Shown: piece after piece, positions 1 through 64,000 of the stretch | Layout: each line of letters starts with the position of its first letter | Numbering within the stretch: position 1 is the first letter of the stretch | From: Natranaerovirga hydrolytica | Lineage (GTDB): Bacteria; Bacillota; Clostridia; Lachnospirales; DSM-24629 | Direction: 5' to 3' | Length of the DNA: 64,000 nt | Assembly (NCBI RefSeq): GCF_004339095.1 | Contig: NZ_SMGQ01000013.1 | Location: 136,352-200,351, forward strand | Notes under the pieces: generated by a model | Database searches by the model: none | Told to the model about the DNA's origin: nothing | Seen by the model: the letters and a program-made list of their open reading frames with translations, nothing else | Made by a program: the position numbers and the translations under genes

Positions 1-18
1 AGATGGAGGTGCATTTAC

Positions 19-291
19 ATGCCAACAATTAGACCAAGCTCAGACTTAAGAAACAAATATAATGAAGTATCGGAATTTTGTCATAAGAATTTAGAACCTG
101 TTTATATAACAAAAAATGGGAAAGGTGACTTAGCTGTTTTAAGCATTGAAGCATATGAAAGACTTGTGGGAAAATATGAACTAAATAAGTTATTAAATGA
201 AGGAATAGAAGATGTTAAGAATAATAAACTTCTGTCAGTAGAAGATTCTTTTAAAAGAATTAGAGAAGGTTTAGAAAATGAAAGAGTATAA
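19..291 (+). CDS. Phd/YefM-family type II antitoxin
   Basis: 90 aa. N-terminal region resembles Phd/YefM. RBS GGAGG sits 7 nt upstream. Its stop overlaps the start of the downstream toxin ORF. Confidence 0.65.
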   Translation: MPTIRPSSDLRNKYNEVSEFCHKNLEPVYITKNGKGDLAVLSIEAYERLVGKYELNKLLNEGIEDVKNNKLLSVEDSFKRIREGLENERV

Positions 292-592
292 AGTTACAAT
301 TACAGAGAAAGCAACAAAGGATATGTATGAAATTACTTCGTATATAGGTAATGAATTATTAGATATGCAGGCAGCAAATAGGTTGTTAGAAAAATTCAAA
401 GTATCTATTGTAAGCTTATCAAATATGCCTAAAAGACACTCATTATTACAAGATGAAGAATTAGCAGGTAGAGGTATTGGGAGAATAGTAGTGGATAATT
501 ATATAATTTTCTATATTTGTTCTGATAAAGATAAAGTAGTGAGATTGATTAGAGTATTATACCATAAAAGAGATTGGGTAACTTTGATATAG
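278..592 (+). CDS. RelE/ParE-family type II toxin
   Basis: 104 aa. Overlaps the upstream antitoxin by 14 nt. Size and C-terminal basic/aromatic pattern fit RelE/ParE. Confidence 0.65.
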   Translation: MKEYKVTITEKATKDMYEITSYIGNELLDMQAANRLLEKFKVSIVSLSNMPKRHSLLQDEELAGRGIGRIVVDNYIIFYICSDKDKVVRLIRVLYHKRDWVTLI

Positions 593-617
593 CTTGGTAT
601 CGTCCGCTGTCACCATC

Positions 618-735
618 ATATAACAAGATTATTCCCATTCACTACGTACATTCCTTCACTGGGTGCAAGCACCGTCTACGGAGAAGGGCTCTGCGTGTTC
701 AGATCAGGAACGTTGGGAATAACAAAACGTTATCT
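618..735 (+). repeat. attC-like site 1 (cassette recombination site, imperfect palindrome)
   Basis: ATATAAC (618-624) ... TTATTCCC (629-636) ... GGGAATAA (714-721) ... GTTATCT (729-735). The outer and inner boxes are exact inverse complements. The internal arms CATTCCTTCACTGG and CCAGATCAGGAACG pair imperfectly, leaving unpaired bases. Confidence 0.75.
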
Positions 736-822
736 GACATTCTCTATGTGCAAAATTTTAATGTATTTTGTAATAAGTTAATGGTATAATTAATAAAAGA
801 ATATATTTGGTGGGGTGAAATT

Positions 823-1002
823 ATGGGTCAAGCTAAAATGGATGCAATCGAAACTTTAAATAGACTGCCCGATGAAGCTTCTTGGGAAGAAATAATGTAT
901 GAATTATATGTTACAAAAAAAGTGAATCAAGCTAGAGAACAAGTTGCTAGAGGTGAATTTGTGACACATGAAGAAGCTAAAAAAAGATTGTTGAAATCAT
1001 GA
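823..1002 (+). CDS. small antitoxin-like protein (putative addiction-module component)
   Basis: 59 aa. The ORF is not in the supplied track because it is under 60 aa. RBS GGTGGGGTG. Its stop overlaps the ATG of the downstream RelE-like ORF (ATGA). Confidence 0.5.
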   Translation: MGQAKMDAIETLNRLPDEASWEEIMYELYVTKKVNQAREQVARGEFVTHEEAKKRLLKS

Positions 1003-1285
1003 AGATAATATGGTCTAACGATTCTTTAGGTGACGTAGATAGAATCAGAGAATATATTAGTCAAGATACGGAGTTTTATGCTCAAATTTTTGTTGAGAAG
1101 ATAATTCAGATAACAGAAAGATTAAAAAATTTCCAATGTCAGGAAGGGTTGTACCTGAGTTTCCAAATGAAAGTATTAGGGAAATTATATTTAGAACCTA
1201 TAGGATTATATATGAGATTACAGAAGAAAATATAATAATATTATCAGTTATACATGGAAGCAAATTATTAGATGACAGAGATTAA
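999..1285 (+). pseudogene. RelE/ParE-family toxin, frameshifted in an A6 run
   Basis: The N-terminal 44 aa are in frame 0. The C-terminus (PMSGRVVPEFPNESIREIIFRTYRIIYEITEENIIILSVIHGSKLLDDRD) is in frame -1. The junction is the A6 run at 1124-1129; an A7 would restore RLKKFPMSGRVVPEF. Confidence 0.6.
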
Positions 1286-1343
1286 ATGACATTATAGAGA
1301 TGGGCTATATGTCATTTTTTTTATGGACAAACAGTCGAACATC

Positions 1344-1434
1344 AGATAACAATGCATCGCCGTTAGCTTTTGCATGTGAAGACTGAAAAAGCACACCCTT
1401 TCACCAAGTGCGTCGGCGATGCGAACCGTTATAC
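1344..1434 (+). repeat. attC-like site 2
   Basis: AGATAAC-AAT-GCATCGCCG ... CGGCGATGC-GAACC-GTTATAC. The R and L boxes are perfect inverse complements. The centre is unrelated to site 1. Confidence 0.7.
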
Positions 1435-1545
1435 GCAATAACTAACTATTAACAAGAGAAAAATTGAGTAAGAACAATTTGTATCAGTAAGCATTTAAGG
1501 GTATTATTAGACTATAATATAATACAAAATGAAGGCGGGCGAACT

Positions 1546-2274
1546 ATGTTTGAATTAATTGATGAAAAAAAGAAGGAAATAGGTAGAAAAAGACCTTTAT
1601 CTACTAATACAGTAAAAAGCATAAGAGAGAAACTCAATCTAGATTGGACATATAATTCTAATGCAATTGAAGGAAATACATTAACATTAGTAGAAACAAA
1701 AGTTGTTCTTGAAGGGATAACAGTTGGTGGAAAGTCTATGAGAGAGCATTTAGAGGTAATTAACCATAAAGATGCAATTCTATATGTTGAAGACATAGTA
1801 AATAAGGAAGAACAACTCTCACAGATACAAATAAAAAATATTCATAAATTGGTTCTTAAAGGAGTTAATGACGAGTATGCAGGAAGATATAGAAGTGAAG
1901 ACGTAATAATTGCAGGTGCAGAACACATACCACCTAATCATTTTAAGTTAGTTGACGAAATGGAAAAATTTATGGAATGGTATTGGAATGAAGGAATAAA
2001 CTTACATCCAGTAGAAAGAGCTGCAAGAGTTCATGTCGATTTTGTTAAGATACATCCATTTATAGATGGTAATGGTAGAACAGCAAGGTTACTACTAAAC
2101 TTAGAATTGTTGAAAGAAGGTTATCCACCAATAATTATAAGAAATGAAGATAGGGTTAAATATTATAATTTACTTTATAAAGCTCATATAAAAGGAGATT
2201 ATGAAGAATTCATTTCCTTAGTAGCTGAAGAATTAGAAAAAAGTCTTGATTTATATTTGAAATTAATAAATTAA
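1546..2274 (+). CDS. Fic-family protein (adenylyltransferase/AMPylator-like)
   Basis: Canonical Fic motif HPFIDGNGRTARLL. 242 aa. Confidence 0.85.
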   Translation: MFELIDEKKKEIGRKRPLSTNTVKSIREKLNLDWTYNSNAIEGNTLTLVETKVVLEGITVGGKSMREHLEVINHKDAILYVEDIVNKEEQLSQIQIKNIHKLVLKGVNDEYAGRYRSEDVIIAGAEHIPPNHFKLVDEMEKFMEWYWNEGINLHPVERAARVHVDFVKIHPFIDGNGRTARLLLNLELLKEGYPPIIIRNEDRVKYYNLLYKAHIKGDYEEFISLVAEELEKSLDLYLKLIN

Positions 2275-2292
2275 ATTATCATGGAGTATTCC

Positions 2293-2389
2293 GTTAGTTA
2301 CAGCATTCCTTCACTGGGTGCAAGCACCGCCTACGGAGAGTTGCCCTGAGGATCCAGTTCAGGAACGTCGGTAATAATAAAACTTATCC
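2293..2389 (+). repeat. attC-like site 3 (R boxes degenerate)
   Basis: Shares CATTCCTTCACTGGGTGCAAGCACC...CCAGTTCAGGAACGTCGG with sites 1 and 5. It ends CTTATCC. Confidence 0.55.
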
Positions 2390-2518
2390 GAAACCATACA
2401 CCATATACAACGATCGTGGCGTCCTGAAGAAGATTGGGGAAGGATACTTCAAGAGATGATTAATACATAGTTATATGATTATGTGTATTGATAAATGTTA
2501 AAGGTTAGAAGGAGTTGA

Positions 2519-2722
2519 GTGAATATGACTGACAAAAATAATAATAATGATGAGAACTCATATGTGGGATTTGGAGTTGCATTTGGATTGCTTGGAGGCG
2601 CTACACTTTCATCTATTGTTGGCATATTTTTTGATTTTCCACTAATCTGGGCTTTTGGACCTGGATTTGGAATGCTTATTGGAATAGTAATAAGCTCAAT
2701 AATGGATTCATTTAAAGATTAG
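2519..2722 (+). CDS. small glycine-zipper membrane protein
   Basis: 67 aa with GxxxG-rich hydrophobic segments. RBS AGGAG. Confidence 0.4.
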   Translation: MNMTDKNNNNDENSYVGFGVAFGLLGGATLSSIVGIFFDFPLIWAFGPGFGMLIGIVISSIMDSFKD

Positions 2723-2789
2723 TATAATGTTAGGATTTAAAAAATAGTTGCAGATCTTTTATATAATTGCAGTACAGGTCAAGTGATAT

Positions 2790-2920
2790 GTTTGAGGGAG
2801 CGACATCCTGTCTCCTTCTGAATCATAGGGTATATGGCATCGGAAGACAACCCATCTGCATAAAGGTACGGGGTAGGCAAGAGCATAACCCCATCCACTA
2901 ATCAAAGATAGGAGTTATCT
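2790..2920 (+). repeat. divergent attC-like spacer ending GTTATCT
   Basis: GTTATCT at 2914-2920, followed by the next ORF. Internal dyad symmetry is weak. Confidence 0.3.
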
Positions 2921-2993
2921 AAGACCAGTGGACGTTGCAGATGCTGACTATTATGTGAAATAAGTAAACTGGTTTTTGATAGGGGGAAAGGTT

Positions 2994-3548
2994 ATGACAA
3001 TAATTAATGGTGAAAGAATCAACTTAAAATTTGCATCTATTGACCATATGAGAACTGTATATGATTTGCTTGTCGCTGAAGATATTAAAGATTTTATATT
3101 TAAGGATAATTATCCCGCACCAACATGGAAAGAATTTCAGGATGACGAAGTGGGTTATTTTAATGGTTGTGCAACAAAGGATGGAAATTACCTGTTGATT
3201 GAGTATAGGGGTGAAGTAGCAGGAAGTATCAGCTATGCTAATGGCTACGAAAAACGAAAATACTCTGAACTTGACATATGGTTATCTAGCAAGCATCTTG
3301 GGCTAGGGCTAGGAACTGAGGCTATTTTGCTTTTACGAGAATTTGTTCACAATGAATATGGTATAGATGAATTTATTATTAGACCATGGAAGAAGAATAT
3401 AAACGCGGTAAAAGCATATCACAAATGCGGATTTCATGAAGATACAACATTTGATATTAGCCAATACTACAGTGATGAAGATTTGGAAGAATATGGTGAT
3501 GGTGATTATGGAGTTGAAGAAACGCTAAATTTGGTTATGAGATATTAG
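2994..3548 (+). CDS. GNAT-family N-acetyltransferase
   Basis: Acetyl-CoA-binding motif HLGLGLGTE. RBS GGGGGAAAGG upstream of ATG 2994. Confidence 0.7.
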   Translation: MTIINGERINLKFASIDHMRTVYDLLVAEDIKDFIFKDNYPAPTWKEFQDDEVGYFNGCATKDGNYLLIEYRGEVAGSISYANGYEKRKYSELDIWLSSKHLGLGLGTEAILLLREFVHNEYGIDEFIIRPWKKNINAVKAYHKCGFHEDTTFDISQYYSDEDLEEYGDGDYGVEETLNLVMRY

Positions 3549-3576
3549 TATTTGACTGTTGATGCTTTCTGACTTT

Positions 3577-3693
3577 ACATAACAAGATTATTTCGGTTCG
3601 CTGACGCACATTCCTTCACTGGGTACAAGCACCGCCAAGGAGAAGGACTTTTCAGGTCTAGTTCAGGGACGTCACAAACACGAGCTGTTATCT
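3577..3693 (+). repeat. attC-like site 5
   Basis: ACATAAC-AAGATTATTTCGG ... CATTCCTTCACTGGGTACAAGCACC ... GTTCAGGGACGTC ... GTTATCT (3687-3693). Near-identical to site 1 at both ends. Confidence 0.75.
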
Positions 3694-3731
3694 GACATTA
3701 TTGATAGTATAGAAAGGAGCAAGATTGGAAT

Positions 3732-4214
3732 ATGATTAAGAGTAACAAAATTATTTTTTATACAGTTATTATAAGCATCATGATGTCTTTAATTAACAAT
3801 GTATTACCATTTTTTATTACTACTTATTATTTAGATAATGTAGAGAGATTGAATGGTATACTCTTTAGTATTGAGATAATAATTGCACTAATAGGATTTG
3901 TCTGCGTTGGGATATATATAATTAAAAAAGCAACATTTTCGGATGTAAGAAATGCAACTATAGTCTTTACAATGTACATTGCTATTGCCTTCGTTTTACA
4001 ACATTTCATACAAAGATTAATAGGGTATAGCTGGTTGCTGATACTTTTGTTTTTCCCTATAAGTATGTTTACAGCATTTCCTAAAATTATTATTTGGCAA
4101 ACTAAGAGTCCAATAATATTGTTTGTAATCAGTTCGATTTTATTTCCGTGCATATTTTTTGTAATAAAAGGAATAGCGATAAGTTTCCAAAGCTGGCGCA
4201 ATAACAACAGATAA
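3732..4214 (+). CDS. hypothetical polytopic membrane protein
   Basis: 160 aa with 4-5 hydrophobic helices. Confidence 0.4.
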   Translation: MIKSNKIIFYTVIISIMMSLINNVLPFFITTYYLDNVERLNGILFSIEIIIALIGFVCVGIYIIKKATFSDVRNATIVFTMYIAIAFVLQHFIQRLIGYSWLLILLFFPISMFTAFPKIIIWQTKSPIILFVISSILFPCIFFVIKGIAISFQSWRNNNR

Positions 4215-4227
4215 AAAGTACTCCAGT

Positions 4228-4530
4228 TCGCTTTGCATGAGAGGACTGTAAAGCACATCAGAGAAGTTAAGAGATGAATACTCAAATAGCCCCTATAATA
4301 TAAGTGTTTAAGAAAACCACATCCATATATTTTTGAATTGGCTATTTTAAAAATGGGATTTAAAGCAGATGATTAATGGTTCATTGGTGACTTATTTGAG
4401 TATGATATCATTGGTGCAAATTTTGTGCACAACAGCACCTAAAAGAGTGTTCTCAACATTCATCAGCAATTTGGGTCAAGCTTTGTGAGAGCTGATGGAC
4501 GTTGGAAACACTTGGAACATTAGCTGACAG
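4228..4530 (+). repeat. degenerate attC remnant(s)
   Basis: Fragments TTCGCT...GGACTG and GGACGTTGG...ATTAGCTGACAG resemble the two halves of the site-1 family. Confidence 0.3.
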
Positions 4531-4600
4531 AAAGCACTAGTTTGTAGATTTGCTTGTATTATTAGATTTTTCTTAAGTATATAGAATAGGAGGGAGTTTA

Positions 4601-5389
4601 ATGAATAAAATAGGAGTTATATTGGATTTAGAAGGAACATTAATCAGTAACGGTGAAGCATTATTAGGTTCAATTAAGCTGCTAGAATATTTAATGGAAA
4701 AGAATATTCCTTTTAGAATAATAACAAATACAGTATCAAAATCATGTAAAGAGTTATCCTTTGCGTTTCATAATGTAGGTATTGATATACCAGAGATCTA
4801 TTTTATAAACCCCATTGTTACAGTAAAAGGATTTTTATCTAAAAACCATATAGAATCGTTTTGGTTTGTTGGCTCGAATGATACTAAGAGTCAATTAGGA
4901 ATAGATGGAAAATATAAAGAAATTCCTGAATATATAATACTGTGTGATTTCGAAAACGTTGATTGTAACTATGAATTACTTAATAGGATATTTAGTTATA
5001 TACATAAGGGTTCAAAGTTGTTAACTATGTCACAGTCAAAATACTATTTATCAAAGAGTGGTCCTAAACTGGATACAGGTGCATTCTGTAGCATGTTTGA
5101 GAATATAACAGGAATCAATTCTATCTTATTTGGAAAACCATCTGATAAAATTTATCAAGAAGCAATTAGTCAAATGAATATTGAATCGAGTAAGATTATT
5201 GCTATAGGAGACGATGTTTTAACAGATATAAAAGGGGGCAATAAAATGAGTGCATATTCAATACTTGTTAAGAGTGGGAAGTATAAAAAAGATGATGAAA
5301 CTAAAATAAAGCCAAATAAAGTGGTTGAAAATTTGCTGGAAATAATACCTTTCTTGAAAAAAATAAACAATGAAAAAGATGTACTATAA
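4601..5389 (+). CDS. HAD-superfamily (IIA-like) hydrolase
   Basis: DLEGTL nucleophile motif near the N-terminus. C-terminal GDDVLTDIKGG. Confidence 0.6.
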   Translation: MNKIGVILDLEGTLISNGEALLGSIKLLEYLMEKNIPFRIITNTVSKSCKELSFAFHNVGIDIPEIYFINPIVTVKGFLSKNHIESFWFVGSNDTKSQLGIDGKYKEIPEYIILCDFENVDCNYELLNRIFSYIHKGSKLLTMSQSKYYLSKSGPKLDTGAFCSMFENITGINSILFGKPSDKIYQEAISQMNIESSKIIAIGDDVLTDIKGGNKMSAYSILVKSGKYKKDDETKIKPNKVVENLLEIIPFLKKINNEKDVL

Positions 5390-5487
5390 GAGTGGTAATT
5401 TACATTCAGTGTAGAAAAAGCTAGGTAGAAAGGGAGATAAAAATGATTGTATTTGGTTGTTTAGCAAGGCTTTTTAATAATAGTAGT

Positions 5488-5530
5488 AGCTCTTCAAGGT
5501 CCAGCATAGGAACGTCGGGAAATGTAATGT
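5488..5530 (+). repeat. partial attC (right arm only)
   Basis: GGTCCAGCATAGGAACGTCGGG matches the right arm GGTCCAGTTCAGGAACGTCGG. Confidence 0.4.
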
Positions 5531-5560
5531 GATATTCTATACAATAAGGAGGTTGTTACC

Positions 5561-6016
5561 ATGAAAAAGGTAATTTTGTTTTTATTAGGAGTTATTCCTC
5601 TTGTATTGGGTTTTCTAATACATACTTGGATGATGAAAAATCAAAATAGTGTTTTACCATTTAAATTAATAGGAATTATATTTCTTCTTTTTTGGGTATG
5701 GGTAGGATTTATAACTTGTAAATTTGAAAGAACCCCATTGAAATCAGCAATAATTGCGAACTCACTTGCATTTTTAATGCTTTTATTTATACTGTTTCAA
5801 GAAATAATATTGGGACGATATGGGGCAAATATGTTTGGAATTGTTCCACAATTGTATTACTTACCCTTGGTTAATATTTCTTCTTCCATTGTTGGATTGC
5901 TTTATTCTTTAATGGGCTGGGGAATGCAGGTTTCAGTAATAAGCTTAATGTCATTTTTGTTTATGTTTGGTTCTTATTACTTAGGAAGTTATTTCAAAAA
6001 GCAAAAAAACATATAG
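5561..6016 (+). CDS. hypothetical membrane protein
   Basis: 151 aa with 4 TM helices. RBS AGGAGG. Confidence 0.4.
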   Translation: MKKVILFLLGVIPLVLGFLIHTWMMKNQNSVLPFKLIGIIFLLFWVWVGFITCKFERTPLKSAIIANSLAFLMLLFILFQEIILGRYGANMFGIVPQLYYLPLVNISSSIVGLLYSLMGWGMQVSVISLMSFLFMFGSYYLGSYFKKQKNI

Positions 6017-6232
6017 TATGATAATAATGATATATTAGAGGGAACGGTGAGTGTCGGGAATGGCAGGAACATTAAGTGTCATTCCAATAATCTCATGGGT
6101 CTTCTCAATGATTAAATGGGCACAAGTCTAAGAGTAATCAAGAAAATCAATTCTTTAACCATAGTAGAATGGTTACGGAATTAAACAAGCCTAAGATTAT
6201 TAAAAAATAGATTTATTCATATGGGTTAATAT

Positions 6233-6318
6233 ATGAAATGAAATCGGATGAAGAAGTTGAAGTATTAGCGATTATACATACCCAAAGAAATTTTATATTG
6301 ACTGATAATGCTTAACAT
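6233..6318 (+). pseudogene. 3'-terminal remnant of a RelE/ParE-like toxin gene
   Basis: Translates to ...EVEVLAIIHTQRNFILTDNA*, resembling toxin C-termini. There is no upstream ORF body. Confidence 0.3.
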
Positions 6319-6491
6319 AAAAGTAGTTTCAGATTTACAAAGAGATGTGGGACTACCTTTTTTTGAAAAAAGTAAGTTGTAATGCTATGAAGTCAACAAT
6401 AATGTAAGTGTCAAAGGATTCCTGACTAAAAATATCCAGAATAAGAAAGGATTCTTTTTTATGGTAATGAAATTATGGTGTAAGGAGTAGA

Positions 6492-7130
6492 TTGGATTTG
6501 AAAATATTAGTTGGACAGCCTAAAAGAACAGAAGATTTATTTGAGTTAGAAAATGCTCTTAAAAAATATAAATGTAATTATGTACTCTTTCCTGAGGGCT
6601 ATATTAGTAATGAGTCATTGTTAGTAGAAGCTTGTGAACTCTCAAAAAAGTATAGGGTACCTATATTGTCAAGTTATTTATCAGACAAAGATCAAAGAGA
6701 TAGAGCTTGTGTGATAGATGAATTTGGAAAAATAGTTTTGAGAAGAAAAAAATCCTTAGTTGAAGGTCCACTGTTAAGTCCATCTAAGGCACTAGTAAAT
6801 AACACCCATATTGGATATCTTTTATGTTGTGAAATATTTTTAGAATATGAGAACTTGAATGGTGTACATATGCTTTTTAATCCAATTGGCGTTGGAATGT
6901 TTAGTGAAGAGCAGTTTGCGGAGTGGTCAGAAAGGGCAAAAAAGATAGCAATAGACTTAAAGTGTATAGTTTTGGGAACAAGTCATGGGGATGGATCTTA
7001 TAGAAATTGTGGTACATCAATACCTATAGCGTATGTTTATAATAAAGATGGAACTGAAATTTTTCTTAGTAAAAATGATACAAGAACTGTTATTGTTGAT
7101 TTGTCTAACAAAGAAGTATCTTATATTTAG
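6492..7130 (+). CDS. carbon-nitrogen hydrolase (nitrilase-superfamily) protein
   Basis: E-K-C triad context: FPEGY, RRKKS, LLCCEIF. Confidence 0.55.
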   Translation: MDLKILVGQPKRTEDLFELENALKKYKCNYVLFPEGYISNESLLVEACELSKKYRVPILSSYLSDKDQRDRACVIDEFGKIVLRRKKSLVEGPLLSPSKALVNNTHIGYLLCCEIFLEYENLNGVHMLFNPIGVGMFSEEQFAEWSERAKKIAIDLKCIVLGTSHGDGSYRNCGTSIPIAYVYNKDGTEIFLSKNDTRTVIVDLSNKEVSYI

Positions 7131-7173
7131 TTATTTGCTAGGGTGAGTGTTTCGAAGATTATGAGTCAACATC

Positions 7174-7289
7174 TTATAACAAAATGTCTCCATTCGCTAT
7201 GCCACCCCTTTACTGAGTCCAAGTACTACCTCTGATGAAGGGCTTTGTGGGTCCAGTTTAAGAAGGTGGAGAACAACAGAAAGTTAGAT
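7174..7289 (+). repeat. attC-like site 8
   Basis: TTATAAC (7174-7180) ... CCATTCGCT ... GGTCCAGTTTAAGAAGGTGG ... GTTAGAT (7283-7289), a perfect GTTRRRY. Confidence 0.7.
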
Positions 7290-7390
7290 GACATAGACTC
7301 TTCTTATCGAGTATTATTTTAGGGTTGATAGAAGAAAACATATTGCAAGTATTATATATGCTATATAATGTATATTAGGAGGAAATAGAA

Positions 7391-7912
7391 ATGAAAACTA
7401 AAAAATTGATTATAGCGTTATCAATACTTCTTGTAGTTGTACTTTATATCGGACTTTACTCAAATGGAAATATGGGTGTTTCTAGAAACAGATTAGAAAA
7501 AGATGCTCGTAAGAGTCAAGAAATAGATGCAACTTGGTTGGTTACTAAGGATGTAACGGATAAAATGGGAGCATTATTATTTTACAATAAAGAATTAAAT
7601 CAGCACACTTTTTCGGTATATTTGAAAAGAGATGGTTTTTCATACGGATATTTTTTTGGTGAAGGCGGTTCTTTAAGCTCTAGTGGTTCAGAAGTACAAG
7701 GCTTTTCATATCAAGATAAAGGAATGGCTTTGATTTCAATGAATACGAAAAATGTTGAAGAAATTACATTGAATGATGGGCAAAATATAGAAAGAATAAA
7801 AATAAATCCACTTGAACCTTTTGCAATAATTATTCCCCACAACGTTGATGTGGTACAACTGTATGATTCAAATGGCAAGAGTATTTCGATAGATAATATT
7901 TGGGCTTATTAA
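7391..7912 (+). CDS. hypothetical N-terminally anchored or secreted protein
   Basis: 173 aa with an N-terminal TM/signal segment. Confidence 0.4.
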   Translation: MKTKKLIIALSILLVVVLYIGLYSNGNMGVSRNRLEKDARKSQEIDATWLVTKDVTDKMGALLFYNKELNQHTFSVYLKRDGFSYGYFFGEGGSLSSSGSEVQGFSYQDKGMALISMNTKNVEEITLNDGQNIERIKINPLEPFAIIIPHNVDVVQLYDSNGKSISIDNIWAY

Positions 7913-8025
7913 GCACCAAGTGCAGTTGTGCGAAGGCTTATCAATTTCATAAATCTGAGAAACATTATATGACAGATGTTGCTGGTCTAAAAGCATAGTT
8001 TAACGAACAGATTGGAGCGTATATA

Positions 8026-8190
8026 ATGGTTATTAAGGAAATTAAGGATGATTTAGTTAAATCAGACATTACTGAAAAAATACTGAGAGAGTTACCGGAA
8101 TGGTTTGGTAATGAGAAGCCTCTGTTGGAATACATAGAAGCGTTGGCTTTTTTCCACTTGAGGAGTTTACAGAAACATGGGATGTAGATA
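8026..8190 (+). pseudogene. orphan N-terminal fragment of a GNAT-like gene
   Basis: 54-aa ORF, MVIKEIKDDLVKSDITEKILRELPEWFGNE..., that ends prematurely. Followed by a partial attC. Confidence 0.3.
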
Positions 8191-8252
8191 ATCCTTGCTT
8201 AATAATGGTGAAAAGTCTCATCTGACAAATGATAATGAAAAAGTAAAACAGA

Positions 8253-8292
8253 AGGGTTATGAGGTCCAGTTTAGAATATGATACGATAGGTA
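8253..8292 (+). repeat. partial attC (right arm)
   Basis: GAGGTCCAGTTTAGAAT matches the family right arm. Confidence 0.4.
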
Positions 8293-8362
8293 ATATTGGA
8301 CACAAGTTTAATTTTAAAACCAGTAATATTTCTATAATTGCATATCAAGGAGGGTAACAACA

Positions 8363-8857
8363 TTGGAACCAACTCAAGAATTAATACAAGAATGGAAATT
8401 AGTTTTTGCAGAATACAAGTCACTTTTGCAACCAAATAAAAAGGGGATCAGTGAAGTAATTCAATATTTGAAGCAAAAATATCAAATGAAAGAAGATACA
8501 TCTGAAAAAGCAAAGCAAGTAGTTATAAGTAATATTACTATGAATGAAGTATTTTCAGCGAAGATTCCTAGAGGTAAAGAATTGAGACCTATCGTATTTA
8601 GCATCGTCAATGAAGAAAAGGGAAAAAAATTATATGAAGAACGAGAAGAAGTGTTTAGAAATTGTCCAATTATGATAGGAATGGAATTTGAAACAGGATG
8701 TAATTTTGTAGAAGGTAGCAGTGAGTTAGCAGATGAAATGACTGCTTTTCAAGGATTGGATAAAGACGATCTTAATAATTATTATTTAGTCGCAAATTAC
8801 ATCAGATGCTTAAAGAAGTATGGCATTTTAGAGACTTTTCTTAATAAAAAAATATAA
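8363..8857 (+). CDS. hypothetical protein
   Basis: 164 aa. No recognisable motif. Confidence 0.4.
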   Translation: MEPTQELIQEWKLVFAEYKSLLQPNKKGISEVIQYLKQKYQMKEDTSEKAKQVVISNITMNEVFSAKIPRGKELRPIVFSIVNEEKGKKLYEEREEVFRNCPIMIGMEFETGCNFVEGSSELADEMTAFQGLDKDDLNNYYLVANYIRCLKKYGILETFLNKKI

Positions 8858-8924
8858 AAGAAGTATCTGTATAGTTAAGTAGTTGGCAGAGGTTTTACTA
8901 GGGATCATTTCCGTGTTCAACACC

Positions 8925-9025
8925 ACCAAACAATGTATCTCTGTTCGCTTCGCGGGGTGTAAGCACCTCTACGAAGAAGGGCTTGGCGGATACAGTTCAG
9001 AGTCGGCGGAGATATGAGGACATTA
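8925..9025 (+). repeat. attC-like site 10
   Basis: TGTTCGCTTCGCGGGGTGTAAGCACC ... GAAGGGCTTGGCGGATACAGTTCAGAGTCGGCGG. The GGTG-TAAG-CACC stem is preserved by a compensatory loop change. Confidence 0.6.
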
Positions 9026-9081
9026 TGGGAAAACTAGTACTTTGTGTTATCTAGAAAATATATTTGAGAGGAAATAATGAT

Positions 9082-9906
9082 ATGAATAGAGATTATATTT
9101 TAGTCATTGGATTGATAGTACTTTTATTAACAGGCTGTCAAGATAGCTCGGTTATTAAAGCGGATTTGAATAATTCTTTAATAGTAACAACTGAAATCAT
9201 AGATGAGATTATAAAAACAGATGATGAGGCAATCAAAGAAAGTTTAGAAAATGCTAAGTATGAAGAACTAGAAGCTTATGAATTTTATATAGATATTGTG
9301 GATAAGAAGTTTAAAGTAGTCATGGAGGCAAAACCATTTGAAGAAGATATAGAGGACATATTGTATGATAGTGAACTTTTAATATCAATATATGATGTTG
9401 ATGATTTAACTGAGCCTGTTCAGCAATTATCAAATAAAACTAATGGCACTTTGTTTTTTGAGAATGGCGTTTTAGATGCTAACTTTGACGGGTATGATGA
9501 TTTTTACTATGTAGCATTTAGAGGTGCTACTAACGCTTCATCGAATTTTTTTCTATGGGATAATGATGAAATGTGCTTTAAATTTTCAGAAGAATTAAGT
9601 GAACTATCATTACCCTCCTTCCATAATGATTTGGAAGTGGTAAGTGAGTTTAATAAGGGGGGAGCGGCTTCAAACTTTACTCGTTATTATAAATTTTATA
9701 AAGATGAATTGATTTGCATTAGAGCATTGTATATGAATGTATCACAAGAAGGAATGCATGTTTTAAGGGTAGAAGATTTAAGGCAAGGAGAACTTGTCGA
9801 AGTATTTAATAAGAATGTTCCTTTAGAACGTATTGAAGAGGCCTATGTTGGTGAAGAATATGATGAGTTTTTTCAGTGGAAGAATCTAGAGTATACAGGT
9901 GAATGA
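9082..9906 (+). CDS. hypothetical lipoprotein
   Basis: Lipobox LLTGC. Acidic mature part. Confidence 0.5.
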   Translation: MNRDYILVIGLIVLLLTGCQDSSVIKADLNNSLIVTTEIIDEIIKTDDEAIKESLENAKYEELEAYEFYIDIVDKKFKVVMEAKPFEEDIEDILYDSELLISIYDVDDLTEPVQQLSNKTNGTLFFENGVLDANFDGYDDFYYVAFRGATNASSNFFLWDNDEMCFKFSEELSELSLPSFHNDLEVVSEFNKGGAASNFTRYYKFYKDELICIRALYMNVSQEGMHVLRVEDLRQGELVEVFNKNVPLERIEEAYVGEEYDEFFQWKNLEYTGE

Positions 9907-9987
9907 TGTAAAAATTTTTAAAATCTAATATCATATGAGTTAAGAAAAAGATGGAGGGAGATTTTAACTTTAAAAGAACTATATGAT

Positions 9988-10716
9988 ATGATTTGTAAAA
10001 GAAAGTCATTTAGAAGATTTGATGATACACTAACTTTTTCAGAAGGGGAATTACAGGATATTAATCAAGCAATAGAAAAATTAAATCCTCTTGTAGATGA
10101 CATAGAAGTAAAATATAAGGTTGTTCCAAGAGAGAAAACCACATCTAAACGTGGAGAATACTGCTTGCTTATCTATAGCGAAGAAAAAGAATATTATTTA
10201 TTAAACGTGGGTTATATGTTTGAGCAATTAGATTTATATTTGGCATCAAAGAACATAGGTGTATGTTGATATGGGATGGGAAAAGTAAATGAGCATCATT
10301 ACGAGAATTTTAAATATGTTATAATGATGGCTTTGGGAAAAGGGAAAGATAGCGACTTTAGGAAAGATTATAAAAAAAGCAAACGTAAGGAAACAAGGGA
10401 TATATGGAAAGGTGATTTGAGTCTTGAGATAGCCGATTTCATTAAATATGCTCCAAGTGCTTGCAATACTCAACCATGGCGAGTGGTTTGTGAAAATAAC
10501 ACATTGAAAATATATAGAACAACAGATGTAAAATCAATTATGCCAAAAGAAAAAGTACCTTTTTATAATTCAATAGATATGGACATTTTTCTATATTTCT
10601 TAGAGTTGGCTTTAGCTCACAATGAAATTTTATTTCAAAAAACTTTGAGTTCCGAACATGAGGGCACTAACTTAATATCTATAGCAACATATTTTTTGGA
10701 AAAAAAAGAAGAATAG
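9988..10716 (+). pseudogene. nitroreductase-family gene interrupted by in-frame TGA (10270-10272)
   Basis: ORFs 9988-10269 and 10276-10716 are in the same frame. Together they carry KRKSFRRFDD and SACNTQPWR nitroreductase motifs. They are separated only by TGA-TAT. Confidence 0.55.
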
Positions 10717-10832
10717 AGCTTACACAAGTTTCTGTTTTTAGAGTATAGGTAGTCTATTATACAAGTTATTTGTGATGTGTTTGACATAAAATACGACCTT
10801 ATTTCTTATTAATAGTACTAGGAGGGACAAAT

Positions 10833-11663
10833 ATGAAATTAAAGAAAAGACTTATAGTAGCAGTGTGTTTGATTATTATAATGGTTCTTAGTGGCTGTAC
10901 GAAAGATCAGGGACCTTCTTTAAAAGAAGGTTTGTTCTCAAATGAAGATGTAAAGAGAATTCTTGAAGAAGAAGGGCTTGATTTAACTAAAGTTTCGGAG
11001 CAACCTTCTATGAAAGTAGATACAAATATAACACCCACTTCCTATGAGGTTGGTGAGAATGAGGACACCTTATTTATTTATTCATTTGATTCAATTTCAT
11101 CTTGTAAAGAGTTTCTATCAATTTTCCATAGTACTTATAACATTGAAAATGAAAATCTATTATTACATATATATGCTGCAAAAAATATAGCTATTGTTTA
11201 TGAACCCCCACAAGAATTTTCAGCCGCTACAGCAGCAGTTTCTCAAAATATATCTAATGCAGTATTTTATAGGATGAATGATGTGAAAAAGGTAGCATTT
11301 CAAGGGGGAGGGGATTACTGGAATACAAATTTAGACTTGGAATATTTTGAATATGAGTGGGAGGATGACAAAGGTGAAGAGCGTTTAGAGTATTATGGAA
11401 GATATGAGCTTTCTATGACCTTTTTAGATGAAAACTCAGAGGAAGTGTCGGATTTAGTTTATCAATTTTCTATAAATGAAAATAGATCCATAGGTGAGAG
11501 GATTAGTAGTCAAGAGGGTGAGAGTGTTTTAGAAAAAGGTGCTACTTATTCTCGAAGTAGCACTATTGATAGGCCTATTGAAAACGAAGCTTTAGATTTT
11601 ATGATTGAATGGAATAATTATGAAGAAAATTTTACATTAATAAAAAGCAATAAAGTATTCTAA
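10833..11663 (+). CDS. hypothetical lipoprotein
   Basis: Lipobox LSGC. 276 aa. Confidence 0.5.
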   Translation: MKLKKRLIVAVCLIIIMVLSGCTKDQGPSLKEGLFSNEDVKRILEEEGLDLTKVSEQPSMKVDTNITPTSYEVGENEDTLFIYSFDSISSCKEFLSIFHSTYNIENENLLLHIYAAKNIAIVYEPPQEFSAATAAVSQNISNAVFYRMNDVKKVAFQGGGDYWNTNLDLEYFEYEWEDDKGEERLEYYGRYELSMTFLDENSEEVSDLVYQFSINENRSIGERISSQEGESVLEKGATYSRSSTIDRPIENEALDFMIEWNNYEENFTLIKSNKVF

Positions 11664-11666
11664 AAG

Positions 11667-11717
11667 TCATTCCTTTAGGGTCCGGTTCGAATGCGTCGCA
11701 AACACAAAACGTTGTCT
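11667..11717 (+). repeat. short attC-like site (central region deleted)
   Basis: TCATTCCTTTAGGGTCCGGTTCGAATGCGTCGCAAACACAAAACGTTGTCT. The left and right arms are fused. Ends GTTGTCT. Confidence 0.55.
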
Positions 11718-11836
11718 AAAACCAAGCTTAACCAGAATTTAAGTGCAATTTAAAAATATGAAAAGAGGCGGGGCTTAAGAAGAGAAATAGGGATTTTAAT
11801 ACAGAAATACAAAAAAATGATTCAAAAGGAGGCAAT

Positions 11837-12205
11837 ATGAATAGACTGAATAAATATGAAGTTATTCAAAGTAGAAAGAGTGACTATCCTAAACCAATTC
11901 AACTGAGGAAGGGAGATGTTGTTCAGGTAGGAAGAGCATCTTCACAAGAGGATGGATGGGAAAATTGGATATATTGTACAAATAATGATATTAGCGGTTG
12001 GGTTCCAAAACAAATATTAGAAAGTAATGAGAATGAGACAGGCTTAATCATTGAAGATTATACTGCTCGTGAATTAGAAATCACCAAAGGCGAGATAATT
12101 GTATCAGAAAAGGAAATGAATGGATGGGTTTGGGGTTTTAAGGAAAATGAAGAAGATAATAAAGGATGGATTCCTTTGGAGAATATCAAAAAAATGAAAG
12201 AATAA
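11837..12205 (+). CDS. hypothetical protein with two SH3-like beta segments
   Basis: 122 aa. Repeated GW motifs. Confidence 0.35.
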   Translation: MNRLNKYEVIQSRKSDYPKPIQLRKGDVVQVGRASSQEDGWENWIYCTNNDISGWVPKQILESNENETGLIIEDYTARELEITKGEIIVSEKEMNGWVWGFKENEEDNKGWIPLENIKKMKE

Positions 12206-12499
12206 AAGTTAGGGGAAGAAAATTACCCCATCAGAATGTCTTTTTCTAATTAGTCTTGAAGAAAAGGTTTTTAAAGTATTAACTCATTTTGCTAACTTTG
12301 CCTGGAAATGTGTTTGAATAGTAAGTGAACGTAATCAGATTTGATTAAGTTATTACAATACTTAATGAAAAATAATACTCCTTTTACAATAATAGCAAAT
12401 ACAGGGACAGTTCTGCCGTGGCAGGCAGAAGAAAACTTTAAAAGCTGTGACAATTCGTGATATCAATGGCCGGTCAACGTCACATCTTTTCATTTGGTG

Positions 12500-12570
12500 G
12501 CAAAAACTGCCAAAGAGTAGTCCGCTAGAGTCCAGCTCACAGATGTCGCAAATGCGAAACTGTAGCCAAT
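12500..12570 (+). repeat. attC-like remnant
   Basis: GTCCGCTAGAGTCCAGCTCACAGATGTCGCAAATGCGAAACTGTAGCC resembles the right half of the family. Confidence 0.4.
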
Positions 12571-12595
12571 ATGCTTTATCATGGAGGAAGAAGAT

Positions 12596-13267
12596 ATGAT
12601 TTTATTTATAATGGCTTTAATAGTAATGTTAATAAATTTTGCTTATCTAAGAGTAATAGTTTATAAAAAAGTAAAAACGGAGAAGGATAAAAGAAAGAAA
12701 TTAAGGAAATTAATATTAGCTTTATGCATAGTTTATTCGGGTTTGATTTCATATTTTGTAACAGATGATATTATAGGATTTAGTGGTGTTTTTTTATTGA
12801 TCAGTTCGTATTACATCATTTGTCATATTAGCTATAATCAACCTAGTAACTTATTGAATAATTTAGTCCTAAGTCTGGGCTTTCCTTTAGTTTTCATATT
12901 ATCTATAAGATTCATAAAGTACATTCTTATGAATGTATCTTTGACAGTATTTCTCTTAATAATTCCAATCTTATTTATAGAAAAAGTAGAACATAAAGCA
13001 AATAAATTAATAAAGAATATTTGTTTAGTAATGGGTATTGGCATTATGTGGTTACTAGTGATTATCTTATATGATAATGATAATACACACAAGTTAAAGC
13101 CGGAGATAGCGGCAGAAAAGTATTTAATTAATGAACATGATATTGTTTCTGAATATACTTATTCGAGGGGTGGCATTAGGGGGAATGAGATTGAAGTCAA
13201 AGTATATAGTGAAAATAAAAGAATTACCTTAATATATAAGAATGGAAAAATAATAAGAATGAAATAG
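12596..13267 (+). CDS. hypothetical membrane protein
   Basis: About 223 aa with multiple TM helices. RBS GGAGGAAG before ATG 12596. Confidence 0.4.
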   Translation: MILFIMALIVMLINFAYLRVIVYKKVKTEKDKRKKLRKLILALCIVYSGLISYFVTDDIIGFSGVFLLISSYYIICHISYNQPSNLLNNLVLSLGFPLVFILSIRFIKYILMNVSLTVFLLIIPILFIEKVEHKANKLIKNICLVMGIGIMWLLVIILYDNDNTHKLKPEIAAEKYLINEHDIVSEYTYSRGGIRGNEIEVKVYSENKRITLIYKNGKIIRMK

Positions 13268-13288
13268 TATATTTAGTGAATATCAGCT

Positions 13289-13430
13289 AATAAAACATAT
13301 TCGGTCACCTCTTCGCTGGGAGCACGCTTGCACTAGGAATTTTACGTGCCACATCCTCAGTCCAAGACAAAAGCTATGGATGGGAAATATCTTGAGTGCA
13401 AGGACGTTGAGTGATAGAATTGATTATCTT
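13289..13430 (+). repeat. attC-like site 13
   Basis: TCGGTCACCTCTTCGCTGGGAGCACGCTTGCACT ... CAAGGACGTTGAGTGATAGAATTGATTATCT. Contains a GTTGAGT box and the terminal TTATCT. Confidence 0.5.
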
Positions 13431-13496
13431 AACATATAGGGCAAAGGTATTAAAAATAGATTTGGTAATATATGAAAATGGAAAAGAGGGGATAAA

Positions 13497-14015
13497 ATGA
13501 ATGCTTTTTGGACAGTGATACCAATTATTTTAATTAGGTATGGTCTTTTAAATGTGGTAAACAAAGAAGCACTTAAGCGTGCAAGTTTCTTTGCTCCATT
13601 AGTTGGAAAAGAAAAGATAGCATTCTGGGTTTATCAAATGACAACGGCATTTATGGTGATATATTTATTAGTACTTAAGATTAAAACTGGTTCTGAGTGG
13701 TTTTACATAGGCTTGATAGTATATGGTTTAGGACTGATTTTATATGCTGTATCGATTGTTAATTATGCTAAGCCTAAAATGAATGGAATAAATTTAAAGG
13801 GTTTATATAAAGTATCACGCAACCCTATGTACGTTGCATTTTTTATATATTTCTTAGGGTGTGTATTTTTAACGGGTTCATGGGTATTGCTTGGGATATT
13901 GATAAGTTTTCAAATATCAGTACACTGGATTATTCTTTCAGAAGAAAGATGGTGCATTAAGGAATTCGGAGAAGAATATATAAATTATATGAATAAAGTG
14001 AGACGTTATATTTGA
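13497..14015 (+). CDS. isoprenylcysteine carboxyl methyltransferase-family membrane methyltransferase
   Basis: C-terminal RNPMY...EE..L...FG.EY motif. Confidence 0.5.
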   Translation: MNAFWTVIPIILIRYGLLNVVNKEALKRASFFAPLVGKEKIAFWVYQMTTAFMVIYLLVLKIKTGSEWFYIGLIVYGLGLILYAVSIVNYAKPKMNGINLKGLYKVSRNPMYVAFFIYFLGCVFLTGSWVLLGILISFQISVHWIILSEERWCIKEFGEEYINYMNKVRRYI

Positions 14016-14384
14016 TAGAGAAGACATAACTAAATTTTCATCGATGAATAGTTAATAGTTGTTTTATAGAAAAAATATATTGAAATATTTACAATTTTAC
14101 TTAAAAATATGATAAAATAAGATAGTATAATATATACGCAAGGACTGAGAAATATAATGAGTCCAGTAAAATAAAAAGCGATTTAACATATAACAATACT
14201 ACTTAAAGGTGCCTCTTGGGAGGAAATCATGTAAATTGAAGACATAAAAAAATAAATATTATTAGAATCTTACATTGTGGACGAGATATGACAAAAATAA
14301 AAATACATCCGTGGGAAATAACATAAAGTTCTCATGGGTGTTTTTTTATATATTTCTTAAGGGGTTATGTGATTTCCATCATGC

Positions 14385-14475
14385 AACAATCTTGTTCACA
14401 GGGGAAAAGAACTGCCTACACAGAAGGGTTCTATGGTTCAGTTCAGGAACGTCGTGAACAGCAAAATATTATAAG
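14385..14475 (+). repeat. attC-like site 14
   Basis: GGTTCTATGGTTCAGTTCAGGAACGTCGTGAACAGCAAAATATTATAAG parallels GGTCCAGTTCAGGAACGTCGG...AACAAAACGTTATCT. Confidence 0.5.
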
Positions 14476-14653
14476 TAATGGTGATATTGGTATCTTGAAA
14501 GGAAGTGAGCTGTGTGAAAAGAATAAAACGAATTAAATTCTCAGTGCAGTTAAGATAATCTGGTAGCAGATTGTACTGAGATTATAAATGTGTTATCAGT
14601 TAACTGCACTGCTTTTTATTAAAAATAAATAATAAAAAGGAGTACAAGTTATA

Positions 14654-15418
14654 ATGAAAAATAAGGAATTAAGAAAATATTGGTTGTTGGAAGAGCAAAG
14701 AAGTTTTAAAGGTTGGGATTTTTCATATATTAAAAATAGAACAGTAGAAGAACCTTTACCATGGGATTATGATAAGATTATTCGTCAACACTTGAAGACA
14801 AATCATATTGTGTTGGATATGGGTACAGGAGGCGGTGAATATCTGCTAACCTTAAAACATCCATATACAAAAACTTATGTTACAGAAGGATATCCTCCAA
14901 ATGTTGCATTATGCAATGAGAAGCTAACACCCTTAGGAATAACGGTGAAACAAGTTTTTGGTGATAACAAATTGCCTTTTAAAGACGGTATGTTTGATAT
15001 AATAATCAATAGGCATGAATCTTTTGACATTAATGAAGTGCATAGATTGCTTAAGCCAAAGGGTTTGTTTGTTACTCAACAGGTTGGAGGGTTAAACAAT
15101 AAAGAATTATCAAAATTTCTAATAAAAGGGTTTAGAGAAATTATTAGTAGTGGTTATACCTTGGAAAATACCCAAGTTTTAATTAAAAGCAAAGGTTTTT
15201 CTATATTGAAGGCTGAAGAGTATTTTCCTAGGGTTAAATTTTTAGATGTAGGAAGCCTGGTTTATTTAGCTAAAATTATTGAATGGGAGTTTCCTAACTT
15301 CTCTGTTGAAAAATGCTTTGAACAACTATGTGCGCTACATTCTACAATTGAAAAACAAGGTTTTGTAGAAAGTAAACAACATCGATTTATTATTGTTTCA
15401 CAAAAAATAAAGGCGTAA
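14654..15418 (+). CDS. class I SAM-dependent methyltransferase
   Basis: Motif I VLDMGTGGGEYL. Confidence 0.65.
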   Translation: MKNKELRKYWLLEEQRSFKGWDFSYIKNRTVEEPLPWDYDKIIRQHLKTNHIVLDMGTGGGEYLLTLKHPYTKTYVTEGYPPNVALCNEKLTPLGITVKQVFGDNKLPFKDGMFDIIINRHESFDINEVHRLLKPKGLFVTQQVGGLNNKELSKFLIKGFREIISSGYTLENTQVLIKSKGFSILKAEEYFPRVKFLDVGSLVYLAKIIEWEFPNFSVEKCFEQLCALHSTIEKQGFVESKQHRFIIVSQKIKA

Positions 15419-15439
15419 ACAAATCGACACAACTTATAA

Positions 15440-15526
15440 GAATATATCTCTGTGCATTACACACATTCCAGAGCCTAAGTGAATACTTCTAAGGCTCTGG
15501 AAGGCCAGAGATACAAAACGTTAGGC
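15440..15526 (+). repeat. attC-like site 15 ending in canonical core GTTAGGC
   Basis: CATTCCAGAGCCTAAG-tgaata-CTTCTAAGGCTCTGGAAGG palindrome. Then AAAAC-GTTAGGC (15520-15526). Confidence 0.6.
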
Positions 15527-15589
15527 TACAAAAAAGACTTTGTTTATCAAAAATAGAATGATTTGTACGTTTTTTAAGTGAGGTGAGAA

Positions 15590-16200
15590 ATGGTGAAGTT
15601 AATACTTGAAACGTCAAATTTAATAGATTACTTAGCAGAAGATCATAACATTGATTTTAATCATTTAGTAATTAGAGAAAAAGTTAAAGAGCTTTATCAA
15701 GAGTGTGAAAGTGACATTTCAAAAATAAAAAAGGCATATGAATTTGTTCGAGATGAGATAGCTCATTCATGGGATATAGGAAGTACACGTATTACAAAAA
15801 GAGCATCAGAGGTATTGGTTTATAAAGAAGGTATTTGCTATGCAAAGTCTAATTTGTTTGCAGCCTTATTGCGTGCAGTCAATATACCAACAGGGTTTTG
15901 TTATCAAAGACTGACTATTGGTAATGCACCTGAAACAGGCTATTGTATCCATGCCTTGAATGCAGTGTATTTATCGGAATTTCATAAATAGATTCGGTTA
16001 GATACAAGAGGCAATAAAGAAGCAATAAATGCCCAATTTTCAATTGATACAGAACAATTAGCCTTTCCTGTACGCAAATATTATGATGAAAAAGATTACA
16101 TAACAATCTATAAGAATCCAAATGAGGCAACAATGGAAACTTTAAGTAAAAATGAAAATTGTTTAGAGATGTATAAATATCATTTACCTACAGAAATTTA
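15590..16200 (+). pseudogene. transglutaminase-like cysteine peptidase gene with in-frame TAG (15989-15991)
   Basis: C (GICYAKSN) and H (YCIHALN) lie before the stop. The D (IRLDTRGN) continues in the same frame after TAG. The stop sits where related sequences often have Trp. Confidence 0.5.
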
Positions 16201-16486
16201 ACAATAGGTTGTTGGCGTCTTGTTTTGGCCTAAAAGAGTGTTGCTGACGTGGATAGGAACAAGGAAGGGTGTCCACGTGAGTAACACCCAGAACCTTATA
16301 TAAAATTCAGCTAGGCATAGTTCTTAATGGGCTATTAAAACAATAATACCAAAATGTAATTGATTTAAAAATTAAATTCTACTATTCGTGGAATGGTCTC
16401 AATATAGAAGTCAAATATAAGTAGTTTGCCAAAGAAGAAACAATTATACTATAATTTAAACATTAAACAAGAACTAGGGAGGAATT

Positions 16487-17320
16487 ATGATGGATAGCAA
16501 AAAAGTGGGAAGCTTCATATCAGAATTGAGAAAAAAGAAGAATATGACACAACAAGAATTAGGAAATAAATTAAATGTTACAAATAAAGCTGTTTCAAAA
16601 TGGGAGACCGGTGATGGATATCCGGAAATAACGACTATTCCTGCTTTAGCAGAAGTATTAGGCGTATCCACAAGCGAATTGTTAAATGGTGAAATAAAAG
16701 GTAAAGGTATGAATGATGAAAAAGAAGTAGTTAAAAAATTTAATATAAATTTAAAAATGATCAATAAGTTAAAAGAAGGTAATAACACTAATAGGATACT
16801 ATTCGTCATCACTTCAGCATTTTTAATTGGGATTTTTACATGTATGTTATGTGATTATTTAATAAACAAAGCGTTTGGATGGTCTTTATATCCATTGGGG
16901 GCATTATTAATAATATGGTTAATTATAATTCCTATTTTTAAGCTTAAAAAGCACAGAATAATTATTTCATTTACTGTATTTGCACTTTCAGTAATACCCT
17001 ATTTGTTTTTGATAGAATATATAGCCGGAGAGAAAAGGTGGGTAATGCCACTAGCTTTGCCCATAGCAATATTAAGTATTATAGCCTTATATATTGTTTT
17101 ATATCTTTTTATTTATACTCAAATTAGAAAATTATATGTTACTGCAATAAGCTTTATAATTTTTGGAGTAGGTATCAATATTGCTCTGGGGCAGATTATA
17201 GGTGAGTTTGTTAATCATCAACAGAATACGTCAACTTTTATAAACGTATTTCTATCAATTTTTATAGCTTGTATTATAGTGATGTTTGAATATAAAAGAA
17301 CAAGAAAAAGTAGTGAATAA
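16487..17320 (+). CDS. XRE-family HTH regulator fused to a membrane domain
   Basis: N-terminal HTH_XRE (QQELGNKLNVTNKAVSKWE). Four TM helices follow. Confidence 0.7.
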   Translation: MMDSKKVGSFISELRKKKNMTQQELGNKLNVTNKAVSKWETGDGYPEITTIPALAEVLGVSTSELLNGEIKGKGMNDEKEVVKKFNINLKMINKLKEGNNTNRILFVITSAFLIGIFTCMLCDYLINKAFGWSLYPLGALLIIWLIIIPIFKLKKHRIIISFTVFALSVIPYLFLIEYIAGEKRWVMPLALPIAILSIIALYIVLYLFIYTQIRKLYVTAISFIIFGVGINIALGQIIGEFVNHQQNTSTFINVFLSIFIACIIVMFEYKRTRKSSE

Positions 17321-17536
17321 TTGATATTTAATTTAAAGTTAATGAATCAATGAAGTGAATAGTCGATATTAAAATATTAAGATAACCAATATATTATGAA
17401 GAAAAGAGATTTGTTCACCCTTATCTTAAGAATATAATTAAGAAACATATCATAATGATCATAAGCATATGGGTACGATACCAGAATGTTAGAGGATTAT
17501 CTAGACCATTAAAAAATGAAAGGTTGAGGTAGGGAT

Positions 17537-18295
17537 ATGATTGAATACCTAGGAAGAGAAGTTGAGGTAAAAATAGATAGGCCATTAGGAAGTAAGCATC
17601 CAGATCACGGTTTTGTTTACCCCATTAATTATGGATTTATTGAAGGAACCAAAGCCGCAGATAATGAAGAAATTGATGCATATGTTCTTGGTATATTTGA
17701 ACCAATAAGTACTTATAGAGGGAAAGTTATAGGAATAATTAAGAGAAATAATGATGTTGAAGATAAGTTAATAGTAGCTAACGATTTAAATAGTTATGAT
17801 AAGTATCAAATAAAAGCTTTAACAGAATTTCAAGAAAGATTTTTTGATACAGAAATAATAACCTACGATTATTTAAGAAGTTCAATTCGAAATACTGTTC
17901 GGGGATTAATAAAAAAAGGCAATAAGATTCTTGTACTAGAAGAAAAGTATCAAGGAGAAAAATATTATTTTTTACCTGGTGGAGGAATTGAGTATTTAGA
18001 GAAAAGTCAAGAAGCTTTATATCGAGAAATGAAAGAGGAATTGAATGTAGATATAGTAGAGAGTCAATTAATGCACGTAATAGACAATATTTTTGAAGCA
18101 AACGGAATAAAAGCACACGAGGCTACACAAATATATGAGGTTAAAGTAAGTGGAATTGAAGAATTGAAGGATGGGGATAGAATGGATAAAGATTTAATGC
18201 CCAGTAAAATTCGGTGGATAGATATTGAAGAATTAAGAAAAGAAATTGCACCATTGTATCCGGAAGAATTGAAGGGGTTACTGTCTAGGGATTAA
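17537..18295 (+). CDS. inorganic pyrophosphatase-like domain fused to NUDIX hydrolase
   Basis: N-terminus resembles family I PPase. The C-terminus has a Nudix box GGGIEYLEKSQEALYREMKEELNV. Confidence 0.55.
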   Translation: MIEYLGREVEVKIDRPLGSKHPDHGFVYPINYGFIEGTKAADNEEIDAYVLGIFEPISTYRGKVIGIIKRNNDVEDKLIVANDLNSYDKYQIKALTEFQERFFDTEIITYDYLRSSIRNTVRGLIKKGNKILVLEEKYQGEKYYFLPGGGIEYLEKSQEALYREMKEELNVDIVESQLMHVIDNIFEANGIKAHEATQIYEVKVSGIEELKDGDRMDKDLMPSKIRWIDIEELRKEIAPLYPEELKGLLSRD

Positions 18296-18431
18296 CGGCA
18301 TACAAAGAGGGTTATCGATCTAGGCGAGAAATTGAATAAAGTGTAAAAAGGGCTGATTGGAAGGCATCACCAATGTCAATGTTAGGCAAAATAACCACAG
18401 TGTTTACAATAAGAAAAATTGGAGAGTGAGT

Positions 18432-19181
18432 ATGATTATAAGAATAGAAGAATTATCTATGAATGCATGGCCATCATTACAAACTCATTTATATGATGGT
18501 TGGATTTTGAGATTTTCTCAAGGATATACCAAAAGAGCCAATTCTATAAATCCAATATACTCATCTGATGCAAACATAGAAGAAAAGATTAAGAACTGTG
18601 AGAAAACATATTTGACTAAAGGCTTGCCAATAATTTATAAGTTAACTAAAGCCTGTTATCCTAAAAATCTTGATAAAATTTTAGAAAGTAAAGGATATAA
18701 GAAGATAGATGAAACATCTGTACAAATCTTAAATATAACAGAAGATTATTCTTTAGAAAAAGTTAGTGGATTGGATATTGAATATGAGTTTACACAAGAC
18801 TGGATTAATTCGTTTGTAGAGTGTTCTAACACTCAAAATGAGTCAACCATTGGAATCATGACGCAGATGCTAAAGAACATTATAGGAGATAAGATATGTG
18901 TCAAAATGAAACTGGATAATCAAATAGTAGGCTGTGGATTTGGAGTAATTGAAGAAAACTATATGGGTATATTTGATATAATCGTAAGAGAAGAAGACAG
19001 AGGACAAGGGATAGGAAAAGCAATAATGCAAGAAATATTAAAAGAAGCCCAAAAAAGAAATGTTTGTAAAGCTTATTTACAAGTAGTAGTTGGAAATTCT
19101 GTAGCTGAGAGTCTATATAATAAACTTGGCTTTAGAGAAAAATATAGATATTGGTATAGAATTAAAAATAGTTCAATTTAG
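18432..19181 (+). CDS. GNAT-family N-acetyltransferase
   Basis: C-terminal GNAT fold with QGIGKAIMQE. RBS GGAGAG before ATG 18432. Confidence 0.65.
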   Translation: MIIRIEELSMNAWPSLQTHLYDGWILRFSQGYTKRANSINPIYSSDANIEEKIKNCEKTYLTKGLPIIYKLTKACYPKNLDKILESKGYKKIDETSVQILNITEDYSLEKVSGLDIEYEFTQDWINSFVECSNTQNESTIGIMTQMLKNIIGDKICVKMKLDNQIVGCGFGVIEENYMGIFDIIVREEDRGQGIGKAIMQEILKEAQKRNVCKAYLQVVVGNSVAESLYNKLGFREKYRYWYRIKNSSI

Positions 19182-19303
19182 TGTACGGGTATAGTTATTG
19201 ATTTATCCTCAATATTAAGTATATGATGTATAGAATTTTGTTAGAGTTAAGTCTATGAATCATATAATAACTATGACGGAAAAAGCAAGAAAGGAAGTGT
19301 TTT

Positions 19304-20077
19304 ATGATTACCATTTATGATTGGTTTGGCTATGAATTACCCATAAAAGAACGTTATCGGTTAATAAAAGAAGCTGGATTTGATGGCGTTTTATTATGGT
19401 GGAGTGATGGCTTTGGTCGGAACGATTATCGCAACGGGCCACAAATTGCGAGGGAAGTGGGGCTTTTTATAGAAAATATCCACACCCCAGTCCAAAATCA
19501 AAACAACCTCTGGCTTGACAATCTGGACGGTGAAACCTTAACCGATTGTTATTTGCAATGTGTTTCAGATTGCGCAGAATTCGAAATTCCCACAATGGTG
19601 GTGCACCTGCCCAACGAAGACTATCCATATAATGAGTTGGGACTGGATAGAATTAAGCGAATCACTGAAAAAGCTGAACAGCTTGGTGTCAATGTTGCAC
19701 TAGAGAATTTACGGAACCTTACCAATTTGGAATATGTGCTGGAGCAAGTGGATTCCTTACGTATAGGGTTCTGTTATGACTGTGGGCATCACTACCGCTA
19801 CTATCCGGGTAAAGATTTATTATCTAAGTATGGCTCCCGGGTGATGGCATTACATTTGCATGATAACGGCGGAGAGTATGAGCAACACCGGTTACCCTTT
19901 GATGGTACGATTGATTGGTCTGTAGCCATGAAAAAAATTGCAGAAACGGGTTATTCTGGTGCCACTGCAATAGAGGCTATGAATTGGGATTATAAGGATT
20001 TATCGGCAGAAGAGTTTTTACAAGAAGCGTTTCAGCGAGCAAAAAGGCTGGAAGCCTTAAAACTTTATAATCCATGA
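19304..20077 (+). CDS. sugar phosphate isomerase/epimerase (xylose-isomerase-like TIM barrel)
   Basis: 257 aa. Noticeably more GC-rich than its neighbours. Confidence 0.55.
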   Translation: MITIYDWFGYELPIKERYRLIKEAGFDGVLLWWSDGFGRNDYRNGPQIAREVGLFIENIHTPVQNQNNLWLDNLDGETLTDCYLQCVSDCAEFEIPTMVVHLPNEDYPYNELGLDRIKRITEKAEQLGVNVALENLRNLTNLEYVLEQVDSLRIGFCYDCGHHYRYYPGKDLLSKYGSRVMALHLHDNGGEYEQHRLPFDGTIDWSVAMKKIAETGYSGATAIEAMNWDYKDLSAEEFLQEAFQRAKRLEALKLYNP

Positions 20078-20104
20078 AAACAAAAATAATTTACAACAAA
20101 CTTA

Positions 20105-20210
20105 TTCTCGTTTGGTGACGCAATTCCTTCATTAGGTGGAAGCACCCCTAAGAAAAAGGACTACGGGGGTCCATTTTAGTAAGTTGGGAATAACAAAACG
20201 CTGGTGGATT
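20105..20210 (+). repeat. attC-like site 17
   Basis: TTCTCGTTTGGTGACGCAATTCCTTCATTAGGTGGAAGCACC ... GGGTCCATTTTAGTAAGTTGGGAATAACAAAACG. Confidence 0.6.
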
Positions 20211-20282
20211 AAACCCTGTAAGTTAATTGGGTACGACAGATGAAAAAGTCAAATAAATAAAGATTACTGGGAGGAAAATTGT

Positions 20283-20888
20283 ATGATGGAATCAGTTATA
20301 AGTCGAGGAATCATAGAATCTGTGATTTATCTATTCATCATGGCAGGGTTGGTTGTTATTCACGAATTTGGACATTTGTTAGCAGGATTTATGCTGGGTA
20401 TACCTAAAAAACGAATGTCCATACAATTTGTTGATAGGAAACCTGAGAAAGGTTTAATGCGTTCTTTAGTATTTTCAATTAGTCCTCACATCGTTCTTTT
20501 AGACAATAAAAACAGTAAAGTTTCGCCTTCACCTAATGAAATGGAAAAGTATGTTGGAATTCTTGAACAGTTTATTCCATCTGAGAAAAAAATGTTTTGG
20601 TTTGTAGCAGGAGGACATACTTTTGAATTAATTATAGTATTGAGTATGGCCATCGTTTCAATTATAAGCAACCACAACTTACTTTTTGAAATGTCATTTA
20701 GAATAACACATATGTCTCTTGTATTAGATATTATTTACTTGTTAATTGATTTGTTCTCTGCTCTTAAATCAAAAGAACTAACAGGTGGAGATTTTTCAGG
20801 GCAATGGGCAATATCTCCAATTAAAACCATCATATTTTATGCATTCTATTTTACGACCCTTATATCTGCATGGATTCTTTTAAAATAG
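20283..20888 (+). CDS. membrane protein with HExxH (M50-like) motif
   Basis: HEFGH within the first TM region. 201 aa. Confidence 0.4.
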   Translation: MMESVISRGIIESVIYLFIMAGLVVIHEFGHLLAGFMLGIPKKRMSIQFVDRKPEKGLMRSLVFSISPHIVLLDNKNSKVSPSPNEMEKYVGILEQFIPSEKKMFWFVAGGHTFELIIVLSMAIVSIISNHNLLFEMSFRITHMSLVLDIIYLLIDLFSALKSKELTGGDFSGQWAISPIKTIIFYAFYFTTLISAWILLK

Positions 20889-20929
20889 ATATAGAAGTTG
20901 TAAGCTATTCAATTTTCACCAAAGTGCTC

Positions 20930-21005
20930 TATCTTTTAACGGATAAAGGCGTTGAGGGTTTAGTTTGGAAAGGTCGAGAACAACAAAAAAATTAAGTGAT
21001 ATTGC
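20930..21005 (+). repeat. attC-like remnant
   Basis: GGTTTAGTTTGGAAAGGTCGAGAACAACAAAAAAATTAAGTGA parallels the site-8 right arm. Confidence 0.45.
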
Positions 21006-21057
21006 CTTTATATTTAAGCGTTATGCTTTAAGGGCATTATCAAAAAAATAGGAGGAT

Positions 21058-21636
21058 TTGATGAAGAAATTAATGTTTTTAATGCTAATTATAGTATTTA
21101 TATTTGTAGGATGTAGTAAAGAAGAGGGCGTTGTGACATCAAGTAAACTTTTTCAAGGTGATGCTAGAAGGCTAGAACCCCATTTAGATATGATTACAGG
21201 CTGTGTAGAGGTCAAGTATAAAGGTGATAAGCAAAATTTAAGTCTTAAATATGAAATATGGGAGGATGGACAACTAAAAGAATCTCAAGATTCACTATCA
21301 GTGTCTATTAACGATAATCAATTTGATGGAGAAGTAAGTCTTTCTTTAAAAGAGAACATGGATACGAATTTAGAAAAAATAGATTCTATGAAACTGAAAC
21401 TGGTTATTAGTGATAGCACTGGGTACAGATCTACAAACTTCACTATAGAAAGTTTTGATCCAAGTTTTGGTTTTGGGCCTGTTGAACTCTATGAAGCAGT
21501 CAAAATAAAGGATAATGAAGAGGTTGCTGTCTGGGGATTAACGGCATACAAAGATGTTTATCAATCTGGACGAGAAATTGAAGAAAGTGTAAAAAAGGCC
21601 GATTGGGGATTTATTCTTAAAGTATATTTTGATTAG
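21058..21636 (+). CDS. hypothetical lipoprotein
   Basis: Lipobox FVGC. 192 aa. Confidence 0.45.
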   Translation: MMKKLMFLMLIIVFIFVGCSKEEGVVTSSKLFQGDARRLEPHLDMITGCVEVKYKGDKQNLSLKYEIWEDGQLKESQDSLSVSINDNQFDGEVSLSLKENMDTNLEKIDSMKLKLVISDSTGYRSTNFTIESFDPSFGFGPVELYEAVKIKDNEEVAVWGLTAYKDVYQSGREIEESVKKADWGFILKVYFD

Positions 21637-21756
21637 GTAACAATCTATGGGTTTAGAGACAAAATCAGCAAATTATAGTACAATAATTTGAAGTATAAGT
21701 ATATTTAAAGTTGGTGTGTTTAAATTTACAAATATTAAAAAGGAGAAAAGCTAAAA

Positions 21757-22364
21757 TGCCATATATTTTTATTCATGGGCTTGGACAAAATTCATCAAGT
21801 TGGGACAAAATGCTTTCCTTGATGACGCAACCTATTCCTACAGTATGCCCAGACTTGTTTGGACTCCTCAATAACAAAGAAGTCACTTATGAGAACTTGT
21901 ACGATGCCTTTGCAGAGTATTGCAATAATATTTCTGGCCCCCTCAATCTGTGCGGGCTTTCTTTAGGAGGCGTTCTTGCGTTGAATTATGCAATAGATTA
22001 TCCTACGAAAGTACAGTCACTGGTGCTAATCAGTGCACAGTATAAAATGCCTAAAAAGTTACTTAAATTTCAAAATATTATTTTTCGCTTGATGCCAGAG
22101 GTTGCTTTTAAAAGTATGGGCATTAAAAAGAGGGATTGCATTGGATTAATAAGTTCTATGATTGATTTAGATTTTACCAAGAAATTGAACAATATATCTT
22201 GTCATACTTTAATTATTTGTGGTTCAAAAGATGGTGCCAATAAGAAAGCAGCAAAAAAGTTAGCCCATAACATATCAAAGTCCCAGCTTCATTTAATAAA
22301 GAAGACAGGCCATGAAGTGAACATAGAAGCCCCTGAGAAATTAGTAAGCATCTTAAGATTATAA
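21757..22364 (+). CDS. alpha/beta-hydrolase fold protein
   Basis: HGLGQN oxyanion region. GLSLGG nucleophile elbow. Confidence 0.6.
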
Positions 22365-22399
22365 GCATACCCTGTACGTTAAAATAAGAACATCTTATG

Positions 22400-22560
22400 A
22401 ACCGAGAGAGTCCATAAGATTAATATATTTTTGCTACAGTCCAACAAGATAAGTGGAAGATTTTATAGTAGGTGGGATTTTCAGTAAGTAAGGCTTAGAA
22501 AACGGATCATAGAGCGTTTTGACATTACCAGATAAGAAAATATTAAGCGTAATCGTTAGG
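22400..22560 (+). repeat. last degenerate attC-like remnant (array boundary)
   Basis: Short palindromes, then GCGTTTTGACATTACC (compare CGTTATCTGACATTC), then GTTAGGT. Confidence 0.3.
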
Positions 22561-22706
22561 TAGTAGACTAACTAGACAGTCAGTGAAAGTTGAAGGGATT
22601 GAGCTTCTAAATATGGTGATTGAAAAGAGTCATATTTAGGAGCAATAAAAAACAATAGGGTTTTGCCATTCCAACGAAAAATTGGAGAAAATGGGAGGAA
22701 AATTAA

Positions 22707-23228
22707 ATGGAAGATTTTTTTGAGTTAGTTTTAAATCGGGAGAGTTGCAGAAGTTATAAAGGAGAACCAGTTAAAAAAGAAGACTTAATAAAGTGCATAG
22801 AAACTGCAAGATTAGCCCCTTCTGCATGTAATGGGCAACCTTGGAAGTTTGTTATAGTGACCAATGATAAAATAATAGAAGAATGCGTTAAATTGACCCA
22901 ACCTTTTACAAAGAACGCTGGTGCTTTTATTATCATTGTAGAAGAAAAACCATCTTTTCAAACCAAAATCGTCAATAAGTTCAAAGAACAAGACTATACT
23001 CAAGTAGATATAGGTATTGTCACGAGTCATATTTGTTTGGCTGCTACGGAACTCGGTATGAGTACTTGTATGTTAGGGTGGTTTAATGAGAAAAAAATAA
23101 AAGAGCTTCTAAATATTTCAGTGTCAAAACGCGTTCGATTAGTTATTAGTGTTGGATATGCTACCAATCAAGAAGTTAAGCCTAAAAAGAGAAAAGATCT
23201 TAGTCAAATACTTACATTTGTTGAATAA
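22707..23228 (+). CDS. nitroreductase-family protein
   Basis: SCRSYK and SACNGQPWKF motifs. Confidence 0.7.
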   Translation: MEDFFELVLNRESCRSYKGEPVKKEDLIKCIETARLAPSACNGQPWKFVIVTNDKIIEECVKLTQPFTKNAGAFIIIVEEKPSFQTKIVNKFKEQDYTQVDIGIVTSHICLAATELGMSTCMLGWFNEKKIKELLNISVSKRVRLVISVGYATNQEVKPKKRKDLSQILTFVE

Positions 23229-23308
23229 AATATTCACCTATGCTAGCCTTAATTTATAGGATGAGATTGTTTGTTAAATATGTATCAAAAGAAGGAAGGA
23301 AGTAGAAT

Positions 23309-23638
23309 ATGGCTACGTTTGATGATTTTTTGAAACTAGATATTAGAGTAGGAGAGATTATTAAAGCAGAAGTTTTTGAAAAAGCTAAAAAGCCTGCATA
23401 TAAACTATGGGTTGATTTTGGTGATGAAATCGGTATAAAAAAGTCAAGTGCTCAAATAACGGAATGCTATAGATGTGAAGAGTTGATTGATAAGCAAGTT
23501 TTAGGAGTAGTAAACTTCCCACCAAGACAAATTGGTGATTTCATGTCAGAAGTGTTAATATTGGGAGTATATGGGTCACAAGGAGTCGTATTAATTCAAC
23601 CAGAACAGCCGGTTAAAAAAGGTGATCGATTAGGTTAA
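23309..23638 (+). CDS. CsaA-like tRNA-binding-domain protein
   Basis: LDIRVGEIIKAE OB-fold motif. Confidence 0.6.
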   Translation: MATFDDFLKLDIRVGEIIKAEVFEKAKKPAYKLWVDFGDEIGIKKSSAQITECYRCEELIDKQVLGVVNFPPRQIGDFMSEVLILGVYGSQGVVLIQPEQPVKKGDRLG

Positions 23639-23734
23639 TTCCATCGATTTGCAAGATTAATCCTATGGGTGTTTTTTATATAAAATGACTAACAAAGAAT
23701 ATTTATATTGTTTTATAGAATAAAGGAGGCATTT

Positions 23735-24562
23735 ATGAAAGTAATAACATTGTTAGAAAATAGAACCATCTCAAAAGAATACAAATGTAAGCATGGATTA
23801 TCATTGTATATAGAAACATCTAATCATAAGATATTATTCGACACGGGAACAGATGATTCATTTGTACAGAATGCTTGTAAGTTAGGAGTGAACTTGGAAG
23901 ATATAGATATAGCAGTTATATCACATGGACACTATGATCATGGTGGTGGACTTGAAGCATTTCTAAAGTGCAATAGTAAAGCAAAAATTTATATTCAGAA
24001 GAGTGCATTTGATAAGCATTTAATAAAACTATTTAAGGTTGTTAAATATAATATAGGGTTAAATAAAAAATTAATTGATAATAACAGGTTTGAATTTGTA
24101 GATAATATGATAAAGATAGACAATGAATTAGTTTTATTAGGTAATGTTCAAGGTGATAAGTTAATACCTAAGGGGAATGATAAATTACTAAAAGAGAATC
24201 GTCAGGGGTTAGTGGTACAAGACGATTTTGAACATGAAATAAGTTTGTTGATTAATGATCAAGGCAAGTATAGTTTGTTTTGCGGGTGTGCTCACAAAGG
24301 GATTGTTAATATAATAGAGAGAACGAAAGACATTATAGATAATGAATTAAACACAGTCATTGGTGGATTTCATTTAATGGGAATGAACATTAAAAAATCT
24401 GAATCTAAAAAGTTTCTAGATGATCTTTCAAGTATGCTTATAATTAATAACATAGATAAGTATTACACATGTCATTGTACTGGCGAACAAGCATACAGTT
24501 ACTTAAGTCAGAAGATGAAGAATCTAGATGAATTAAAAACGGGAAAGGTTATTGAAATATAG
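23735..24562 (+). CDS. MBL-fold metallo-hydrolase
   Basis: HGHYDHGGG motif. Confidence 0.65.
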   Translation: MKVITLLENRTISKEYKCKHGLSLYIETSNHKILFDTGTDDSFVQNACKLGVNLEDIDIAVISHGHYDHGGGLEAFLKCNSKAKIYIQKSAFDKHLIKLFKVVKYNIGLNKKLIDNNRFEFVDNMIKIDNELVLLGNVQGDKLIPKGNDKLLKENRQGLVVQDDFEHEISLLINDQGKYSLFCGCAHKGIVNIIERTKDIIDNELNTVIGGFHLMGMNIKKSESKKFLDDLSSMLIINNIDKYYTCHCTGEQAYSYLSQKMKNLDELKTGKVIEI

Positions 24563-24612
24563 TAGGACTCGCAGTTAATAAAAAAATATAGAAGCAAAGG
24601 AGATAAATTAAA

Positions 24613-25098
24613 ATGATTATTTCTCATATCGTTGCAATAGCAAAAAATAATGTAATAGGTAAAGATAATGATATACCTTGGAGAATACCTGGGGAACAAT
24701 TGAGATTCAAAGAACTTACAATGAATAATACCGTCATCATGGGAAGAAAAACTTATGAATCATTAGGAAGAAAATTAAAAGGAAGAGATATAATAGTCAT
24801 CTCAAAAACATTGGAAGAAAATAATAATCAATACAGGGTGGCCCATACCATTAATAAAGCATTAGAAATGTCAAAAGGAAAAGACGAAGTATTTATTGCT
24901 GGTGGGGGTCAATTATATAAAGACACACTTCATTTAGCGGACAAATTATATATTACTGTTTTAGATGATGAAATAGAAGGAACGATCTTTTATCCTAAAA
25001 TAGATGAGAGTCAATACAATGTAACTTTTGAAAAATACGTTACAGAAGCTGTTATACCCTATACCTATTATACATATGAAAGATTAAATTTTTATTGA
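24613..25098 (+). CDS. dihydrofolate reductase
   Basis: 161 aa. Resembles the DHFR N-terminus (IGKDNDIPWRIPGEQLRFKELT). Confidence 0.8.
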   Translation: MIISHIVAIAKNNVIGKDNDIPWRIPGEQLRFKELTMNNTVIMGRKTYESLGRKLKGRDIIVISKTLEENNNQYRVAHTINKALEMSKGKDEVFIAGGGQLYKDTLHLADKLYITVLDDEIEGTIFYPKIDESQYNVTFEKYVTEAVIPYTYYTYERLNFY

Positions 25099-25229
25099 TG
25101 AACCCTAAAATCGTTAGAGAAACCATATCTAGCGATTTTTTTATAATTAAAGATGCTAAATACATTAATATAGGTTATTCTATAGTTAATAACAGTTAAA
25201 AAGTAACCAATAGAAAGGAAAAAACATAT

Positions 25230-25925
25230 ATGAAAAAATTATTATTAGTTGAAGATGAAAAAATAATGGCAAAAAATATTGCTTTTTTCTTAGAAAGAGA
25301 AGGTTATCAAGTTGATATAGAATACGATGGTATAGAAGCTTTACAAGCATATAATAAGAACACATATGATTTAATATTATTAGATTGGACACTACCTAAA
25401 AAAGATGGATTAGAAGTTTGTAAAGACATTCGCAAGACATCCCAGATCCCCATTATTATGATAACAGCTAAAGGAGATCTATTTGACAAAATTATTGGCT
25501 TAGAAATTGGTGCAGACGATTACCTTGTTAAACCATTTGACCAAAGAGAATTGTTAGCAAGAATTCATGCTGTATTAAGAAGAAATGAAAAAGCCAATGA
25601 CAATGATGCAGCCAAAGTAGAACAATGGTTAGAGTATGACGGTATCAAACTAGACAGAGAAAAATTAATGATACAATTTGAAGACAAACACGTTTCATTA
25701 ACTGCAAATGAGTACAAATTAATGGAAATACTAATGAAAAAACCTGAAAATGTATTTTCAAGAGAGTTCTTATACGAAGCAGTGTGGGGCGGTTCACTAA
25801 TGTACAATGAACGGACAGTGGATATGACCATTAGTCGATTAAGAAAAAAGTTGTTAGAGATGACAGGTAAAAAATATTTTGAAGCCATAAGAGGAATGGG
25901 TTATCGTTTAGGAGGTCAGGTATGA
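25230..25925 (+). CDS. OmpR-family response regulator
   Basis: Receiver domain and winged-helix domain. ATGA overlap with the downstream HK. Confidence 0.85.
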   Translation: MKKLLLVEDEKIMAKNIAFFLEREGYQVDIEYDGIEALQAYNKNTYDLILLDWTLPKKDGLEVCKDIRKTSQIPIIMITAKGDLFDKIIGLEIGADDYLVKPFDQRELLARIHAVLRRNEKANDNDAAKVEQWLEYDGIKLDREKLMIQFEDKHVSLTANEYKLMEILMKKPENVFSREFLYEAVWGGSLMYNERTVDMTISRLRKKLLEMTGKKYFEAIRGMGYRLGGQV

Positions 25926-27283
25926 AAATACAATATAAATTGTGGATGATTTTTTCCAGTTTATTTATAATGGTTTGTATTTTTACCTATATGGTTATTT
26001 CTAATCTATATGAAAATAATCTTCAAACAAGTTATGAGCAAATTTCAATGGCTCAAGGTCATGGCGTTATAGAGCAAGTAAAAAATACATATCCATACGC
26101 AGACAACAGAAGTATTCCCTATTTAAGAGCTTATGGTGAAGAAATAGATGGAAGACTTATTATCTTAGACGATAACAAGGATGTGTTTGCAGATGGATTT
26201 GCAGAACTAAGCAAAGGAACCAATCTTAATCTAAGGGTATTAACCTTAGAATCAGGAGCCTATTTTTATGAAACAGAAGACTTTGGCTATATACAATATA
26301 CCATCATACCCTTTAGGCAGTATGAGATCAATGGATACCTATTAATGATTCAAGATGCAGAGTATTTGAATGTAGAAATACAAGCTTTTCAAAATTGGAT
26401 GGTACGAATATTATTGGTAGCCATTTCTATCTTCTTTATGATTGCGTATTTTATCTCTAATTGGTTTACTAAGCCTATACGACAAATTATCATTCAGTTA
26501 AATAACATTACACCCAATAAAAGGTCTTTCTATTTAAAGTATAGATCAAAAGATGAAATAGGTGCATTAATTCATGCATTAGAAAATATGGTAAACGAAT
26601 TGAACTTATACGGTGAAAGACAAAGAAGGTTTTTAAGCACTTCTTCTCATGAATTAAAAACACCCTTAAGTACCATTCAATTAATAACCGAAAATTTACC
26701 ATATCTCCGAGAAGATCAAGAAAGACATCAAGAATATATACAAGATTTATCTTTTGAAATAGAAAAAATGAAACAAATGGTGGAACAATTATTAGAACTG
26801 AATCAAATATTAGATGTGAAATTGGAAAAAACCTCTATTAATACAATGGATTTAAAAGATTATATTACTCAGTCTTTTCAATATATTGCAGAGGATAAAC
26901 ATATACAATTAAATTTTAAAATAGAACCTATAAAGCTTTTGGTAGATGAAAAGTTATTTTTAAGGTGTATAGATAACTTGATTTCTAATGCCATTCGTTA
27001 CTCGCCTACCAATAGTCAGATTACAATTGGTATGAAGCAGTTTAAAAATCAATGTCAAATCAGTATTTTTGATGAGGGGATAGGTATTTCAAAAAAAGAT
27101 TTGCCCCATATTTTTGAGGCGTTTTATAGAGCCAATGATGCTACTGCGTGGAATCAAGAAGGTAGTGGATTGGGATTATACATTGTCAAGGAAATTGTAG
27201 AACGACATGGTGGGACCATAAAAGTAGAATCAGAAGAAAAGAAAGGAACATGCATTTACATCTATTTGAAAAATGTTAAGTAA
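25922..27283 (+). CDS. sensor histidine kinase
   Basis: Two TM helices, HAMP, H-box SHELKTPL, and GxGxG ATPase region. Confidence 0.85.
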   Translation: MKIQYKLWMIFSSLFIMVCIFTYMVISNLYENNLQTSYEQISMAQGHGVIEQVKNTYPYADNRSIPYLRAYGEEIDGRLIILDDNKDVFADGFAELSKGTNLNLRVLTLESGAYFYETEDFGYIQYTIIPFRQYEINGYLLMIQDAEYLNVEIQAFQNWMVRILLVAISIFFMIAYFISNWFTKPIRQIIIQLNNITPNKRSFYLKYRSKDEIGALIHALENMVNELNLYGERQRRFLSTSSHELKTPLSTIQLITENLPYLREDQERHQEYIQDLSFEIEKMKQMVEQLLELNQILDVKLEKTSINTMDLKDYITQSFQYIAEDKHIQLNFKIEPIKLLVDEKLFLRCIDNLISNAIRYSPTNSQITIGMKQFKNQCQISIFDEGIGISKKDLPHIFEAFYRANDATAWNQEGSGLGLYIVKEIVERHGGTIKVESEEKKGTCIYIYLKNVK

Positions 27284-27399
27284 CAAAAATGTTACATTTT
27301 TTATATTTCTATGATACAAAAGCTGTCTATAATAAAGATATGCTATTAGATAGCAAGTTGAAAACACATATAATAAGATTTAATTGGAGGTTGTTTAAA

Positions 27400-28329
27400 A
27401 TGAAAAAATTAATGATTATTTTAGTAATCGTTATAAGTATGTTTGCACTAAGTGCTTGCGAACAAGGGGATTTAGAAGATGAAATAATAGAGCAGTCAGA
27501 TGGAACAGAGAATCAAGATGAGGATTTGGATGAATCTAATTTATCACCTAATCCAAGTGATGAAGAAGAGGAAGTAATAGAGGAAGTTGTTTTATACTTT
27601 CCAGATAATGATTTAATGCATACCTATCGTGTGAAATCTCAAATCAGTATAGGTGCGGGAGAAAGTATAGAAGAGGAAGCGCTCAAAGCTTGGATGGAAG
27701 GGCCAGAACACGAAAAATTAATGGGATTAATTGGCTCAAGTGTTATTATTGAATATGTAGAAGATGTGGACGGAATAGCCCATGTCAGCTTTTCAAAAGA
27801 AATTCAAGAAGTGAATTTAGGTTCTGGTGGAGAATTAATGTTGATTGAACAAGTGTCTATGATTATGAGCCAATTTGGATATGATAGAACACAGCTTTTA
27901 GTAGAAGGTGAAATTGGTGAATCATTAATTGGACATATCTATACAGGTGAACCTTATGGCGCTAATGACCCAGAAAATTATCTTTGGATTGATGAAATAG
28001 ATTCTGGAGAAATTGCTTTACAAAATGTTGCATTTAGAATTTATGAACCGGCGCCTCATACAGAAGTAACAGATACTATTGTGGTTAGAGGATTAGCTAG
28101 AGTATATGAAGCTACCATACAATATGAATTTGAAGATGGTCATAATATTTTAGACAAAGGATTTACAACAGCCAGTGAAGGTGCACCTGGATGGGGAGAA
28201 TTTGAAATAACTATAGATATAGAAGGTGAAGTAGCTAATAATACAGGAAGTATTATTTTATATGAAGAAAGTATGAAAGATGGATCAAGAATGAATGAAT
28301 TAATTATTCCTGTAGAAGTTGCAAAATAA
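27400..28329 (+). CDS. GerMN-domain lipoprotein with Ig-like C-terminus
   Basis: Lipobox LSAC, acidic linker, and GerMN-like middle. Confidence 0.55.
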   Translation: MKKLMIILVIVISMFALSACEQGDLEDEIIEQSDGTENQDEDLDESNLSPNPSDEEEEVIEEVVLYFPDNDLMHTYRVKSQISIGAGESIEEEALKAWMEGPEHEKLMGLIGSSVIIEYVEDVDGIAHVSFSKEIQEVNLGSGGELMLIEQVSMIMSQFGYDRTQLLVEGEIGESLIGHIYTGEPYGANDPENYLWIDEIDSGEIALQNVAFRIYEPAPHTEVTDTIVVRGLARVYEATIQYEFEDGHNILDKGFTTASEGAPGWGEFEITIDIEGEVANNTGSIILYEESMKDGSRMNELIIPVEVAK

Positions 28330-28336
28330 AGTTTTG

Positions 28337-28385
28337 GGGAAGAAAGCAAATAATATATTTGAATAATTTGCTTTCTTTTTTGAAA
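28337..28385 (+). terminator. rho-independent terminator
   Basis: GAAAGCAAA/TTTGCTTTC stem followed by TTTTTT. Confidence 0.6.
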
Positions 28386-28486
28386 CATAACAATAAAACG
28401 ATAATTGACTAGACTTTTTTTTGTAAACTTGTATATTGTGTACAAGTTTATTTCTTTTTGTCTAAAATATGTAGTGGTTATGTTAA

Positions 28487-28515
28487 TTGACGCGTACAAT
28501 TTAGAGGCGTATAAT
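28487..28515 (+). promoter_or_regulatory. sigma-A-type promoter (TTGACG-17-TATAAT) preceded by a 9-N7-9 palindrome
   Basis: -35 at 28487-28492. -10 at 28510-28515. Palindrome AAACTTGTA-N7-TACAAGTTT at 28425-28449. Confidence 0.5.
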
Positions 28516-28564
28516 CATTGTTAGTGCCCATAACATTTAGAATATAACAGAAAGAAGGATTAAG

Positions 28565-29377
28565 ATGAAAAAGGGTTATTCGGGTCCAAAAGCACTAACA
28601 GATTATATCTTAAAGCAAAGCAGAAACAAAGCAAACAAATCTTTTATGATATTGTTGGTACAAGGTATACTTGCTGGGATGTATGTTTCTCTAGGTGCTA
28701 TAGGATATTTTAAAATTGCAGCAAATACAATAGATCCAGGTTTAGGGTCTTTTTTAGGTGCGTTAGTATTCCCATTAGGTATCATAGCAATATTACTTAT
28801 GCAAGCTGAGTTATTTACCAGTGATAGTATGGTAATGATTGCTGTTTATGATAAAAAGACAAAATTTGTTAAAACATTACGCATTTTATCATTGGTTATT
28901 TTTGCCAATATGATTGGTGCAATGTTCATTGCGTTTATGACTCAAGCGTCAGGAATCTTCAATGAACAAGTCATGGGAATGGTAATGGAAAAATCCATTC
29001 AAAAGGTCAATCTGCCCATAGATCAATTGCTAATCAGTGGTATTATGTGTAATATATTGGTTTCTACAGGTGTCTGTTTATCCTATAGTTGTAAAGACGA
29101 AATTGCAAAAATCATTGTGGTTTGGTTTGCCATTACTGTTTTTGTTTTAACAGGTACAGAGCATGTTGTTGCCAATATGTATTATTTATTTACAGCGTAT
29201 TTTGCAGGTGCACAAATATCATTGGCGCAAATTTTTTATAACTTATCCATCGTAGCAGTAGGTAATTTTATAGGCGGAGGCATTATTGTCTCAGGTATTA
29301 ATTATGTGTTAGCATATAAAAATAATGAAAAACCTGAACCAATACAAATGGTAGAACCTAAAGTAAATATATTATAA
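28565..29377 (+). CDS. formate/nitrite transporter (FNT) family channel
   Basis: 270 aa with 6 TM helices. FNT N-terminal pattern. Confidence 0.7.
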   Translation: MKKGYSGPKALTDYILKQSRNKANKSFMILLVQGILAGMYVSLGAIGYFKIAANTIDPGLGSFLGALVFPLGIIAILLMQAELFTSDSMVMIAVYDKKTKFVKTLRILSLVIFANMIGAMFIAFMTQASGIFNEQVMGMVMEKSIQKVNLPIDQLLISGIMCNILVSTGVCLSYSCKDEIAKIIVVWFAITVFVLTGTEHVVANMYYLFTAYFAGAQISLAQIFYNLSIVAVGNFIGGGIIVSGINYVLAYKNNEKPEPIQMVEPKVNIL

Positions 29378-29459
29378 AATAAGGTTATATCCAACTATGA
29401 TAATGCTGCTTAAAAGCATTATTATACTTGGATATAGTTGCAAAAAGAGGTGGAGGCAA

Positions 29460-30422
29460 ATGAAAAAAATAATTGTAGCAAAAGATGGCAGCGGAGATTA
29501 TACAAAAATACAAGAGGCTATTGATTCAACTAGGGACTATAAAGGAAAAGTAGAAATACATCTTAAACAAGGTATTTATAAAGAGAAATTATTTATAGAA
29601 CAGTCTAATGTTGAAATAATAGGAGAAAATAAAACAAATACCATCATAACAAACGATGATTATGGCAAAAAAGAATGGTCAAATAACGAAAAAATGGGCA
29701 CATTTAGATCATACACTGTTTTTATTGGTGGTGATGACTTCAAAGCAAAGAATATTACATTTGAAAATTCATCAGGATGTGGACGCATCGTTGGTCAGGC
29801 AGTTGCAGTCTATGCCAATGGTGACCGATGTGTCTTTGAAGGGTGTTATTTCTTAGGCAGCCAAGATACATTATTTACAGGGCCTCTACCATTAAAAGAA
29901 AAAATACAAGGAGGATTTAAAGGTCCTGGAGAACATTTAGAAAGAAAACCCACTAGACAATTGTATAAGGACTGCTATATAAAAGGCGATATTGATTTTA
30001 TATTTGGTTCAGCTCAAGCAGTGTTTTATAATTGTGAAATAGAATCAGTAGATAGACAGATGAAAGAAAATGGTTATATTACTGCACCGTCTACCCCAGA
30101 AGGTCAAGAGTATGGTTATGTTTTCATAGAATGTAAATTGACCAGCACAGCACAAGCAGAAACTGTTTATTTAGGAAGACCTTGGCGAAATCATGCCAAA
30201 GCAGCATTTATTAATTGTTGGTTGGGAGCCCACATACACAGATTGGGGTGGCATGATTGGGATAAAGAAGATGCCAGAAAAACAGTAGCCTTTGTTGAGT
30301 ATAACAATAAAGGTCCAGGAGCAAATGATAATGCAAGAGCCACTTGGTCTAAAATTTTAACAGAAGATGAAGCCAACGAATACCAAATAGAAAAAACATT
30401 ACCTGTAGAAATGTTAAGGTAA
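29460..30422 (+). CDS. pectinesterase (pectin methylesterase), no signal peptide
   Basis: QAVAV, GCYFLGSQDTLF and DFIFG catalytic motifs. Confidence 0.75.
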   Translation: MKKIIVAKDGSGDYTKIQEAIDSTRDYKGKVEIHLKQGIYKEKLFIEQSNVEIIGENKTNTIITNDDYGKKEWSNNEKMGTFRSYTVFIGGDDFKAKNITFENSSGCGRIVGQAVAVYANGDRCVFEGCYFLGSQDTLFTGPLPLKEKIQGGFKGPGEHLERKPTRQLYKDCYIKGDIDFIFGSAQAVFYNCEIESVDRQMKENGYITAPSTPEGQEYGYVFIECKLTSTAQAETVYLGRPWRNHAKAAFINCWLGAHIHRLGWHDWDKEDARKTVAFVEYNNKGPGANDNARATWSKILTEDEANEYQIEKTLPVEMLR

Positions 30423-30466
30423 AGGTTAAATTAAATAAAATAAACAATAAAGCAAAAACATCTGTA

Positions 30467-30500
30467 GGTTTATAACAAGCAGGTGTTTTTACTTTATAAA
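30467..30500 (+). terminator. rho-independent terminator
   Basis: ACATCTG/CAGGTGT stem followed by TTTTT. Confidence 0.5.
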
Positions 30501-30653
30501 AAAAGAATGAGTTCTTTAAGGGGACTATATGAAATAATAGGACAAAAGACCCATCATTGAATGCATTGCAAAAAGACCAATAACATTTATTGACATAAAA
30601 ATTTAAAAGATATATTATAATTATATTAGACAGTAAAAAAGGAGGGGAGTATT

Positions 30654-31238
30654 TTGACTGGATTTTTTGACAACTTATCAACTGTCCAACAGTTTTTTTA
30701 CTTTGTTGCGATACCTTCAACAGTGATATTGATTATCCAAACCATTATGACTGTGTTTGGATTGTCTGAAGGAGATGACTTTGAAGTTGGAGAAACGGCA
30801 GAAGATATGGATGGCAGCGCTGATTTTAGATTTTTTTCTGTTAGAGGATTAGTGGCTTTTTTCACTATCTTTGGCTGGGTAGGCATCGTTTTAAGTGAGC
30901 AGAACGTGCCGGTTATGTTGAATCTGTTAATCTCTTTAGTGGCAGGTCTGATTGCTATGGTTCTCGTAGGTTATTTATTTCATAGCATTAACAAACTGCA
31001 ATCTAATGGTAGTATAACACTAAAAAATGCCATTGGTCGAACAGGTGAAGTCTACATACCTATTCCACCTAACAGAAAAGGAATAGGAAAGATACAATTG
31101 CTAATGCAGGAAAGGTATATTGAAGTAGATGCTATAACAGATGATAGCAAACAATTAAAAACAGGATCAGTTGTAGAGGTAATTGACTTATTAAATGTAA
31201 ATACAGTAATTGTACGAGGTTATAACAATGGTAAGTAA
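30654..31238 (+). CDS. NfeD-family membrane protein (TTG start)
   Basis: N-terminal TM helices and a C-terminal OB-fold. Immediately upstream of the flotillin gene. Confidence 0.6.
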   Translation: MTGFFDNLSTVQQFFYFVAIPSTVILIIQTIMTVFGLSEGDDFEVGETAEDMDGSADFRFFSVRGLVAFFTIFGWVGIVLSEQNVPVMLNLLISLVAGLIAMVLVGYLFHSINKLQSNGSITLKNAIGRTGEVYIPIPPNRKGIGKIQLLMQERYIEVDAITDDSKQLKTGSVVEVIDLLNVNTVIVRGYNNGK

Positions 31239-31294
31239 GTTGACTTACTACTCAAAATGATAATTATAATAAAAATAAGAAGGAGATTCTAATC

Positions 31295-32707
31295 ATGCCA
31301 AGTGGAATTATATTAGTAACAGTTATTGTTGTATTAATTTTTGGAACGTTGATGGCATTATTAACACGATACAAAAAATGCCCATCAGATAAAGTAATGG
31401 TCATTTATGGTAAAGTAGGTAGAAGTGGTGAGGGTACAGAAAGAAGTTCAAAATGTGTTCATGGTGGTGCGGCATTTATTTGGCCCGTTTTTCAGTTTTA
31501 CGAATTTTTAGACCTGACACCTATGTCTATAGAAGTTAATCTTAGAAATGCATTAAGTAAACAAAATATTCGTGTGGATGTGCCGTCACGTTTTACAGTG
31601 GGGATTTCTACTGAACCAGGTGTGATGCAAAATGCAGCTGAACGTTTATTAGGTTTACCATTACAAGAAATTCAAGAGTTAGCAAGGGATATTATTTTTG
31701 GTCAATTGCGTTTGGTTGTAGCAACAATGGATATAGAAGAAATTAATACAGATAGAGATAAGTTTTTATCTGCAGTATCAGCAAATGTAGAATCAGAGTT
31801 AAAGAAAATAGGTTTAAGACTGATTAATGTTAATGTAACGGATATTAATGATGAATCAGGCTATATCGAAGCATTAGGTAAAGAAGCTGCAGCAAAAGCA
31901 ATTAACGATGCTAAAAGAACTGTGGCGGAACAAAATAGAGATGGTTCTATCGGGCAAGCCAACGCAGAAAGAGATCAACGTATTAGAGTGGCTGAAGCCA
32001 ATTCACATGCTATTCAAGGTGAGAATAGTGCCAAAGTAACCATTGCTAATTCGGAATCTGAAAGAAGAGAGCGTGAAGCAGAGGCACTTAAAAAAGCAAC
32101 AGCATCTGAAAAAGTTCAATCTGCAAAAGCATTAGAAGAAGCGTATCTTGCTGAAGAAAATGCTGAAAAAGCTAGAGCCAGTCGAGAAAAAGCAACGAAA
32201 GAAGCCGATGTAATTATTTTAGCAGAAATCGAGCAAAGAAAAGTTGAAATTGAAGCAGAAGCAGAAGCAGAGCAAACAAGAAGAAAAGCAAAAGGGGAAG
32301 CAGACGCTATTTTTGCAAAGATGGAAGCACAAGCACGTGGTGTAGAAGAAATCTTACTAAGACAAGCGAAAGGTTTCAAAGAATTAGTTGAGGCATCAGG
32401 TGGTAATGCTAATGATGCAATACGTTTAATGATTGCAGATAAGATGGAAGACTTAGTTAAAACGCAAGTTGAAGCAGTTAAAAATCTTAAAATTGATAAA
32501 GTTACGGTTTGGGACAATATGGGTGGCAAAGATGGTACCACTTCAACGGCTAATTTCTTATCAGGTATGATGAAATCCATACCACCGATGAAGGATATGT
32601 TTGATATGGCAGGAATGGATTTGCCAGATTATCTTGGAAAAGAAAAACAAAAAGAAAAGGATTCTATAGATGAAGCAATAGAGCCAGAATCTAATCCTAC
32701 TGAATAA
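31295..32707 (+). CDS. flotillin-like SPFH/band-7 protein
   Basis: SPFH domain and a long Ala/Glu-rich coiled coil. Confidence 0.8.
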   Translation: MPSGIILVTVIVVLIFGTLMALLTRYKKCPSDKVMVIYGKVGRSGEGTERSSKCVHGGAAFIWPVFQFYEFLDLTPMSIEVNLRNALSKQNIRVDVPSRFTVGISTEPGVMQNAAERLLGLPLQEIQELARDIIFGQLRLVVATMDIEEINTDRDKFLSAVSANVESELKKIGLRLINVNVTDINDESGYIEALGKEAAAKAINDAKRTVAEQNRDGSIGQANAERDQRIRVAEANSHAIQGENSAKVTIANSESERREREAEALKKATASEKVQSAKALEEAYLAEENAEKARASREKATKEADVIILAEIEQRKVEIEAEAEAEQTRRKAKGEADAIFAKMEAQARGVEEILLRQAKGFKELVEASGGNANDAIRLMIADKMEDLVKTQVEAVKNLKIDKVTVWDNMGGKDGTTSTANFLSGMMKSIPPMKDMFDMAGMDLPDYLGKEKQKEKDSIDEAIEPESNPTE

Positions 32708-32719
32708 ATAAAAAAACAG

Positions 32720-32795
32720 CTATTATCATTGAGTATTGAACCGACCCCCAAAAGTTAGACCTAAAAATCTAACAATTGGAGGTCGGTTTTTTATG
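32720..32795 (+). terminator. compound hairpin terminator
   Basis: ACCGAC...GTCGGT with a nested GTTAGA/TCTAAC stem, then TTTTTT. Confidence 0.5.
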
Positions 32796-32872
32796 GCAAA
32801 ATTTAAGGTTTATTTAAGGATTGGATGATAAAGTTTAACCATAAAATGAAAATACAAATGGAGGTAGTCAAT

Positions 32873-34858
32873 ATGAAGATAACTAAAAAGTATATTCAAT
32901 TATCAATATTATTAATAATAGCAGTTTTATTTTATGGATGTGACAGTGATATTGAAGGTATGATTGATGTTCAAGAAAATGATGTAGAGGAAATCTTAGT
33001 TGAAGATGAAAGCGTCAATAAGGATGAATTTTATGATGAGTCAGATGGGTATAGTGATTGGAGAAATGAGAATCCAATTTATATTAACTTTACAAATAGC
33101 TTAGAGGATATCAATGATTCAGGTATAGAAGTCGACGGTCATACACTCACGATTACTGAAGCAGGTGTATATGTTTTAAGTGGTGAATTAGAAAATGGTC
33201 AGATTGTTGTTAATGAGCAAAATGATGGAGATATCAAATTGGTTTTAAATGGTGTCAAAATTCATAATGAAGACAGTGCAGCAATTCATATTGTAAAAGC
33301 AGGCAAAACAATCATTTCGTTAGAAGAAGGTACAGATAATATAATTTCTGATGGCAGTGTCTATATTGATGAGGAAGATGAGGCAAATGCTACAATCTTT
33401 AGCAAAAGTGATTTGACAATTAATGGAAATGGGAATCTTACGGTTTATGCAAATTATAATAATGGTATCGTTAGCAGAGACAATCTTATTATAACGGGAG
33501 GTAATTTGCACATATTTTCTGCAGACGATGGACTAATGGGTAGAGATTTAGTAGCTATTTATGATGGTATCATTCACATTGAATCTGAGGATGATGGCAT
33601 AAAATCAACAAATGATAACGAAGGCAAAGGACAAATTATTATAGCAGGTGGCACCATTAATATTAATGCCAATGGAGACGGTATACAAGGTGCAGGAGAT
33701 TTATACATTATAGATGGGGAATTCAATATCGTTACAGGTGGTGGCAGTGGCAATTCAGAAGAAAATACAAGTAGTACAAAAGGTATTAAATCAAATACTT
33801 TAATTGGTATTGATGGTGGTGTTCTTAACGTAGACAGTTTAGATGATGCCATTCATAGTGACGGTGATATTGTAATAAATGACGGTGAGATGAATTTAAA
33901 GACAGGGGATGATGGCATTCACGCAGATGGATCTATAGTGATAAATGGTGGTATCATTGATATTTTAGAAAGTTATGAAGGCATTGAAGGTGCAAGTATT
34001 ACCATAACAAATGGAGAAATTTACATTGTTGCCAGTGATGATGGTATTAATGTGGCTGATGGAACAAGTGATATGGCAGAACCAAGAAGGGGTAATCAAA
34101 ATATTCCAGACGATTTAAGACTTATCATTGAAGGAGGGTATATCGTTGTAAATGCCCAAGGTGATGGGATAGATTCCAATGGACACATTGATATGACGGG
34201 TGGCGTTGTTATTGTAAATGGACCGACAGCTCATATGGATAGCGCCATTGATTATGATGGTGTATTTGAAATAAGTGGTGGTACTTTAATTGCTGCAGGA
34301 AGCTCAGGAATGGTAGAAGCACCTTCAGACAGTTCGACACAAAATGCTATTTCAGTCACTTTCTCCACTGTGCAAGAAGCCAATACTTTAATAAATGTAC
34401 AAGATAGTCAAGGTCATTCCATACTTACTTTTGCACCAGAGAAAAACTTTCAAAATGTGGTTATTTCGACAGAAGCATTAGTAGAAACTGAAAGTTACAC
34501 AGTCTATATAGGTGGAACAGTTTCTGGAGAGGATACAAACGGTCTTTATACCAATGAAAGCTATGAAAACGGAAAAGAGTATGTTAGTTTTACATTGTCT
34601 GATACAATTACTTGGCTATCTGAGGAAGGAATAACGACTGGCAATCAACAAGGTAGAATGCCAATGGAAGGAGGCGGTGGCCGTATGAACCAAAGAGAAA
34701 TGCCAGAAGATGAAGCATTTTTTAATAGAGAAGATTTTCCCGATAGGGAAGACATGCCAAAGAATCAAGAATTTGAAAATAATGGTGGCCTTCCTATGAT
34801 GCCAAGAGAAGATCAAAATGAACCTATGAACTTTAACAATAATAGAGACTTTGAATAA
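32873..34858 (+). CDS. DUF4097-like beta-helical repeat lipoprotein (putative adhesin)
   Basis: Lipobox FYGC. Multiple DDGI/GDGI repeats. Low-complexity Met/Pro/Glu/Arg-rich tail. Confidence 0.5.
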   Translation: MKITKKYIQLSILLIIAVLFYGCDSDIEGMIDVQENDVEEILVEDESVNKDEFYDESDGYSDWRNENPIYINFTNSLEDINDSGIEVDGHTLTITEAGVYVLSGELENGQIVVNEQNDGDIKLVLNGVKIHNEDSAAIHIVKAGKTIISLEEGTDNIISDGSVYIDEEDEANATIFSKSDLTINGNGNLTVYANYNNGIVSRDNLIITGGNLHIFSADDGLMGRDLVAIYDGIIHIESEDDGIKSTNDNEGKGQIIIAGGTININANGDGIQGAGDLYIIDGEFNIVTGGGSGNSEENTSSTKGIKSNTLIGIDGGVLNVDSLDDAIHSDGDIVINDGEMNLKTGDDGIHADGSIVINGGIIDILESYEGIEGASITITNGEIYIVASDDGINVADGTSDMAEPRRGNQNIPDDLRLIIEGGYIVVNAQGDGIDSNGHIDMTGGVVIVNGPTAHMDSAIDYDGVFEISGGTLIAAGSSGMVEAPSDSSTQNAISVTFSTVQEANTLINVQDSQGHSILTFAPEKNFQNVVISTEALVETESYTVYIGGTVSGEDTNGLYTNESYENGKEYVSFTLSDTITWLSEEGITTGNQQGRMPMEGGGGRMNQREMPEDEAFFNREDFPDREDMPKNQEFENNGGLPMMPREDQNEPMNFNNNRDFE

Positions 34859-34867
34859 GGAGTTAGA

Positions 34868-34908
34868 CAAAAAATAATGTCCATAAAGTGGCATTATTTT
34901 TTTGTGTA
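34868..34908 (+). terminator. rho-independent terminator
   Basis: AATAATGTC...GCATTATT stem followed by TTTTTTT. Confidence 0.5.
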
Positions 34909-34999
34909 AAAAGTATAAAGAATCCGTATCAGTGAAATCTTAAGAATAGAATTGTAGATAATTTCTAGAAGATATGATTTTAAAAGGAGACCCTGTGAA

Positions 35000-35650
35000 A
35001 TGAAATCTATTCTAAAGGTGATGTTAGGTTTAGCGCTCATAATCGTCGTTACAACAGTTGTTTTTTTAAATCAAAACCAACAGTTTTTATCCAATATAAT
35101 GATCAACACTTTTGAATCAAAAATAATGACAAGTTTAATTATCATCATTCTTTTTTGTGTAAAACCTATTTTTTGTTTTATTCCATACTATATATTATAC
35201 ACTGTTATAGGTTATTTCTTTTCAAAAGGTATAGCTTTGGTATTAATTTATACAGGACTCATTTTAAATCTTACCATTGGTTTTTTATTAGGAAAAAAAT
35301 TAGGCAAAGACTATGTAAGACCTATTATAATGAAATACAAATACTCAAAAAAAGTAATAGAAATTGTAGAAAAAAATGGCGTGCTTAGTTGCTTGATTAT
35401 ACGGTTTTTACCAACACCGCCATCCGATGTTAGCAATATGTTTTTTGGCACAACCAATGTATCATATCATACTTTTTTGATATCTTCATTAATGGGTTTA
35501 ACACCGGGGATTATACCTTTTTTATTTTTAGGAGAAGCCATATCTAACCCATTGAGCGAAAGTGTTATAACAATAAGTATCGTGAGTATTCTAAGTATCA
35601 TGGTTGTGTGTGGCATTGGTTTTATTATAAAAAAGAAATACGTTCATTAA
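35000..35650 (+). CDS. DedA/TVP38-family (VTT domain) membrane protein
   Basis: 216 aa, polytopic. Confidence 0.55.
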   Translation: MKSILKVMLGLALIIVVTTVVFLNQNQQFLSNIMINTFESKIMTSLIIIILFCVKPIFCFIPYYILYTVIGYFFSKGIALVLIYTGLILNLTIGFLLGKKLGKDYVRPIIMKYKYSKKVIEIVEKNGVLSCLIIRFLPTPPSDVSNMFFGTTNVSYHTFLISSLMGLTPGIIPFLFLGEAISNPLSESVITISIVSILSIMVVCGIGFIIKKKYVH

Positions 35651-35804
35651 AGACAGAGAATGACCAAGTTTTTGATGTGTATCTAAAAAAGTAGGATGCC
35701 CTTTTCTGTTGCACTTTGGTGTATAAAATTGACAGATGAATATAAAAAGCGTATATATAAGTAAAGCAGTAGTTGTATATTCAAAAGATGAAAGGGTGAC
35801 AGAC

Positions 35805-36659
35805 ATGAAAGTGATAGACGCACATCTTCATTTTTCTAATAGAGAAGGGTTTAAAAACACAGCAAAAGAAATTGGCCAAGTGGATTACAGTGCAACTGGA
35901 TTAAAAAAATCATTTCAATCAGCTAATATTGTTGCAGGTGTCATAATGGGAACACCAAGTAGAGAAACCAATCAAGTTTATGGTTACCCAGATGAATTTA
36001 TATATGAAGATGGAACATTAGACTGTTTGTTTTCATGTGTAGGTGTTAATTCAGAAAGGTTAATTGAAGATGCTGAAACGGAACTGTTTTATATAGAAGA
36101 AGAACTTAAAAAAGATAAAGTAGTGGGCATAAAAATTTATGCAGGATATTTTCATTATTATGCTTATGATCCAATATATACACCGGTTTATGAATTAGCA
36201 AAAAAATACAATATTCCAGTTGCCATACATTGTGGGGATACCCAATCACCCAGCGGGCTTTTGAAATACGCCCATCCTTTAACCATAGATGAACTGGCTG
36301 TCAACTATTCAGATATTAACTTTATTATATGCCATATAGGTTCGCCTTGGGCTTTAGATGCGGCAGAGGTAATTGCTAAAAATAACAACGTGTATACCGA
36401 TTTATCAGGATTATTGGCAGGTAATGAAAAAGAAGTTAGAAGGATGAAATCAGTAAGATTATTTAGAGAGCATTATCAAAAAGCACTGATCTTTGCAAAT
36501 AGTTATGATAAGGTTTTGTTTGGAACAGATTGGCCTCTTGTGCCCATACAACCTTATGTTGAGTTTGTTCAAAGTCTTATTCCTAAAGAATATTATGAAC
36601 AAGTGTTTTATAAAAATGCTTTAGAGGTGTATTCAAGAATGAAAAAATATATTGATTGA
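35805..36659 (+). CDS. amidohydrolase-family metal-dependent hydrolase
   Basis: N-terminal IDAHLHF metal-binding motif. Confidence 0.6.
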   Translation: MKVIDAHLHFSNREGFKNTAKEIGQVDYSATGLKKSFQSANIVAGVIMGTPSRETNQVYGYPDEFIYEDGTLDCLFSCVGVNSERLIEDAETELFYIEEELKKDKVVGIKIYAGYFHYYAYDPIYTPVYELAKKYNIPVAIHCGDTQSPSGLLKYAHPLTIDELAVNYSDINFIICHIGSPWALDAAEVIAKNNNVYTDLSGLLAGNEKEVRRMKSVRLFREHYQKALIFANSYDKVLFGTDWPLVPIQPYVEFVQSLIPKEYYEQVFYKNALEVYSRMKKYID

Positions 36660-36693
36660 CCTTATGCCTCTTACTAAGGTAAGAGACATAAGA
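36660..36693. repeat. long hairpin CTTATGCCTCTTAC-N4-GTAAGAGACATAAG (family B copy)
   Basis: Inverted repeat with 14-bp arms. Paralogous copies at 48316 and 58587. Confidence 0.55.
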
Positions 36694-36695
36694 CA

Positions 36696-36740
36696 AGTTT
36701 AAAGCCGATAGAATTGGTAATCCTATCGGCTTTAAATATA
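36696..36740. terminator. bidirectional terminator hairpin between convergent genes
   Basis: AAAGCCGATAG/CTATCGGCTTT, 11 bp. Confidence 0.55.
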
Positions 36741-36755
36741 TCATAAGGGGAGAGT

Positions 36756-37361
36756 TTATTGACCATTTTTCAACCAACTTGCAATTTCTACAGTCCGTTT
36801 GGATTGGTGAAAAACAGCGTCTTTGACATCTTCAACCATTCCATTTGGACCAGCAGAAACACTGGTACCATATGGATTACCACCTGCTTTAAAAATAGAA
36901 TCATCTGAATAGCCAGGTGGCACAATGATAGCGCCCCAATGCATCATGGAATCATACAAACTTTTTATTGTTCCTTCTTGCCCGCCATGTGGGTTTTGTG
37001 CAGAGGACATGGCACTAACAACTTTGTTCATTAACTTTCCTTGAGCCCATAAGCCACCTTGTGCGTCAATAAATTGCTTTATCTGTGCAGGAAGATTTCC
37101 AAACCGAGTAGGTGCACTAAAAATAATAGCGTCAGCCCAATCTAAATCTTGGGACGTTGCTTCTGGAATATCTTGAGTCGTGCTCAGGTGTTCTTTCCAA
37201 ACAGGATTTGAATCAATTGCTGATTCTGGAGCTGTTTCTGTCACTTTTAAAAGTCTTACGTCAGCACCATTAGTTTTGGCAGATTCAGCTGCCCATGTCG
37301 CTAATTGATAATTGGTACCCGTCATACTATAATAAATAACACTTAATTTAACTTTTTTCAT
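36756..37361 (-). CDS. wrbA: WrbA-type NAD(P)H:quinone oxidoreductase (flavodoxin-like)
   Basis: N-terminal flavodoxin-like fold (YYSMTGTN). 201 aa. Confidence 0.65.
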   Translation of the reverse strand: MKKVKLSVIYYSMTGTNYQLATWAAESAKTNGADVRLLKVTETAPESAIDSNPVWKEHLSTTQDIPEATSQDLDWADAIIFSAPTRFGNLPAQIKQFIDAQGGLWAQGKLMNKVVSAMSSAQNPHGGQEGTIKSLYDSMMHWGAIIVPPGYSDDSIFKAGGNPYGTSVSAGPNGMVEDVKDAVFHQSKRTVEIASWLKNGQ

Positions 37362-37682
37362 AATAAATGCTCCTTTCTATAATAAATCTGACGATAAAAA
37401 ATGCTAATGCAATACTGGTTAATAATAAGTAATTATATGTAAATTATTACATAATATTCTCGGAGTGTCAAGCTTCTATTATAAAACAATTAAAATCAAA
37501 TAATAATTAATATCTAAAACAGAATTATAAACGATATAATGATAGAGTACAAGTGATTGAATAGAGAAGACTTATGAATAATACAACCAAGATAATCAGA
37601 TAATACAGTAGGTAAAATATATTGCATTAAGAGTAAAAAAGACAATGGTTTCATTGGTTACATCAAAAAAGAGGTGAATGTC

Positions 37683-37961
37683 ATGAAGGATGATAGAGCG
37701 TATAAAGACAGTTATTTAGAAAGATTAAAAACAGATAGAAGTGCTTATGAAAATGATCCTTTAAAAAGTGCTTTAGAAAACAATAAAAATGATTTAGTAA
37801 GTGAGCAAGGTGATTCTGGCATTAAAAATATACAAATGGGAAGAAAAATGTCAAAAATAGAAAAAGAATATTTGATTCGATCACAACGGTTTGATAGAGA
37901 TGAAGAAAATCCAATGTATGATGATGCCCATTCGACTTGGGGCGAACCAGATCATTTTTAA
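37683..37961 (+). CDS. hypothetical small acidic protein
   Basis: 92 aa. RBS AGAGGTG. Confidence 0.35.
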   Translation: MKDDRAYKDSYLERLKTDRSAYENDPLKSALENNKNDLVSEQGDSGIKNIQMGRKMSKIEKEYLIRSQRFDRDEENPMYDDAHSTWGEPDHF

Positions 37962-38241
37962 GGCACCAAAAGTTCTAGAGAGACTGCCTCATATAAAAAA
38001 TAATCACAATGGTTTCTCTAGAGTATTCACATAACTTGGATTAATTTAATTGACTAAGCATTAAATTTGTTTTACCCTTAAAGTAATAATAAGTGTCTAC
38101 ATAAACCATTAAAGTGACAGTTTAAAGAATAGAGACTATATAAGCCTAATGTAACAAGGGTTACTGAATTAAATGTACCATAAGCATAAGATTATAGTAT
38201 GATAATCATTTTCAATACAAACAATAACAAGGAGGTTGCTT

Positions 38242-39738
38242 ATGAAAAAAGATATTCAATACGTTACAATTGACGGAAGAGGAGAACATGAATCTTTTAA
38301 AGAATGTGTGACGAAAGCATTAAAAGAATTAAAGCCAAATGAAGGATTGCATGTTATTAAAGACTTTGAACCCTTTCCATTGTATAAGATGATGGAAAAT
38401 AAAGGATTTGAAAAATCAGTTGAGAAAGTAAGTGAAGAGGAGTACCATGTTTATTTTTCACCTGTGCCAGTAGATGAAGTCAACAATATAAAAATGAGCG
38501 AGAATCTTAACCTAGACCAAACAAAACTAAAAAACATACTGGATATAAAAGTAAGTTATTTAAAAGGTCATCTATCACTAGATGAAGCCAAAGCAAAATT
38601 AAATCAATCTGTGGACAAAGTAACGGCTCAAGAATTTGCAATATGCGAACAATATATTCAACAATATGGCATTACCGATGAAGAATTAACCAATAGAATG
38701 GATGAAATTTTAGAGATATTTGCTGATGTTTTAGTAACTAATTCGTTAGACCTTCCGTTAGGTCATCCCATTCGTACTTATTTAGAAGAAGTTAAAGCCA
38801 TTCGAAAAGTGTTAAAAGATATAGAAAGCATGAAGTATAAAAAGTTTATTAAAAACCAATGGGTTGAACTTTATGATCAACTAAGTGCAATCAATATTCA
38901 TTTTGCAAGAAAACAAAACCAACTTTTCCCAGCATTAGAAGATAAAGGATTTGATAAACCTTCAAAAATTATGTGGACTTTAGATAACAATATTAAAGAT
39001 ATTGTTAAGAAAGCAATGTATTGTTTGGCATCAGATGAAGAGCAAAAGTTTTTAAATCTACAAGATGAAGTCATAGAAATGGTAGAAGATATGATGGTGA
39101 AAGAAGAAGAAATATTATATCCAACGGCTATGGACCTTATTTCAGATGAAGAATTTGTTAAGATTCGAAAAGGTGATGATGAAATTGGCTACTGTTTAAT
39201 TGACACACCGCCATTATACGGTAGTGAGAAGGAAGAAACGACGGTTAGTCATAATAAAGACTTAATGAAAGACTTACAAAGTTTATTGAAAAAACATGGT
39301 GTTTTAGAAAGCACCAGTACAGAAAATATTTTAGACGTTAGTCAGGGTAAATTAACTTTAGAACAGATTAATTTAATTTTTAAACATTTAAAAGTTGATT
39401 TATCTTATGTAGATGAAGAAGAAATAGTGAAATTTTATAGCGATACAAAGCATAGAGTTTTTCCAAGAAGCCCAGGTGTCATTGGAAGAAAAGTACAAAA
39501 TTGCCATCCAAAAGAAAGTGTTCATACAGTAGAAGAAATTATAAAGGCTTTTAAATCAGGCGAACATGATGAAGCTGAGTTTTGGTTAGAGATGGGTGGA
39601 AAGTTCATTTATATCATTTACACAGCTGTACGTGATGAAAAAGGCAATTTTAAAGGCGTATTAGAAATGATGCAAGATGTCACTAGAATTAGGAGTTTAG
39701 AAGGTAATCAAAGGCTGTTATCTTGGGGTAACAAGTAA
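38242..39738 (+). CDS. DUF438-like protein (hemerythrin-like/PAS architecture, putative)
   Basis: About 498 aa. The family call rests on overall composition and length and is tentative. Confidence 0.35.
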   Translation: MKKDIQYVTIDGRGEHESFKECVTKALKELKPNEGLHVIKDFEPFPLYKMMENKGFEKSVEKVSEEEYHVYFSPVPVDEVNNIKMSENLNLDQTKLKNILDIKVSYLKGHLSLDEAKAKLNQSVDKVTAQEFAICEQYIQQYGITDEELTNRMDEILEIFADVLVTNSLDLPLGHPIRTYLEEVKAIRKVLKDIESMKYKKFIKNQWVELYDQLSAINIHFARKQNQLFPALEDKGFDKPSKIMWTLDNNIKDIVKKAMYCLASDEEQKFLNLQDEVIEMVEDMMVKEEEILYPTAMDLISDEEFVKIRKGDDEIGYCLIDTPPLYGSEKEETTVSHNKDLMKDLQSLLKKHGVLESTSTENILDVSQGKLTLEQINLIFKHLKVDLSYVDEEEIVKFYSDTKHRVFPRSPGVIGRKVQNCHPKESVHTVEEIIKAFKSGEHDEAEFWLEMGGKFIYIIYTAVRDEKGNFKGVLEMMQDVTRIRSLEGNQRLLSWGNK

Positions 39739-39804
39739 TCATTAGGTTTATTTATTGATTCATTTACAAGCTATTAATGAAAATTAAAAATTATTTTTTA
39801 GTAC

Positions 39805-39858
39805 AAGGGACATATGATTTTTTGAAATACATTTATCAAATCATAGTCCCTTTTTATT
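39805..39858 (+). terminator. rho-independent terminator
   Basis: GGGACATATGATTT...AAATCATAGTCCC stem followed by TTTTTATTT. Confidence 0.55.
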
Positions 39859-39997
39859 TGTTTATAGAAGATGAAATGTTATAATGTTATTAGAAGAGTA
39901 TTCTAGATGATTTTAAGGTATGCATGTTATAATATTCTTATATAGTGGGAACTAAAGCAATAAAAATATCGTATAAATAATAAAAGGAGGTCATACA

Positions 39998-40957
39998 ATG
40001 ATCAATAAAAAAATAATAGCAGTGGTGACTTTGTTAATGCTTATGTTTGTATTTGTAGGTTGTGATGAGATTGAAAATAGGGATACTTCTAATAATAACT
40101 TAGAGGAAGAATCGCCAAATGATTCCATTATAGATGAGGAAGAAAACGATAATGATGAAGAAGAAATCATGTTAAACTTTGATTTGATGGTACAAGAAAA
40201 TGAGGAACTAATAGAAATCATAGAGTATGTAGATGAAAATATTTCTGATGTATCAAAAGAAAATGCTTCTTTTATGATTGAAGAACTTGAAGCTCTACAA
40301 AAAAATGAATTGACGTTATTAGAAAATGAATTTTACACAGACATGGCTATTCAAAGCAATTTAATGGAAGTATTTCAAGAAACATTAGATATAGAAGCAT
40401 TAAATGAATCAGAAGATGAAAATATACAGCCCATATTAGAAGCCTTGCATCAAAAAGGGTTTAAAGTGGAAATTGCAGAAGGTGTTTTTTATCCTATGAT
40501 GGATTATAATTTTTACAATCCGTACAGTGATTATGTAACAGAGGATATAAAAAATTATATTGAAATAATGGTGATAGAAAGCAATCAAGTCCCTGCTAAA
40601 GATGCAGCTTTGATGATTGAATGGGAAGAAGTGATTAATAGAGCGTTAGAGATGGAAGCTTTTATTAATCAATATAAAGATTCCAATAGAATACAAGAGG
40701 TTGAAGCATTATATAACAGATATGTGTACTTTTTATTATTTGGATTAGACAACACACCATTATTTGATTATAGTAATAATGATATGATAGAAGAAGTTCA
40801 ACAGGTCTATCATACTGCAATAGAAACTCAAGAATCAAGTGCTTTATTAGATTTGTTAGAAGACTATTTAGAAGTTATAGAGCAAAACAATAATCAATTA
40901 ACAGATGAAGTGGTGGCCTATCGAAACGATGTTTATGAAAATATGACTCAAAGATAA
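39998..40957 (+). CDS. highly acidic lipoprotein
   Basis: Lipobox FVGC. Glu/Asp-rich. Confidence 0.45.
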   Translation: MINKKIIAVVTLLMLMFVFVGCDEIENRDTSNNNLEEESPNDSIIDEEENDNDEEEIMLNFDLMVQENEELIEIIEYVDENISDVSKENASFMIEELEALQKNELTLLENEFYTDMAIQSNLMEVFQETLDIEALNESEDENIQPILEALHQKGFKVEIAEGVFYPMMDYNFYNPYSDYVTEDIKNYIEIMVIESNQVPAKDAALMIEWEEVINRALEMEAFINQYKDSNRIQEVEALYNRYVYFLLFGLDNTPLFDYSNNDMIEEVQQVYHTAIETQESSALLDLLEDYLEVIEQNNNQLTDEVVAYRNDVYENMTQR

Positions 40958-40989
40958 ATAATCATATTACAAGGTTAACCATATAAAGG

Positions 40990-41028
40990 ACAATGTTACT
41001 GACTTTCAAGTAGCATTGTCCTTTTACA
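40990..41028. terminator. bidirectional terminator
   Basis: GGACAATG...CATTGTCC stem followed by TTTT. Confidence 0.55.
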
Positions 41029-41040
41029 AAGAAGTATCAA

Positions 41041-42225
41041 TTAAAAAATGTCAATGCAGCGATTCAATATGCCATTAAGATAAGCTAATGTCACCCCATA
41101 ATTTGTAATGGGAACCCCTAATGCTTTGCATTGATTGATTCGTGAGATCATTGTTTTTTTATTAAGCATACAAGACCCACAATGGATAATTAAATCATAA
41201 TGTTTAATGTCCTCAGGAAAATCGTGTCCCATTTTAAAGTCGTAAGTTAATGACTTACCAGTATATTGATTAAGAAGGTGAGGAATTTTAACCCGTCCAA
41301 TATCTTCGTGAGAATGATTATGTGTACAGCTTTCTGAAATTAATATTCTGGAATGTTCCGTTAGTTTATTAATGGTATTAACCCCTTCTACAAAAGTTTT
41401 TAAATCTCCTTTATATCTTGCAAAAACAATAGAAAAGCTGGTTAATGGAATAGATGTAGGAACCAATTGATTAACCTTTTTAAAGGCTTGAGAATCTGTA
41501 ACGACTAAATCAACATCATCTAGGTCTTCTAAGGCAGTTTGAAGTTCCGTATCACGAACCACATAACTTTTGATACCGTGATCTAGACAATCTCTAATCA
41601 ACTGAACTTGTGGTAAAATAATTCTGCCCTTTGGAGCCTCTGAGTCAATAGGAACAACTAAAATGACTTTTCCATTATAAGGAATGATGTCACCGATAAT
41701 CGGAGGATCTTCTTCAGTATCCTGAAGTTTCTTAATCAAGTGGTCTTTTAAATTCAAAATGTCTTGTGCATTTGTTGTAGAGATGTAGATGGCTTCTTTA
41801 AATGTTTTTTTGGCTTCATTTAGTATAGCTTCTGAGGCTGTATCACATTTGTTAATAACGGTTACATAAGGAATATTATGTTTCTTGAACGTGTTAAGGG
41901 TTGCGTTGTAATGCGCCAAATCTCTGTCGTGTATATCTAAGACATACAATGCAAAATCTGTACGCTGAAGCATTTGTAGACTTTTTTGGACTCTTAGTTC
42001 ACCAAGCTGACTGGAATCATCAAGACCCGCCGTATCTAAGAAAATAACAGGACCATAAGGTAGTAATTCCATAGGTTTTGAAACGGGATCAGTAGTGGTA
42101 CCTTTAATATCAGAGATAATCGAGATATCTTGACCAATAATGGCATTAAAAAGAGATGATTTACCAGAATTGGTTTTACCATAAATTGCAATATGGGTTC
42201 GATTTGAACTGGGTGTTGTATTCAT
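41041..42225 (-). CDS. hydF: [FeFe]-hydrogenase H-cluster maturation GTPase HydF
   Basis: N-terminal GTPase motifs (GKTNSGKSSL, DTAG, NKCD). C-terminal cluster-binding domain with CxH...HC. Confidence 0.8.
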   Translation of the reverse strand: MNTTPSSNRTHIAIYGKTNSGKSSLFNAIIGQDISIISDIKGTTTDPVSKPMELLPYGPVIFLDTAGLDDSSQLGELRVQKSLQMLQRTDFALYVLDIHDRDLAHYNATLNTFKKHNIPYVTVINKCDTASEAILNEAKKTFKEAIYISTTNAQDILNLKDHLIKKLQDTEEDPPIIGDIIPYNGKVILVVPIDSEAPKGRIILPQVQLIRDCLDHGIKSYVVRDTELQTALEDLDDVDLVVTDSQAFKKVNQLVPTSIPLTSFSIVFARYKGDLKTFVEGVNTINKLTEHSRILISESCTHNHSHEDIGRVKIPHLLNQYTGKSLTYDFKMGHDFPEDIKHYDLIIHCGSCMLNKKTMISRINQCKALGVPITNYGVTLAYLNGILNRCIDIF

Positions 42226-42236
42226 CTGAATCCTCC

Positions 42237-43613
42237 TTATAAATAAAGATCTCTTTGACCTTGTTTAAGTTTTTCAAGGTAATTAAGGGTAAGCTTTTTA
42301 ATATCTTCACGTTTGATTTTCTCTACCTCATTATAAATCAAGTCTTTATGAGCAAGATAAAAATCATCATCACCGTAATCCAGTATATATTCCATTAAAG
42401 TAATTAAGGCGTTAGGTTGACACACATTCTGGATTTGTCCAGATTTAGCAAGTCTCATAAATCGGTCTCCCGTTCTGCCTTGTCGATAACATGCAGTGCA
42501 GTAACTAGGAATATGCCCCTCTTTTAGCAGTTCAGAGATAATTTCTATAGGGGGCCTATGATCAGAAACATCAAATTGTCCAATATTTGTTTGGTCTTGA
42601 CTTTCTTTATAGCCACCAACACCGGTACAAGAGCCGGCACTGACTTGAGAAACACCATATTGAATCACTTCTTTCCTCATTTTGGGTGTTTCTCTTGTAG
42701 AAAGAATGATACCTGTATAAGGTAAGGCAATTCGAAGTATGGCTACAATTTTTTTGAATTGTTCATCACTTACAAGATGGGGAAACTGATCTAAAGTCAT
42801 ACCATCGGCTTTTTTTAATCGAGGAACGGAGATGGTATGAAAGCCAACGCCAAAAGTGTTTTCAAGATGTTCGTTATGTAGCATAAGAGACAAGACTTCA
42901 AACTTAGGATCTGCAAGTCCAAAAAGAACACCGCCACCTACATCATCAATCCCTGCTTCCATTGCTCTATCAAAAGCATAAAGGTGGTATGAATAATCCC
43001 CTTTAATGGATTTTGGGTGCATCAATTCATAGGTAGGTTGGTGATACGTCTCTTGGAATAGAATATAAGTCCCAATATTAGCAGATTTAAGCTTTTTATA
43101 ATGATCCACGGAAGTTGCCGCAATGTTAACATTCATTCTTCTAATCTCACCGGTATGATTAACCGTAGAATAGACGGCATCAATGGCATCTAAGATATAG
43201 TCTATATTACAATTAACAGGATCTTCACCTGCCTCAAGCGCCAAACGTTTATGTCCCATTTTCTCTAAGATACTCACTTCTTCTTTAATTTCTTCTAAGC
43301 TAAGCTTTTTCCTAGGAAATGTATTATTATGTTTGTAGCCACAATAAACACAATTATTAACACAGTAGTCACTAATATAAAGCGGTGCAAATATAACGAT
43401 TCGATTGCCGTAAATGGAAGACTTTATTGCGTTAGCCAAATGGTAAATTTCACGAATTTGTTCAGGGTCAGTGGTTTCAAGAAGTATTGCGATTTCTTTT
43501 GAGGTCAGTCCTTTTTTTAACTGAGCTTTTTCAAGGACTTGGTCAATAGCTTCTTTTGAAGCATCTTTTGCTTCATTCAGTACAGTTTGAATATAATTAT
43601 GATTAATAAACAT
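42237..43613 (-). CDS. hydG: [FeFe]-hydrogenase maturase HydG (radical SAM)
   Basis: CVNNCVYCG radical-SAM motif. C-terminal CTACYRQGRTGDRF. Confidence 0.85.
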   Translation of the reverse strand: MFINHNYIQTVLNEAKDASKEAIDQVLEKAQLKKGLTSKEIAILLETTDPEQIREIYHLANAIKSSIYGNRIVIFAPLYISDYCVNNCVYCGYKHNNTFPRKKLSLEEIKEEVSILEKMGHKRLALEAGEDPVNCNIDYILDAIDAVYSTVNHTGEIRRMNVNIAATSVDHYKKLKSANIGTYILFQETYHQPTYELMHPKSIKGDYSYHLYAFDRAMEAGIDDVGGGVLFGLADPKFEVLSLMLHNEHLENTFGVGFHTISVPRLKKADGMTLDQFPHLVSDEQFKKIVAILRIALPYTGIILSTRETPKMRKEVIQYGVSQVSAGSCTGVGGYKESQDQTNIGQFDVSDHRPPIEIISELLKEGHIPSYCTACYRQGRTGDRFMRLAKSGQIQNVCQPNALITLMEYILDYGDDDFYLAHKDLIYNEVEKIKREDIKKLTLNYLEKLKQGQRDLYL

Positions 43614-44659
43614 TATGAATTCCTCCAATTTTTATGATCGCCTCGTGACATATTGACTTTAAAACCAGCATGGGTAATGCGTCTTTCGATACATTGACGA
43701 CATTCTGCAGCCTCATCTCCGGTACAGATTTTGCCATCATATAGTGCGTATTTTTCTCTAACATTTGTCGGTGATAAATTAGGCATAACCACATTGGCAC
43801 CTGCTTTAATACCCTGTTCTCTGCCATATGGATTAATACTGCCTAATGCAGTGGTTGCAGGAAGTAATACATTAGGTAAAAGTAATCGAATAATGGCTAA
43901 AAGGGTTATGGTTTTATTAAGAGTTCCAGTGCTAGAGCCATTTAAAGGTGTGTTGTGTTGGGGGATAAAAGGTCCAATTCCAATCATATGGGGCTCAAAT
44001 TCCTTTAAAAAGATTAGGTCTTTGACGTAATCCTCATCCCTTTGATTTGGAAGACCAACCATAAACCCAGCGCCTACTTGATAACCTATGTCTTTTAAAT
44101 TCTCCAAACAGTTCATTCGATGCTCAAAAGACATTGTAGGATGGAGTGTTTCATATAAAGATTGAGAAGCTGTTTCATGACGTAAAAGATAGCGATCTGC
44201 TCCAGCATCATAATAGTCTTTATAAGAAGCGTAACTTTTTTCGCCAAGAGATAAAGTAAGAGCACAGTCGGGATAAAGTTCTTTAATACTGGTAATCAAA
44301 TGGATCATAATATCATCAGTAAAAAAAGAATCCTCGCCACCTTGAAGGACAAACGTACGATACCCTAGTTTATGTCCAAGAGCACAACAGGCTAAGATGG
44401 TTTCTTTTGTTAATCGATAGCGCTCTATATGGGTATTACTGGCCCTCAGTCCACAATAAAGACAGTTCTGCTTGCAATAATTCGTAAATTCAATTAACCC
44501 GCGCATAAAAACATCGGTACCAAGAGTAGAGAGACGTGTTTGATTTGCGTATTGAATTAATAAGGCGTTGGAATCATCATCTAAATGCTGTAACAAATAT
44601 AAAAGTTCTTCTTCCGTTAGATTGTTTTGTGAATAAAGTTTTTTAATCAATGACTGCAT
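43613..44659 (-). CDS. hydE: [FeFe]-hydrogenase maturase HydE (radical SAM)
   Basis: CKQNCLYCGLRASN motif. Stop overlaps the hydG start (TAATG). Confidence 0.85.
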   Translation of the reverse strand: MQSLIKKLYSQNNLTEEELLYLLQHLDDDSNALLIQYANQTRLSTLGTDVFMRGLIEFTNYCKQNCLYCGLRASNTHIERYRLTKETILACCALGHKLGYRTFVLQGGEDSFFTDDIMIHLITSIKELYPDCALTLSLGEKSYASYKDYYDAGADRYLLRHETASQSLYETLHPTMSFEHRMNCLENLKDIGYQVGAGFMVGLPNQRDEDYVKDLIFLKEFEPHMIGIGPFIPQHNTPLNGSSTGTLNKTITLLAIIRLLLPNVLLPATTALGSINPYGREQGIKAGANVVMPNLSPTNVREKYALYDGKICTGDEAAECRQCIERRITHAGFKVNMSRGDHKNWRNS

Positions 44660-44660
44660 A

Positions 44661-44912
44661 TTAAACCTCTTTCTTAGAAATAGCTGTTTTAATAAGGACA
44701 TGGGGGATATTACCTAATTTTCCAGTAAAACTATTGATTTCATCTAAAGTCCCTACAACAGTAATGCAAATAATAGCAATGCCTTCTTCATTAAAAGGAA
44801 TCCCCATCCGTCCTTTTATAATCCCGCCAAAAGAAGAAACCACTTCGTTGAATTTATTCTGACAGTGCTTAGGCTCTTCTAAAATGGCACTTATGACTGC
44901 GATTTTTTTCAC
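44661..44912 (-). CDS. TM1266-like ACT-domain regulator of the iron-only hydrogenase system (GTG start)
   Basis: 83 aa, VKKIAVISAILEEP.... RBS AGGAGGG. Stop abuts the hydE start. Confidence 0.5.
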   Translation of the reverse strand: MKKIAVISAILEEPKHCQNKFNEVVSSFGGIIKGRMGIPFNEEGIAIICITVVGTLDEINSFTGKLGNIPHVLIKTAISKKEV

Positions 44913-45275
44913 ATTATCCCTCCTTAAACATAAAAAACTTTCCATGGTAGGAAAGTTTTAGGTATCAAAAATAAATCCGAAAATGACGGACAAAACCTAT
45001 GTAAAACTTCCTTCCAGATTAGAGCAATACTTTTCTGTTAGGTGTCTATAATAATGAAACAAATACATTAAGAAGATTCTCAAATACATTTGAATACTTG
45101 TTAATATTTTATCAATTATATCAGAGAAAGTCAAATGAAATGAATGTATTATAAAAAGTAATTGTAAGTGGTTACTATATAAGAGAGCAGAAGCGCTAGA
45201 ATTTGACAGAAAGAGAGGTTTAAGCTATAATAATCATAAATGACTGACGGTCAGTCATTATAAAGGTGGTTTGAT

Positions 45276-45854
45276 ATGAAAGAAAAAATAGACAAGCGTC
45301 AGAAGATTATTATGGCAGCAGTAGATGTGATTCAAGAAAAAGGTTTTGAAAAAACATCAATATCTGAGATTGCTAAAAGAGCAGATGTGGCAAAAGGAAC
45401 ATTTTATATATACTTTGAATCTAAAAATCATTTAACCATAAGCATTGCACAAATGATTTTAGATGATCAATTGAATCGATTAAAAAGGACTCCGAGCCAA
45501 ACCCTTCAATCAGTAGAAGGTTTAATTCATACTTTAATAGAAGTGACTTACACAATAACAAAAGCATACAAAGAACTCATTAATTTTTGTTATGCCAAAT
45601 TGGCATATTATGAATCATTAGATCAATGGGAAAAAATTTATGAGCCTTATTATTTATGGTTAGAAGACAAATTATCTTACTTAAGAGACGTTGGCGCATT
45701 ACAGAAAGATGCCGATCTTTCTTACTTAGCCAATTTTACAGTAGGCATATTAGAGCATAGTGCAGAGTCCTATTATTTGTTTTGTGCTGAAGAAAAATTA
45801 GAACAATCAAAACTAGAACTAAAAAAATTCTTAACAAAAGTATTGTTAAAGTGA
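45276..45854 (+). CDS. TetR-family transcriptional regulator
   Basis: N-terminal HTH (GFEKTSISEIAKRADVAKGTFYIYF). Confidence 0.75.
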   Translation: MKEKIDKRQKIIMAAVDVIQEKGFEKTSISEIAKRADVAKGTFYIYFESKNHLTISIAQMILDDQLNRLKRTPSQTLQSVEGLIHTLIEVTYTITKAYKELINFCYAKLAYYESLDQWEKIYEPYYLWLEDKLSYLRDVGALQKDADLSYLANFTVGILEHSAESYYLFCAEEKLEQSKLELKKFLTKVLLK

Positions 45855-45864
45855 GGTCATAAGA

Positions 45865-46782
45865 ATGATACACTCGGAAAAAAGACAAAAGAAATTATTA
45901 ATATTTTCCTTATACGGAGCAGTTGGATTTGCCATAGTGGGCATTATTTTAGGCGTTATAATTGATTCTCAAATGATTTTATTTGATGGTTTGTATTCTC
46001 TTATTAGTGTGGGCTTATCAGGCATGTCATTATATGCTACATCATTTATGTATAAAAATGATTGGAAACGATACCCATTTGGGAAAACCATTGTAGAACC
46101 TTTGGTTATTATCATCAAATATATGATTATTTTATTCTTAGTAATGGGTTCTTTAATATCTGCCGTTGTCACTCTATTTCAAGGGGGAAGAGTCATTGTA
46201 ATCGAAACAGCCGTTTTGTATTCTGTAGTAGGCACAGTGGTTTGCTATGGATTTTACTATTATATTAATAAATTTTCAAAAAAGAATGGCTCAGGTATTA
46301 CGCAAGCAGAAGCCAATCAATGGCTAATGGATACCTTAGTGAGTTTAGGGGTATTGGTTGGTTTTCTAATCGCTTTTATATTACAGGGTTTATCAAAATT
46401 TGAAACAATTATTCCTTTTATTGATCCAATAATGGTTATAGTAATAGCCATATATTTTATTAAAGTACCTGTAAAAGAGATACGTTTGGCTTTAAGAGAG
46501 TTATTAAAAATGTCTCCAGAAGGTAAATTGAGCAAGAGCATAAATGGTATTGTCGGCACCATTGAAAAAAAATATTTTTTTCAAGAATCCTTTTTAAGGG
46601 TATCCAAAAGTCAAAAAATGTTATGGATTGAAATAGATTTTGTGGTTCAAAAAGAATCTAGAATTCAAACCATAAAAGACCAAGATACCATTAGAGAAGA
46701 GATTAACAAAGAAATTAATAAACTAGGTTATGATCAATGGCTAACAGTTTCCTTTACCAATGATAGGAAATGGGCTTTATAA
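45865..46782 (+). CDS. cation diffusion facilitator (CDF) transporter
   Basis: 6 TM helices with a C-terminal cytoplasmic domain. Confidence 0.55.
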   Translation: MIHSEKRQKKLLIFSLYGAVGFAIVGIILGVIIDSQMILFDGLYSLISVGLSGMSLYATSFMYKNDWKRYPFGKTIVEPLVIIIKYMIILFLVMGSLISAVVTLFQGGRVIVIETAVLYSVVGTVVCYGFYYYINKFSKKNGSGITQAEANQWLMDTLVSLGVLVGFLIAFILQGLSKFETIIPFIDPIMVIVIAIYFIKVPVKEIRLALRELLKMSPEGKLSKSINGIVGTIEKKYFFQESFLRVSKSQKMLWIEIDFVVQKESRIQTIKDQDTIREEINKEINKLGYDQWLTVSFTNDRKWAL

Positions 46783-46972
46783 TATAAAGTTTTTTGATAT
46801 GCAATTTTTAAGGTTGGTAACGGTTATTTCTTTGGTTCCTAGCCTCATATATTTGTTTGTATAATTTTTATATTTCATTATGTGACATTATGTGATATAA
46901 TTTTTAACTGTGATTTGGTAAATTGGTAAACGGTTAGCAAGTCAAACAAATAATACTTTAGGAGGAGAAGTT

Positions 46973-48283
46973 ATGACGTTAAATCCAGTGGTTATTTCCG
47001 TTATTGTTATGATTGTATTATGTCTGTTTAAGTTGAATGTAATCCTTTCATTAATTATTGCCGCTTTAGTAGGAGGTACTTTAGCAGGATTTCCCCTTGA
47101 TGAAACAATGGGTATTCTAATTGAAGGAATGAGTGGCAATGCAAGTACAGCATTAAGTTATATTTTATTGGGGATGTTGGCTGCAGCGATTCATAAATCA
47201 GGAGTTGCAAGAGTTTTGACAAAAAGTATAGGTAGATGGATAGCAGGAAAAGGTGTGGTTTTAGTTATTATACTTGCAGTCATTAGTAGTTTGTCACAAA
47301 ATTTGATTCCAGTTCATATTGCATTTATACCAATCTTAATTCCACCATTAATTGCAGTAATGAATAAGTTGAAAATAGACAGAAGAGCTGTTGCTACTTC
47401 TTTGACATTTGGTTTAAAAGCACCTTATGTAGCCTTACCATTTGGATATGGTTGGATCTTTCATGGATTAATCAGTGAACATATGACAAGAAATGGTATG
47501 GAAATTGCTCAAGGCGATGTATGGCGTTCTATGTGGATTGCTGGGTTTGCCATGTTTGTAGGTTTGTTGGTTGCTATTTTTATTACATATAGAAAACCTA
47601 GAGATTATGAAGCAATAGATATTGTTGATGATTCAAATATAACAAGTTTTGAAGATGAAAGAATTACAAGAAGACAATTTGTTGCTTTAATTGGTGCAGT
47701 AGCAGCTTTTGGAGTACAATTGTCTCCTTTAGAATCTTTACACATTGGCGCTTTAGTAGGTATTGCAATAATGGTTGTAGGTGGCGCCATTAAGTGGAGT
47801 GATATTGATGAAATGGTTAACAATGGTATTGGCATGATGGGATATATCGCATTTGTTATGTTGGTCGCTGCGGGTTATGCAGAAGTACTTGATACAACAG
47901 GTGGTGTTCATACTTTAGTAGAAACCATTACGGGTGTAATAGGTCAAAATCAACTTATAGCAGCTACCATAATGATTTTAATTGGTCTAGTCATTACAAT
48001 GGGAATCGGTACTTCGTTTGGTACCATCTCTATTATAGCTGTTTTATATGTCCCTTTAGCAACGGCAGTAGGTTTTAGTCCAATGGCTACCGTTTTATTA
48101 ATTGGTACAGCAGCAGCCCTAGGAGACGCAGGTTCGCCAGCATCGGATAGTACGTTAGGACCTACTGCTGGATTAAATGTAGATGGTCAGCATGATCATA
48201 TTTGGGATACTTGTGTACCTACGTTCTTGCATTATAATATACCATTAATTATTTTTGGAATCATTGGTGCAATTATGTTGTAA
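46973..48283 (+). CDS. GntP/NhaC-type anion/cation permease
   Basis: 436 aa with about 12 TM helices. Confidence 0.45.
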   Translation: MTLNPVVISVIVMIVLCLFKLNVILSLIIAALVGGTLAGFPLDETMGILIEGMSGNASTALSYILLGMLAAAIHKSGVARVLTKSIGRWIAGKGVVLVIILAVISSLSQNLIPVHIAFIPILIPPLIAVMNKLKIDRRAVATSLTFGLKAPYVALPFGYGWIFHGLISEHMTRNGMEIAQGDVWRSMWIAGFAMFVGLLVAIFITYRKPRDYEAIDIVDDSNITSFEDERITRRQFVALIGAVAAFGVQLSPLESLHIGALVGIAIMVVGGAIKWSDIDEMVNNGIGMMGYIAFVMLVAAGYAEVLDTTGGVHTLVETITGVIGQNQLIAATIMILIGLVITMGIGTSFGTISIIAVLYVPLATAVGFSPMATVLLIGTAAALGDAGSPASDSTLGPTAGLNVDGQHDHIWDTCVPTFLHYNIPLIIFGIIGAIML

Positions 48284-48315
48284 AAAAATAGTATGATTTT
48301 CAGCGAAACGGGTGT

Positions 48316-48340
48316 CTCTTACGTTAGTAAGAGGCATCAG
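48316..48340. repeat. hairpin family B copy (CTCTTAC-GTTA-GTAAGAG)
   Basis: Perfect 7-8 bp inverted repeat sharing the arm sequence with 36660 and 58587. Confidence 0.5.
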
Positions 48341-48349
48341 TTGAGTTAA

Positions 48350-48404
48350 ATATGAAAGCCCAATCTGCAAACTTGCTAGCAAGGATTTGGAGATTGGGCT
48401 TTTG
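48350..48404 (+). repeat. hairpin family A copy 1: variable stem enclosing conserved loop GCAAACTTGCTAGCAAGGATTTGG, then T-tract
   Basis: Stem GCCCAATCT/AGATTGGGC. Preceded by AATATGAAAG. Followed by TTTTG, so it probably terminates the permease gene. Confidence 0.65.
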
Positions 48405-48740
48405 TTGATATGAATCAAGTCTATTTTATGCTCTTTATTATCCTATAATTGGGCTCAGAGAGTAAAGATAGCTTGGTTTTTAAAAAAATAAAAGGCATTT
48501 ACCAACAGAGTCTTTACAGTTAAATTGTATAAATGCTAAAATACTTATGAGAAAACTTTTTTGAAATAATGATGTAGAAAAAATCAGGCCATCAATTGAG
48601 TGAAATTTATTAAAAAAAGATAAGAAGATTTATAACCATAAAAAGGATTTATGTAAAAGAAGAAAGAAAAGGGCCATTAAATCTTTTGATATTAACCTGC
48701 CCCATGTAGCTCCAAACCCAGTAGCTACACAGGTTATCAA

Positions 48741-48797
48741 TGAAAGTTAAATTTCCAAATCCTTGCCAGCAAGTTTGCAGATTTAACTTTCATATTA
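48741..48797 (-). repeat. hairpin family A copy 2 (inverted orientation)
   Basis: Stem GAAAGTTAAAT/ATTTAACTTTC. The loop is the reverse complement of the conserved motif. 22 nt upstream of the LacI start. Confidence 0.65.
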
Positions 48798-48812
48798 ATA
48801 TAGGAGGGTCGT

Positions 48813-49802
48813 ATGACTATATATGATATTGCTAAAGAAGCAGGTGTATCTGCGAGTACAGTTTCTAGAGTGATCAATAATAAGCCAGGTATTAAAGAAG
48901 AAACAAGGGAAAAAGTTAAAGAATTACTAGAAAAATATAACTATGTACCCAATGTAGCTGCAAGAGGATTGGTTATGCAGAAATCTAAAACCATTGGTAT
49001 TCTAGTTGCTGACGTAAGAGTAGCACACCATATAGAAGGGGCATATATCATTGAAAAAGAATTAGCTGCAATAGGATATTATAGCATTATTCTTAATACA
49101 GGTCATAAAAATGAGGAAAAAGAAAAATATATTAAAGCGTTAGAACAAAGAAGAGTAGATGGTATTATACTTATTGGTTCGACTTTCCAATGTGACTATA
49201 TTAAAGAAGTCATTCGTAAATCCTTTAGAGAAATTCCAGTGATTATAGCCAATGGCTATATTGATTTACCCAATGTTTATGGCATTATAATTGATGAGTT
49301 GAATGGAATCAAGGATTGTGTTAATCTTCTACACTCAAAAGGGCATACTAAATTAGCATTTGTATTAGATCATCATACACCTAGTAATTATTCAAAAAAA
49401 ATAGGTTTTATGGAGGCCATGATACAAGAAGGATGGCAAGAAGACCAATTATGGTTATATGAAACAACAAGCTCAGTAGAAGGTGGATATCATATTACAA
49501 AAGAAATTGTTAAAGAGCATCCTGATATTGAGGGGATTGTTTTTAGTGTAGACATTACAGCAGTAGGTGCCATAAGAGCTTTAATGGATTTGAAAATTTC
49601 TGTACCAGAGCAGGTAAGCATTACAGGCGTTGATAATACTATTTTTGGAGAAATTTCATATCCTAAACTGACCTCATTAGATAATAAACTGAAGGATTTA
49701 AGCCGGTTTTGTGCCAAAGTATTGATAGATGTTTTAGAAGGGAAAGATACACCTAAAAAGATGATGTTATTTACATCTATAGTAGAAAGAGAAAGTACTT
49801 AA
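48813..49802 (+). CDS. LacI-family transcriptional regulator
   Basis: HTH MTIYDIAKEAGVSASTVSRVINNK and a periplasmic-binding-like domain. Confidence 0.8.
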   Translation: MTIYDIAKEAGVSASTVSRVINNKPGIKEETREKVKELLEKYNYVPNVAARGLVMQKSKTIGILVADVRVAHHIEGAYIIEKELAAIGYYSIILNTGHKNEEKEKYIKALEQRRVDGIILIGSTFQCDYIKEVIRKSFREIPVIIANGYIDLPNVYGIIIDELNGIKDCVNLLHSKGHTKLAFVLDHHTPSNYSKKIGFMEAMIQEGWQEDQLWLYETTSSVEGGYHITKEIVKEHPDIEGIVFSVDITAVGAIRALMDLKISVPEQVSITGVDNTIFGEISYPKLTSLDNKLKDLSRFCAKVLIDVLEGKDTPKKMMLFTSIVEREST

Positions 49803-49832
49803 AATAACCCATAGAGGTTATTTTTTTTTGAA
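49803..49832 (+). terminator. rho-independent terminator
   Basis: AATAACC/GGTTATT stem followed by T9. Confidence 0.55.
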
Positions 49833-49912
49833 AACAATTAAGAATTGAAAAAAACATATTAACATGATATCATAAAATGGCAATCGATTGCAAAAGAATA
49901 GAGGTGAGCAAT

Positions 49913-50902
49913 ATGACGATATATGACATTGCAAAAGTAGCTGGTGTTTCAGCCAGTACAGTTTCAAGAGTCATTAATAACAAAGAAAATATAAAAAAAG
50001 AAACAAGAGATAAAGTGAAACAAATACTTAGAGAGTACAATTATATTCCCAATGATCAAGCTAGAGGCTTGGTTACTCGTTCTACAAAATTAATTGGTAT
50101 TTTGGTAGTGGATATTCGTAACGCCCATCATACAGATATAGCATTTGTTGTAGAAAAATTTTTGAGGAAAAAAGGGTACTGCTCCATCATTCTCAATGCA
50201 GGAGAAGATGAAAGTGAAATGTGTGAAGCCATAAGAATAATAGAGCAAAGAAGAGTGGATGGTGTGTTATTAATCGGTTCAATGTTTCAAAATAAAAGAG
50301 TTAAGACAGAAATTATTCAAAATCTATCTCACATACCGATTGTTATGGCCAATGGTTATATTGATCGTTCAAATGTCTATGGGGTTTTAGTAGATGAATA
50401 TGAGGGGGTTAAAAAATGTGTGGATTTATTGTTTTCAAAAGGCAAAAACAATATTGCTTTCATTGCTAAAAGTACTACGCCTAGTAGTCAAGAAAAGATT
50501 AAAGGTTATATAGAAGGATTAAAAAAGCATAATTATTTAGAAAAAGACATAATCATTATAGAAACAAATAACACCTTAAAAGGTGGTTATAAAGCAACCC
50601 AAGAATTATTAATGGAAAAGAAACATATTGATGCCATTATATACTCAGAAGATATTATTGCAGTAGGGGGAATACAAGCAGTAAAGGATTTGGGATTATG
50701 TATTCCTAAAAAGGTTGCAATTATAGGAGTTGATAACACAATCTATGGTCAAATCATAAGTCCCAGTTTAACTTCTTTAGATAATAAAATGACAGATATG
50801 GCATTACAAGCTTCCAATATTCTTATTGATGACTTAGAAGGTATGAATCATCCAGAAAAAATCATGTTATTTTCAGAAATTGTGGAAAGAGAAACTACTT
50901 GA
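49913..50902 (+). CDS. LacI-family transcriptional regulator (paralogue of the upstream one)
   Basis: The first 25 residues are near-identical to the upstream LacI. Confidence 0.8.
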   Translation: MTIYDIAKVAGVSASTVSRVINNKENIKKETRDKVKQILREYNYIPNDQARGLVTRSTKLIGILVVDIRNAHHTDIAFVVEKFLRKKGYCSIILNAGEDESEMCEAIRIIEQRRVDGVLLIGSMFQNKRVKTEIIQNLSHIPIVMANGYIDRSNVYGVLVDEYEGVKKCVDLLFSKGKNNIAFIAKSTTPSSQEKIKGYIEGLKKHNYLEKDIIIIETNNTLKGGYKATQELLMEKKHIDAIIYSEDIIAVGGIQAVKDLGLCIPKKVAIIGVDNTIYGQIISPSLTSLDNKMTDMALQASNILIDDLEGMNHPEKIMLFSEIVERETT

Positions 50903-51106
50903 GAAAAAAGCAATCGATATTATTAATCAAAAAATAATAATATCTATATAGAATAAATAAATACTGTTTATCAATAAAAACTAGTAAATATGCATAAGTT
51001 AAAGAAGGTATATTTGTTAAAATATACAATATTGACAATTGCAATCGATTGCTATAATATGTATTTATCACGTGAAATGAGTTTAATAACGGAATGGAGG
51101 AAATAT

Positions 51107-52111
51107 ATGAGAGTTAGATATGAAGAAATGATAGATGAATTTAAAAAAATCCTTATAAAAAAAGGTTTTTCAGAGTCAGATGCATTGGACGCAGGAACAA
51201 TATTTGCCCAAAACAGCTTAGATGGTGTGTATTCCCATGGGGTTAATAGATTTCCAAGAGTGATCTCTTATATTGAAAAAGGGGGTATTGACCCAAAAGC
51301 AAAGCCAGTGTGTGAAGGAAAAATAGGCGCTTTTGAAAAATGGAATGGTAACTTGGGATTAGGTAATCTTAATGCAAAAAAAGCTATGGATAGAGCGTGT
51401 GAATTGTCTAATGAATTTGGAATTGGTATTGTAGCAATGGCAAACACCAATCATTGGATGAGAGGTGGTCATTATGGTTGGCAAGCAGCAGATAAAGGTT
51501 GCATAGGTATATGTTGGACCAATACCATGCCTAATATGCCAGCTTGGGGAAGTAAAGAGAGAAACATAGGAAACAATCCTTTTATTATGTCAATACCTAA
51601 AAGCGATGGCAAACATGTTGTTATCGATTGTGCTGTAGCTCAATTTTCTTACGGTAAAATAGAAGAGTCAAGATTGAAGGGGGTTCAACTCCCTGTTGTA
51701 GGTGGATACGATACAAAAGGGAATGTAACGACAGATCCTAAAGAAATTGAAAAAACATGGCGAGTATTACCAATTGGTTTTTGGAAGGGGAGTGGCATAT
51801 CCATAGCTTTGGACTTAATTGCTTCTGTGCTTTCAGGTGGTAATTCTGTAACCGATATTGGAAGAAAATACAAAGATGAGATTGGTTTATCACAGGTTAT
51901 GATAGCCATTAATCCCAATCATATGTCTACAAAAGAGTCAACGGATTACATTATAAACAATGTAATTGAAGATATAAAATCTTCTGAGCCAGCAACTGAG
52001 GGAGGTGAAATATATTATCCTGGAGAGTTAGAAGTCAAAACTAGAAATGAGAATCTTGCAAATGGTATTCCTGTGCTAAATGAAATATGGGAAACAATTT
52101 TAAAATTATAA
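51107..52111 (+). CDS. Ldh_2-family (malate/L-lactate dehydrogenase-like) oxidoreductase, YiaK-like
   Basis: SHGVNRFPR motif. Confidence 0.65.
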   Translation: MRVRYEEMIDEFKKILIKKGFSESDALDAGTIFAQNSLDGVYSHGVNRFPRVISYIEKGGIDPKAKPVCEGKIGAFEKWNGNLGLGNLNAKKAMDRACELSNEFGIGIVAMANTNHWMRGGHYGWQAADKGCIGICWTNTMPNMPAWGSKERNIGNNPFIMSIPKSDGKHVVIDCAVAQFSYGKIEESRLKGVQLPVVGGYDTKGNVTTDPKEIEKTWRVLPIGFWKGSGISIALDLIASVLSGGNSVTDIGRKYKDEIGLSQVMIAINPNHMSTKESTDYIINNVIEDIKSSEPATEGGEIYYPGELEVKTRNENLANGIPVLNEIWETILKL

Positions 52112-52126
52112 TAAAGGAGAGATAGT

Positions 52127-53179
52127 ATGAAAAAAACAATATCAATACTAGTTATTTCAATGTTAGTGATGTCATTAATAGGGTGTACAAGTGAACCCAG
52201 TCAACAATCAAGTGGTGAAAACGCAGTAACAACAACTAATGAAGTGGAATTAGAATTAATTGTAGCACATAATCAAACGTCTCAAGAAAATCCATATGCA
52301 CATGGTATGAACAAATTCAAAGAAGAAATTGAGAAGATTTCTGATGGGAAAGTTAATGTAACAGTGCATCATGGTACATTAGGTCAGAGTGAATCAGAGC
52401 TTATAGAAAACATGCAAATGGGTTCGATATCAATGGTTGTTGCTTCGCCAGGGTTTATGACGGCGATTGGTGTTCCAGAAATAGATATTTTTTCACTGCT
52501 ATACTTATTTGATAGCTTTGATCATTGGGAAAAAGCTGTTGATGGGGATTTTGGAGATACTATGAAAGAAACGGTAAAAGAACAAACAAATAATTCATTT
52601 AAGATTATGGATTATTGGACAGCATCGGTTAGAGATTATTATGGTAAAGAAGCGATTCAATCGCCAGATGATATAGCAGGAATGACAATACGTACGCAAA
52701 CGTCAGGTGTTGTAAGGGAGTTTTGGGAAGAAGCCGGAGCAATTCCAACAAGTGTAGCTTGGGGGGAGTTGTACCAAGCATTATCACAAGGTGTGGTTGA
52801 CTCAGCAGAAAACGATTACACCAATTTTATGCTACAAGACCATCATAGAACAGCAAATGGTAAATATGTAAGCGAGACAAACCATGACTACACAACACGT
52901 TTGTTATTAATGGATGGTAATGTATATGACAGCTTAACAGAAGAGCAACAAGGTTGGATAGATGAAGCAGTAAAAGCAGCAACAGAAGTAGAACGTCAAG
53001 TGACATATGATATGTATGCAGAATCAAAGCAAAAGGTAATCGAAGATGGTGGTATCATTACAGAGTATGAAGATATGGATATAGAAGCATTTACAGAGAT
53101 TGCAATACCCATTCAAGATAGATTTGCAGAGCAATACAATATGCAATCAGAGTTGGATATGATTAGATCTGTTAGATAG
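52127..53179 (+). CDS. TRAP transporter substrate-binding lipoprotein (DctP family)
   Basis: Lipobox LIGC. Sits immediately upstream of the DctQ/DctM-like membrane-protein pair. Confidence 0.65.
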   Translation: MKKTISILVISMLVMSLIGCTSEPSQQSSGENAVTTTNEVELELIVAHNQTSQENPYAHGMNKFKEEIEKISDGKVNVTVHHGTLGQSESELIENMQMGSISMVVASPGFMTAIGVPEIDIFSLLYLFDSFDHWEKAVDGDFGDTMKETVKEQTNNSFKIMDYWTASVRDYYGKEAIQSPDDIAGMTIRTQTSGVVREFWEEAGAIPTSVAWGELYQALSQGVVDSAENDYTNFMLQDHHRTANGKYVSETNHDYTTRLLLMDGNVYDSLTEEQQGWIDEAVKAATEVERQVTYDMYAESKQKVIEDGGIITEYEDMDIEAFTEIAIPIQDRFAEQYNMQSELDMIRSVR

Positions 53180-53268
53180 GCAGTATAAGAATTTCTAGCG
53201 TACCGCTACGATAAATGTAGCGGTACGTTATAAGAAGTATCAATCTATTTGATATGGAGGAAGGTAGA

Positions 53269-53754
53269 ATGAAAAAAGTTGTTCATTATGTACAAAAACT
53301 ACAATTAGCTGTAGGTGCTTTGTTTTTAACTGTTTTTTTAATAACAGTTGTCTATCAAATGTTTTCTAGGTATGCAGGTATTTCAGCTACTTGGACAGAA
53401 GAAGTGGCAATGTATTCATTTATATGGTCTGTTTTTATGGGTGCAGGTGCAATGGTATTTGAAAAAAAACATTTTGCATTTACTTCTATTGGTGATATGA
53501 TTAATAATCCTAAATTTAAAGCATTATTATCCATTGTCATTGCAATTATTATGTTAATTTTTTCTATTTTCATGGTTTATTATGGATATAAAGTAACAAA
53601 ACAGTTTTGGAATTACAATTGGGTAACCATGCCACAGTTTAAAAGAGGACCAGTCTGGGTATGTATTCCAATTGCAGGTTTAACCTCAGCAATATACTTA
53701 ATTAATAATATTGTTTTAGACATATTAACTATCGTCAAAGGGGGAGAAGAATAA
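53269..53754 (+). CDS. TRAP transporter small permease (DctQ)
   Basis: About 161 aa with 4 TM helices. Confidence 0.6.
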   Translation: MKKVVHYVQKLQLAVGALFLTVFLITVVYQMFSRYAGISATWTEEVAMYSFIWSVFMGAGAMVFEKKHFAFTSIGDMINNPKFKALLSIVIAIIMLIFSIFMVYYGYKVTKQFWNYNWVTMPQFKRGPVWVCIPIAGLTSAIYLINNIVLDILTIVKGGEE

Positions 53755-55040
53755 TGGGAGTCTTATTAATTCTGATGTTCGTTATTTTTATTGCAATTGG
53801 TGTTCCGATTTCTTTTGCACTAGGAATGATTTCATTTGCAGGGATTGCATCATTACCTGCAACACCAAATGCAGTTATATTTACAAGGATGTTTAATGGA
53901 CTGAATAGTTTTACATTGTTAGCGGTACCATTATTTATACTTGCTGCAAATCTAATGAATGAAGGTTCTATTTCAGACCGTCTTGTAGGTGTATGTAGTT
54001 CATCAGTGGGTCATGTAAGAGGTGGATTAGCTTATGCCAATATATTGGTTTCTATGATTTTTGCTGGAATATCAGGCTCATCTCAAGCAGATACTGCAGG
54101 TGTAGGAAAAATACTGATACCAGCAATGGAAAAACAAGGGTATGATAAAGGAACATCTGTTGGTGTTACAGCTGCTTCGTCAACTTTAGGCTCGATTATT
54201 CCGCCAAGTATTACAATGGTAATATATGCAGGGATCGCTAACGTGAGCACTGGAGCGCTATTTATGACAGGATTAATTCCTGGAGCTATGTTGGGGCTTT
54301 CAATGATTGGTGTTGTATTTGTTTTATCTAAAAAACAAGGTTTTCCTAAGGGTGAAAGAATGCCTTTAAAAGCCATTGTCAAACAAATATTGACCTCGTT
54401 ACCAGCTTTAATTACACCTATTATTCTGATTGGAGGTATTGTAACAGGACGATTCACTCCTACGGAATCAGCAGCATTTGCGTGTATATATGCATTATTG
54501 ATAGGTGTATTCTTTTATAAAACCATTCAAATAAAAAGATTGCCATTTATTATAGTGGAAACTTTGAAATTATCATCACTTTCTTTGTTTGCATTAGCCA
54601 CTGCAAATGCATTAGGTGAATTACTAAGTTATTATCAATTGAATGCAATGGTAAGAGATTTCTTTTTATCAATTGTAGGTGGGCGCTTGGTGTTTTTGTT
54701 AATTGTTGTACTTTTCTTCTTGTTTATAGGTACATTTATGGATGCTGTTCCAGCAATGATTCTGTTTGTACCAATTGTACTGCCTTCAGCAGTAGCTTTA
54801 GGAATCAGTCCAGTAATATTAGGGTTAATTATTATTATGACATTATCATTAGGTTTGGTTACGCCTCCTTACGGATTATGTCTGCTAATAGCAGGATCAA
54901 TCAGTGGCGTGAAAGTTGAAACAGCTTTTAAAGGTGTGTTACCCTATTTTCTTGTATCTCTTGGTGTATTAAGTGTTGTCGTTGTTTTTCAAGATGTGTT
55001 TTTAAGTATTCCAACAGCGATGTTTCCAAATTTATTTTAA
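53754..55040 (+). CDS. TRAP transporter large permease (DctM)
   Basis: 428 aa with 12 TM helices. ATGG overlap with the upstream gene. Confidence 0.75.
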   Translation: MGVLLILMFVIFIAIGVPISFALGMISFAGIASLPATPNAVIFTRMFNGLNSFTLLAVPLFILAANLMNEGSISDRLVGVCSSSVGHVRGGLAYANILVSMIFAGISGSSQADTAGVGKILIPAMEKQGYDKGTSVGVTAASSTLGSIIPPSITMVIYAGIANVSTGALFMTGLIPGAMLGLSMIGVVFVLSKKQGFPKGERMPLKAIVKQILTSLPALITPIILIGGIVTGRFTPTESAAFACIYALLIGVFFYKTIQIKRLPFIIVETLKLSSLSLFALATANALGELLSYYQLNAMVRDFFLSIVGGRLVFLLIVVLFFLFIGTFMDAVPAMILFVPIVLPSAVALGISPVILGLIIIMTLSLGLVTPPYGLCLLIAGSISGVKVETAFKGVLPYFLVSLGVLSVVVVFQDVFLSIPTAMFPNLF

Positions 55041-55054
55041 AAAGAGGAGAATAA

Positions 55055-55708
55055 ATGATAAAAGCAGTCATATTTGATATGGATGGATTAATGTTTGGTA
55101 CAGAAAAGCTGGCCTTAGAAGGATGGTTAAAAGCTAGTAGACAATTAAATTATCCAATCACAGAAGAAACAGTTGAAATGATTAGAGGAAAAAACGAAAA
55201 CGACAGTAAAAAAATTTTCAATACGCTCTTTGGAAAAACAGTAAACTATGATAAAGCAAAGACAATTAAAGACAAATATATTTTAGATACAGTAGAAACT
55301 TATGGTGTGCCCATTAAAAAGGGTTTACTGGAATTAATTAAGTACTTAAAAGAAAAGAATATAAAAATGGCAGTGGCTACTTCTACAGCTGAAGAAAAAG
55401 CAAAAAAGTTATTAGAACTGGCCCAAATCAATAATTATTTTGAGTGTTGTACTTTTGGTGACAGGGTAAGAAAGGGAAAACCTAACCCAGAAATATATAT
55501 CAAAACAATGACGCAATTAAAAGTGTTGCCTAATGAGTGTGTGTTATTGGAAGATAGCCCAAATGGCGTAATAGGTGGACATAGTGCAGGTATTAAAGTT
55601 TTTTTAGTTCCAGATTTAAGTGCCCCAACTCAAGAAATAAAAGAGATGGCTTCATATATCTGTAGCGACTTATTAAAAGCTAAAGAAAGTATAGAAAAAC
55701 TAATATAG
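55055..55708 (+). CDS. HAD-IA hydrolase (beta-phosphoglucomutase-like)
   Basis: FDMDGLMF motif I. Confidence 0.65.
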   Translation: MIKAVIFDMDGLMFGTEKLALEGWLKASRQLNYPITEETVEMIRGKNENDSKKIFNTLFGKTVNYDKAKTIKDKYILDTVETYGVPIKKGLLELIKYLKEKNIKMAVATSTAEEKAKKLLELAQINNYFECCTFGDRVRKGKPNPEIYIKTMTQLKVLPNECVLLEDSPNGVIGGHSAGIKVFLVPDLSAPTQEIKEMASYICSDLLKAKESIEKLI

Positions 55709-55718
55709 GAGGTTTTGT

Positions 55719-56183
55719 ATGCTTACATCAAAGCTAACATTAGCCGAAAAGTATGATTATTTATCTGATGATTTTATAGAAGCCTTTGAGTTTCTAAAAA
55801 ATGAAGATTTATCTCAGTTAAAAGAAGGTACATATCCAATTAAAGAGGATAAGATTATTGTTAATGTTGAAGAATATTTGACAATAGAAGCGTCTCAAGT
55901 ATCCTTTGAAACACATAATAAATATTTTGATATTCACTATGTAGTAGAAGGAGAAGAAAAATTTGGGTATGTCAATAGAAGTGAACGAGACATAAAAAAT
56001 GAATATAATGAAATAGAAGATATTACTTTTTATAAAGAACCACAAAAAAGTGGGTATGTGGTATTAAATAAAGGAGATTTTGTTATTGTGTCTCCTGAAG
56101 ATGCTCACAAACCACGTTGTACCGTTGATAAACCGTGTAAGGTGAAAAAAATTGTTATTAAAATACTTGCTTATCCCCTTTAA
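55719..56183 (+). CDS. YhcH/YjgK/YiaL-family (DUF386) protein
   Basis: 154 aa beta-sandwich, similar to YiaL. Confidence 0.55.
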   Translation: MLTSKLTLAEKYDYLSDDFIEAFEFLKNEDLSQLKEGTYPIKEDKIIVNVEEYLTIEASQVSFETHNKYFDIHYVVEGEEKFGYVNRSERDIKNEYNEIEDITFYKEPQKSGYVVLNKGDFVIVSPEDAHKPRCTVDKPCKVKKIVIKILAYPL

Positions 56184-56194
56184 AAATATATATA

Positions 56195-56250
56195 ACAAAA
56201 AATATATTAACAGTTCTTTTTTACAAGAATTTGTTAATATATTTTTGTGT
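56195..56250 (+). terminator. rho-independent terminator
   Basis: ATATATTAACA/TGTTAATATAT stem followed by TTTTGTGTTTTTA. Confidence 0.55.
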
Positions 56251-56752
56251 TTTTATAGAAACTTACTCCATAGTTCTTGGAATAGAACATAATTTATAAG
56301 AGTCTGTTGTTCGATGAATTTGGATACAATACAAAGCATAAATGCAATACTATTGACGCTTAAAGTCAGCATAGTATGTGAATAGTAAAAAAAGAACTTT
56401 AATTATTTTTATAAAACATATATGAGAAGGAGTACACCAGATATTATATTTGTTAAGATTTATTAGATTTAATCCAGTCGGCTTATATATACCTTTAAAT
56501 GAATATCATAAGCAATGAGAAAGTAATTTTTTTGTTAATAAAGAATTGAAGGGATTTAAGCATAAAATATAGTGTATACAAAAAACAAACAAGACTGTAC
56601 GTTATGCACAATATTCAATGCATTTTTTGTATACCCAATCCATTAATAATTAAACGTATCCAAGTTATAATGTAAAAATAACTAGATGATTCAATGTTAT
56701 TTAAAGCATATGCTTTAAATATAGATAAAAACGACAACAAGGAGGAAGGTAT

Positions 56753-58123
56753 ATGAAAAAGTATTTTGTAGTATTTATGATTTTAGCATTAATGGTATCA
56801 GTTGTAGGTTGTGGTTCTGATAACGATAATGGAAATGACCAGCCACAACCAGCAACTCAAGGAGGCTCATCAACAGACAATGATGATGAAATCGAAATAA
56901 GGTTTTCTTGGTGGGGTGGAGACGGACGTCATGAAGCCACATTAGAAGTCATACGATTATTTGAAGAAGCCAATCCAAATGTTAATGTAATTCCTGAGTA
57001 CACTGCTTGGAGTGGACATTTTGAAAGAGTTGCAACTCAATTAACAGCTAATGATGAAGCAGATTTAATGCAAATCAACTTTAACTGGTTCTATAACTTT
57101 TCACCAGATGGAGAAAGATTTGTTGATCTAAATACTTTAGAGGGGCATATTGACTTAAGCAACTGGCCAGATGAAATATTTGACGCAGTAACAATTAATG
57201 GAAAGATTCAAGGGGTGCCAACAAGTGTTGGGTCACGAGTTTATTATATGAATACAACAATTTATGATGACTTAGGCATTGATATTCCAGAAACTTGGGA
57301 TGACTTAATGGCTGCTGGTAATCAAATTAGAGATGAATTAGGTGGAGACTATTATGCATTAGGTAATATTGAATACGATGCAAGTTTATCTCTTATGATG
57401 TTTGGATACTTAGCACAAATGACAGGTAAAGATATTTTTGATGAAAATGATGAGATTTCATATACAGTTGAAGAATTAACAGAAGGATTTAATTTCGTAC
57501 AAGATTTAGTAGATAACCATGTTATTCCTGGATTCCATGACGACTCATCGGAAAAAAATCATGAAAATCCAAATTGGATTCAAGGTAGATATCCAGCAAC
57601 TTATAATTGGCCATCATCATTTAGTAGATACTATGATAACTTAGAACCAGAGTTTCAAGAAAATGTAGTAGCTGTTCCATATTTCAAACTAAATGATAAT
57701 CAACTTCACAGTGGTACATTTAATAAAGTGTTAATGGCTTTTTCAGTAAGTCCTAATTCAGACCATCCAGAAATAGCAGCACAGTTAATTGATTTTATGT
57801 ATACAAATGAAGAAGCCGTTGTAGCTCACGGATTAGAAAGAGACGTACCAGCTAATACAGTAGCTCAAGATATTTTAGCAGCAAATGATTTATTAAAAGG
57901 TGTGGAATTTGAAGGACAACAATTAATTGAACAATATGATGATATGTTTACATTCCATCCTTTCTATGAAGACAGTGTTGTAAGATCTACGTATGAAGAT
58001 TTATTAGACGAATTTGTAATGGCTGAAGGCGGAATGTCTGCTGAAGAAGCAGCACAAAGACTTCTTCAAGAAACAAATGCTGCTATGGCAGAAGCAATAG
58101 CAGATGCACAAGATTTTCAATAA
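56753..58123 (+). CDS. ABC-transporter sugar-binding lipoprotein (family 1 SBP), orphan
   Basis: Lipobox VVGC. 456 aa. No permease or ATPase genes adjacent. Confidence 0.7.
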   Translation: MKKYFVVFMILALMVSVVGCGSDNDNGNDQPQPATQGGSSTDNDDEIEIRFSWWGGDGRHEATLEVIRLFEEANPNVNVIPEYTAWSGHFERVATQLTANDEADLMQINFNWFYNFSPDGERFVDLNTLEGHIDLSNWPDEIFDAVTINGKIQGVPTSVGSRVYYMNTTIYDDLGIDIPETWDDLMAAGNQIRDELGGDYYALGNIEYDASLSLMMFGYLAQMTGKDIFDENDEISYTVEELTEGFNFVQDLVDNHVIPGFHDDSSEKNHENPNWIQGRYPATYNWPSSFSRYYDNLEPEFQENVVAVPYFKLNDNQLHSGTFNKVLMAFSVSPNSDHPEIAAQLIDFMYTNEEAVVAHGLERDVPANTVAQDILAANDLLKGVEFEGQQLIEQYDDMFTFHPFYEDSVVRSTYEDLLDEFVMAEGGMSAEEAAQRLLQETNAAMAEAIADAQDFQ

Positions 58124-58174
58124 TATAAATTAAAAAAATTAATAATTATTTATTAAAACTTCCCTCACTCTATT

Positions 58175-58210
58175 TTTAAAGGCTATCTTAAATTAAGATA
58201 GCCTTTATAT
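58175..58210. terminator. bidirectional terminator
   Basis: AAAGGCTATCTTAA/TTAAGATAGCCTTT, 14-bp stem. Confidence 0.6.
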
Positions 58211-58220
58211 ACGTTTGAAT

Positions 58221-58460
58221 TTATTTTAGATATTTGCTTTTAACTTGAAATTCTTCTTCAGTTAATTCACCCTTTGCAAAACGTTCTTTAAGAATGCTTT
58301 GTGCTTGGTTATTTTCTTTATTACGATCCTTAAATATTAAAAATATAATAATTCCTATAATAATGAGCCAAAATACTCCCATTCCAAACATACCTCCTCC
58401 AAATCCAAAGCCACAAGCACTTCTAGCTGAATTGGCACCGTTTGTCCAATTGTACCACAT
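58221..58460 (-). CDS. SHOCT-like small membrane protein
   Basis: N-terminal Gly-rich TM. C-terminal KERFAKGELTEEEF. RBS AAAAGGTGGTG. Confidence 0.4.
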   Translation of the reverse strand: MWYNWTNGANSARSACGFGFGGGMFGMGVFWLIIIGIIIFLIFKDRNKENNQAQSILKERFAKGELTEEEFQVKSKYLK

Positions 58461-58523
58461 TATAAACACCACCTTTTATTTATTAAATATGAACTAATAT
58501 CATTATGTCATAAAGTTGTGAAG

Positions 58524-58582
58524 ATAATATGAAAATGTAATTTGCAAACTTGCTGGCAAGGATTTGGAAATTACATTTTCAG
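58524..58582 (+). repeat. hairpin family A copy 3
   Basis: Stem GAAAATGTAATTT/AAATTACATTTTC (13 bp). Loop GCAAACTTGCTGGCAAGGATTTGG. Confidence 0.65.
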
Positions 58583-58586
58583 CAAA

Positions 58587-58620
58587 CCTTATGCCTCTTA
58601 CGTCAGTAAGAGGCATAAGG
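58587..58620. repeat. hairpin family B copy (perfect 15-bp arms CCTTATGCCTCTTAC-GTCA-GTAAGAGGCATAAGG)
   Basis: Perfect inverted repeat. Confidence 0.6.
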
Positions 58621-58625
58621 TGAGA

Positions 58626-58690
58626 TAATATGAAAGTACTAATTTGCAAACTTGCTGGCAAGGATTTGAAATTAATGCTTTTATTGAAAT
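58626..58690 (+). repeat. hairpin family A copy 4
   Basis: Stem GTACTAATTT/AAATTAATGC (imperfect). Loop GCAAACTTGCTGGCAAGGATTTG. Confidence 0.55.
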
Positions 58691-58744
58691 CTTGTGTCTG
58701 AAGCGTAGCGTAAGGTATTTTCATAAGTTGAGTGATATGAAATA

Positions 58745-60100
58745 TTATTTAGGCAAGGAAATGATAAATTTACTACCTTGTCCTTCTGTGCTTTCAACGC
58801 GAATCGTACCATTATGGGCATTAATAATTTCTTTTACAATGGAGAGTCCTAACCCAGAACCTCCAGTCGCTTTATTTCTTGAAGAGTCTCCTCTATAAAA
58901 CCTTTCAAAAACAAATGGAATATCTTCTTTTTTAATACCGCAGCCAGAATCTTCAACAATAATTATCACGTGGTGTGAAGCGTTTTCCACACTTACTTTT
59001 ACAAAATCATTTTCAGAGGTATAGTGATAAGCATTTTTTAACAAATTAATAATAACCTGTTTCAGTTTATCTTTATCTCCGTTAATCAATACATTTTCGT
59101 CAGATTCAAATTTTAAAAAAATCTTTTTTTCTAAATACATGGTCTCAAATTGTATCATAACGGTTTGTATCAACTCATTTAATGAAAGCGTCTTTTTATT
59201 TAATGATGAAATGTGTGCATCTAAATCAGTTAGTTTGTCCAAATTCTCTACTAGTCTAGTTAAGCGAACGACCTCTTCGTAACAAATTTTTAATTTGTCC
59301 GGCGTAGGCTCCCATATATGATCTAATAAAGCTTCAATTTGATTTTGTAATACATTTAAAGGTGTTCTAAGTTCATGAGAGATATCAGAAGTTAAGCGCT
59401 TTCTTAAAAGTTCTTGTTGCTCTAGTGTTGAAGCCAAATGATTTATTGTAGAAGCCAATTTATCAATTTCAAAAGTATTAGAACGTATAGAAACTCTTGA
59501 AGATAGATCTCTTTCTAACAAGTTAGCGGTGTCATTAATGGTAATAATTGGTTTCGTTAGTTGTTTAGCAATAAAGTAACCTATAAAAATCGCTAATACC
59601 AAACCCAATATAGCAACAATACCAAGCCCTGTAAAAAGTGTGTTTTTAAACTTAATATCTGAATCACTTAAAAGTAAAGAACCGTATTGTCCAATATCAA
59701 CATATCCAATTAGATTATTATTTTGATAAATAGAATAAGTGGATTCTACATAATGATCTGAAGAAGTGGATGTATGTCTTTGAGAATGACTATGTGGCAT
59801 CATTCTAGAAGAGTGATTATGAGAAGTCCATATAACCTCTTCATTGGTATCACGCAAAGTCAGATAATACCCTTCTGTCATAGCATTATGACTTAAAGCC
59901 ATCAAAACATCATGACTAAGAGTCGTTGTACTTTCTAAGTAAGAAACAATTTCTTGATTTCTACGTTCTTGATTGTCGTATATATAGCTTTCAAATGTAT
60001 TATCAATGATTAGTTTAGTTACTAGGAAGAACATACCAATCATTATAATTGAAGAAAAAGCAAAGACTAATGTCATTTTTTTAGTTAAAGTGATTTTCAT
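58745..60100 (-). CDS. sensor histidine kinase
   Basis: Two TM helices, HAMP, and H-box SHELRTPLN. Confidence 0.8.
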   Translation of the reverse strand: MKITLTKKMTLVFAFSSIIMIGMFFLVTKLIIDNTFESYIYDNQERRNQEIVSYLESTTTLSHDVLMALSHNAMTEGYYLTLRDTNEEVIWTSHNHSSRMMPHSHSQRHTSTSSDHYVESTYSIYQNNNLIGYVDIGQYGSLLLSDSDIKFKNTLFTGLGIVAILGLVLAIFIGYFIAKQLTKPIITINDTANLLERDLSSRVSIRSNTFEIDKLASTINHLASTLEQQELLRKRLTSDISHELRTPLNVLQNQIEALLDHIWEPTPDKLKICYEEVVRLTRLVENLDKLTDLDAHISSLNKKTLSLNELIQTVMIQFETMYLEKKIFLKFESDENVLINGDKDKLKQVIINLLKNAYHYTSENDFVKVSVENASHHVIIIVEDSGCGIKKEDIPFVFERFYRGDSSRNKATGGSGLGLSIVKEIINAHNGTIRVESTEGQGSKFIISLPK

Positions 60101-60788
60101 TTTTCTCACCTTCAAATCTATACCCAATGCCAAAAACAGTTTTAATATATTCAGGTTTTTTAGGGTTGGTTTCTATTTTTTTTCGTATATTTTTTATATG
60201 GGCATCTATGGTTCGGTCATAGCCATTATAGTCGATTCCAAGAACTTTATCAATTAACGCTTCTCTAGAAAAAACCTTATTTGGATTAACGGCAAAGAAA
60301 ATTAAAAATTTATATTCTAATCCAGTAAGATTAAGAGGAACATTATTTTTGTATACACGGTGTTCTGTAGTATGAATAATTAAATCATCGTGATTGAATT
60401 TTAAAATAGGTGAAATGGTTTTTGATGCCTTAACCCTACGAAGCAAAGTTTGAACCCTAACAACCAGTTCTCTTGGACTAAATGGTTTTATTAAATAATC
60501 GTCAGCACCTAATTGTAACCCACTAATTCGATCATCAACTGTGCTTTTAGCAGTTAACATAATAATAGGCAGATCAGATTGTTTGCGAACTTCTTTACAA
60601 ATTTCTTCACCGTTTATAGTAGGTAACATTAAGTCAAGAATCAATAAATCAGGTTGTATTTGAAAAAACAAATCTAAACCTTTAGCACCATCAAGAGCAG
60701 TAGAAACTGTATGATTATCTTTTTCTAAATATGCTTGAACAACTTCTAGCACTTTTTCTTCATCTTCTATAATTAAAATATTTGCCAT
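60081..60788 (-). CDS. OmpR-family response regulator
   Basis: Receiver domain (DLMLP, K) and winged helix. Confidence 0.85.
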   Translation of the reverse strand: MANILIIEDEEKVLEVVQAYLEKDNHTVSTALDGAKGLDLFFQIQPDLLILDLMLPTINGEEICKEVRKQSDLPIIMLTAKSTVDDRISGLQLGADDYLIKPFSPRELVVRVQTLLRRVKASKTISPILKFNHDDLIIHTTEHRVYKNNVPLNLTGLEYKFLIFFAVNPNKVFSREALIDKVLGIDYNGYDRTIDAHIKNIRKKIETNPKKPEYIKTVFGIGYRFEGEKNENHFN

Positions 60789-61017
60789 ATAAAAACTCCT
60801 TTAAGACATTTACTTAAATATTATTATACCAAAACCATATGAAGAAAAAATGAATACATATAATAATTTATAGTCATATTTATACCAATTCTATTATATA
60901 TATAAGAGGGTATAATTATTTTGCCTAAAATTATATATTTTCAAGGATAACCTGTTTTTTACTGAGTTTGGACCTGTATGGAGCAGGTTAAATTAAAATG
61001 TAAAGGGAGAATAAAAA

Positions 61018-62697
61018 ATGAAGCAAAGAATGAAAAAAATTTTTTCTATCATTTTGACATTAAGTGTGGCAATGACGTTGGTAATGCCAACTCAAGTTTT
61101 AGGGGCTAATGAAAAGAGACAGATTATTAATGTTGGAGAGAATTCTTGTGCTGTTATTATGAATGATGGTAGTTTATGGACTTGGGGAAACAATCAAGAT
61201 GGACAATTAGGTGATGGTACAAAACAAAACAGAAACAAGCCTGTGAAGATAATGGAAAATGTCGTACAAGTTTCCATAGGAGAAAGCCATGGATTAGCAG
61301 TAAAAAGTGATGGTACGTTATGGGGCTGGGGATCAAATTTGTTTTATCAATTAGGTGATCTTGAAGAGATTGATGTCCTTACGCCTGTATTATTAATGGA
61401 AGATGTTGCTACGGCTTCTGCAGGTGGTGCTTTATCATTGGTTGTCAAAAAAGATGGGACACTGTGGGGAGCAGGCAGTAATTATTTGGGAATGTTAGGT
61501 GTTGGAGAAGATGTGTATACAAGAGAATTTGTAAAAATCTTAGATGATGTAGAAAAAGTATATTCAGGAAACTGGCACAATGGAGCCATTAAAAAAGATG
61601 GTAGTTTGTGGGTTTGGGGAGACAATATAGATGGACAGTTAGGTGACGGAACAACTGAAATAAGATATACACCAATAAAAATAATGGATAACGTTAAAGA
61701 CGTTGTCATGGTCAGATGGCATACATTGGTTATAAAAGAAGATAATAGTTTATGGGGATTTGGTCGAAATGGGCTTGGACAATTAGGAGATGGTACAGAG
61801 GAGAATAAAAAAACACCTATAAAAATAATGGATGATGTCAAGAAAGCATCCATAGAAAGCCAATACACTGTTGTGTTAAAAAATGATAATACGTTATGGG
61901 AGTTTGGTTATAGAGGATTTATAGAGGACTCAGAATATGGTATGCTTATGCTAACACCAGAAAAATTAAAAGAAGATGTAATGAGTATGGCAGTTGGGGA
62001 AAGACATATATTGATAGTGACCTTAGATGGGGACTTAGTGACTATGGGTGAAAACGAATCTGGTCAATTAGGAGATGGAACCAATGAGGATAATTATAAG
62101 GGTGTAGTCATTATAGATGGATTAACAAATGAACCAATTTTTTATTCAGAACCCAATCAAGAAGAAAGCTCAAAACCATCTTTATGGGCAGAAGAAGGAG
62201 TAAATGAAGCCATTCAGTATGATTTAGTAACTGAAAGAGTTTTAAGCCATTATCAAGAAAATATAACACGAGAAGAATTTTGTGAGTTGGTTGTCAAGTT
62301 GTATGAAAATTTGAAAGGCAAACCATTAGAGGTATCCGTGGCAAATGAGTTTATAGATACAAATAATGAAGAAGTATTAAAAGCTTATGAACTAGGCATT
62401 GTATATGGCATTAGTCAGGATAAATTTGGACCGGCACAATCCATTACTAGAGAAGAAATAGCCGTTATGTTTGATAGACTTTTAAAGGCTTTAGAAATTA
62501 ATCCAACACTAACAATGGAATATGTTTATTTCTCAGATGAAGCAGATATATCTACTTGGGCAAAAGACTCGGTTCAAAAACTAAATAAACTCGGTATCAT
62601 TAATGGCATTGGTTCAGAACAAATAGGACCTAAAGACTTAGCAACGAGAGAACAAGCCATCTTATTTGTCTTAAGAACCTATAAATTATTTAATTAA
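61018..62697 (+). CDS. RCC1-repeat protein with C-terminal SLH domains
   Basis: Signal peptide, repeated GQLGDGT blades, and a C-terminal SLH-like region. Confidence 0.6.
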   Translation: MKQRMKKIFSIILTLSVAMTLVMPTQVLGANEKRQIINVGENSCAVIMNDGSLWTWGNNQDGQLGDGTKQNRNKPVKIMENVVQVSIGESHGLAVKSDGTLWGWGSNLFYQLGDLEEIDVLTPVLLMEDVATASAGGALSLVVKKDGTLWGAGSNYLGMLGVGEDVYTREFVKILDDVEKVYSGNWHNGAIKKDGSLWVWGDNIDGQLGDGTTEIRYTPIKIMDNVKDVVMVRWHTLVIKEDNSLWGFGRNGLGQLGDGTEENKKTPIKIMDDVKKASIESQYTVVLKNDNTLWEFGYRGFIEDSEYGMLMLTPEKLKEDVMSMAVGERHILIVTLDGDLVTMGENESGQLGDGTNEDNYKGVVIIDGLTNEPIFYSEPNQEESSKPSLWAEEGVNEAIQYDLVTERVLSHYQENITREEFCELVVKLYENLKGKPLEVSVANEFIDTNNEEVLKAYELGIVYGISQDKFGPAQSITREEIAVMFDRLLKALEINPTLTMEYVYFSDEADISTWAKDSVQKLNKLGIINGIGSEQIGPKDLATREQAILFVLRTYKLFN

Positions 62698-62801
62698 GAA
62701 AGTAAATCTTATAGTTTGAAAAGTGGTTTTCCATTTTTTTACTTGGAAAATCTCTAGAAATAAGCTATAATGGTGTCAAAACTTAAGGAGGATATATTAA
62801 T

Positions 62802-63440
62802 ATGAAAATTGCACTAATAAATGAAAATAGCCAAGCGGCTAAAAATGAAATTGCTTACAATACTTTGAAGAAGGTAGTAGAACCAAAAGGACATACAGTT
62901 TATAATTATGGTATGTATACGCCAGAAGATGACACTCAGTTAACATATGTTATGGCCGGTTTATTGTCATCTATTTTATTAGAAACAAAAGCAGCAGATT
63001 TTGTTGTAACAGGTTGTGGTACAGGTGAAGGTGCAGTAATGGCAGCTAATGCATTTCCTGGTGTGTTATGTGGACACATTGTAGATCCAGCTGATGGGTT
63101 CTTATTTGCTCAAATAAACGATGGTAATGCCATATCATTAGCATTTGCAAAAGGATTCGGATGGGGTGCTGAATTAAACTTAGAATACATCTTTGAAAAA
63201 TTATTCCAAGGTGAAAAAGGCCAAGGCTATCCAAAAGAGAGAGTTGAGCCACAACAAAGAAATAAAAAGATTTTAGATGAAGTTAAAAAAGTGACCCATG
63301 TAGACTTATTAACGATCTTAAAAAATATTGACCAAGAATTCTTAAAAACTGCTATAAGTGGACCAAAGTTCCAAGAATATTTCTTTGCAAATTGCCAAGA
63401 TCAAGAAGTAGCAGATTACTTAAAAAGCGTATTAAACTAA
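62802..63440 (+). CDS. RpiB/LacA/LacB-family sugar-phosphate isomerase (long form)
   Basis: GCGTGEGAVMAANA active-site region. Confidence 0.55.
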   Translation: MKIALINENSQAAKNEIAYNTLKKVVEPKGHTVYNYGMYTPEDDTQLTYVMAGLLSSILLETKAADFVVTGCGTGEGAVMAANAFPGVLCGHIVDPADGFLFAQINDGNAISLAFAKGFGWGAELNLEYIFEKLFQGEKGQGYPKERVEPQQRNKKILDEVKKVTHVDLLTILKNIDQEFLKTAISGPKFQEYFFANCQDQEVADYLKSVLN

Positions 63441-63504
63441 TATTTTCATTTAAACCTTGCGCCTGAAACGAAGTGGAAGGCTTGTTACAAGGTTAATATA
63501 AAAG

Positions 63505-63550
63505 TACAGATAAAAAAGCGTAGGTTATAAGACATAACTTACGCTTTTTT
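63505..63550 (+). terminator. rho-independent terminator
   Basis: AAGCGTAGGTTAT...ATAACTTACGCTT stem followed by TTTTTG. Confidence 0.6.
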
Positions 63551-63656
63551 GTATGCTATAGATGAAGAAAAAAGTTCTATTGAATAAAGCGTTTGTTTTA
63601 TGTATAATGCAGATAAATAAGAAATGTTTTTTAAATACCTATTTGGGAGGATGCAT

Positions 63657-64000
63657 ATGGTAGTACTTGACTCAAGTTTAGCTCAAAAATTTATTCATAA
63701 AACTGCCAATTATTTTGAATACAATATAAATATAATGAATTACAAAGGCATTATTATTGCCAGTAAAGATGAATCAAGAGTAGGAGATTTTCATGAAGTA
63801 GCTTATAATATGTTAAGAGGAGCTTTGGATACTGGGATTGTAAAGGAAGAACAAAAATACTTAGGTACCAAGTTAGGGGTTAACCTATTCATTGAATATA
63901 AAGGTGAAAACATAGGGGTAATTGGCGTATCTGGAGATCCTGATACAGTAAAAGTTTTTGCCCACATGCTAAAAAACTTTTTGGAAGCCATGATAGAATA
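63657..64000 (+). CDS. CdaR-family sugar-diacid regulator, N-terminal part (runs off window)
   Basis: Diacid-recognition-like N-terminus. RBS TGGGAGGA. Confidence 0.5.
   Translation, partial: MVVLDSSLAQKFIHKTANYFEYNINIMNYKGIIIASKDESRVGDFHEVAYNMLRGALDTGIVKEEQKYLGTKLGVNLFIEYKGENIGVIGVSGDPDTVKVFAHMLKNFLEAMIE

Follow-up and report, generated by a model that had tools for sequence, protein, structure and literature searches.

The spacer between a histidine kinase (HK) gene and a SHOCT-domain gene of Natranaerovirga hydrolytica contains two tandem units of a dispersed, modular palindromic repeat that was inserted there and that probably ends or insulates the kinase operon. We hold this combined reading with modest confidence, and the part that concerns an inserted dispersed repeat is much firmer than the part that concerns a terminator. 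The evidence consists of the repetition itself, the structure and covariation of the copies, the absence of the element from an orthologous spacer, its place relative to the promoter, and the direct repeats that flank it. All positions refer to the stretch of 64,000 nucleotides that was analysed, which we call the window.

The genes of the locus are all located on the minus strand: an OmpR-type response regulator (RR; 60081-60788), a histidine kinase with HAMP and HisKA domains (58745-60133, stop codon at 58745-58747) and the SHOCT-domain gene (58221-58463). Inspection of the sequence at 58500-58750 showed that the three hairpins A3, B and A4 are all present where the original prediction had placed them, far beyond chance as judged by shuffled sequences and folding z-scores. 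Hairpin A3 spans positions 58530..58581 of the plus strand, has the basal stem GAAAATGTAATT/AATTACATTTTC and scored 68.9 bits with model R1; its apex, CAAACTTGCTGGCAAGGATTTG (58545-58566, plus strand), is made up of a 4-nt loop, 4 bp, a GA bulge and another 4 bp. It is followed by the linker TTTTCAGCAAA and by the second hairpin of the first unit, a family B hairpin at 58586..58621 (plus strand) with a perfect stem of 15-16 bp and the loop GTCA (CCTTATGCCTCTTAC-GTCA-GTAAGAGGCATAAGG at 58587-58620, giving 16 bp when A58586/T58621 is counted). Hairpin A4 (58630..58684, plus strand; apex at 58647-58668; 54.5 bits with model R1) is formed by the stem GAAAGTACTAATT/AATTAATGCTTTT, which includes G-U pairs and one bulged C. 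Beyond A4, alignment of the units revealed a degenerate second hairpin at 58690..58728 (plus strand), of which only the base CTTGTG...CATAAG pairs; GTTGAGTG comes after it, as it does after the other B copies.

Exact copies of ATATGAAA occur three times, at the edges of the units: 58527..58534 is the left edge of the array, 58628..58635 the junction between units 1 and 2, and 58735..58742 the right edge, 2 nt from the kinase stop codon (all on the plus strand). The array is 216 nt long and begins 2 nt past that stop codon. Because a degenerate second hairpin follows A4, the block comprises two complete units, each with a hairpin A and a second hairpin, and reaches 58742; the features originally described within 58524-58690 are there, but the end coordinate had to be moved. 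In a short-read assembly of this strain the sequence is interrupted within the A3 apex (locus L017 begins at window position 58554), which fits a repeat and proves only a local duplication.

Alignment with the closest relatives defined a unit of about 100 nt, consisting of ATATGAAA, hairpin A, the linker TTTCAnnGAAA, a second hairpin and again ATATGAAA. The leading ATATGAAA is mostly embedded in TAATATGAAA, and the unit ends with (G)TTGAGnTA followed by either ATATGAAA or TAATAT. The base of hairpin A is conserved (GAAA(G/A) paired with (C/T)TTTC), its middle 3-4 bp differ from copy to copy yet are complementary (GCCC/GGGC in A1, GTTA/TAAC in A2, ATGT/ACAT in A3), and its apex is an invariant sequence of 22 nt, CAAACTTGCnnGCAAGGATTTG, in which two helices of 4 bp, separated by a GA bulge on the 3' side, are capped by a 4-nt loop. 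At the foot of the stem N. hydrolytica has ATATGAAA and other taxa have different sequences; what is conserved is the apex. Several versions of the second hairpin exist, B in some units and a different one at the same position in the A2 unit and at loci L008 and L011 of other genomes. The base AACyyG...CrrGTT is common to all versions, and AACyTG is the only sequence shared by the A and the B/C hairpins. Neither the ends of the unit (ATGTAATTTGC... and ...GGTGAGATA) nor those of the copy at locus L007, described below (GTTACAGAAAG... and ...CCGCGAAGC), are inverted repeats. Hairpins A and B had been proposed to travel together as a composite element. They do belong to one unit, but B is not a fixed partner: it is one version of the second hairpin, and it also occurs alone, at 36660.

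The 26-nt core of hairpin A is present four times in the window, at 48364, 58541 and 58643 on the plus strand and at 48756 on the minus strand, and none is expected in shuffled sequences. Model R1 detected no further A copy in the 10 kb adjoining the window, and the approximately 74 kb of N. hydrolytica sequence covered (window plus 10 kb) contain four A copies and three clear B copies at two loci. All copies are extragenic, and the palindrome measures about 52 nt with an internal bulge.

The second locus is located at 48.3 kb. Its B-type hairpin, B1 (48311..48341, plus strand), has a 10-bp stem, TGTCTCTTAC/GTAAGAGGCA, and comes after TATGA and TTTTCAGCGAAAC; the linker preceding it has no A hairpin in front. 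Hairpin A1 (48352..48405, plus strand; model R1), with the stem AAAGCCCAATC/GATTGGGCTTT and the tail TTTTGTTG, is found 66 nt past the stop codon of a Na+/H+ antiporter gene and has ATATGAA on both flanks. The order of modules is A-less linker, B1, ATATGAAA, A1 and ATATGAA, and this differing order indicates that the modules can occur separately. Hairpin A2 (48740..48793; model R1) has the stem GAAAGTTAAAT/ATTTAACTTTC, is inverted, being on the minus strand, and leaves about 10 nt between its end and the ribosome-binding site of a LacI-family gene at 48813; the second hairpin of its unit is the 'C' version (48694..48735, minus strand), AACCTG-TGTAGCT...AGCTACA-TGGGGCAGGTT, followed by TTAATATC. 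The recurrence of the B arm that had been noted at 36660-36693 and around 48.3 kb was also found. The copy at 48311-48341 is shorter, with its stem of 10 bp, and is positioned directly 5' of A1, and the solitary hairpin at 36660..36693 (plus strand), whose second arm has two mismatches, directly follows the TGA of an amidohydrolase gene (35736-36659) and is itself followed by an ordinary terminator-like hairpin.

Folding of A3 together with B gave -48.6 kcal/mol (z = -9.4 relative to shuffled sequences), and the corresponding z-scores were -5.6 for A1, -5.1 for A2 and -7.6 for the minus strand of the entire block. An alignment of 19 sequences contained 14 of 21 pairs that had changed on both sides; the observed covariation or pairing was matched by none of 500 shuffles, and slid controls were clearly below the observed covariation. 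Seven pairs had changed on both sides within the low-GC subgroup. The outer stem of the copies in the MAG 'bacterium H07658' covaries as well (AATGCCG/CGGTATT, AATGTCG/AGATATT, AATATCA/CGATATT).

When one genome of each species was scanned for exact matches, the apex was found at 11 loci in seven assemblies, a number that is a lower bound, as only exact matches to the 22-nt pattern were retrievable and N. hydrolytica itself was not among the returned genomes. The Clostridia assemblies with the apex range from 29 to 61% GC and present it on other stems and in other modular contexts. Three loci of an Eubacteriales MAG (about 30% GC) have a unit architecture of the N. hydrolytica type; the unit architecture is repeated in a second genome at L002, L008 and L011. 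The scan also retrieved the apex from a Candidatus Epulonipiscium MAG. A Christensenellaceae MAG contains at least three tandem units of 149 nt, the MAG H07658 contains six copies within a mosaic repeat of about 190 nt, and the apex module leads an array of other palindromic modules in a Clostridia MAG from the Hadza gut. In the 61%-GC bin L007, a single copy follows addA, and two copies in tandem carry a variant of the apex, AAAACTTGCTTGCAAGGGTTTT, whose closing C-G pair is replaced by A-U. On one metagenome contig the hairpin is located between the 3' end of the 23S gene and a tRNA/5S cluster. A scan of JGI metagenomes returned five loci, four of which (L012-L015) contain the apex only, without stems, in coding-like or high-GC sequence; as their stems are absent, we took these four as chance matches and not as family members. 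The element is neighboured by unrelated housekeeping genes and has no constant orientation relative to them.

In five taxa (in N. hydrolytica and at L002, L008, L011, L004 and L007) a -10-like hexamer precedes the apex by 10-13 nt, and a strong promoter precedes the L007 copy. Such an arrangement would be expected of a transcribed small RNA and of a preferred target site alike.

The first of these possibilities, which we consider unlikely, is that each unit is the gene of a small RNA or a promoter-proximal RNA element, with TAATAT or TATAAT as the -10, hairpin A as the 5' structure of the transcript, the second hairpin as its end, and the apex as the binding site of a conserved protein or target. 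Besides the spacing of the hexamer, the sequence TTGCAA-16-(TG)TATAAT directly upstream of the L007 copy would agree with this, as would the invariance of the apex across distant taxa and the tandem units of L004 and L007, which are not tied to a downstream gene. Moreover, when both strands of 21 copies were folded, the one with CAAACTTGC was the more stable in 15; its energies add up to -323 kcal/mol and those of the complement to -269.5 kcal/mol, which hints only mildly at strand specificity and also points in this direction. However, transcription starting 7 nt past the hexamer would remove most of the 5' arm, and complementarity in the stem extends all the way to the hexamer. There is no -35 at the N. 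hydrolytica copies, and the 'promoters' of the tandem L007 copies (TTGACT-17-TATGAC/TATAAC), with -10 boxes ending in C, fail the scan. The second hairpins have no U tracts on the plus strand, and no Rfam family matches. Finally, the hexamer is present on both sides of the units, like a target duplication.

Direct repeats at the flanks support an insertion. Besides the three ATATGAAA copies at the unit edges in the kinase-SHOCT spacer and ATATGAA around A1, GGTATAAT bounds the L007 copy on both sides. When the element and one of these repeats are taken out of the L007 sequence, a plain promoter, TTGCAA-16-TATAAT, is left; the element contributes GCGACA 16 nt before a second TATAAT. The left and right flanks at L002, L008 and L011 resemble each other but are not identical.

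Such insertions might be the work of single-strand transposition. On this account, to which we likewise assign a low probability, the element would be a derivative of the IS200/IS605 type (PATE-like) or of the REP type, moved by a Y1 (HUH) transposase or a RAYT that recognises the bulged apex and inserts 3' of TATGA/ATATGAAA, and it would have no host function. This would explain why terminal inverted repeats are absent while a hairpin is located near each end, and the extrahelical GA bulge makes the apex strand-specific. TATGA(AA) precedes every copy, the tandem insertion is head-to-tail with the target repeated at each junction, and compensation keeps the stems as it does in REP populations. 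The left and right hairpins, though, are unrelated in sequence, whereas IS200/IS605 ends are usually similar, and the flanks look duplicated (as in L007), whereas the IS200/IS605 family is not known to make duplications. The open reading frames near the copies in the 148 kb searched with model R1 did not include a Y1 transposase gene, and the conserved GTAG foot of REP sequences is absent.

Families of stem-loop sequences have been catalogued in bacterial genomes, and repeated intergenic stem-loops such as those described here belong to the same general class. The pneumococcal BOX and RUP/SPRITE elements are modular (boxA-boxB-boxC) non-coding repeats of a low-GC Gram-positive bacterium. Like the element described here, BOX elements combine their modules variably, form stable RNA hairpins, are intergenic and occur in either orientation. 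They have no known relation to it in sequence, however, and are not known to possess an invariant bulged apex that crosses bacterial families or flank repeats like ATATGAAA. The PATE elements derived from IS200/IS605 likewise have no inverted ends, carry subterminal hairpins at both ends and insert beside a fixed short sequence, and a bulged hairpin would suit strand-specific recognition; here, in contrast, the end hairpins are dissimilar, the flanks look duplicated and no cognate transposase was found near the copies.

The REP/BIME sequences of proteobacteria, which are associated with RAYT, are also short, extragenic, imperfect palindromes located after genes, where they form mosaics and tandem clusters; their stems are kept by compensation, and they are able to end or stabilise transcripts (PMC2817692). 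REP sequences are characterised by a GTAG/GTGG-type 5' foot and a palindrome of about 20-40 nt, whereas we found no such foot and a palindrome of about 52 nt with a conserved apex instead. REP sequences typically number more than 100 per genome; the 74 kb covered here contain four A copies. Moreover, the array copies are direct instead of alternating, the unit contains a second, unrelated hairpin, the host belongs to the Lachnospirales, and no RAYT gene is present near any fetched copy. The Correia elements of Neisseria and other bacterial MITEs resemble the element in size (about 100-150 nt), in having an AT-rich target at both ends and a long RNA hairpin, and in their ability to terminate transcripts and to create or rebuild promoters, as may be compared with L007 (reviewed in PMC2229807). 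They carry terminal inverted repeats matching a DDE transposon, which are absent here, and no transposase gene was found near the fetched copies. The best reading of these comparisons is an undescribed family of modular palindromic intergenic repeats, which is like REP/BIME, BOX and Correia elements in kind and a member of none of the families tested.

Searches for known families agreed with this. Rfam 15 gave no match at the gathering score in the window, only weak matches to generic hairpins of the microRNA type at E <= 10, and nothing that overlaps the A copies in 12 related loci. Scanning viral contigs for the apex returned no matches, and BLAST of the block against plasmids and phages returned only chance matches of 20-40 nt. 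Neither the apex nor its complement was found by a full-text search of the literature for sequence strings, and papers on Natranaerovirga do not mention the repeats. The Rfam, plasmid/phage, viral-contig and literature searches thus did not identify the element as a known repeat.

The identity of the apex between 29% and 61% GC, its fixed distance from a -10-like hexamer, the tandem arrays, the promoters and the position in an rRNA operon spacer make it possible that hairpin A is the recognition module of an undescribed system, either a hairpin-guided mobile element or an RNA motif widespread in Clostridia. The probability of this is small as well. The former could be an element with 8-bp flank repeats and no inverted ends, and the latter could be a small RNA or a protein-binding motif.

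At the kinase-SHOCT locus itself, the sequence was compared with that of a relative. The kinase is 100% identical to that of N. hydrolytica, a member of the Natranaerovirgaceae (Lachnospirales), and its next homologues are only 47-48% identical; the best named one is from Vallitalea okinawensis (Lachnospirales, Vallitaleaceae), where the gene order RR-HK-SHOCT(-PepSY) is the same. The kinase-SHOCT spacer of V. okinawensis is about 105 nt long and does not contain the element. It consists of a terminator after the kinase stop codon (AAGTGAC-ttat-GTCACTTTTCTCTTT), followed by TTCATATTTTCTTCACA, 9 nt and CATACT; GGAGGTG and the start codon come last. In N. hydrolytica, a putative native SHOCT promoter region that is conserved in V. 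okinawensis lies outside the repeat (58502..58533, minus strand): the predicted response-regulator box TTCATATTATCTTCACA (58533-58517, minus strand), a 9-nt gap and the -10 CATAAT (58507-58502), after which come AAAGGTGGTG and the SHOCT start codon. The form TTCATA-N5-TTCACA, 9 nt and a -10 precedes the SHOCT gene of both species. A matching box is located upstream of the RR gene (60854-60838), likewise before both genes in V. okinawensis. In general form, the RR and SHOCT promoters share a direct repeat, TTCAyw-N5-TTCAyA, whose halves are spaced by 11 bp, and after it a 9-nt gap and a -10. Sites for OmpR/PhoB-type activators usually look like this, with direct repeats spaced by 11 bp beside a -10. 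Given this spacing and position, we read the conserved box as the predicted site of the response regulator itself, at the SHOCT and RR promoters. The reverse complement of the first ATATGAAA copy (58527..58534) is also the region of the first half-site of the SHOCT box.

This comparison bears on the proposal that the block is the 5' leader of the SHOCT gene, acting as a cis-regulatory leader or a riboswitch-like attenuator. Its place in the kinase-SHOCT spacer, read on the coding strand of both genes, and its stable hairpins had made this attractive. The predicted box and -10, though, are downstream of the block, which means that the SHOCT gene would have its own promoter and a 5' UTR of only about 30-35 nt. 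The orthologous spacer of V. okinawensis does without the element, and other copies follow unrelated genes in either orientation. We therefore regard a leader as very improbable. On the minus strand the block is the 3' flank of the kinase gene, as originally stated, but from its sequence it is placed upstream of the SHOCT promoter, as an insertion, and is not a 5' leader. The absence of the element from orthologous leaders under unchanged regulation had been named beforehand as a result that would speak against a role there; V. okinawensis, which lacks the element and keeps the box and the -10, comes near to it. As the same operon without the element keeps the box, the block is an insertion relative to a conserved layout.

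Small peptides encoded by the A copies (MKAQSANLLARIW..., MKVKSANLLARIW...) are hardly credible: the reading frames that start at the ATG of ATATGAAA have 18 codons in A1 and A2, and B3 puts AAGGTGA 7 nt before the ATG of A4, but the frames of A3 and L002 stop after three codons, that of A4 is different, no ATG is present in the L004, L007 and H07658 copies, and the variation in the stems is compensatory, not synonymous. The preference for a structural over a coding role expressed in the original prediction is thus borne out.

Several further candidates were discarded. A sigma-54 promoter at the apex would require a TGGCA, but this motif hinges on the one loop base that varies and does not occur outside N. 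hydrolytica. A cre site or another palindromic operator is disfavoured by the 2-nt asymmetry and by the covariation of the outer stem, both of which point to a folded strand. A RAT antiterminator has a different sequence and stem layout, a CsrA-type GGA site occurs only once and is partly paired, and the tandem G-A pairs of a K-turn are absent.

We return to the reading that we favour, two inserted repeat units that terminate or insulate the kinase operon. The units would have been inserted at a ATATGAAA site between the RR-HK stop codon and the native, response regulator-dependent SHOCT promoter, by a mobility that may favour AT-rich, -10-like or ATATGAAA-like sites. Among the copies, the stems are kept by compensatory changes and the 22-nt apex is unchanged. 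The minus-strand operon transcript of the units is predicted to fold into three stable hairpins (A4', about -10 kcal/mol; B, about -28 kcal/mol; A3', -18 kcal/mol), and inspection by eye reveals the U-rich tail UUUCAUAUUAUCU after both A4' and A3'. These hairpins may terminate the RR-HK transcript or make it more stable and protect the SHOCT promoter against read-through, a job that an ordinary terminator would do at the same place in Vallitalea. The block is thus a candidate terminator or insulator of the kinase operon.

A/U tracts are present on both sides of hairpin A (ATGAAAG...CTTTCAT), which could therefore act in either direction. With its GC-closed stem, GGGC and then UUUUGUUG, A1 looks like a terminator of the antiporter gene; an intrinsic terminator has a GC-rich stem of 5-14 bp and a U tract, to which GGGC with UUUUGUUG and the two UUUCAUAUUAUCU tails can be compared. 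A consensus scan, which cannot handle bulged stems, found no terminator at either locus, neither in the repeats nor elsewhere downstream of the kinase and antiporter genes. Two features count against termination: the base of the A stems is rich in A-U pairs, and B has no good U tract. The apex is most likely a recognition handle, which an enzyme that copies or moves the element, such as one binding single-stranded DNA hairpins, or a host factor may use. Its identity in genomes of 29% to 61% GC is more conservation than is usual for selfish repeats, which suggests a function at the level of the host.

These results replace the tempting interpretation of a structured SHOCT leader with the annotation of an insertion made up of two units of a new family of palindromic repeats. 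The insertion occupies the place at which a terminator of the kinase operon is needed and directly precedes a conserved promoter that is predicted to depend on the response regulator. The unit and its covariance model provide a handle to mask or count such repeats, which break short-read assemblies and create spurious small open reading frames, in Lachnospirales and other Clostridia. The element is otherwise of an ordinary class, and its conserved apex is the one feature worth following up: if it is true that the apex is the recognition site of a protein, it would point to an undescribed mobilisation or RNA-binding activity common to Clostridia.

Hairpin A, the first hairpin of the ~100-nt non-coding repeat unit, is set in other Clostridia within mosaics of differing palindromic modules (loci L003, 1-460 on the minus strand, L001, L005, L009 and L010). 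The modules surrounding it include, for example, GTCATTCTGAG..GAAGAATCCC arrays and GTCATCGCG...GGCGATCCCC units. Given these varied mosaics, the apex hairpin behaves as one interchangeable module of several. In a Christensenellaceae MAG (L004, 6230-6616), at least three 149-nt units, each with TATAAT, an A hairpin and two further hairpins, form a head-to-tail array that is located upstream of metK in divergent orientation; two of these units carry the apex variant GCAAGGGTTTG. Within an rRNA operon on a metagenome contig, a hairpin of type A (L016, 124-178) has the exact apex; it is flanked by the 3' end of the 23S rRNA gene on one side and by a tRNA/5S cluster on the other.

The apex half-site AACTTGC recurs either directly 3' of hairpin A or in the second hairpin's 5' arm, as seen in L008 (4810-4925, minus strand), whose unit is like that of N. 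hydrolytica, and also in L006 (1-70), L004 and L005. In the minimum-energy fold of L008, the 5' half of the apex instead pairs with the second hairpin's far arm, a predicted pairing that would constitute a possible alternative structure.

Copies A1 and A2 face each other at a distance of ~330 nt, and no credible ORF lies between them. A good match to an extended -10 promoter (TTTACA-18-TG-TAAAAT, 48513-48542, + strand) is located in this interval (48412-48690). With this predicted promoter, the LacI-family gene at 48813 would have the inverted A2 unit in its 5' UTR.

In the region 36640-36740, a solitary B hairpin, one version of the unit's second hairpin, immediately adjoins the stop codon of an amidohydrolase ORF (35736-36659), the 3' end of which is a linker-like sequence (..TATATTGATTGA). 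Because of this gene end and the abutting stop codon, the final codons may come from the repeat. Beyond it, at ~36703-36735, is a separate hairpin that resembles a bidirectional terminator.

A Logan short-read contig of the same strain (SRR8436137) begins within the A3 apex (contig positions 1-31 correspond to 58554-58584), and the left edge of the window is also on a contig of 2.4 kb in the Logan assembly. Short-read assemblies are broken up by the repeats of this genome.

The region 600-25000 of this Clostridia genome resembles a gene-cassette array of the integron type, a putative assignment. It contains more than 25 short ORFs, all on the + strand, including a PhdYeFM/ParE pair, Fic, GNAT, HAD and numerous ORFans. 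Between them lies a ~120-nt repeat (copies near 625, 2280, 3585, 7185, 14420 and 20100) that starts with TATAAC..TTATTCCCA, ends with TTGGGAATAAcaaaacGTTAT, and forms a long imperfect palindrome with attC-like ends.

A direct-repeat box, TTCAyw-N5-TTCAyA, followed after 9 nt by a -10 element, is present upstream of both the response regulator-histidine kinase operon (60838-60854) and the SHOCT gene (58517-58533), on the minus strand in each case. The same arrangement is found at both promoters in Vallitalea okinawensis (L019, 2193-2209 and 4418-4434). The box is probably the binding site of the operon's own OmpR-type regulator; if so, SHOCT(-PepSY) would belong to the regulon of this regulator.
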